In this document: positions 1 through 17,528 of the stretch, piece by piece
How the letters are laid out: each line of letters opens with the position of its first letter
Position numbering within the stretch: position 1 is the first letter of the stretch
Origin: an uncultured Caldilineales bacterium
Lineage (GTDB): Bacteria; Chloroflexota; Anaerolineae; J102
DNA length: 17,528 nt
Direction of reading: 5' to 3'
Assembly (NCBI GenBank): GCA_964565065.1
Contig: CAZMDD010000069.1
Coordinates: forward strand, 1 to 17,528
Program-made: the position numbers and the translations under genes
The notes under the pieces: model-generated
The model's database searches: none
What the model saw: the letters and a program-made list of their open reading frames with translations, nothing else
Told to the model about the DNA's origin: nothing

Positions 1-18
1 TTTTTGAGGATTTAGGCA

Positions 19-654
19 TTAGAGCCAGCCCAGACCTACGCCAAAAAGCAATACCAGGCCCGCTATCAAACTCCACTGAATGCCGACAGTTTTCATCTGC
101 TTTTTGGGGTCGTTCATATCATGCACCCAAAAGGCGATGACAAAGAACCACAAATAGCCAAAAAGGTAAATCAGCAAGGGGGAATTAGCATCCCACCAGG
201 GCCAATCCCAGGTAAGCACCCCAATTTTGTTAAGAAGTAGCTCGACGATGACGCTTACCGCTGAGCCACCCAGCGCAACGGTCCAGCGATTGGGCAAGCC
301 CAGCAGTTTGGTTTTGGGGTCGGGCAGCAAGAATTTACCCCAGGCAATGCCGGCAATGGCGAACATGAACATAATTTCGATATTCAGGCCGATGAGGATG
401 ACATAGGCGGATGAGCCAGGTGTGCCCCACAATGGTGCGTAACCGGTGAGATGAAAGAAGATGCTGTTGAGAATTTCGTTGATCCAGTCGGCTCCCCAAT
501 AGGCCAGGCCTGCAAACACCAAATTCCAGCGCCCGGCAAAGATCTCGGAACCATAGATGTAAACGGTGAGTCCCAGCAATGAAACGACATACCATTGAAA
601 ATGGCTGGCATCCCGTAAGACTTCCAATGCTTGTCGAGCCGATTCTGTAGGCAT
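19..654 (-). CDS. Hypothetical polytopic integral membrane protein (about 5-6 predicted TM helices, Trp-rich 'WDWPWWD' segment). It is probably the second gene of an operon with the upstream kinase-fusion gene.
   Basis: Complete 211-aa ORF. The hydrophobic segment pattern is consistent with multiple TM helices. On the minus strand, GGAG lies 6 nt upstream of the ATG, and only 16 nt separate it from the stop of the 671-2425 gene. I did not recognise the family. Confidence 0.7.
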   Translation of the reverse strand: MPTESARQALEVLRDASHFQWYVVSLLGLTVYIYGSEIFAGRWNLVFAGLAYWGADWINEILNSIFFHLTGYAPLWGTPGSSAYVILIGLNIEIMFMFAIAGIAWGKFLLPDPKTKLLGLPNRWTVALGGSAVSVIVELLLNKIGVLTWDWPWWDANSPLLIYLFGYLWFFVIAFWVHDMNDPKKQMKTVGIQWSLIAGLVLLFGVGLGWL

Positions 655-670
655 GAGCTCTCCTTTTGGC

Positions 671-2425
671 TTAGATTTCGGGGGTTATCCAGGGGCGATA
701 ATCTTCGAGGATGGAGCCGCCCAAAAATTCACGCAGGATGGAATCGGAGGGAACGTGATCGGGGCTGGCAGGACGGAACCAGCGCAGTAGCGAAAGCAAA
801 CGCTTCGCTTCGATCCATTCTCGGGTTTCAGGGTCGATTTGGCGCAACAGGGGGAGCACCAGGGGTTGCAGCATGGCCAGTTCGTAGGGCAACGCCGAGT
901 TGAACATGATGTCGGCATTGTTCTGATAGGGGAAAATCCATTTACGTTCGCCTCGGCGCACACTTTCCCAGCGGGCAATGGTATCGGAGGCTGAATAGCC
1001 GCGGCTGCGGGCATCTCGCACAATGCGACGGATGAGGCGTACATCGGTGGTAGAGATACGGTTGTAGCGATCCAGGTTGAGCTGTGCCAAATCGCTGATG
1101 TAGATGCGGAAGCAGACATTGGCATCGACTTGGGGCAGCAAGTCGGGGTTCAGGGCATGAATGCCTTCGATGAGCAGCACATGCTTGGGGGTGATGCGAA
1201 TTTTGGACCCGGCGCCACGTTCGCCCGTGGTGAAATCGAATTTCGGTTGGATGATTTCTTGACCGGCAATCAGTGCGTTGATTTGCTTGTTGAGATAAGC
1301 AACATCGACCGCATGCAGCGATTCAAAATCATAGTCGCCATTTTCATCGCGTGGTGTGTGCGCCCGGTCGACAAAGTAGTTATCCACACTGATGGGCATG
1401 GGGCGCAATCCTACGGCCAGCAGGCGCACAGCCAGACGCCGGGCAAAGGTCGTTTTGCCCGAAGAGGAGGGCCCGGCAATCAAAATGACGCGCACCCGTT
1501 CTTTTTGTCGGGCAATGTCATCGGCAATTTCGCTGATGTGCTGTTCGTGCAGCGATTCAGAGACCAGGATAGCTTCGGTGAGCTGGCCCGACTCGATAAC
1601 TTCGTTCAGGCCCGCCACATTGCGGATGCCCAGCCGCCGCAGCCAGCGACTGTATTGGTTGAATATCTGAAAAAGTGGCGTTGGCGCGGTGTAGGGTTGG
1701 ATGGTGGTGGGGGTGTCTTGATGTGGAAAGCGCAGTAAAAAACCACCATCGGCAGGTTCGATGGCGAAATGGCGCAAATACCTGGTGTTGGGGGCCATGT
1801 AGCCATGAAAGTAATCTTTGGTCTCTAACAATTCGTAGACAATGAGATCTGGCTTGCGCCGTTGTTTGAGTAGCGCCAGTTTTTCTTCATCTCCGGCATC
1901 GGCAAAGATTTGGATGGCTTTTTCGATGGAAACCCGGCTGCGGCGGATGGGAAGTTGTGCGTCGACAACTTCTTGCATCTTTTGCTCAAGTTGAGCCAGC
2001 TCATCGGTGGTGAAGGGCTCGCGGCCAGCGATGCGGCAATAGTAGCCACCATTGACCACAGAATGCTCGACATAAACCCGGGCCTCGGGAAAAATTCGGT
2101 TGGCCACAGCAATCATCATAAAGGTGAGCGAGCGTCGATAGATACGGGCCCCATCGGCAGTGTTCAGTCGGATGCGGCGCACAGAAGCGTCATGTGTCAT
2201 GCGCCGCGAGAGTTCCGAGAGCTTGTTGCCGACAATGGCGGCAATGGCCTGCGGGCGTGGGTCATTTTGCGAGGCCGCCTGCACAAAGGCCTCTAGCGGT
2301 GTACCAACGGGCCCGGCCAATACCTGGCCCGATTCAAAGGTGAGTCGCACATCGTTGCGCGGTTCCGAAACATGAATGCTCATAGTTAGCTTCCGGGAAT
2401 TAGAGAGATTTGGACATGCAATCAT
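671..2425 (-). CDS. Fusion protein. The N-terminal half is ThrRS N-terminal-like: a TGS domain plus an N2 'editing-like' domain whose Zn-binding His/Cys positions are substituted. The C-terminal half is a uridine kinase / phosphoribulokinase-family P-loop kinase. An alternative start is at 2383 (MSIHV...).
   Basis: 584-aa ORF. Walker A 'GPSSSGKTT' matches the Udk/PRK type. The N-terminus reads 'VRLTFESGQVLAGPVGTPLEAF' (TGS-like). 'GGYYCRIA...FTTDELAQLEQKMQEVVDAQLPIRRSRVSIEKAIQIF' aligns to my recollection of E. coli ThrRS N2 (GFYYDVDL...LTQEDVEALEKRMHELAEK...). The positions that correspond to the ThrRS HxxxH and CxxxH zinc ligands are not conserved. Confidence 0.8.
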   Translation of the reverse strand: MIACPNLSNSRKLTMSIHVSEPRNDVRLTFESGQVLAGPVGTPLEAFVQAASQNDPRPQAIAAIVGNKLSELSRRMTHDASVRRIRLNTADGARIYRRSLTFMMIAVANRIFPEARVYVEHSVVNGGYYCRIAGREPFTTDELAQLEQKMQEVVDAQLPIRRSRVSIEKAIQIFADAGDEEKLALLKQRRKPDLIVYELLETKDYFHGYMAPNTRYLRHFAIEPADGGFLLRFPHQDTPTTIQPYTAPTPLFQIFNQYSRWLRRLGIRNVAGLNEVIESGQLTEAILVSESLHEQHISEIADDIARQKERVRVILIAGPSSSGKTTFARRLAVRLLAVGLRPMPISVDNYFVDRAHTPRDENGDYDFESLHAVDVAYLNKQINALIAGQEIIQPKFDFTTGERGAGSKIRITPKHVLLIEGIHALNPDLLPQVDANVCFRIYISDLAQLNLDRYNRISTTDVRLIRRIVRDARSRGYSASDTIARWESVRRGERKWIFPYQNNADIMFNSALPYELAMLQPLVLPLLRQIDPETREWIEAKRLLSLLRWFRPASPDHVPSDSILREFLGGSILEDYRPWITPEI

Positions 2426-2782
2426 ACGTCATCCTGGGCGGGAATGCAAACATGTATAAACCAGGGGTGTTTCGGATGTTTGCTCTCGCCTGCGCGTCAT
2501 GCGCCCGCGGGCAAGAAGATGCCGAATCGGGCACCATGGCCCATGTCGCGTTTGGCAACCACAACGCTCCAGCAGGTTTCGCCGTTTTTATGGGAAATCA
2601 TGGCCATAGTAAAATAGCGATGACATTTTTCTTCGGACAAAATGTTTTGACCAGTAGTGCAGTGGCGGTCTCTGCAACCTTTCACAATCATCAACTTATT
2701 TATGGTTGGTTATGCCCATGTTCGTCATAATGCGCACCTACTCAAGTACTGGCGGCTGGCAGAAATGAATTCGGTTCTAAAA

Positions 2783-2812
2783 TGTGCCATTGCAACCACA
2801 GATTTCTTATTG
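2783..2812. repeat. Fragment of intergenic repeat family 2 ('ttgcaaccacagatttcttattgg'). It overlaps the putative -35 region of the flotillin promoter.
   Basis: It shares 'GCAACCACAGAT(TTC)' with 5015-5040 and with 14864-14905. This is a direct reading of the sequence. Confidence 0.4.
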
Positions 2813-2839
2813 GCGAAAGTCAAGTGTTATAATTATAAT
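2804..2839 (+). promoter_or_regulatory. Putative sigma70-type promoter for the flotillin transcript. There are two overlapping candidates: an extended -10 'TGtTATAAT' at 2825-2833, or TTGGCG-N18-TATAAT at 2834-2839.
   Basis: Two perfect TATAAT hexamers sit at 2828-2833 and 2834-2839, with TG at 2825-2826 and a TTGGCG -35-like hexamer at 2810-2815. The predicted transcription start falls at about 2840-2847, which is the 5' end of repeat copy A. Confidence 0.35.
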
Positions 2840-2843
2840 TGGT

Positions 2844-2974
2844 AACGACTAACGTACCCGACTTCAATCACCGCAAAGACACTAAGAACACCAAGCATTT
2901 CAAAACTTTTTCTTTCTTTGTGCCTTTGTGGCTTCCTGTCTTAGTGGTTTCTAGCCGGGCTACCTTAGGAGTAA
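2844..2974 (+). repeat. Copy A of a 131-nt conserved intergenic element, a candidate structured RNA leader or MITE-like element. Its ends are imperfect terminal inverted repeats (AACGACTAACGTACCCG ... CGGGCTACCTTAGGAGTAA).
   Basis: It is about 94% identical (about 8 differences in 131 nt) to 9577-9707 in the same orientation. It lies 58 nt upstream of the flotillin start codon. The internal 11-bp hairpin arms CACUAAGAaCAC / GUGUCUUAGUG are conserved in both copies. Confidence 0.8.
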
Positions 2975-3032
2975 TGATTTTTTAAAGCTGTCTTAAAACA
3001 TGATTCGAGCCTGTCAGGCAGGAGGTGTGGTT

Positions 3033-4841
3033 ATGAATGTTGTAACATTAATTGTAGTGGTGGCTGCTGTTGTGGCTGTTTTGCTATTGCTATTTCGAGT
3101 TGGAACCAGGCTCATCGGCCTGGTGATTATCAGCGAAAATGAGGTGGGGGTTGTTATCCGCAAATTTGGCAAACCATTACCTCCGGGCAAATTGCTGGCG
3201 CTGAATAAAGAGGCTGGCTATCAGGCTGATACGCTGGCTCCGGGATGGCATTTTGGTTATTGGCTACCGCAGTTTAATGTAATAAAAGTACCTGTCACGG
3301 TGGTTCCACCCGGAGAGATTGCGCTGGTGGTGGCAGCGGATGGCGCATCGATTCCTGCTGAGCGCATTTTGGGCAAGGTGGTGGATTGCGATAATTTTCA
3401 GGATGCCCGCAAGTTTTTGACCAATGGCGGCGAAAAGGGACGCCAGTTGGGTATTCTCACCTCAGGAACGTATCGCATCAATACGGCACTGTTCAAAATC
3501 ATTTTGCGCCAAAATGCGGGCAGTATCGGCATGGACTCCGCTGAATTGCTGGTTTACACTGTTCATCCCGATAAAGTTGGCATTGTGACCACGCTGGACG
3601 GCAAGCCCATCGAAGAGGGTGAGATTGCCGGGCCTCCCATTTCGGGTCACGATAATTTTCAGAACGCGCAGGCTTTTTTGGAAAATGGCGGTCGCCGCGG
3701 TTTGCAGGAGCAAGTGTTGCTTTCTGGGTCGTGGAATCTGAACCCCTGGTTCGTCCAGGTCGAGCAATTACCCATGACCGAGATTCCCATTGGCTATGTG
3801 GGGATTGTCATCTCTTATGTTGGTAAGCCTATGGAGGATGTTAGTGGCGCGTCGTTCAAGCATGGCAATCTGGTCGAGCCGGGCCATAAGGGCGTTTGGG
3901 TTGTGCCCCTGAATCCTGGCAAACACCCCATCAATAGCCGTGTGATGAAGATTGAGCTGGTTCCCACAACCAACATCGTGCTCAATTGGGCTGTGCGTAA
4001 CGAAGCACATCGCTACGATGCCAATCTGTCTCCCATTACGGTGCGCTCGGGCGATGGCTTTGCTTTTAATATGGATGTTGCCCAAATTATCCACATCGGC
4101 TCACAAGAGGCTTCTAAAGTTATTTCCCGGGTGGGGTCTGTGCAAAATTTGGTGGATCATGTTTTGCAGCCCATTGTGGGCAATTACTTCCGCAATGCTG
4201 CCCAGCAATACACAGCTTTGGACTTTTTGGGAAGACGGGGCGAGCGGCAGAAAGAGGCGGCCAGTTATGTCCGCAAGGCTTTGCATACGTATGATGTGGA
4301 AGCGATCGATACGCTTATTGGCGACATTGCGCTGCCGGCGCAGTTGCTGGAGACGCAGACGAATAGGAAAATTGCCGAAGAGGAGCGCAAAACTTATGAA
4401 ATGCAGAAGATGGCGCAAGAGCAGCGGCAACTTTTGGTACGCGAAACATCTCTGGCCGATATTCAACGGGAAATGGTAAAGGCTGAGCGGGGTGTGCAAA
4501 TTGCCAAACTACAGGCCGATGCGACCATCGAGCAGGCTAAGGGTGATGCCGAAGCCACCCGTTTGCAGGCCGAAGGTGAAGCAGCCGCAATTTTGGCCAC
4601 AGGCAAGGCTAAGGCTACTGCGTATCGGGTAGGGGCTGAGGCTTTGGGCGAGCAACATTATGTGGCTTTGCAATTGATGCAGGTGGTCGGTAAAAGTGGC
4701 GTTCGCATTGTGCCCGATGTGTCGGTGAGTGGTGCGAATCATGGTGGCCTGGTGGACAGTTTGCTGGGCGTGATGCTGCATAATCAGATAAAGGAGGGAG
4801 GGTTGCTGCCAGAAGAAGCTGAAAGAACGCTTGCCGAGTAG
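3033..4841 (+). CDS. Flotillin-family (SPFH/band 7, YqiK-like) membrane protein. It has an N-terminal TM anchor, an internally duplicated 'DNFQ..FL.NGG' segment and a C-terminal Glu/Ala-rich coiled coil.
   Basis: The ORF track gives 3000-4841. I prefer the ATG at 3033 (MNVVTLIVVV...) because GGAGG sits at 3021-3025, 7 nt upstream of it. The C-terminal 'ERKTYEMQKMAQEQRQLLV...AKLQADATIEQAKGDAEATRLQAEGEAAAILATGKAKA' is typical of flotillins. Confidence 0.85.
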   Translation: MNVVTLIVVVAAVVAVLLLLFRVGTRLIGLVIISENEVGVVIRKFGKPLPPGKLLALNKEAGYQADTLAPGWHFGYWLPQFNVIKVPVTVVPPGEIALVVAADGASIPAERILGKVVDCDNFQDARKFLTNGGEKGRQLGILTSGTYRINTALFKIILRQNAGSIGMDSAELLVYTVHPDKVGIVTTLDGKPIEEGEIAGPPISGHDNFQNAQAFLENGGRRGLQEQVLLSGSWNLNPWFVQVEQLPMTEIPIGYVGIVISYVGKPMEDVSGASFKHGNLVEPGHKGVWVVPLNPGKHPINSRVMKIELVPTTNIVLNWAVRNEAHRYDANLSPITVRSGDGFAFNMDVAQIIHIGSQEASKVISRVGSVQNLVDHVLQPIVGNYFRNAAQQYTALDFLGRRGERQKEAASYVRKALHTYDVEAIDTLIGDIALPAQLLETQTNRKIAEEERKTYEMQKMAQEQRQLLVRETSLADIQREMVKAERGVQIAKLQADATIEQAKGDAEATRLQAEGEAAAILATGKAKATAYRVGAEALGEQHYVALQLMQVVGKSGVRIVPDVSVSGANHGGLVDSLLGVMLHNQIKEGGLLPEEAERTLAE

Positions 4842-4850
4842 TGTCTAAAA

Positions 4851-4909
4851 CCAAACGTACGGCGTACCTTCATCTGCCAGGTGCGCCGTACGTTGGCTAA
4901 TGTTTTTTT
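4851..4909 (+). terminator. Rho-independent terminator of the flotillin gene.
   Basis: The stem CCAAACGTACGGCG (4851-4864) pairs with CGCCGTACGTTGG (4884-4896), giving about 13 bp with one bulge. A T7 run follows at 4903-4909, and the TAG stop is at 4839-4841. Confidence 0.6.
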
Positions 4910-4949
4910 GGGCTTTAGTCAAAGCGCTGCGTTGTTAAGTAGCTGCGCA

Positions 4950-5120
4950 TTTGAACCTTGAGAAAAGGGCCTGCGTATCTCGACCAACGGCGAAGCTAGC
5001 TTTGCCGCCACGGCAACCACAGATGGCACAGATTTCGCAGATTTTTCTTGATGCTTTTTCCCTTTTTCTTGGTGCCTTGGTGCCTTTGAGCTCTTGGTGG
5101 TGCACTCCGGGTAGTAACGC
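4950..5120. repeat. Intergenic repeat family 2, locus X. The 5' part (4950-5060) is about 70-76% identical to 14808-14920 in direct orientation. The 3' part (5062-5120) resembles the 3' half of the 131-nt element (GTGCCTTGGTG...CCGGGTA).
   Basis: I aligned the two loci by hand. They share 'tttgaaNcttgagaaaagNgcctg', 'ggcaacc' and 'tttcttgatgcttttt'. In addition, 5019-5047 'CCACAGATGGCACAGATTTCGCAGATTTTT' is the reverse complement of 14916-14945, with 14 nt matching exactly. Confidence 0.6.
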
Positions 5121-5183
5121 ATCGTCGCATTTTAGCTTTCATAGCGTCACCTACTTAAGAGATCTTCCGAAGTCTACTTAGCA

Positions 5184-6203
5184 TCAATTTTTAATAGCAA
5201 AGGGTAAAAAGATGGGGTTGAGTGACGAGAGGGTGATGGTGGCTGAGGCTTCATCGGTGAGGTCGCCAGTATCGCGAATGACGATGCGTATGGTTTTTGG
5301 GCCCAGGCCATCAAAAGTGCGCTGATACACGCTCGACGCATTTTTCCAACTGGTATCGCAATCACCGCTGTTATCCCAATCGTAGCAGACTTCCAGATAG
5401 CTGATGTCATCCAAAGCATCGGTGCTGGCAGTGGGATCCAGGGTGAAGAGGGTGGTAAAATCGCCCGTCGTTGGTGTGATGCTGAGCCGGGCTGTGGGCG
5501 GTGCGTTGGGTTGTTCCGGTGTGACATCCACCGAGCAGGTGACGCTATCGGAGAGCATGCCGCGGTCGCGCACTTCGAGCTCGACTTCTTGAATGCCATG
5601 TCTGTTAAATTGGTGTGTTTGGTCTTGCGTGGCACTTTGCCAATCTGTGTCATACCCACCGCCGCTGTACCAGGCCCAACGAGCAGAAAGGTCGGCGGTG
5701 CTGTCTTGGGCATCGGTGCTGGTGGCGGCGCTAAAGGTGAAGGTCGTGCCAACCGGGCCCGAGGCGGGCGTTACGACGCAACGAGGAACGGGCGCTGTGT
5801 TAGAGCCAGGATCGCCTACCACGATGTCGTGGGTCACAGAATCGGTGGCGTCGTCATTGTCTTTTACCAACATGCGCACGGTGTAGGTTCCCGGGGTGTC
5901 GTAGCGGTGTCGAAGCGAAGGATTGGCGGGGTTGAGCCAGCTTGTATCATAAACACCATCATTCTCCCAATCATAACGAATCTGCAACCATTCCAGAGAG
6001 TCTTCGTTGTCGTGCGTGCTCGAAGGATCAAAGTAGTACCAAGTTCCTACTACGCCGCCGCTGGGTGGATCGATGGTGAAGGCTGCCACGGGCGGGGTGT
6101 TGGCGGGATGCAGGGGGGTGTTGCCGGCCACAACGGGCACGCTCAGAAAAATGAGCATCATCAGTAACGTCCATGCCAGACGCGTTGCCGATATGTGAAA
6201 CAT
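5184..6203 (-). CDS. Secreted protein with three tandem PKD domains and a signal peptide.
   Basis: Three repeats end in PKD-type motifs (YDWENDGVYDTSW, WAWYSGGGYDTDW and YDWDNSGDCDTSW). The ORF track starts it at 6221. On the minus strand GGAGG lies 10 nt upstream of the internal ATG at 6203 (MFHISATRLAWTLLMMLIFLSVPVVAG). That start gives a clean signal peptide. Confidence 0.8.
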   Translation of the reverse strand: MFHISATRLAWTLLMMLIFLSVPVVAGNTPLHPANTPPVAAFTIDPPSGGVVGTWYYFDPSSTHDNEDSLEWLQIRYDWENDGVYDTSWLNPANPSLRHRYDTPGTYTVRMLVKDNDDATDSVTHDIVVGDPGSNTAPVPRCVVTPASGPVGTTFTFSAATSTDAQDSTADLSARWAWYSGGGYDTDWQSATQDQTHQFNRHGIQEVELEVRDRGMLSDSVTCSVDVTPEQPNAPPTARLSITPTTGDFTTLFTLDPTASTDALDDISYLEVCYDWDNSGDCDTSWKNASSVYQRTFDGLGPKTIRIVIRDTGDLTDEASATITLSSLNPIFLPFAIKN

Positions 6204-6428
6204 TTTTGCAGCTACCTCCATATCATGGGAATGTAAAGATCTTACCTAATGTGCAACTTTTTATGACACATCAACGAGCTTATCAAGCATCTTCTGCTTA
6301 ACAAGCCGACGAAAATGGACGAAAGGACAAACGTGGAGGAAATAAAATCGTCCACATTCGTCTAATTGGGTCCATCTTCGTCATGGAAAAATGACAAGCT
6401 CGCAATTTGGAATTAGGAAACTTATTGC

Positions 6429-6445
6429 AAACGACTTAGTCGTTA
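6429..6445. repeat. A 'solo-termini' palindrome AACGACTtAGTCGTTAC. It equals the 5' end plus the 3' end of the 131-nt element with the internal roughly 115 nt absent.
   Basis: Observed sequence: aacgacttagtcgttac. Joining the copy B termini (aacgact | tagtcgtaac) predicts aacgacttagtcgtaac, which differs at one position. Confidence 0.45.
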
Positions 6446-6825
6446 CAAATTATCCACCACTACACACAACTTGAGTAAATTGTAAATGATTGTTGACAAA
6501 AAGATGAAATTTTATCTGTCGTTTTGTTGAACAGAATGGCTAGTTGTACAAAAAAAGCTTCATGGCAGTATGCTCAGTGTTGGTGTGAACCTCTGCATCC
6601 TTTCACCCCCGCCCGTCGAAAAACGTACCCAGGCGGGTCTGTGACTCGGCGGGTTGCCCATCCGCTCATGCACGTTCGCTCGCAGGGGCGAGAGCTTGAT
6701 GCACACACCCTGCCAACAAAGAACGCCGCCAAACCGATACAGGTACTTTCGGAAAGTGTAAAGAGTACGTTAAAATAGAGCTGATCGACACAAGTAGTTG
6801 ACCAACACGCCTTAGGAGCTTTAAC

Positions 6826-8817
6826 ATGACAACTTTGCCCGCGCATTACGATAAAATTGATCAAACACTGGCCAATACCTTACGCCTGCTGGCAGTGGAT
6901 GCTGTTCAGGAAGCAAACTCGGGGCATCCCGGCCTGCCCTTGGGGGTTGCCGACTTTGTAAGCGTGTTGTGGACGCGCTTTCTCAAACATGATCCCGCAC
7001 AGCCTGAGTGGCCCGATCGTGACCGCTTTGTGCTTTCTGCCGGACATGGCTCTGCTCTGCTGTATTCGCTGCTGCATCTTTTCGGCTATCCCTTGCCACT
7101 GGATGAACTTAAGCGCTTTCGGCAATTGGGCGCCATCACCGCCGGCCACCCCGAATATGACCCGGCTCTGGGCATCGAGCTGACCACCGGGCCCCTGGGC
7201 CAGGGCATTAGCAGCGCGGTGGGTATGGCTCTGGCCGAACGCTGGCTGGCTCAGCGCTTTAATCGCCCCGGATTCACACTGGTTGATCACACCACCTGGG
7301 TGCTGGCCTCGGATGGCGATCTTATGGAAGGCGTTTCATCTGAAGCAGCCTCGCTGGCCGGACACTGGGGCCTGGGTAAACTTATCGTGCTGTATGATGA
7401 CAATCATATCTCCATCGATGGCAACACTCAGGTTAGCTTTACCGAAGATGTCTTGCAGCGTTTTTCATCCTATGGCTGGCACATCAGCCGTGTGGATGGT
7501 CACGACATGGCTGCAGTCGATGCCGCCATTCGCACAGCTCAGGCCGAAACACAACGTCCCAGCATCATCGCCTGCCGCACGCAAATCGGTTTTGGCAGCC
7601 CCATGGTCAACACCGCCAAAGTTCACGGTTCACCCTTGGGCCCGGCGGGCGTGCGGGCCACCAAAGAGGCATTGGGCTTTCCTGCCGATGAAAAATTCTA
7701 CGTGCCCGCGGCTGTGCGCCCGCGCATTGCCCAGGCCTTACGCCCGGGCGCCCAGGCACGCGCCCACTGGCAGGCGCAGCTACAAGCCTACCGCCAGGCC
7801 CATCCCCAACTGGCCGCCCAGTGGGATGAGCAAATCAGCGGCAAATTACCTGCAGGTTGGCAAAACTCCCTGCCCGACTTCAGCAACCAAAAACCGATGG
7901 CGACCCGGGCCACCTCGGGCCAAGTCATCGCAGCACTAACCCCGATATTGCCCACCCTGGTGGGAGGTTCAGCCGATCTTTCCGGCAGCAACAAAACCAA
8001 TCCCCCCAACCAGCAAACCATCAACCGCCAAAACTACCACGGCAACTACATCCACTACGGCGTGCGCGAACATGCCATGGGCGCCATCATGAATGGTCTG
8101 GCCGTACACAACCTGCGTCCCTTTGGCGGCACATTCTTAGTCTTCTCCGATTACCTGCGCGGCGCCATTCGTCTGGCCGCTCTGATGAAACTGCCAGTCA
8201 TCTACATCTTCACCCACGACAGCATCGGCGTCGGTGAAGATGGCCCCACCCATCAACCCATCGAGCATGTTACCTCGCTGCGACTCATTCCCGGTCTGGT
8301 TACCCTGCGTCCAGCCGATGGTAACGAAACCGCCAAAGCCTGGCAAGTGGCCCTGGAACGGCAAGGCCCCACCGCTTTAATTCTTACCCGGCAAGCCTTG
8401 CCGCAAATGACCGCAAAAAACAACGGCCTGCACCGCGGCGCCTACATCTTGCAGGATAGTGCAACCTCTCGCCCCGACATCGTGCTGATTGCCAGCGGCT
8501 CTGAAGTCGCTCTGGCCATGGAAGCCGCCCAAACCTTGCAGGCGCAAAACATTCAGGCACGGGTTGTCTCTATGCCCAGTTGGGAGCTATTCGATGCTCA
8601 GGAAGCAGCCTATCGGGCCCAGGTGCTGCCCGCAGATGTGCCTAAACTGGCCATCGAAGCTGGCGCCGGCCTGGGCTGGCGTCGCTACGTGGGGCTGGAT
8701 GGAGCAGTACTCAGCATCGATAGCTTTGGCGCTTCGGGCCCGGGCTCCGCAGTCTTCGCAAAATTTGGTTTCACCGTCGAAAACATTATCGCCATGGTCA
8801 GACAACTACTGGCCTGA
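6826..8817 (+). CDS. tkt: Transketolase
   Basis: The 663-aa product starts with a canonical transketolase N-terminus and TPP-binding region (…ANSGHPG.P.G…SAGHGS..LYSLLHL.GY…GPLGQG…), and its length is typical of the family. AGGAG sits 8 nt upstream of the ATG. Confidence 0.95.
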
Positions 8818-8837
8818 CCCACACATCCCAAAACACT

Positions 8838-9509
8838 ATGACCGCAAAACTTTCCCCCTCCATCCTTTCCGCCGACTTCACCCGCCTGGGGCAACAAGTG
8901 CGCGACGCTGCCGCCGCGGGTGCCGAATACATCCACATCGATGTGATGGATGGGCAATTTGTGCCCAACATCACCATCGGGCCTGTCATCGTCAAGGCCC
9001 TGCGTCCCATCGCCGATGAAACGGGCGTCATCCTGGATGTGCATCTGATGATTGAGCAACCTGAAAACATGCTGGCAGCCTTTGCCCGGGCCGGCGCAGA
9101 CATACTCACCGTACACATCGAAACCTGTCCCCACATCCACCAAACCATTCAGCAAATCAAAGCTCTGGGCATGAAAGCGGGCGTCACCCTGAACCCGGGA
9201 ACCCCGCTGGTCATGCTGGAAAACATCCTGGCCGACGTTGACCAGATTTTAATCATGTCGGTGAATCCGGGCTTTAGCGGACAACGCTACATTGCCGCCA
9301 GCACCGACAAAATTGCACGCTTACGAGCCATGCTCAACACCCGCGGTCTGCAACATGTCGCCATCGAGGTCGATGGTGGTGTCAAGCCGGAAAACGCCGC
9401 TGAAATTGTGGCTGCCGGTGCCAACATCCTGGTGGCAGGCTCCGCAATCTACAACCAAAAAGCCAGCATTGCCGAAAACATCGCCGCCTTCCGGCAAGCG
9501 TTATCGTAA
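8838..9509 (+). CDS. rpe: Ribulose-phosphate 3-epimerase
   Basis: The 223-aa product has the signature N-terminus 'SPSILSADFTRLG...HIDVMDGQFVPNITIGP' and 'DVHLM...NPGFSGQ'. It lies immediately downstream of tkt, so the two are probably co-transcribed. Confidence 0.95.
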   Translation: MTAKLSPSILSADFTRLGQQVRDAAAAGAEYIHIDVMDGQFVPNITIGPVIVKALRPIADETGVILDVHLMIEQPENMLAAFARAGADILTVHIETCPHIHQTIQQIKALGMKAGVTLNPGTPLVMLENILADVDQILIMSVNPGFSGQRYIAASTDKIARLRAMLNTRGLQHVAIEVDGGVKPENAAEIVAAGANILVAGSAIYNQKASIAENIAAFRQALS

Positions 9510-9576
9510 CCTGCAAGAGTTGATCCAATCACCAAACCATCCGATACAGCAGAGAGCTGTTACATCAGGCAAAAAT

Positions 9577-9707
9577 AACGACTACCGTACCCGACTTCAG
9601 TCACCACAAAGACACTAAGAACACCAAGCATTTCAAAATTTTTTCTTTCTTTGTGCCTTGGTGGCTTCGTGTCTTAGTGGTTTCTAGCCGGGCTACCTTA
9701 GTCGTAA
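9577..9707 (+). repeat. Copy B of the 131-nt conserved intergenic element. It sits 68 nt after the rpe stop and 136 nt before the lipoprotein gene start.
   Basis: It is about 94% identical to 2844-2974. The terminal stem is better in this copy (ACGACTA..CGTA.CCCG pairing with CGGG.TAC..TAGTCGT). The internal P2 arms are identical to copy A. An apical 'CACCAAG/CTTGGTG' pairing is perfect here and has one mismatch in copy A. Confidence 0.8.
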
Positions 9708-9726
9708 CCATTATTCATGCAATGTT

Positions 9727-9761
9727 ACACAATTGCCTCTTGAAATGTCTCATGATTGTGT
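9727..9761. promoter_or_regulatory. Inverted repeat ACACAAT-N21-ATTGTGT flanking a TTGAAA -35-like hexamer upstream of the lipoprotein gene. It is a candidate operator or promoter region.
   Basis: The dyad arms are at 9727-9733 and 9755-9761, and TTGAAA is at 9740-9745. I found no convincing -10 hexamer. Confidence 0.25.
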
Positions 9762-9843
9762 CATCATAAAGATGCACATGGGAACTTGTTTCGCAGTGCC
9801 GACGTTAACATGATAACACCCCCCTTCCCATCAGGAGAAAACC

Positions 9844-10782
9844 ATGAGACGCATCCACCTTATTATCATCCTCTTGCTATTGGTCACGCTGGCACTAACA
9901 GCTTGCAGCGGGTCAGCTCCGACGCCTATGGTGGTCGAAAAATCTGTTGGACAGGCTGTTTCTGCCGATAATGACATGCTCGCCCCCCGTGAAGCGCCCG
10001 CCGCCCCTATGGCATCATCAGCCCTTGCGCCTGCCAGTCAGCAGATGCAAAGCACCCGCAAAATCATCTACAACGCAGATATTGCGCTCATCGTGCAGGA
10101 TACCGAGCAAACAACGCAAGCCATTGCCGAGATGGCCGCCAGCATGGGGGGCTACGTGGCCAGCATGAATGGCTATCATCAGGGCGAGCAGATGATTTAC
10201 GACATCACCATCCGCATCCCCTCCGATAAATTCGAGGCCGGGCGCAGCTCATTGCGGCAAATGGCGGTGCGGGTCGAGCATGAAAATGTTAGCACCAACG
10301 ATGTCACCGATCAGTACTTTGACATCGACGCCCGCCTGCGCACCCTGACCGCTACTGAAGAAGAACTCACCGAGTTGCTCAAAGAAACCCGCAAAAATGG
10401 CGGCAAGGTCGAGGATGTGATGAAAGTTTATGACCGCCTGATTCAAATCCGTAGCGACATTGAATCCTTGCAGGGGCAATTGAATCGTTTGGATAAACTG
10501 GTAGGCTTCTCTACGCTGAACATTCATCTGCAACCGCACATCCTGTCCACCGCCATCGAAAATGATGATTGGCATCCGGCAGAGATTGTTCACGCCAGCA
10601 TCAACACCTTGGTCAATGCCCTCACCGGTCTGGCCACACTGCTCATCCGCCTGGTCATCGTGGTCTTGCCCATTGCCCTGATTTTAATTCTACCGCTGGT
10701 ACTGCTGGTGTGGCTGGTGAGCAAATGGCGCCAACGGGCCCGAACTGTCAAAAACGACGAAACCTCCCAGGATGACTCATAG
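9844..10782 (+). CDS. Lipoprotein, DUF4349-like. It has a lipoprotein signal peptide ending in Cys, a central coiled-coil region and a C-terminal hydrophobic anchor.
   Basis: The N-terminus reads 'MRRIHLIIILLLLVTLALTAC|SG' (lipobox). The C-terminus reads 'LLIRLVIVVLPIALILILPLVLLVWLV' (TM). AGGAG sits 8 nt upstream of the start. The DUF4349 name comes from my memory of that family's architecture and is not verified. Confidence 0.8.
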   Translation: MRRIHLIIILLLLVTLALTACSGSAPTPMVVEKSVGQAVSADNDMLAPREAPAAPMASSALAPASQQMQSTRKIIYNADIALIVQDTEQTTQAIAEMAASMGGYVASMNGYHQGEQMIYDITIRIPSDKFEAGRSSLRQMAVRVEHENVSTNDVTDQYFDIDARLRTLTATEEELTELLKETRKNGGKVEDVMKVYDRLIQIRSDIESLQGQLNRLDKLVGFSTLNIHLQPHILSTAIENDDWHPAEIVHASINTLVNALTGLATLLIRLVIVVLPIALILILPLVLLVWLVSKWRQRARTVKNDETSQDDS

Positions 10783-10851
10783 CCCCCTTTGTTCCTAACG
10801 CACACTGCCCCGATGATAAGCCCTTTTCATTCATCTTTTCGGTCAACCATC

Positions 10852-11259
10852 ATGCGAATCCTCACCTTTTTAGCCAAATCCTTTGCCTGGCAGCCTTTTA
10901 GCCAAACACTGACTCAAGCACCCGCGGCAGAGCCTGGCAGCATGACACAAGTTGTCGTGGCCTTTATTCAAGTCGAGGCCAAAGATGAAGCAGATGAAAA
11001 ACGGGCCTTTCGTCATCTGCTCAAACATCTCAAATGGCTGGCCAACAAAAACGACCTGCGCAACATCGTTTTGCATTCCTTCACCCATTTGGGCGGACAA
11101 AATGCCTCGGCAGATTTTGCCGAATCACTGCTGCAAAACATGGCTCAACGCCTGCGCAACACTGGCTACCAGGTCGAAATCACCCCCTTTGGCTGGTTCT
11201 GTTCCTGGCAAATCGATGTCATGGGCCAAAGTTTGGCCAAGGTGTACAAAGAAATCTGA
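10852..11259 (+). CDS. Small protein resembling the archaeal-type threonyl-tRNA synthetase N-terminal editing domain (tRNA-Thr_ED, DTD-like fold) as a free-standing bacterial protein.
   Basis: Translated from the ATG at 10852, 'MRIL...VVVAFIQVEAKDE...NIVLHSFTHLGG...YQVEITPFGWFCSWQ' aligns to my recollection of Pyrococcus ThrRS residues 1-140 ('MRVL...VLVAFISVEKVDE...NVFVYPFAHLSS...FNVGKAPFGYYKAFK'). The ORF track starts at a TTG (10789). I saw no SD for any candidate start. Confidence 0.55.
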   Translation: MRILTFLAKSFAWQPFSQTLTQAPAAEPGSMTQVVVAFIQVEAKDEADEKRAFRHLLKHLKWLANKNDLRNIVLHSFTHLGGQNASADFAESLLQNMAQRLRNTGYQVEITPFGWFCSWQIDVMGQSLAKVYKEI

Positions 11260-11266
11260 CGCGCAG

Positions 11267-13735
11267 CTACGAAGTTGGGCGCTCCTGTTGCGCCCGTTCA
11301 GCCATCAACTCATGATAGGCCTTCACCCATTTGGCCATCTCTTCATCTCGCCGCTTGCTCTGCTGCATAGCGGCGTTGATTTTTTGCTTTTCGATACGGG
11401 AAAAAATATCGGCGTGAACCGTTTTGGGGTCGGGCACAAAATAAAATTCGATATTGCCTTTGGTGGCGGCAGTCTGAATAGAGACATTGCCGTAATTAAA
11501 AATATAGGCGATAAAATGAGGAATCTGAAATTCCACATTTTCTACACGTTCCAACGATAACTTAATGCGATCTTCCTGCAAGCCCAGCGGCTTCTTGTTC
11601 ACCTGCTCGATGAAGTGATCCGTTACGATGTAGAAATCGTTGCGCCAATCCACCCATTGCCAGACCAGCCACAAAATACCGCCAATCAAAAGGGGAAAGG
11701 CCAGCAGCAGCGCACCATTGCGGATTTGTGTGGCATAAGGTGTATTCCGGGAAATGTCACGAATCACAAAAAATAAAACAATGGCCCCAATAGCCAATCC
11801 CAGAGGCAAGAATGATTTTACCAGAAGTCCAAACCAATGCTTTCGCCAAATAAGTCGCTCACCCAACCGCGGCTTGCTGCTGGAAAAACTTTTAAGGAAT
11901 GCTCGCAACCAACCCAACACTTTATTATAGGTTGGTGCGCTCCCAGCCGTGCGCACCTCAACATCCTCCATCAGCGCCCGCACATCAGTGACCAAATCGG
12001 TCTCCATATCTAGTTCTTTGCGTAAGTAGCGTTTGATGTAATCCTCAGGTTCCTCCATCTGGGCGTGCAGCAGCTTTATCCGTTCGGTGGCGCCAGATAA
12101 AATTTTGATAATTTCATCTGGGTGTGCCAAGTAATCGAACTTTATCTCACCTTCTTCTGCGGCGGTGCTGATGTAAAGCTGTCCGTACCCCAGCATTTTG
12201 GCAAAAAATCCACGCTCCATGTGCGAATTCTGAATTTTGTCGATGGGCGCGGCATTCTGACGTTCACTCATCAGGGGCACAGCTTCTTCGTGCATGATTC
12301 GGGTATGGGTGATGGTGAAATAATCATTCCTATAATCAGCAATCGCCCATCCTCCCATTATTAAAAGCCACAGCAACACCGGCAAAAACTTCAGCCAAAA
12401 CGAGAAATGAATCCCCAGCAACGAAAGAGAAATCAAAATGGCCAGATAAAGTAACGCTACCAGCACCGGAATCAATAAGCGTTTAACCAGAACAATGGGG
12501 TGTCGCCGTTTGCGGAAGAGGGGGCCTTCCTCTGGCTGCAGGGCTGTGCTGGCAACCGCATCTACGCTGGCCAGCATGTGCAGTTTGGCTTCCTTACGTC
12601 GCCATATTTCGGGGTGAGCATTAGAAAATGCCTGAAAATCGAGATAATGGATTTGCAGCCAGCTTACCGGCGTTGTCGCCTCTACCGTGATTTCAGCCAG
12701 TTGATTTTGCTGCATGATGTTTTTCTCGCCCCAGGTAAATCCTGGCATCACCGGTTCCGGCTCTTCGGGCACACCGATGCTGTTGTAGGTATATTTTCGC
12801 GCTTCGCCCCTGGTCAAAATGCGATAGTGAGGATCGGGCTGCTGACTACGGGAGATTTTTGTGCCAGGTCGATGTGCGTAAACCTGCATGACATAGCCTG
12901 CCAGGTACCGAATCTCAGGGCGGGTAAGCATCTTGAAAAATGGCGCCCGACTCAGCATCAGCTCAATGTCGATGGGCTCACGCGTCCACACATTTTGCGG
13001 ATGTCGTTCTGTTAGCGCCACAAAATCAACCTTGGGCACTCGATAACAAGAGACCTTTGTCTCGGCGACAATGCGGCATTTGTAGTAGCCCCCCGTAAAT
13101 ACAACGCGAAGTCCCAGCACGCTATTGCTGCTGCGCCACCACTCCCGCTGAAATAAATTCGATTGCAAGTGTACACGTCCCTGTCGGACAATCATCACAT
13201 CTTTGACTGGGGCGTTCTCCTCAGCCAGCACCCTTCCTCGGGGAATATCCTCGAATTTTACCAAATCGCTCAGCCAGTCGATTTCGGGATTGGTCAAAGG
13301 TGCGAAATAAGGAATCGCCCGCAAACGTCCGGCCACGCGGGCCCGGTCGAATTTGCGGCCCCAGGCAGGATAATGAGATGCCAGTGTTACCAACGACTTG
13401 ACATCGATGCTGATGAGCTCCACCTCGCGGGCAGCCCGGGCGTCGCCCAACTGCGGCGCATGAATATCCAAACGCAGCCGACCCAGCACTTCGCCCTCAT
13501 TCACCACTCGCCACAGCTCCCGCTGCCCCTCATCCCGCCGCAAAAGCGTTACCTGCCCCCGTTTCACCAAAAAGAGACGCCGAATCACCGCGTCCTGCCG
13601 AAACAGCAGCACGCCCGGTTTGATGGGTTGCGATGTTGGCACTGCGCGAATCCGCTTCAGCGCTTCATCAGGAATCCCCTGGAAGAGCTCGAACTCACGC
13701 AAGGCTGCGACAACATCAAAAGTGGAATCAGGCAT
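11267..13735 (-). CDS. Membrane signalling protein of unknown output. It has three N-terminal cNMP-binding-like (CAP effector) domains followed by two TM-anchored bacterial PH (bPH_2, YdbS/YdbT-like) modules.
   Basis: The 822-aa product has cNMP-like cores 'GEVLGRL...DARAAREVELISI', a second weaker one, and 'GFTWGEKNIMQQNQLAEITVEATTPVSWLQI'. Two hydrophobic hairpins are each followed by a roughly 100-aa segment like YdbT ('...YISTAAEEGEIKFDYLAHPDEI...' and '...VSIQTAATKGNIEFYFVPDPKTV...'). Confidence 0.8.
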   Translation of the reverse strand: MPDSTFDVVAALREFELFQGIPDEALKRIRAVPTSQPIKPGVLLFRQDAVIRRLFLVKRGQVTLLRRDEGQRELWRVVNEGEVLGRLRLDIHAPQLGDARAAREVELISIDVKSLVTLASHYPAWGRKFDRARVAGRLRAIPYFAPLTNPEIDWLSDLVKFEDIPRGRVLAEENAPVKDVMIVRQGRVHLQSNLFQREWWRSSNSVLGLRVVFTGGYYKCRIVAETKVSCYRVPKVDFVALTERHPQNVWTREPIDIELMLSRAPFFKMLTRPEIRYLAGYVMQVYAHRPGTKISRSQQPDPHYRILTRGEARKYTYNSIGVPEEPEPVMPGFTWGEKNIMQQNQLAEITVEATTPVSWLQIHYLDFQAFSNAHPEIWRRKEAKLHMLASVDAVASTALQPEEGPLFRKRRHPIVLVKRLLIPVLVALLYLAILISLSLLGIHFSFWLKFLPVLLWLLIMGGWAIADYRNDYFTITHTRIMHEEAVPLMSERQNAAPIDKIQNSHMERGFFAKMLGYGQLYISTAAEEGEIKFDYLAHPDEIIKILSGATERIKLLHAQMEEPEDYIKRYLRKELDMETDLVTDVRALMEDVEVRTAGSAPTYNKVLGWLRAFLKSFSSSKPRLGERLIWRKHWFGLLVKSFLPLGLAIGAIVLFFVIRDISRNTPYATQIRNGALLLAFPLLIGGILWLVWQWVDWRNDFYIVTDHFIEQVNKKPLGLQEDRIKLSLERVENVEFQIPHFIAYIFNYGNVSIQTAATKGNIEFYFVPDPKTVHADIFSRIEKQKINAAMQQSKRRDEEMAKWVKAYHELMAERAQQERPTS

Positions 13736-14132
13736 AATTTCGGGAAACCAGCAATAAACAACGGCTCAATACAATCATCATACCTATTTTAACACGTTAT
13801 GGCAACCTTGCCCCCCTGGCGGACACATCAACTTGAGAGGATTGCCAGTCTCGCCAAGCCGAAAATGGCTTGCGCCATAGGGTTGCGGAGGACAAGAAGA
13901 TATTTTGCGGGAATGCCGCGGGGAAGTTGGTGATTCTCTCTGGATAGTGATGAACTGTTGCATTTCAAATTCTGACGGGGGCCCGCTGCTTCCGATTTTA
14001 CAAATCTCGAGTTTAGAATAAAACTTTGATAACACTTTAATGAGATGATAAAGGGGAGGCCGCTATGGCCTTCATTGGAATCACGCTGTGGTTGATTCTG
14101 TCACAACACTCCCAGTAGTTACGAGGTGAACT

Positions 14133-14789
14133 ATGAAGAAGCGAACCAAACTTGTTACCGGTGCGGTGCTTGCACTGCTGGCTCTGGTCATTGTGCCCAT
14201 GGCTGTTTTTGCGCAACAGGGCCCGAAACCGCGACCGAACCATGAACATGCCCTGATGCGCGCCCTGACTGAAACCGCGGCCCAAACCCTGGGCATGACC
14301 CCGCAGGAATTTGTACAGGCCATGCGTCAGGGTAAGACCCCGGCACAACTGGCCGAAGAAGCGCAAGTAAACCCCGATGATCTGGCCGCAGCCATGCAAA
14401 ACACCTGGAATACCCAGGGCGAGCAGCTCATTGCCACATTTATCGAGCAGGGTGCGCCAGCCAAGGTCGGGCAACGCGAGGCTGAGCGTCGGCAGCGGGC
14501 GCTGCGACGTTGGACCAGGCTGGCAGCAGAGACATTAGACATGTCACCGCGAGTCTTTGTTCAGGAGCTACGTTCGGGCCAAAGTGCCGCCCAAATTGCT
14601 GAAGCACACGGTAGCTCGGGCCAGGCTTTGGTCGATGCCGTGGTAGCAGCGGAACAAGCGCATCTTGATCAGGCTGTGGCCGATGGCAAGATGACCCAGG
14701 AGGAAGCGGATAACCTTTTGCCCAAAATCATCGAGCAAGCCAACAAATGGGTGGTGCGAGTGCCGCCCACCAATCCGCCTGGAAACTGA
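14133..14789 (+). CDS. Secreted protein with a signal peptide and two tandem copies of a roughly 45-70 aa alpha-helical repeat.
   Basis: The N-terminus reads 'MKKRTKLVTGAVLALLALVIVPMAVFA'. The repeat 'LTETAAQTLGMTPQEFVQAMRQGKTPAQLAEEAQ' corresponds to 'LAAETLDMSPRVFVQELRSGQSAAQIAEAHG'. GAGGTG sits 5 nt upstream of the ATG. Confidence 0.75.
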   Translation: MKKRTKLVTGAVLALLALVIVPMAVFAQQGPKPRPNHEHALMRALTETAAQTLGMTPQEFVQAMRQGKTPAQLAEEAQVNPDDLAAAMQNTWNTQGEQLIATFIEQGAPAKVGQREAERRQRALRRWTRLAAETLDMSPRVFVQELRSGQSAAQIAEAHGSSGQALVDAVVAAEQAHLDQAVADGKMTQEEADNLLPKIIEQANKWVVRVPPTNPPGN

Positions 14790-14807
14790 TGCAACATGGC
14801 ACTGACG

Positions 14808-15040
14808 TTTGAAACTTGAGAAAAGTGCCTGTGCATTTTGGCAAACGGTGAAAAATAGCTTCGTCGCCATGGCAACCGAAAAGTGCATAGCTTGCACAAA
14901 TTTCTCTTGATGCTTTTCTGCGAAATCTGTGAAGACCTGTGGCTAAACCAAGCAACCACTGGGCTTCACGGATTTTGCAGATTTTTTTGACGGCTTTCTG
15001 CATTTTTCTGTGAAAATCTGTGCCATTTCTACCTTAGCTT
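14808..15040. repeat. Intergenic repeat family 2, locus Y. It contains a direct copy of the X 5' part plus inverted copies of the 'CACAGATTTCGCAG' module, and it ends with 'CTACCTTAG', which is also present in the 131-nt element.
   Basis: Hand alignment gives about 70-76% identity to 4950-5060. Internal near-repeats are 'ttctgcgaaatctgtgaaga' (14916-14935) and 'ttctgtgaaaatctgtgcca' (15005-15024). An inverted repeat CACAAATTTC ... GAAATCTGTG lies within it. Confidence 0.6.
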
Positions 15041-15166
15041 TTTGGGGCGGTCATTCTGGCGAACACCGAAACATCTATCGGGAAAATTGGACTTCTGCAC
15101 TGTTTGCGGTTAACATTAGCAATTATTTTTTGTCTCTCACTAAAAATCAAAAGGAAGGAGAAGATT

Positions 15167-16297
15167 ATGTCTCGTAAAATTTATCCAGTTATCCTACTGC
15201 TCTTGTTGTTGAGTTTGGTGCTGGCTGCCTGCACAACACCCACTGCTAAAGAAGCTGCCCCGGCAAAAGAGGAACCCACTGCCCAACCAGCAGCGCCCGA
15301 GCCCACGGCTGAACCTGCTCAGGAATCCCCCAAAGCTGACACCCTGCTCCCCCCCATGGACCCGCCCGAGAAGGTCAAGGTGGCCTATGTGCCCATCATG
15401 AAGTTTGCCACCATGTACGTAGCTGCCGACCGGGGCCTGTTTGAAAAATATGGTTTGGATGTAGAAATCGAACGGGTAAAATCGGGCACCGAGGCCATTG
15501 CCTTCCTTACCAATAATTCGGTGGATGTGGGCGGCATTGCCATCGTCACTTCGCTGTGGAATGGCTGGAGCGAAGGATTGCCCCTGCGCATCATCGCCCC
15601 CGGTGCGCTGGAGCCTTACGAAAATAGCCCCACCAAGGTCGTGGCCCGCAAAGAACTGGTAGATAGCGGCAAGGTCAAAACCATGGCTGACCTGAAAGGC
15701 CTGAAGGTGGCGCTGGCTGGCGGCCCCGGCAGCGGCGGCGAATACCTGCTCTCCAAAGCCCTGGAGCGGGGCAATCTCACCATCCGTGATGTAGAAACGG
15801 TGAAGATGGGCAACGCCGATATGCCCGCGGCCTTTGAAAATGGCTCCATCGATGCCGCATTGCTGGGCTCTCCCTATGCCGACCAAGTCATCGATGCCGG
15901 ACATGGTGTAGCCATTGCCACCGATTTAACCCCGGGCCTGATGACAGTGGCCTTTGTGGGCTCCGAAAACTTTGTCACCAATCGCAAAGATGTGGCGCAG
16001 CGCTTTGTGTTGGCCCTGACCGAGGCTTCCCGCATGATGCAGGGTGATGATTACCTTTCTGATGAAAACATTGCTGCATATCTCAAATATGTCAACTCCA
16101 CCGAAGAGGCCATTCGCAAAGGCCGCCGCGTGGTTTATGACCCAAATATGAAAATTCCGGTAGAGGGGCTGGCCGATGTAGAGCGCACCCATCGCGAAAA
16201 TGGCCGCACCGAATACACCGACCCCATCGACCTCCATTCGGTGGTGGATAGCTCCTTTGTCGAGAAGGCCCTGGAGCTTTTGGGCGGGGCACAATAA
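15167..16297 (+). CDS. ABC transporter substrate-binding lipoprotein of the NitT/TauT (NMT1/SsuA/TauA-like) family.
   Basis: The N-terminus reads 'MSRKIYPVILLLLLLSLVLAAC' (lipobox), followed by a Pro/Ala/Glu-rich linker. GGAGG sits at 15154-15158, upstream of the ATG at 15167 (the ORF track starts at 15104). The gene is adjacent to the ATPase and permease genes of the same transporter class. Confidence 0.9.
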   Translation: MSRKIYPVILLLLLLSLVLAACTTPTAKEAAPAKEEPTAQPAAPEPTAEPAQESPKADTLLPPMDPPEKVKVAYVPIMKFATMYVAADRGLFEKYGLDVEIERVKSGTEAIAFLTNNSVDVGGIAIVTSLWNGWSEGLPLRIIAPGALEPYENSPTKVVARKELVDSGKVKTMADLKGLKVALAGGPGSGGEYLLSKALERGNLTIRDVETVKMGNADMPAAFENGSIDAALLGSPYADQVIDAGHGVAIATDLTPGLMTVAFVGSENFVTNRKDVAQRFVLALTEASRMMQGDDYLSDENIAAYLKYVNSTEEAIRKGRRVVYDPNMKIPVEGLADVERTHRENGRTEYTDPIDLHSVVDSSFVEKALELLGGAQ

Positions 16298-16310
16298 GCT
16301 ATCGTATGAT

Positions 16311-16348
16311 GAGCGCAGCAGGAGATAGTTCTTGCTGCGCTCTTTTTT
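16311..16348 (+). terminator. Intra-operon Rho-independent terminator or attenuator between the substrate-binding-protein gene and the ATPase gene.
   Basis: GAGCGCAGCAGG (16311-16322) pairs with CTTGCTGCGCTC (16331-16342) as a 12-bp stem with one G·U. The loop is 8 nt and a T6 run follows at 16343-16348. Confidence 0.65.
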
Positions 16349-16363
16349 CGATACAAGGATCCC

Positions 16364-17146
16364 ATGACCACCAAAATCACCGCCAACGCTGTCAACAAAA
16401 GCTACGATACCCCGCGCGGCGAACTTGTAGCGCTGCAAAACTTCAATCTTGACGTGCAGGAAGGGGAATTCGTGTGCATCGTGGGGCCTTCTGGTTGCGG
16501 CAAATCAACCTTTTTGCGCATTCTGGCGGGGCTGGAGGCGCAAAGCTCGGGCCAGATAACCATCGTGCCGGGCAAAGAGCCGGGCAAACCCCTGAACAAT
16601 GTAGTCTTTCAGGACTACGCCATCTTCCCCTGGAAAACGGTCATCGACAATGTGGCCTTTGGTCTGGAGATGCGGGGCATCCCCAAAAAGGAGCGTTTGG
16701 CTGTTGCCAGACGTTGGCTGGAACGGGTGGGGCTGGGGCGTTTTGCCCAGTACTATCCCCACCAGATCTCGGGCGGGATGAAACAGCGGGTGAGCATCGC
16801 CCGCGCCCTGGCCAATGATCCCGAGGTGCTGCTGATGGATGAGCCGCTGGGCGCGCTGGATGCCCAGACTCGGGCCGTGCTGCAAGAGGAACTGCTGCGC
16901 ATCTGGGAAGAAACCCGCAAAACAGTGGTTTACATCACCCACAGCATCGATGAAGCAGTGCTTTTGGGCGATAAAGTGGTACTGATGACCGCTCATCCCG
17001 GAACCAACAAAGCCACCTTCGAGGTGGCGATTCCCCGACCCCGCACCCTGGCGGTGCAAAGCTCACGCGCATTTCGGGAGCTAACACTGGCCATTTGGGA
17101 ATCATTGAAGGATGAGGTGATGCGGGCCATGGAGGCGCAACGATGA
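16364..17146 (+). CDS. ABC transporter ATP-binding protein (NitT/TauT family, SsuB/TauB-like).
   Basis: Walker A 'GPSGCGKST', ABC signature '[15 protein letters not shown]', Walker B '[11 protein letters not shown]' and an H-loop 'ITHS' are all present. Confidence 0.95.
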
Positions 17147-17528
17147 AACATTGGCAAGAGGTGCAGAAGAAGGTGTGGTTGCTATTGGCGGGCCTGGCGC
17201 TCTTCAATGGCATCATGCTGGCGGCGCATCTTTGGCGGCCCTACTTGTGGCTGGGGCTGCTGGTGGATATGGCATTGTTGGTGGCCCTGGCCGATTTCGT
17301 AGCCCGAGCCATCCCCAAACGCTGGCAGCGGGCTTATGATTTGACGCTGGCCATCGGTTTTCCCATCTTGCTCCTGGTGGCGTGGGAGCTGATTGTGCGG
17401 GCCGAGATTCTGAATCCGCGCTGGTTTCCGCCCCCTTCGCGCATCGCTGCAGCGTTGTGGCAACTTTCCACCCAGGTGGATAAATTTTCGCATACCAGTT
17501 TGTGGGGACGCCCCTGGCTTATCCCTCG
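17143..17528 (+). CDS. ABC transporter permease (NitT/TauT family). The N-terminal 128 codons are present and the gene runs off the window end.
   Basis: The ATG at 17143 overlaps the TGA of the ATPase gene (ATGA), which indicates translational coupling. Hydrophobic helices and a 'RWFPPPSRIAAALWQL' segment are typical of SsuC/TauC-type permeases. The gene is absent from the ORF track because no stop codon occurs within the window. Confidence 0.85.
   Translation, partial: MKHWQEVQKKVWLLLAGLALFNGIMLAAHLWRPYLWLGLLVDMALLVALADFVARAIPKRWQRAYDLTLAIGFPILLLVAWELIVRAEILNPRWFPPPSRIAAALWQLSTQVDKFSHTSLWGRPWLIP

Follow-up and report, generated by a model that had tools for sequence, protein, structure and literature searches.

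The 134-nt non-coding element that occurs twice in the window, i.e. the whole 17,528-nt stretch of DNA analysed here, is very probably a miniature inverted-repeat transposable element (MITE). The first-pass annotation had left three readings side by side, a cis-regulatory RNA leader, a small-RNA gene and a MITE-like mobile element. The last of these is strongly supported, because the copies are dispersed, carry terminal inverted repeats, are flanked by 8-bp duplications and are nested within one another, and because a filled and an empty site of the same insertion were found. The two RNA readings are not supported, since neither an Rfam match, nor covariation, nor an orientation bias, nor conservation in orthologues was observed. 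The element is a high-copy dispersed repeat of the Caldilineales/Anaerolineae (Chloroflexota).

The two copies, located at 2844-2974 and 9577-9707 by the first-pass annotation, lie on the plus strand and are 93.9% identical over 131 nt. Their flanks are unrelated, as had been proposed, and the likeness breaks off sharply at each end. The window contains exactly two occurrences of a 28-nt core, which was absent from 200 shuffles. When we aligned the copies with the whole family, the left end was shifted outward by 2 nt and the right end by 1 nt, giving 134 nt for each copy, at 2842-2975 (copy A) and 9575-9708 (copy B). Copy A, a member of a short length class, is positioned on the plus strand between a promoter-like site and a flotillin-like (Band_7) gene, with a gap of 57 nt to the ATG at 3033. 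Copy B, also on the plus strand, starts 66 nt past the stop codon of the ribulose-phosphate 3-epimerase gene (rpe) and ends 135 nt before the ATG of a DUF4349 gene at 9844. Both distances agree with those given before.

The element is formed by two arms and a central loop. The long imperfect terminal stem that had been noticed is real, and its inverted repeats, estimated before at about 17 nt, extend to about 25-30 nt at the family ends. These imperfect repeats start with GTAAC; 113 of 127 copies start with GTA, and 117 of 127 end in GTAAC (GTTAC on the reverse complement). When aligned with each other, the consensus ends GTAACGACTAACGTA-CCCGACTTCAATCACC and GTTACGACTAAGGTAGCCCGGCTAGAAACCAC agree at 24 of 31 positions. 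In copy A, the left terminal inverted repeat comprises positions 2842-2868 on the plus strand (GTAACGACTAACGTACCCGACTTCAAT), and the right one comprises 2948-2975 on the same strand (TTTCTAGCCGGGCTACCTTAGGAGTAAT; the family consensus ends with ...CCTTAGTCGTAAC). Inside the repeats, an array of four 8-nt units of the type CACNAAGN forms the left arm (2869-2900, plus), and four complementary 8-nt units of the type CTTNGTGN form the right arm (2916-2947, plus). The two arrays are separated by a T/C-rich loop at 2901-2915 on the plus strand (CAAAACTTTTTCTTT), which serves as a target of nested insertions in other copies. Folding also bears out the inner hairpin. The number of 8-nt units varies among the members, giving length classes of 126, 134, 142/143, 150 and 158 nt. 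Overall, family lengths range from 116 to 159 nt, and the members are non-coding and too short to encode a transposase. At least three subfamilies of unequal age are present, with mean differences from their own consensus of 2.8 for the 143-nt class, 5.0 for the 142-nt class and 10.8 for the 134-nt class.

A BLAST search of approximately 1.03 Mb of related loci returned 134 full-length and 89 partial matches, and 127 distinct copies with usable flanks were obtained from the full-length ones. When a 20-nt core from the left half of the element was used, more than 116 metagenome stretches were matched. Among the left-core matches listed, a single metagenome, Ga0256914, accounts for most, and its population shares 99.75% identity with the window. 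The corresponding 20-nt core from the right half matched five loci, from two MAGs titled "uncultured Caldilineales bacterium" and "Anaerolineae bacterium". Besides the seeded matches, approximately 98 additional places were found per Mb, which suggests a genome copy number in the hundreds, although the copy numbers are derived from metagenome contigs in which strains may be mixed.

The flanks of the copies carry the signature of transposition. Perfect 8-bp target-site duplications flank 75 of the 127 copies, compared with 0.6 when the flanks were randomly re-paired; with at most one mismatch allowed, the numbers are 97 of 127 and approximately 1.7, respectively. The duplicated target sites have an A+T content of 69%, compared with 51% for non-ORF DNA and 45% overall. 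One insertion can be followed directly. The contig Ga0256914_1016408 (L061) is 99.75% identical to window positions 13919-17528 and contains one extra copy of the element, flanked on both sides by the duplicated sequence CTCTGGAT. At the corresponding place the window is uninterrupted and has a single CTCTGGAT (13938-13945, plus strand). These two contigs are a filled and an empty site inside one species-level population. Furthermore, some copies are inserted within the loop of another copy with an 8-bp duplication of their own (L084, L038 and L110). Assemblies also break inside the element, and two short Logan contigs end within it, a sign of an assembly-breaking repeat.

The two window copies themselves are probably old, fixed insertions that are no longer mobile. 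Both belong to the 134-nt class, which is the oldest length class. Copies A and B occupy the identical two sites in every spanning contig and are present in all four strain-level contigs, and genes identical to those of the window are found on contigs of the MAG GCA_054029655.1 and in JGI, ENA and Logan assemblies. Copy A has no recognisable 8-bp duplication in its flanks (TATAATTG / GATTTTTT), and neither has copy B (AGGCAAAA / CATTATTC). In addition, each of them has one mutated terminal base. The right end of copy A reads ATTAC where GTTAC (reverse complement) is expected, by a change of the terminal G to A at position 2975, and the left end of copy B reads ATAAC where GTAAC is expected, by the same change at position 9575. 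Since the duplications are not recognisable and a terminal base is mutated in each copy, both are probably immobile. That the window copies are insertions we infer from their family membership and from the absence of the element upstream of flotillin orthologues. We also asked whether recombination between A and B had removed the duplications; just five of eight bases are common to the left flank of A and the right flank of B, which shows nothing.

We then compared the positions of the copies with those of genes. ORFs of at least 100 aa were avoided by 101 of 124 copies (p = 4e-59), although 84% of the sequence of the loci falls within crude ORF calls. Of the remaining 23, most overlap the edges of ORFs whose start was called too far upstream, or of small ORFs that are doubtful. 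All intergenic contexts are represented, namely upstream of genes, downstream of genes, between divergent pairs and between convergent pairs. Relative to the start of the downstream gene, 49 copies have the same orientation and 45 the opposite one (p = 0.76), and relative to the end of the upstream gene the numbers are 45 and 34 (p = 0.26). The first-pass annotation had tied the element to the leader regions of envelope-protein genes, a tie that turned out to be coincidental, as other copies, including truncated ones, adjoin unrelated metabolism and transport genes. The positions ahead of the flotillin-like and DUF4349 genes are best explained as tolerated insertion places with no common regulatory role.

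The genes around the two copies form, from 671 to 9509, a pentose-phosphate or Calvin-type neighbourhood that is interrupted by the flotillin-like gene and PKD-domain genes. It includes a protein of 584 aa that has a domain of the phosphoribulokinase/uridine-kinase family (671-2425, minus strand) and, close to it, a transketolase (6826-8817, plus) and the ribulose-phosphate 3-epimerase (8838-9509, plus). The N-terminal part of the flotillin-like gene contains a 42-nt direct repeat (3389-3430 and 3650-3691) with 74% identity, 261 nt apart, which suggests that a domain ahead of Band_7 has been duplicated within the gene. Elsewhere in the window, an 822-aa protein (11267-13735, minus) shows an unusual architecture with two cyclic-nucleotide-binding stretches and a bacterial PH (bPH_2) domain.

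With respect to promoters, the extended -10 motif that had been pointed out upstream of copy A is present as TGnTATAAT (TGTTATAAT at 2825-2833). A promoter-like site, TTGGCG-18-TATAAT, with 10 of 12 consensus matches, spans 2810-2839 on the plus strand and belongs to the flank, outside the element. Two promoter consensus matches were found, compared with 0.8 expected in shuffles. Since 2 nt separate the promoter-like site from copy A, this copy would probably be transcribed within the flotillin 5' UTR as a hairpin, if the predicted promoter is active. For copy B, the sole promoter-like match is downstream of the element at 9740-9767 and none was found upstream, so that copy B is more likely placed in the 3' region of rpe or upstream of a putative DUF4349 promoter. 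In place of the tandem ATAATT-ATAATT at 2830-2841, which overlaps the TATAAT hexamers, the JGI strain contig has one ATAATT (L001, 3986-4005), a small polymorphism within the putative promoter upstream of copy A.

We weighed the MITE reading against other explanations. According to one of them, the element would be a cis-regulatory RNA leader, similar to a riboswitch or an attenuator, which controls the flotillin-like and DUF4349 genes via three stems (P1, P2 and P3). This would fit the orientation of the two window copies, both on the sense strand with a gene downstream, and the start of copy A 2 nt past the promoter-like site, and the plus strand of the copy indeed folds better than shuffled sequences, into one long imperfect hairpin with an MFE of -35.8 kcal/mol (z = -3.1). 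However, the opposite strand folds even better (MFE -41.9 kcal/mol, z = -3.8), which fits a DNA palindrome and not a strand-specific RNA. An Rfam scan of the window returned nothing at gathering thresholds, and relaxing the cut-off to E <= 5 added only two miRNA matches, both outside the element and put down to chance. When we ran RNAalifold on 124 copies, six pairs were kept, without compensatory change and with a covariation term of -0.02. Imposing the MFE structure of copy A did not uphold the three stems either, since the covariation score of 0.026 equals the shuffled mean and one compensatory cell was found where 2.0 were expected. With the same structure imposed, 97% of the cells pair, owing to the close relatedness of the copies. 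The closest flotillin orthologues (76-82% amino acid identity, L127-L132) show no trace of the element upstream, and their gene neighbourhood is unlike that of the window, so that only the upstream absence can be read from them. Moreover, copy B has no promoter-like site upstream, and across the family the orientation is random (49:45) and numerous copies are placed past the end of a gene or within a convergent gene pair. Taken as a whole, the leader reading is very improbable. Multi-copy small RNAs exist in bacteria, and a compact, conserved and structured non-coding unit such as this one could also be taken for an independently transcribed small-RNA gene. We consider there to be next to no chance of this, since the element contains no promoter-like or terminator-like signal, its orientation is random, the number of its 8-nt units varies freely, and its conservation ends exactly at the inverted-repeat ends with their 8-bp duplications, which delimit a transposition unit and not a transcription unit.

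Two further alternatives accept that the element spreads. REP/BIME-like host palindromes, which would owe their spread to a RAYT (HUH) transposase or to recombination and would not be mobilised as a DDE-type MITE, are likewise high-copy, intergenic and imperfectly palindromic. REPs are 20-40 nt long, are without such terminal inverted repeats, generate no target-site duplication and are linked to a RAYT gene, whereas the present element has 134 nt and a fixed 8-bp duplication at most copies, and one insertion with an exact duplication was observed (L061); this origin is therefore extremely unlikely. The other alternative is compatible with the MITE reading and concerns copy A after its insertion, which may have been exapted as a 5'-UTR hairpin that modulates the stability or translation of the flotillin mRNA. 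An effect of this 5'-UTR type on mRNA stability or translation has been reported for exapted Correia elements of Neisseria. The promoter-like site at 2810-2839 that ends 2 nt before copy A, the fixation of copy A across all four strain-level contigs, its probable immobility with a mutated end and no duplication, and its stable hairpin of -35.8 kcal/mol would agree with such a role. On the other side, the pairing shows no sign of selection, the promoter is only a consensus match (two found, compared with 0.8 in shuffles), and copy A stops 57 nt before the start codon, leaving the ribosome-binding site uncovered. We therefore regard this exaptation as unlikely, although fixed copies such as copy A may possibly be recruited as 5'-UTR hairpins. 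Under the MITE reading, any influence of copy A on flotillin expression would be a side effect.

As for the mechanism of a MITE of this kind, the 134-nt element would be derived by deletion from a DDE-type insertion sequence, or would mimic one. It would be moved by a transposase that is encoded at another place and recognises the inverted repeats at its ends, GTAACGACTAACGTACCCGAC... and the imperfect complement of this sequence, which are about 25-30 nt long. Insertion would proceed through 8-bp staggered cuts at A/T-rich, mostly intergenic targets and would thus create the 8-bp duplication. The interior is a near-palindrome of 8-nt units, the number of which would be altered by slippage or recombination.

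The GTAA ends and the 8-bp duplication fit the ISBst12 group of the IS66 family, an assignment made solely from the end sequence and the duplication length. Terminal repeats of the IS66 family begin with GTAAGCG, and its members make 8-bp duplications (PMC11946415). ISDge4 of Deinococcus geothermalis, which belongs to the single-ORF ISBst12 group, is bounded by GTGACTACTCAGCA / GTAACTGCTCAGCA and has an 8-bp duplication (PMC12898284). For the rule of GTAA ends and 8-bp duplication, we took as reference the IS66-like element on the plasmid pHTA426 of Geobacillus kaustophilus (L133, approximately 14040-15740, minus strand), which surrounds a transposase gene annotated in RefSeq as 'IS66-like element ISGka4 family'. 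This element has the ends GTAACTATTCAGCCCGTAC and GTATCTATTCAGCCCAGTAC, reads GTAACTATTCAGCCC... and is flanked by the intact 8-bp duplication AACTCGTC. A published table lists an ISBst12-group copy on pHTA426, which may or may not be the one annotated as ISGka4 family. The common MITE variant has the end GTAACTACTAACG, and its first 11 nt, GTAACTACTAA, are comparable with GTAACTATTCA of the pHTA426 element and with the ISDge4 ends GTGACTACTCAGCA / GTAACTGCTCAGCA. Thus, the MITE and the IS66/ISBst12 elements share GTAA/GTAAC ends and the 8-bp duplication, but the MITE has no transposase gene and the likeness is confined to approximately the first 9-11 nt of the ends.

A search for an autonomous partner in the approximately 1 Mb of loci found no two inverted repeats that are spaced 400-6000 bp apart and flanked by a duplication. 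When pairs up to 6 kb apart were examined as candidate autonomous elements regardless of duplication, only nested or composite MITEs of 217-327 nt were obtained. No transposase was detected beside isolated MITE ends, where a Pfam scan of 10 adjoining ORFs returned housekeeping families only (e.g. GNAT, HisA/F, TRAP transporter, aminotransferase and FBPase). A tblastn search of all loci (approximately 1 Mb) with the IS66-like transposase of pHTA426 gave a best E value of 0.37. Repeated ORFs among the loci, which we tried as a proxy for a transposase, were only overlapping strain contigs. Scanning of viral contigs with the left end gave 0 matches.

A second dispersed, hairpin-like and MITE-like repeat is present in the window at 4935-5158 (plus strand), where it is intergenic and about 200-225 nt long. 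There is also a partial copy at 14808-14917 and a right-end remnant at approximately 13938-13990, and the sampled loci contain about 50 full or partial places of this repeat. It ends with TTAAGTAG...CTACTTAA (TTAAGTAGCTGCGCATTTGAAAC... / ...TTTCATAGCGTCACCTACTTAA), is flanked by TA or TTAA, and has CACAGATKG units in the left part of its interior and CTTNGTGN units in the right part. The two families are alike in being dispersed, hairpin-like and intergenic and in carrying CTTNGTGN units in the right arm, whereas the second repeat differs from the 134-nt MITE in its ends, its greater length (about 200-225 nt) and its left-arm units. Arrays of CTTNGTGN units occur in both families, in the window at 2916-2947, 5057-5100 and 9649-9680, and in the loci L099, L102, L108 and L072. 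The 134-nt MITE is often found inside the second repeat. Copies that seem to be hybrids of both families resemble products of a deletion from one unit array to the other. MITE fragments joined to another right end were examined as a possible larger element and proved to be insertions into, or deletions against, the second family.

The shared 8-nt module is the one feature that standard MITE biology does not explain. It is conceivable, at a low probability in our estimate, that the arrays of CACNAAGN and its complement CTTNGTGN are a functional module and not filler, swapped between unrelated non-autonomous elements. Such arrays could be binding sites for a protein of the host or the transposon, or could form a hairpin needed for transposition. 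If this module exchange is true, these MITEs of Chloroflexota would be chimeras assembled from modules, a type of element that has not been described so far.

Several bacterial MITEs are known, including Correia in Neisseria, RUP in Streptococcus pneumoniae, ERIC/IRU in enterobacteria and Nezha in cyanobacteria. Like these, the present element is approximately 100-150 nt long and non-coding, has terminal inverted repeats and target-site duplications, and occurs in dozens to hundreds of intergenic copies with subfamilies and nested insertions. The known bacterial MITEs also give rise to a hairpin-forming transcript and are frequently co-transcribed with neighbouring genes. The duplication of Correia and RUP is TA, whereas that of the present element is 8 bp long. 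It further differs from the named families in its GTAAC ends, its variable 8-nt units and its Chloroflexota (Caldilineales/Anaerolineae) host. A full-text literature search returned no paper that deals with MITEs in Chloroflexi by title or abstract. This high-copy, recently active family with IS66/ISBst12-like ends appears to be undescribed in Chloroflexota.

The value of the finding lies in annotation, strain typing and transposon biology, and it adds no new regulatory mechanism. Recognition of the family keeps a conserved, well-folding intergenic element from being logged as a riboswitch or a small RNA. The element supplies presence/absence markers at the strain level, and it breaks the short-read assemblies of these MAGs. 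Variation in expression is likely wherever the element lands between a promoter and its gene, as copy A may have done. Finally, the ends of the MITE (GTAAC[GT]ACTAACGTACCCGAC) provide an exact search key for the transposase in Caldilineales genomes.

Follow-up and report, generated by a model that had tools for sequence, protein, structure and literature searches.

A free-standing bacterial homolog of the archaeal threonyl-tRNA synthetase editing domain with a remodelled pocket in an uncultured Caldilineales bacterium

The stretch analysed here (17,528 nucleotides of contig CAZMDD010000069.1, assembly GCA_964565065.1, from an uncultured Caldilineales bacterium, hereafter the window) carries on its forward strand, at positions 10852..11259 with the stop codon included, a gene for a 135-residue, single-domain tRNA-Thr_ED protein with a DTD-like fold—an assignment based on the open reading frame list, the sequence, Pfam and a structural model. 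For this protein, the analysis established the homology and the fold, its place in the family, the pattern of conservation and the purifying selection; it is another member of an already known free-standing bacterial family, typical of a Cys-type sub-clade and introducing no new principle. As to its role, we consider it reasonably probable that the protein is a homodimeric, trans-acting aminoacyl-tRNA deacylase with a remodelled pocket, that its substrate is probably not simply Ser-tRNA(Thr), and that the free-standing family forms a fourth DTD-like branch beside DTD, the editing domain at the N-terminus of archaeal ThrRS (NTD) and ATD.

The reading frame opens with an ATG at 10852 and is closed by a TGA that ends at 11259. 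Translation does not begin at the TTG further upstream, at 10789, since the N-termini of the homologs and the Pfam profile both begin at residue 1, and gene callers predicted the identical 135-residue product in four independent assemblies. Promoter and terminator scans flanking the gene gave counts close to shuffle expectation, the surrounding DNA is compositionally ordinary with no GC anomaly, and selection on the gene is purifying, with dN/dS at or below 0.07–0.18 (dS being saturated). It was also considered whether the gene is an archaeal contaminant of a bacterial bin, part of a recent horizontal-transfer island or a decaying pseudogene—a suspicion fed by the fact that every carrier found is a MAG and that two loci have implausible bin labels ('Nitrosopumilus' for L055 and 'Enterobacteriaceae' for L019). 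However, the normal GC content, the intact frame and a dN/dS of at most 0.18 argue against it, as do the recurrence of the gene with its bacterial neighbours (tkt, rpe, DUF4349 and cNMP/bPH_2) in four independent assemblies, the cNMP/bPH_2 synteny kept in 18 Chloroflexota loci, carrier contigs of up to 0.8–6.6 Mb and the homologs from cultured bacteria, such as Syntrophobacter fumaroxidans (WP_011697057) and Caldithrix abyssi (WP_006930409). We regard such an artefact as effectively refuted.

An initial annotation, made from the letters of the DNA, had proposed that a bacterium carries a stand-alone protein homologous to the archaeal ThrRS N-terminal editing domain and sharing its DTD-like fold, and the searches bore this out. 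The expected Pfam family, PF08915 (tRNA-Thr_ED), was recovered at 125.7 bits against a gathering cutoff of 30.2 (E=1.7e-36), residues 1–135 aligning with profile positions 1–137 and thus covering the profile at full length—a similarity far beyond chance. A phmmer search of PDB sequences returned the ThrRS editing domains of P. abyssi, M. jannaschii and A. pernix with E values from 1e-11 to 4e-4. An AlphaFold2 monomer model of the protein (pLDDT 95.6, pTM 0.90) was then compared with solved structures using Foldseek; its overlay on the P. abyssi domain (PabNTD) gave a TM score of 0.92 and an rmsd of 1.7–1.9 Å. Across the three archaeal NTDs (PabNTD, 1Y2Q/2HL1; MjNTD, 4RRF; ApNTD, 4RR6) the values were 0.88–0.93 and 1.7–2.0 Å, DTD and ATD came next at TM 0.55–0.69, and Foldseek found no significant structural match beyond NTDs, DTD and ATD. 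The superposition of the model on solved structures of all three places it within the DTD-like fold. The closest relatives of the host bacterium are Anaerolineae/Caldilineales MAGs.

With the archaeal NTDs, the window protein shares the Pfam family, the fold and the retained His83, Phe81, PFG and VE elements, but sequence identity is 23–27% and it is not fused to a synthetase. Whereas an archaeal NTD in the strict sense is attached to ThrRS, or to an anticodon-binding domain in ThrRS-ed, the window protein stands alone, and its scores against the corresponding NCBIfam models are far below their cutoffs (72.8 bits versus 484 for the ThrRS model PRK03991; 37 versus 362 for PRK14938, Ser-tRNA(Thr) hydrolase). 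A likeness is offered by ThrRS-ed, a crenarchaeal hydrolase of Ser-tRNA(Thr) (Korencic et al. 2004, cited in PMC5424206), in that its editing module is apart from the catalytic core and acts in trans.

Stand-alone copies were considered unusual for a bacterium in the initial annotation; the phylogenetic check overturned this. At least 59 species-level genomes, from Chloroflexota, Myxococcota, Planctomycetota, Binatia and other groups, encode free-standing homologs of about 135 residues, and the free-standing bacterial branch covers at least six phyla, with Bacteroidota, CPR, Chloroflexota and cultured sulfate reducers among its carriers. Moreover, dozens of bacterial free-standing 'tRNA-Thr-ED' proteins had already been catalogued in a supplement (Mukai et al. 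2017, mBio, Text S1, Fig. S4, Data Set S1; PMC5424206), which reports no experiment on them and suggests aminoacyl- or hydroxyacyl-tRNA hydrolysis for the group. The catalogued proteins resemble the window protein in being single domains of about 135 residues that lack an anticodon-binding domain, in the SF(A/T/N)HL(S/G) loop, the K-x-x-K-W-x-A-x-K helix and the ...LA(K/R)V(F/Y/W)K C-terminus, and in the replacement of Glu135(Mj)/Glu134(Pab). An HMM built from 13 of these bacterial proteins scored the window protein at 161.4 bits, versus 79.1 bits for an HMM of archaeal ThrRS/ThrRS-ed domains, and in a neighbour-joining tree without bootstrap it falls within the free-standing set. The window protein therefore belongs to this group, being a single domain without anticodon-binding or catalytic domain, having the Glu134 equivalent replaced while its other contacts to the aminoacyl-adenosine are kept, and lying closer to the group than to the synthetase-linked domains. 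Our literature search found no experimental study of any free-standing tRNA-Thr-ED family member, and current reviews of trans-editing factors do not mention the free-standing bacterial branch.

We consider it very unlikely that the protein acts as an analogue of DTD or ATD, clearing D-aminoacyl-tRNAs or Gly or Ala mischarged on the wrong tRNA. DTD and ATD have the same fold, are free-standing homodimers of about 145–160 residues and act on the aminoacyl-A76 end; one JGI record even names a homolog 'D-Tyr-tRNAtyr deacylase', the NTDs act on Gly-tRNA(Gly) too (PMC4491819), and both resemble the window protein in having a residue other than Lys (Met in DTD) at the Lys121 equivalent. However, sequence identity to DTD and ATD is 8–15%, and their defining motifs are missing: neither the -SQFTL-, -NXGPVT- and cross-subunit Gly-cisPro of DTD (defined together with a conserved Arg7; PMC5802732) nor the -PQATL- and -TNGPYTH- (Gly-transPro) of ATD is present, HSFTHLG and GQSLAKVYK standing in their place without a Gly-Pro. 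The Pfam DTD family (PF02580) gave no match to the window protein even at E values up to 10. ATD is confined to Animalia, whereas the host here is bacterial; DTD has been reported throughout Bacteria except cyanobacteria (PMC5802732), so that a replacement for it is not obviously needed.

The motifs named in the initial annotation proved correct, with P. abyssi VAFISVE, PFAHLS and PFGYYKAF corresponding to VAFIQVE, SFTHLG and PFGWFCSW in the window. Alignment with PabNTD places the active-site loop at residues 75–81 (HSFTHLG; 11074..11094, forward strand), opposite Y79-P80-F81-A82-H83-L84-S85. In the P. abyssi loop, the main-chain nitrogens of F81 and A82 form the oxyanion hole and His83 is conserved (PMC4491819); Phe77-Thr78 and His79 align with these elements in the window protein. 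Among 210 free-standing proteins, H79 is found in 207, H75 in 204 and S/T76 in 200. The strand at the RNA–protein interface, a role known from P. abyssi (PMC4491819), comprises residues 111–119 (TPFGWFCSW; 11182..11208, forward strand) and aligns with Pab 115–123 (APFGYYKAF), which brings Phe116 to the Tyr120 position and, as the initial annotation had seen, Cys117 (codon 11200–11202) to that of Lys121. The presumed C-terminal cross-subunit segment, residues 125–133 (GQSLAKVYK; 11224..11250, forward strand), stands in place of archaeal GHPL(A/S)ELSR, with Ser127 at the Pro131 position and Lys130 (codon 11239–11241) at that of Glu134—a residue contributed in PabNTD by the other monomer (PMC4491819). 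Its conserved pattern reads G(E/D/Q)SLAKV(Y/W)K.

The NTD elements that are chemistry-related through their main chain or structurally essential are thus retained (F77, H79 and T111-P-F-G114, with F77 and T111-P-F-G114 invariant in the homolog alignment), whereas Tyr79, Pro80, Tyr120, Lys121, Pro131 and Glu134 of the NTDs are His, Ser, Phe, Cys, Ser and Lys. The archaeal pocket signature of Tyr120, Lys121 and Glu134' together with YP(F/Y)AHLS and GHPL(A/S)ELSR is accordingly absent, and Phe116, Cys117, Lys130, HSFTHLG and GQSLAKVYK are found instead. The pocket states are coupled by group: Lys121 with Glu134 in all 13 archaeal synthetase-linked domains (Tyr120/Lys121/Glu134 in 13/13), versus a non-Lys residue with Lys or Arg in 198/210 free-standing proteins. 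Judged from these alignments, the Lys-to-Cys substitution belongs to a remodelling of the pocket across the whole family. Cys117 marks one broad sub-clade, with Cys117/Lys130 found in Chloroflexota, Myxococcota, Planctomycetota and Binatia. This sub-clade is not represented in the accessible part of the Mukai dataset, where position 117 is Asn, Leu or Tyr; nor does that source comment on the loss of Lys121, and the SepCysS-linked archaeal members on which it focuses retain the archaeal Lys pocket. The Glu134-to-Lys change coupled to the loss of Lys121, the Tyr120-to-Phe change and a family-specific basic helix, described below, are features beyond the initial annotation.

Calling the replaced residue a catalytic Lys was inaccurate, because Lys121 positions the catalytic water rather than serving as nucleophile, and DTD naturally has Met there (Ahmad 2015, PMC4491819). 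The further suggestion of altered chemistry or substrate survives in its second half, an altered substrate being the most reasonable reading of the pocket; altered chemistry through the cysteine is unlikely, since close relatives have C, S, N or H at position 117, and other sub-groups L, V or F. Because Ser, Asn or His takes its place in close relatives, Cys117 is not an invariant nucleophile, and we consider a role as a new catalytic nucleophile unlikely. Also considered was a metal site formed by His75-x3-His79 and Cys117, by comparison with the HxxxH/CxxxH zinc site of ThrRS-N2/AlaX. Such a site is improbable given the variability of position 117 and the probable orientation of His75. This residue aligns with Pab Tyr79, which, according to the entry titles, was mutated alongside core residues 11, 42 and 123 in biphenylalanine core-design structures; its side chain therefore most likely faces the hydrophobic core.

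The closest functional precedent would make the protein a trans-acting Ser-tRNA(Thr) deacylase, backing up the N2 domain of bacterial ThrRS or replacing it should the host ThrRS be without one. Both the Pfam family and the nearest solved structures have this activity, and the main-chain segment 117–121 that discriminates Ser from Thr is retained as FGWFC; in the NTDs, discrimination relies on main-chain atoms of this segment, the side chains of Tyr120 or Glu134 being dispensable (Ahmad 2015, PMC4491819). However, the protein shows a systematic difference from 13/13 archaeal synthetase-linked domains in the four side chains closest to the substrate, activity is lost or severely impaired in each of the three archaeal NTDs in which K121M was tried (PMC4491819), and the window protein falls into a separate clade of free-standing proteins. 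Moreover, bacterial ThrRS normally carries its own N2 editing domain and the archaeal domain favours the U73 archaeal tRNA(Thr) (PMC11295145 for both), while thrS linkage is absent at the loci examined. On balance, we consider a Ser-tRNA(Thr) deacylase unlikely.

Residues 49–67 (EKRAFRHLLKHLKWLANKN; 10996..11052, forward strand) form the basic helix alpha-1, delimited from the model and from invariant columns, for which we propose a role as tRNA-binding surface. The helix spans residues 49–66 in the model, and K58, H59, K61, W62 and K66 are invariant within it. It is basic in the window protein and acidic in the archaeal NTDs, with a median net charge of +5 across 77 free-standing proteins versus -2 across 14 archaeal domains. 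As far as these sequences indicate, the basic helix is specific to the family and missing from archaeal domains.

To place the gene in its genomic context, the neighbourhoods of 60 loci were analysed by all-against-all ORF clustering with Pfam checks. The window gene is flanked by an upstream DUF4349 gene, which does not recur as a neighbour, and by a convergent cNMP/bPH_2 gene, which adjoins the homolog in 18 Caldilineales-type (Chloroflexota) loci. Elsewhere, an M19 dipeptidase and PIG-L gene lie upstream in about 10 Anaerolineae loci, trpE-trpG upstream with an SH3 lipoprotein gene downstream in 6 Binatia/delta loci, an M28 peptidase gene upstream in 5 loci, and HEAT-repeat genes alongside the homolog in Planctomycetota. 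Across the 60 loci, no neighbour is common to the phyla and none is translation-related (no aaRS, EF or SepRS/SepCysS, and no thrS linkage); the neighbours are clade-specific, and the gene neighbourhood is uninformative on function.

Several further associations were sought and set aside. Linkage to tRNA genes, as in the archaeal SepCysS-linked copies, finds no counterpart, the window containing no tRNA genes and tRNA-Pro(GGG) lying nearby in only 2/60 loci. An association with SepRS/SepCysS is likewise unsupported by the neighbours at the loci examined; the main text of Mukai 2017 names Dehalococcoidia-class Chloroflexi as bacterial SepRS carriers and makes no mention of Anaerolineae, Caldilineae, Planctomycetes or names beginning with Myxococc (PMC5424206). 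Rosetta-stone fusions among the long matches were mostly fragmentary chimeric gene calls. The sole clean fusion, P0268, joins tRNA-Thr_ED to a YbaK-type tRNA_edit domain; it keeps the archaeal Lys/Glu pocket and is therefore uninformative about the Cys117 sub-clade.

The peptidase genes just upstream and on the same strand (M19, M28) in two Chloroflexota clades fit another reading, in which the protein acts on other 3'-acylated adenosine esters—hydroxyacyl-, N-acyl- or non-proteinogenic aminoacyl-tRNA, or aminoacyl-nucleoside metabolites—or is a non-catalytic binder of the tRNA 3' end. The seryl-contacting Glu134 of the NTD being Lys or Arg in 198/210 proteins also points to a ligand whose electrostatics differ, and hydroxyacyl-tRNA was raised by Mukai 2017 (PMC5424206). 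Set against this, the peptidase neighbours are confined to particular clades, the basic helix favours a polyanionic ligand (tRNA), and the strong conservation of the oxyanion-hole loop and His79 argues that catalysis has been kept. We consider this reading quite unlikely.

A trans-acting deacylase, in line with the editing factor in trans that was one of two options in the initial annotation, still appears to us the most reasonable function. All characterised members of the DTD-like fold are aminoacyl-tRNA deacylases (PMC4491819, PMC5802732). In the mechanism we propose, the protein would engage a tRNA at its aminoacylated A76 end, and ester hydrolysis would be RNA-assisted, with the A76 2'-OH activating the water and main-chain amides of the SF(T/A)HL loop providing the oxyanion hole. 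The pocket would be remodelled relative to the archaeal domain through Tyr120 to Phe, Lys121 to Cys (Asn/Ser/His/Leu in other sub-groups), Glu134' to Lys/Arg and Pro131 to Ser. Through the exchanges at 121 and 134', positive charge would have left the strand of the same subunit for the C-terminal segment that reaches across from the other subunit of a presumed homodimer; the remodelling makes it probable that the substrate is not simply Ser-tRNA(Thr). The fold offers a documented precedent, a conserved Arg having migrated as function switched from DTD to ATD (PMC5802732). The basic helix 49–67 may provide the tRNA affinity that the synthetase body gives in archaea. Loss of the lysine is compatible with activity, since DTD works with Met at this position; against this, K121M cripples three archaeal NTDs, and without compensation a pocket lacking Lys could be inactive.

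A more far-reaching version of the deacylase reading is possible, though we put it forward tentatively and hold it rather doubtful. Here, the Cys/Lys sub-clade and the whole free-standing family would be a fourth functional DTD-like branch with a substrate outside those of known editing factors, the water-positioning Lys having migrated from Lys121 to Lys130' and position 117 (Cys, Asn, Leu and others) tuning specificity between sub-clades. If true, the candidate substrates would include hydroxyacyl-, N-blocked, acidic or non-proteinogenic aminoacyl-tRNA.

The three characterised DTD-like branches—DTD, archaeal NTD and ATD—guard translation fidelity, and each has been informative on RNA-assisted catalysis and on substrate switching by small pocket changes. 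The free-standing branch is widespread, strongly conserved and missing from reviews of trans-editing, and it therefore constitutes a well-defined, testable gap. The question it raises is which error, if any, such a protein corrects in bacteria that already have ThrRS-N2, AlaX, ProX and DTD.

The tRNA-Thr_ED gene at 10852-11259 (+) is an intact ORF of 135 codons, running from ATG to TGA. In a phmmer search of PDB sequences, its product matched the threonyl-tRNA synthetase (ThrRS) editing domains of P. abyssi, M. jannaschii and A. pernix with E-values of 1e-11 to 4e-4, and two NCBIfam models were matched in their N-terminal domain part only—archaeal ThrRS (72.8 bits against a cutoff of 484) and Ser-tRNA(Thr) hydrolase (37 bits against a cutoff of 362). 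An AlphaFold2 model, with 52 homologs as input, had a mean pLDDT of 95.6 and a pTM of 0.90, and a Foldseek comparison against the PDB at E<0.001 retrieved DTD-like-fold proteins only. In the overlay on the Pyrococcus ThrRS N-terminal domain suggested by the initial annotation, the P. abyssi domain (PabNTD) superposed on the predicted model with a TM-score of 0.92 (rmsd 1.7-1.9 Å, identity 25-27%), and Foldseek scores were 0.90 for the M. jannaschii domain, 0.85-0.89 for that of A. pernix, about 0.61-0.69 for D-aminoacyl-tRNA deacylases (DTDs) and about 0.55 for mouse Animalia-specific tRNA deacylase (ATD). The phmmer matches and the fold superposition thus bear out the initial proposal of a stand-alone homolog of the archaeal editing domain, and each motif cited there is found in the alignment to PabNTD. 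Four mutually independent assemblies (NCBI GCA_054029655.1 contig JBPNTL010000139.1; two JGI metagenomes; one Logan assembly) contain the identical protein with identical neighbours, and in each of them the 135-aa product is called. The composition of the gene DNA is not out of the ordinary, and dN/dS against eight relatives is 0.07-0.18, with dS saturated; an artefact is extremely improbable.

A stand-alone archaeal-type module had been thought unusual in a bacterium, a view that the spread of the family overturns. Scanning a single genome for each species gave at least 59 loci at 39-75% identity in Chloroflexota (Anaerolineae, Caldilineales and Chloroflexia), Myxococcota, Planctomycetota, Binatia, 'delta proteobacteria', Margulisiibacteriota and Bacteroidota, part of them on contigs of 0.8-3 Mb. 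HMMER, run exhaustively over 1.84 billion representatives, yielded 385 clusters at 50% identity; nearly all of the best 150 had a single domain and a length of about 135 aa, with identities down to 32%. A word-indexed search returned 1368 clusters at 90% identity; among the best 120, every protein measured 105-151 aa and the named members were Chloroflexi, Anaerolineae, Caldilineales and Myxococcales MAGs. The window protein is an unexceptional member of this widespread family of bacteria. The copies at two loci labelled 'Nitrosopumilus sp.' (L055) and 'Enterobacteriaceae' (L019) are free-standing and of the usual bacterial kind (Asn-type and Cys-type), and these labels probably reflect mis-binned contigs rather than true hosts.

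Free-standing 'tRNA-Thr-ED' proteins without the anticodon-binding domain were defined by Mukai et al. 2017 (mBio, PMC5424206), whose Text S1 describes a wide prokaryotic distribution, a difference at the position of M. jannaschii Glu135 and a suggested role in aminoacyl- or hydroxyacyl-tRNA hydrolysis. Bacterial sequences number in the dozens in their Data Set S1 and come from cultured species, including Caldithrix abyssi, Desulfovibrio africanus, Syntrophobacter fumaroxidans, Thermodesulfatator, Desulfarculus, Marinilabiliales and CPR Microgenomates. The window protein scored 161.4 bits on an HMM of 13 bacterial free-standing sequences from that data set and 79.1 bits on one of 14 archaeal ThrRS/ThrRS-ed domains. 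The 2022 follow-up to that study covers SepRS fusions and archaeal stand-alone copies only, bacterial free-standing proteins are absent from a 2024 review of editing factors (PMC11295145), and our literature search found no functional work on them; the family is already catalogued and still uncharacterised.

Ahmad et al. 2015 (PMC4491819) place seven PabNTD side chains within 6 Å of the scissile bond: Pro80, Phe81, Ala82, His83, Tyr120 and Lys121, plus Glu134 contributed by the second monomer. For catalysis the domain uses the 2'-OH of A76 together with an oxyanion hole formed by the main-chain N atoms of Phe81 and Ala82 (PMC4491819). Activity and Ser/Thr discrimination survive without the Tyr120 or Glu134 side chains, and structural importance was shown for His83 (PMC4491819). 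The aligned equivalents in the window protein are Ser76, Phe77, Thr78, His79, Phe116, Cys117 and Lys130. Since Pab PFGYYKAF aligns with PFGWFCSW in the phmmer alignment, Lys121 corresponds to Cys117, and the reported Lys-to-Cys substitution holds. The term 'catalytic' attached to that lysine does not, and should read 'water-positioning': Lys121 is not the nucleophile, but its exchange for Met severely impairs three NTDs by displacing the catalytic water, Met being the natural DTD residue at this position (PMC4491819).

Synthetase-linked archaeal domains carry Y79-P80-H83-Y120-K121-P131-E134 (Pab numbering) in 13 of 13 cases. Among 210 free-standing proteins, a sample weighted to the window's own clade, His79 is retained in 207, His occupies position 75 in 204, Ser/Thr position 76 in 200 and Ser position 127 in 163, and 198 combine a non-Lys residue at 117 with Lys/Arg at 130; position 117 is C in 129, L in 24, N in 23 and S in 13, the rest being H, V, T, F, Y, I or D. 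The 119 closest homologs have C (108) or S (11). At genome loci, Cys117 is found in Caldilineales-type Chloroflexota, Myxococcota, Planctomycetota and Binatia, and Asn, now and then His or Ser, in the Anaerolinea/Anaerolineales/Chloroflexia clade. In a neighbour-joining tree computed without bootstrap, the archaeal K/E domains group tightly as a single clade, the free-standing proteins split into L/R, N/R, N/K and C/K sub-groups by their 117/130 state, and the window protein lies inside the broad C/K sub-clade. Because the residue at 117 varies among relatives, Cys117, as read from the alignments, characterises a sub-clade at a pocket position that is variable, and is no invariant catalytic residue. 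What marks the family, on the same sequence comparison, is that the loss of Lys121 is coupled to a Lys/Arg gained at cross-subunit position 134; this family-wide charge relocation, rather than the Cys, is the notable feature.

Within the window, a DUF4349 gene lies 69 bp upstream on the same strand, and transketolase (6826-8817) and ribulose-phosphate 3-epimerase (8838-9509) genes are also upstream. An 822-aa protein with two cyclic-nucleotide-binding (cNMP) domains and a bacterial PH domain (bPH_2; Pfam) is encoded convergently at 11267-13735 (-), the two stops being 7 bp apart. Clustering of ORFs across 60 loci showed this pairing in 18 Caldilineales/Anaerolineae loci, M19 dipeptidase plus PIG-L upstream in about 10, TrpE plus TrpG in 6 and an M28 peptidase in 5, such neighbours being clade-limited only; no linkage to aaRS, tRNA, elongation-factor or SepRS/SepCysS genes emerged among the 60. 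Surroundings of this kind are typical of a stand-alone housekeeping gene and give no substrate lead.

Several local arrangements were also observed. A same-strand peptidase gene directly precedes the homolog in two different Chloroflexota clades, either M19 membrane dipeptidase, itself preceded by PIG-L deacetylase (L029-L047, L059), or a 900-960-aa M28 peptidase (L010, L012, L014, L015, L017), which may be coincidence or an amino-acid recycling link. In Binatia and 'delta proteobacterium' MAGs (L041, L042, L044, L046, L049, L050), the homolog starts 0-11 bp past trpG (gene order trpE-trpG-X), with an SH3-domain lipoprotein next in line and no further trp genes after the homolog. In one Planctomycetota and one unclassified MAG (L026, 8542-8618 (-); L051, 9311-9385 (-)), a tRNA-Pro(GGG) gene is located downstream of the homolog, 0.1-0.9 kb away; neither the remaining 58 loci nor the window have a tRNA gene near the homolog. 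The window further encodes a 584-aa protein (671-2425, -) with a phosphoribulokinase/uridine-kinase family domain in its C-terminal half (residues 313-510) and no Pfam match in its N-terminal ~300 residues, the transketolase and epimerase genes being close by, an unusually long SPFH/Band-7 protein of 613 aa (3000-4841, +) whose Pfam domain covers residues 261-474 only, and a 211-aa ORF (19-654, -) without a Pfam match. Finally, the metagenomic protein P0268 (272 aa) fuses two different aminoacyl-tRNA editing modules in one chain—a full-length archaeal-type tRNA-Thr_ED with a Lys/Glu pocket (174 bits), then a YbaK/ProX-type tRNA_edit domain (PF04073)—and its C-terminus seems cut.

Regarding function, the window protein keeps every element that matters in the archaeal NTD through its backbone or its structural role, namely the loop of the oxyanion hole, the equivalent of His83 and the PFG strand packed against A76; the hydrophobic-core positions Pab Ile11, Phe42, Tyr79 and Phe123 are Phe11, Phe38, His75 and Trp119. 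Helix alpha-1 (residues 49-67, EKRAFRHLLKHLKWLANKN), in which K58, H59, K61, W62 and K66 are invariant within the clade, has a median net charge of +5 in 77 free-standing proteins versus -2 in 14 archaeal domains. Because all characterised DTD-like-fold proteins are homodimeric aminoacyl-tRNA deacylases acting at the RNA-protein interface (PMC4491819, PMC5802732) and these elements are conserved, a trans-acting aminoacyl-tRNA deacylase is the likeliest function, which we hold to be probable. That the archaeal Ser-tRNA(Thr) specificity was simply conserved seems unlikely, as the remodelled pocket speaks against it; in its favour, Ahmad et al. 2015 (PMC4491819) found Ser/Thr discrimination to be hard-wired in atoms of the main chain. 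A hydrolase or binder of non-canonical 3'-acyl-adenosine ligands appears somewhat less likely still. A chiral or glycine proofreader of the DTD kind is more doubtful again, as the protein has no Gly-Pro motif: neither the DTD signature SQFTL/NXGPVT with its Gly-cisPro nor the ATD signature PQATL/TNGPYTH (PMC5802732) occurs in its sequence. In the favoured trans-acting deacylase, Lys130' of the other monomer would replace Lys121 in water positioning, a shift that would parallel the way a conserved arginine has moved between DTD and ATD (PMC5802732), and the basic helix may bind tRNA in place of the absent synthetase body. Taken as a whole, the family represents a well-defined, testable gap in the knowledge of translation quality control.

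Follow-up and report, generated by a model that had tools for sequence, protein, structure and literature searches.

The open reading frame at positions 11267..13735 on the (-) strand of the window, the 17,528-nucleotide stretch of DNA analysed here, codes for an inner-membrane protein, conserved and inherited with the chromosome, of an Anaerolineae/Caldilineales-type Chloroflexota bacterium. Three domains of the cyclic nucleotide-binding (CNB) fold are followed in this protein by two modules that each join a transmembrane (TM) hairpin to a bacterial PH (bPH) domain. The most likely reading, offered with slightly less than even confidence, is that the protein forms a PH assembly of the YdbT type, anchored in the membrane and controlled by an array of non-canonical CNB domains.

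The frame begins with ATG and encodes 822 amino acids followed by a stop codon at 11267-11269. The identical protein is present on four public contigs, and relatives align with it over its full length, the closest of them, P0004, with 45% identity over 820 aa in an end-to-end alignment. A promoter-like site, TTGCCA-17-TATGAT (13777..13805, (-) strand), lies about 40 nt upstream of the ATG and matches the consensus at 10 of 12 positions; the region has no more promoter-like sites than shuffled sequence would give, and this one stands as a consensus match only. Scans with Rfam and for tRNAs find nothing in the window, and the upstream intergenic region of 397 bp contains no riboswitch.

The gene and the organisation proposed for it in an earlier, sequence-only reading are borne out by Pfam, hydropathy, AlphaFold2 (AF2) and Foldseek. 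When the whole protein is scanned, Pfam returns cNMP_binding (E=4.3e-23, 81.5 bits against a cut-off of 27.5) in three stretches and bPH_2 (E=1.8e-11, 44.5 bits against a cut-off of 22) in two, so that domain searches confirm both the CAP-family assignment of the N-terminal repeats and the bPH_2 assignment of the C-terminal modules, on which that reading depended. The same scan finds no further family and no enzymatic, channel, transporter or DNA-binding domain, in agreement with the claim that the protein has no enzymatic output domain. The domain pieces were also scanned singly against Pfam. CNB1 (aa 38-120, 40.6 bits) and CNB2 (about aa 164-245, 34.5 bits) pass the 27.5-bit cut-off of PF00027 (cNMP_binding) and bPH-1 (aa 468-543, 31.9 bits) passes the 22-bit cut-off of PF03703 (bPH_2), while CNB3 (about aa 289-372, 17.8 bits) and bPH-2 (about aa 700-775, 18.5 bits) fall under theirs; the second module is homologous to the first (BLASTP 27% identity, E=5e-12). 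The full-length AF2 model (pLDDT 91.1, pTM 0.85) shows three strand-rich units with helices after each, as in the CNB fold, and a PH-like fold in the soluble bPH modules. Its top Foldseek matches are multi-CNB regulators, among them Plasmodium PKG (E=5e-19) and PKA R subunits, in a range of 5e-19 to 1e-12. NCBIfam gives partial matches through the CNB fold only, none of which indicates membership: the family 2B encapsulin shell (49.7 bits against a cut-off of 400) and TIGR03896, a bacteriocin-transport-associated CNB protein (19.6 bits against 161), are rejected, as is membership of FtrB, Pat and CRP, which match only in part.

This organisation had been called unusual, a description that does not survive a wider search. 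A word-indexed homologue search found only the protein itself, and an exhaustive HMMER search was needed to recover its relatives, which number 447 cluster representatives at E<=1e-30. Two TM2-bPH modules are present in 147 of the best 152 of these 447, and among the same 152 the architecture [CNB]n-[TM2-bPH]x2 occurs with n=1 (71 sequences), 3 (58), 2 (7) and 4 (3). The protein is thus a member of a large, uncharacterised family in which the two-module core is constant and the N-terminus varies, with 1 to 4 CNB domains. All 51 aligned three-CNB members match both Pfam families. Alignments of the single-CNB relatives start at about query residue 256-265, which identifies CNB3 as the shared domain. 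In genomes, where related loci were found with a 10-sequence alignment as query, the full-length relatives all come from Chloroflexota MAGs, including Caldilineaceae; viral contigs hold no relatives, and the literature search found no paper on a CNB-bPH fusion.

The membrane half of the protein consists of two copies of one module, in which a helical hairpin that spans the membrane interrupts a PH-like domain after its short first strand. Hydropathy places the hairpins at aa 411-468 and aa 634-695, and AF2 resolves them into helices 413-439/446-469 and 634-662/668-699, with a strand at 405-411 before the first; by both methods a TM helix pair lies directly ahead of each PH domain. On the (-) strand, the first juxtamembrane strand (E403, R410-R411-H412) and hairpin 1 (aa 403-469) occupy 12329..12529 and bPH_2 domain 1 (aa 470-545) occupies 12101..12328, with D471 invariant and N470, T476 and R479 nearly so. 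A linker (aa 546-626, 11858..12100), partly helical and partly of low confidence, leads to the second strand (W630-R631-K632-H633-W634) and hairpin 2 (aa 627-699, 11639..11857). Its AF2 pLDDT is 53-92 per 10-residue block with a minimum around aa 591-620, and its sequence is poorly conserved (12% average identity to the query). Finally, bPH_2 domain 2 (aa 700-780, 11396..11638), the most conserved part of the protein, is extended at its C-terminal helix by a long terminal helix (aa 781-822, 11270..11395; AF2 helix 770-818).

Across the aligned relatives, the two PH domains and the juxtamembrane motifs are the most strongly conserved parts. Mean pairwise identity is 40-46% in the bPH domains, in contrast to 24-31% in the CNB domains, and at least 80% of 150 sequences retain each of E403, H412, W463 and D467. 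The conserved motifs, namely E403 with RRH412, WRKH633, W463-D467-N470-D471 and D696-W697-N699-D700, sit at the cytoplasmic interface, and the TM cores are purely hydrophobic with about 0 polar residues. Two juxtamembrane His/Asp pairs, H412/D471 and H633/D700, are invariant.

These modules resemble those of YdbT (COG3428) and DdE/DdF, which share the repeated TM hairpin and bPH unit, the cytoplasmic PH domains and a bPH_2 match above threshold. In their published domain layouts, YdbT and DdF consist of TM helices and PHb2 domains only, arranged in three modules with 6 TM helices and 3 PH domains (PMC8657885). The protein described here has two modules, not the three of B. subtilis YdbT and DdF, and adds an N-terminal array of about 395 aa with three CNB-fold domains. 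Unlike YdbS/YdbT, it is not accompanied by an adjacent, co-oriented, single-module YdbS-like gene: none is found in the window or contig, and no partner cluster recurs in 37 related loci. The analogy with DdE/DdF and YdbS/YdbT is therefore weakened, since bacteriocin, ABC transporter and YdbS-like genes are all missing nearby. The surroundings also show no context of the bacteriocin or sigma-W kind.

A ligand-gated pore or channel is a rival reading. Four TM helices per chain could, once oligomerised, form a conduit gated by a cytoplasmic ring of CNB and PH domains, in the manner of CNG, MloK1 and SthK channels or of peptide exporters. A pore or transporter function has been hypothesised for DUF304 proteins (PMC2817789), and in Enterococcus faecalis the bacteriocin enterocin DD14 requires the YdbS/YdbT-like pair DdE/DdF for its export (PMC8657885). 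Furthermore, the best PDB sequence matches of CNB1 and CNB3 are the CNB domains of the channels SthK (E=8e-6) and MloK1 (E=2e-3), membrane proteins that likewise carry cytoplasmic CNB domains. Yet these channels have a 6-TM pore and a selectivity filter that the present protein lacks, and here the CNB domains are N-terminal and tripled, with the cassette Glu/Arg replaced. There is no Pfam match to an ion channel or transporter, and no ion-transport pore domain is recognisable: the uniformly hydrophobic TM cores carry no conserved polar or charged residue, and the periplasmic loops of the AF2 model are only about 5-6 residues long. No cargo gene is found nearby. A gated pore is an unlikely explanation on this evidence.

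The CNB array precedes the membrane half on the same strand. CNB1 (aa 7-125, 13361..13717) is defined by its Pfam match, its alignment to the SthK CNB domain, a CRP-anchored profile alignment (hmmalign) and an AF2 beta-barrel with helices; CNB2 (aa 135-247, 12995..13333) by Pfam, the CRP-anchored alignment and AF2; and the membrane-proximal CNB3 (aa 260-380, 12596..12958) by the MloK1 alignment and its Pfam score of 17.8 bits when scanned alone. The residues of the phosphate-binding cassette, Gly-Glu...Arg-Ser/Thr, were located through SthK for CNB1, MloK1 for CNB3 and the CRP-anchored alignment for all three; for CNB2 no alignment to PDB sequences spanned the cassette and the CRP-anchored alignment was used instead. 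E72, R82 and S83 of E. coli CRP, the reference positions of the anchor alignment, correspond to R86/Q95/L96 in CNB1, L209/Y218/K219 in CNB2 and E337/A347/E348 in CNB3. The complete cassette is thus found in none of the three domains. The phosphate-binding Arg is absent from all three pockets, and the Glu is missing in CNB1 and CNB2; CNB3 alone keeps it, within a retained G336-E337. The earlier description of the middle domain as degenerate holds insofar as the CNB2 cassette is lost, but CNB3 is the weakest by Pfam score and all three are degenerate by signature.

With no Arg in three of three pockets and no Glu in two, canonical binding of cAMP or cGMP appears unlikely, which runs against the proposal that the protein couples such a nucleotide to a membrane function. 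The same loss extends through the three-CNB family, where the Arg is kept in 2/51 sequences for CNB1, 7/51 for CNB2 and 8/51 for CNB3. A membrane effector gated by cAMP or cGMP would require at least one CNB domain to bind a 3',5'-cyclic nucleotide, supplied by a cyclase encoded elsewhere, and so to switch the YdbT-like part. The above-threshold cNMP_binding score and the fold matches to PKG and PKA regulatory domains favour this explanation, as do the single-CNB relatives: 37 of 72 have the Arg and 32 of 72 the Glu, and about half keep FGE...PR, as in the near-canonical FGE..PRAATV of P0123. This makes cyclic-nucleotide control of the ancestral form plausible. For the present protein it is decidedly unlikely, given the replacement of the ribose-binding Glu by R86 and L209 and of the Arg by Q95, Y218 and A347. 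The Ser/Thr position of CNB3 is an acidic residue, E348, adjoining the would-be phosphate site; even the Glu of CNB3 is lost in the nearest relative (FGR, 45% identity), and neither 22 kb of contig nor 37 related loci yield a cyclase. From sequence alone, cyclic-nucleotide binding in a non-canonical manner, without the Arg, is conceivable. The CNB1 cassette is conserved by clade, reading Q-[LM]-G in the four nearest relatives and PH[ST] in others, and could mark a real ligand site of another kind.

Re-specified pockets have a precedent. Like the present protein, PKG and the PKA R subunits carry several tandem CNB-fold domains, with Plasmodium PKG and the cAMP-independent PKA R of trypanosomatids the most pertinent. 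Foldseek recovers structures of the trypanosomatid R subunits, whose ligands are purine nucleosides and not cAMP (PMC10959531). In contrast to these regulators, the CNB array described here is partnered by a membrane PH module on the same chain and not by a kinase, has the Arg in none of its three pockets and shares only 13-17% identity with them.

The gene context is chromosomal and vertically inherited. The upstream neighbour is uvrC, and genes for a ThrRS-editing-like protein, a DUF4349 protein and a metallophosphoesterase lie convergently downstream, a housekeeping block that persists in relatives down to 25% identity. The pair formed by uvrC and the CNB-bPH gene is recurrent and tightly spaced. 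All recurrent downstream neighbours are convergent and hence not co-transcribed with the open reading frame, and a check of the neighbourhood for a functional partner yielded housekeeping synteny only. The suggested link to a nearby flotillin gene is rejected, as a Band_7 gene occurs within 8 kb in none of the 36 other loci. Neither the surrounding 22 kb of contig, nor the called genes of four contigs, nor the recurrent neighbours in the 37 related loci include a cyclase, and the argument that its absence disfavours a Pycsar/CBASS-type operon is upheld. An abortive-infection effector of that type, in which a cyclic-nucleotide sensor controls membrane-disrupting TM helices, would share a CNB-fold sensor, TM helices and the lack of an enzyme domain with known Pycsar effectors (CNB-TM or CNB-TIR; PMC11224242), but is highly improbable and largely refuted by context: the binding cassettes are degenerate, bPH domains are present, the housekeeping synteny reaches relatives of 25% identity, viral contigs hold no relatives, and there is neither a cyclase partner nor a defence-island context. 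PADLOC hits to TIR-effector and PycTIR models (E=3.9e-5 to 6.3e-3) span roughly 50 residues in the CNB3 region with no independently significant stretch, and defence-system membership is rejected.

In the preferred reading of a PH assembly under the control of a non-canonical CNB array, all soluble parts would be cytoplasmic and the PH modules would be the working part, kept flat by their hairpins against the cytoplasmic side of the membrane. Soluble bacterial PH domains are seen as rings, and such rings have been proposed for DUF304 proteins. By analogy, contacts between PH domains would probably generate a membrane-apposed oligomer; the soluble PHb rings belong to a different Pfam family (PF08000) from bPH_2, and the ring property is carried over on that footing. 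Such an oligomer may act in membrane-associated handling of peptides or the envelope, as the genetics of DdE/DdF would suggest, and a role of the YdbT-like part in envelope stress or as a membrane scaffold is a reasonable analogy. The CNB-fold array would serve as a regulatory appendage. CNB3, presumably the ancestral domain and linked directly to the first PH strand, would pass conformational change to the PH modules, and control would be exerted by another small ligand, or by the domains themselves as ligand-free autoinhibitory or assembly elements, and not through canonical cAMP or cGMP.

A more speculative proposal, to which only a small probability can be given, is that the YdbT-type TM-hairpin/PH module is a signalling output domain not recognised before, a membrane effector switched by whichever sensor is attached to it. 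The sensor in Chloroflexota would be the CNB-fold array, re-specified in the three-CNB clade from cyclic nucleotides to a nucleoside or other metabolite, and the recurrent, tightly spaced pairing with uvrC hints at a possible link to DNA damage or stress.

Membrane proteins of the bPH_2 (YdbS/YdbT) type are widespread and have genetic ties to antimicrobial-peptide export and tolerance. Permanent fusion of their core to a sensor-type domain across a large family suggests a regulated effector, not a passive anchor. The three-CNB proteins with degenerate cassettes and their single-CNB relatives with intact ones provide a natural comparison, and the family adds a bacterial case to the few in which CNB domains have probably moved away from signalling by cyclic nucleotides. 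The gene itself is an ordinary member of this common, uncharacterised Chloroflexota family, whose full-length members bear a single database name, 'cyclic nucleotide-binding domain-containing protein', a generic label that is likely misleading as to ligand. The JGI label for the product is 'YdbT with pleckstrin-like domain'.

The gene at 11267..13735 on the minus strand of the window starts with ATG and encodes a protein of 822 residues, in which Pfam matches two families and no others: cNMP_binding over three stretches (E=4.3e-23, 81.5 bits for the whole protein) and bPH_2 over two (E=1.8e-11, 44.5 bits). In a scan of the separate pieces, the cyclic-nucleotide-binding (CNB) domains CNB1 (residues 38-120) and CNB2 (about 164-245) score 40.6 and 34.5 bits alone against a cut-off of 27.5, and bPH module 1 (468-543) scores 31.9 bits against a cut-off of 22. 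CNB3 (about 289-372; 17.8 bits) and bPH module 2 (about 700-775; 18.5 bits) fall below these cut-offs and are upheld because CNB3 aligns with the cyclic-nucleotide-binding domain of MloK1 (E=2e-3) and homology links module 2 to module 1 (27% identity across 104 residues, E=5e-12). Hydropathy displays two long hydrophobic stretches, residues 411-468 and 634-695. The full-length AlphaFold2 (AF2) model, computed from 150 aligned sequences (mean pLDDT 91.1, pTM 0.85), has transmembrane helical hairpins at 413-439/446-469 and 634-662/668-699, their helices joined by loops of only about 5-6 residues. A short strand lies ahead of each hairpin (405-411 and 627-631), and each hairpin is probably inserted between strands 1 and 2 of its PH domain. 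Against the PDB, Foldseek ranks multi-CNB regulators highest: Plasmodium PKG (E=5e-19), then PKA regulatory subunits (about 1e-14), among them the cAMP-independent subunits of trypanosomatids. Pfam, hydropathy, AF2 and Foldseek therefore agree that the architecture proposed by the sequence-only reading, three CNB domains joined to two TM-hairpin/bPH modules, is real. Its claim that there is no enzymatic output also stands: catalytic, channel and DNA-binding domains are all absent from the protein.

The same reading called this architecture unusual, and here it was mistaken. A word-indexed homologue search returned the query protein itself as the sole match; an exhaustive HMMER search against 1.84 billion cluster representatives yielded 2769 proteins at E<=1e-3, of which 447 reach E<=1e-30. 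Local HMMs made from each query domain and run on the best 152 proteins count two bPH modules in 147, preceded by three CNB domains in 58, one in 71, two in seven, four in three and none in eight, several of the last being fragments. Both Pfam families are matched by all 51 aligned three-CNB members. Alignments to the single-CNB relatives begin at about query residue 256-265 and run on from there, which argues that the membrane-proximal CNB3 is the domain common to both forms and presumably ancestral; CNB1 and CNB2 read as additions at the N-terminus. GTDB species-representative genomes contain 512 stretches encoding relatives. Among the 80 loci kept, near-full-length matches come exclusively from Chloroflexota MAGs (Anaerolineae, Caldilineales/Caldilineaceae and "Chloroflexia"), the best at only 38% identity, and loci from other phyla match single YdbS-like modules only. 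The query protein itself lies on four public contigs (JGI, ENA, NCBI GCA_054029655.1 and Logan). JGI calls the query protein "YdbT with pleckstrin-like domain". NCBI labels family members "cyclic nucleotide-binding domain-containing protein", and a literature search found no paper describing the CNB-bPH fusion. This is a common, unstudied family that is visible to computational searches, and the query is an ordinary member. At two loci on long-read MAG contigs (L037 and L042) the family gene is broken into two or three consecutive ORFs, which could be a pseudogene or assembly frameshift errors.

In the canonical CNB cassette, Gly-Glu and Arg-Ser/Thr hold the cyclic phosphate, at positions E72, R82 and S83 in E. 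coli CRP. The query pockets were read from HMMER alignments of CNB1 to SthK (GE...PRT) and of CNB3 to MloK1 (GE...PRS), and all three from a profile alignment anchored on CRP. The Glu, Arg and Ser/Thr positions are occupied by R86, Q95 and L96 in CNB1, by L209, Y218 and K219 in CNB2, and by E337, A347 and E348 in CNB3. The cassette Arg is thus kept in none of the three domains and the Glu in CNB3 only, where an acidic residue also takes the Ser/Thr position. The domains have the CNB fold but lack its binding cassette, and the suggested coupling to cAMP or cGMP is not borne out for this protein.

The degeneration extends across the three-CNB proteins, in which the Arg is found in 2/51 CNB1, 7/51 CNB2 and 8/51 CNB3 domains and the Glu in 0/51, 3/51 and 40/51, respectively; in P0004, the closest relative at 45% identity, the CNB3 motif reads FGR. 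Single-CNB proteins retain the Arg in 37/72 cases and the Glu in 32/72, with FGE..SLL.GEPRDATV as the usual motif and a fully canonical cassette, FGE..PRAATV, in one of them (P0123). From these patterns, cyclic-nucleotide control of the ancestral single-CNB form is plausible, and we read the three-CNB clade, the query included, as having probably departed from canonical cAMP/cGMP binding. CNB1 may be a different ligand site, since its cassette is conserved by clade (Q-[LM]-G in the nearest four proteins, P-H-S-T in many others). A precedent for such a change in the three-CNB clade is offered by the trypanosomatid PKA R subunits, which bind purine nucleosides, not cAMP, through an altered cassette (PMC10959531). 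The generic database annotation of the query probably misstates its ligand.

Conservation is greatest elsewhere in the protein. Mean pairwise identity across the three-CNB family, followed by mean identity to the query, is 46% and 42% for bPH-2, 40% and 35% for bPH-1, 24-31% and 21-23% for the CNB domains, 20-23% and about 21% for the TM hairpins, and 23% and 12% for the inter-module linker. Invariant or near-invariant residues are concentrated in the PH domains and at the cytoplasmic membrane face: E403, R410-R411-H412, W463, D467, N470, D471, T476, R479 and E484 in module 1, and W630-K632-H633, D696-W697-N699-D700, P716, G749 and T755-A756 in module 2. This pattern suggests that the membrane-apposed PH module is presumably the conserved, working part. 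Polar residues are essentially absent from the TM cores, and the hairpins look like anchors, not a polar conduit. Each module also carries an invariant His just ahead of TM helix 1 (H412, H633) and an invariant Asp just past TM helix 2 (D471, D700), all at the cytoplasmic membrane interface (residues 403-471 and 627-700; 11639-12529, minus strand). This paired signature could have more than a structural role, as a site for a head-group, a metal or catalysis.

Composition, predicted topology, degenerate cassettes, conservation, distribution and synteny are observed; the mechanism proposed here is conditional. The soluble domains would all be cytoplasmic, in keeping with the positive charge of the juxtamembrane segments and with the predicted intracellular location of DUF304 proteins (PMC2817789). 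The PH modules would be pinned at the inner membrane face, with PH-PH contacts driving their assembly; C5 and C12 rings have been seen for soluble bacterial PH domains, and membrane-bound transporters or pores have been proposed for DUF304 proteins (PMC2817789). By analogy with the YdbS/YdbT-like DdE/DdF, which are required for enterocin DD14 export (PMC8657885), such an assembly might take part in the membrane-associated handling of peptides or the envelope. The CNB array would be a regulatory appendage. In the AF2 model the C-terminal helices of CNB3 (364-389) are followed by a linker of pLDDT 59-66 into the E403/RRH412 strand, and a conformational signal may pass from CNB3 through this flexible linker at the strand. 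In the query that signal would be other than canonical cAMP/cGMP, either an alternative ligand or ligand-independent autoinhibition or assembly, neither of which we favor. The fusion suggests an effector role, under regulation, for the YdbT-type module.

By profile, topology and fold, the query belongs to the bPH_2/YdbT kind; unlike YdbT, it has two modules instead of three, lacks a YdbS partner gene and adds the CNB array. It lacks the defining features of CNG-type channels and of Pycsar/CBASS effectors. A role as a defence-island effector is very unlikely, because no cyclase recurs in the neighbourhood, PADLOC gives the query only weak partial CNB-fold matches to TIR-effector and PycTIR models, and no relatives were found on viral contigs; the earlier doubt about a Pycsar/CBASS operon was well placed.

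The gene looks monocistronic within the window, which contains no Rfam families or tRNAs. A ThrRS-editing gene (10789..11259, plus strand) converges on it downstream with 8 bp between, and a divergent orphan ORF (14133..14789, plus strand, 218 residues) lies upstream across 397 bp. A promoter-like TTGCCA-17-TATGAT at 13805..13777 is a consensus match only. Neighbours were clustered from crude ORF calls in 37 related loci and the window's contig. Immediately upstream on the same strand is uvrC, in 13/37 loci and at single-CNB loci L088 and L089. Convergent downstream are a stand-alone ThrRS-editing-like gene (11 loci, the closest clade, window included), DUF4349 (the window, L016, L017, L019, L035, L085 and L086) and a metallophosphoesterase (11 loci and L085/L086). 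This neighbourhood is a slowly decaying housekeeping block common to single- and triple-CNB forms, which therefore sit at one locus and are probable orthologues. Across these 37 loci and the window's contig there is no recurrent cyclase, YdbS-like partner, ABC exporter or bacteriocin gene, and the flotillin gene to which the sequence-only reading drew attention, 7 kb away, recurs in none of the 36 other loci.

The 15 uvrC-adjoining loci (L017, L020, L022-L025, L029, L031, L034, L035, L037, L038, L040, L088 and L089) include both single- and triple-CNB forms, whose identity to the query is about 25%. Gaps of 0-12 bp in about six pairs, by crude ORF calls, suggest co-transcription with uvrC, the choice of start codons possibly exaggerating the closeness. 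UvrC is not known to be functionally tied to a bPH membrane protein.

Several other genes of the window have features of their own. The flotillin-like protein (3000-4841, plus strand, 613 residues) has SPFH/Band_7 at residues 261-474 only, and no Pfam family matches its N-terminal 260 or so residues. The ORF at 671-2425 (minus strand, 584 residues) has a phosphoribulokinase/uridine-kinase P-loop domain at residues 313-510 only, an N-terminal stretch of about 300 residues with no assigned domain, and only weak P-loop matches in PADLOC. The 14133-14789 ORF has a hydrophobic, signal-like N-terminus and sub-threshold HTH-type Pfam matches only, and it lacks homologues across the 37 other loci. The DUF4349 gene lies at 9844-10782 (plus strand), and in family loci the metallophosphoesterase gene is often next. 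The ThrRS-editing gene encodes a stand-alone archaeal-type threonyl-tRNA synthetase editing domain (PF08915, E=2.9e-36) in a bacterium, 135 residues long by other gene callers, and its 3' end overlaps that of the CNB-bPH gene at two loci, L011 and L012.
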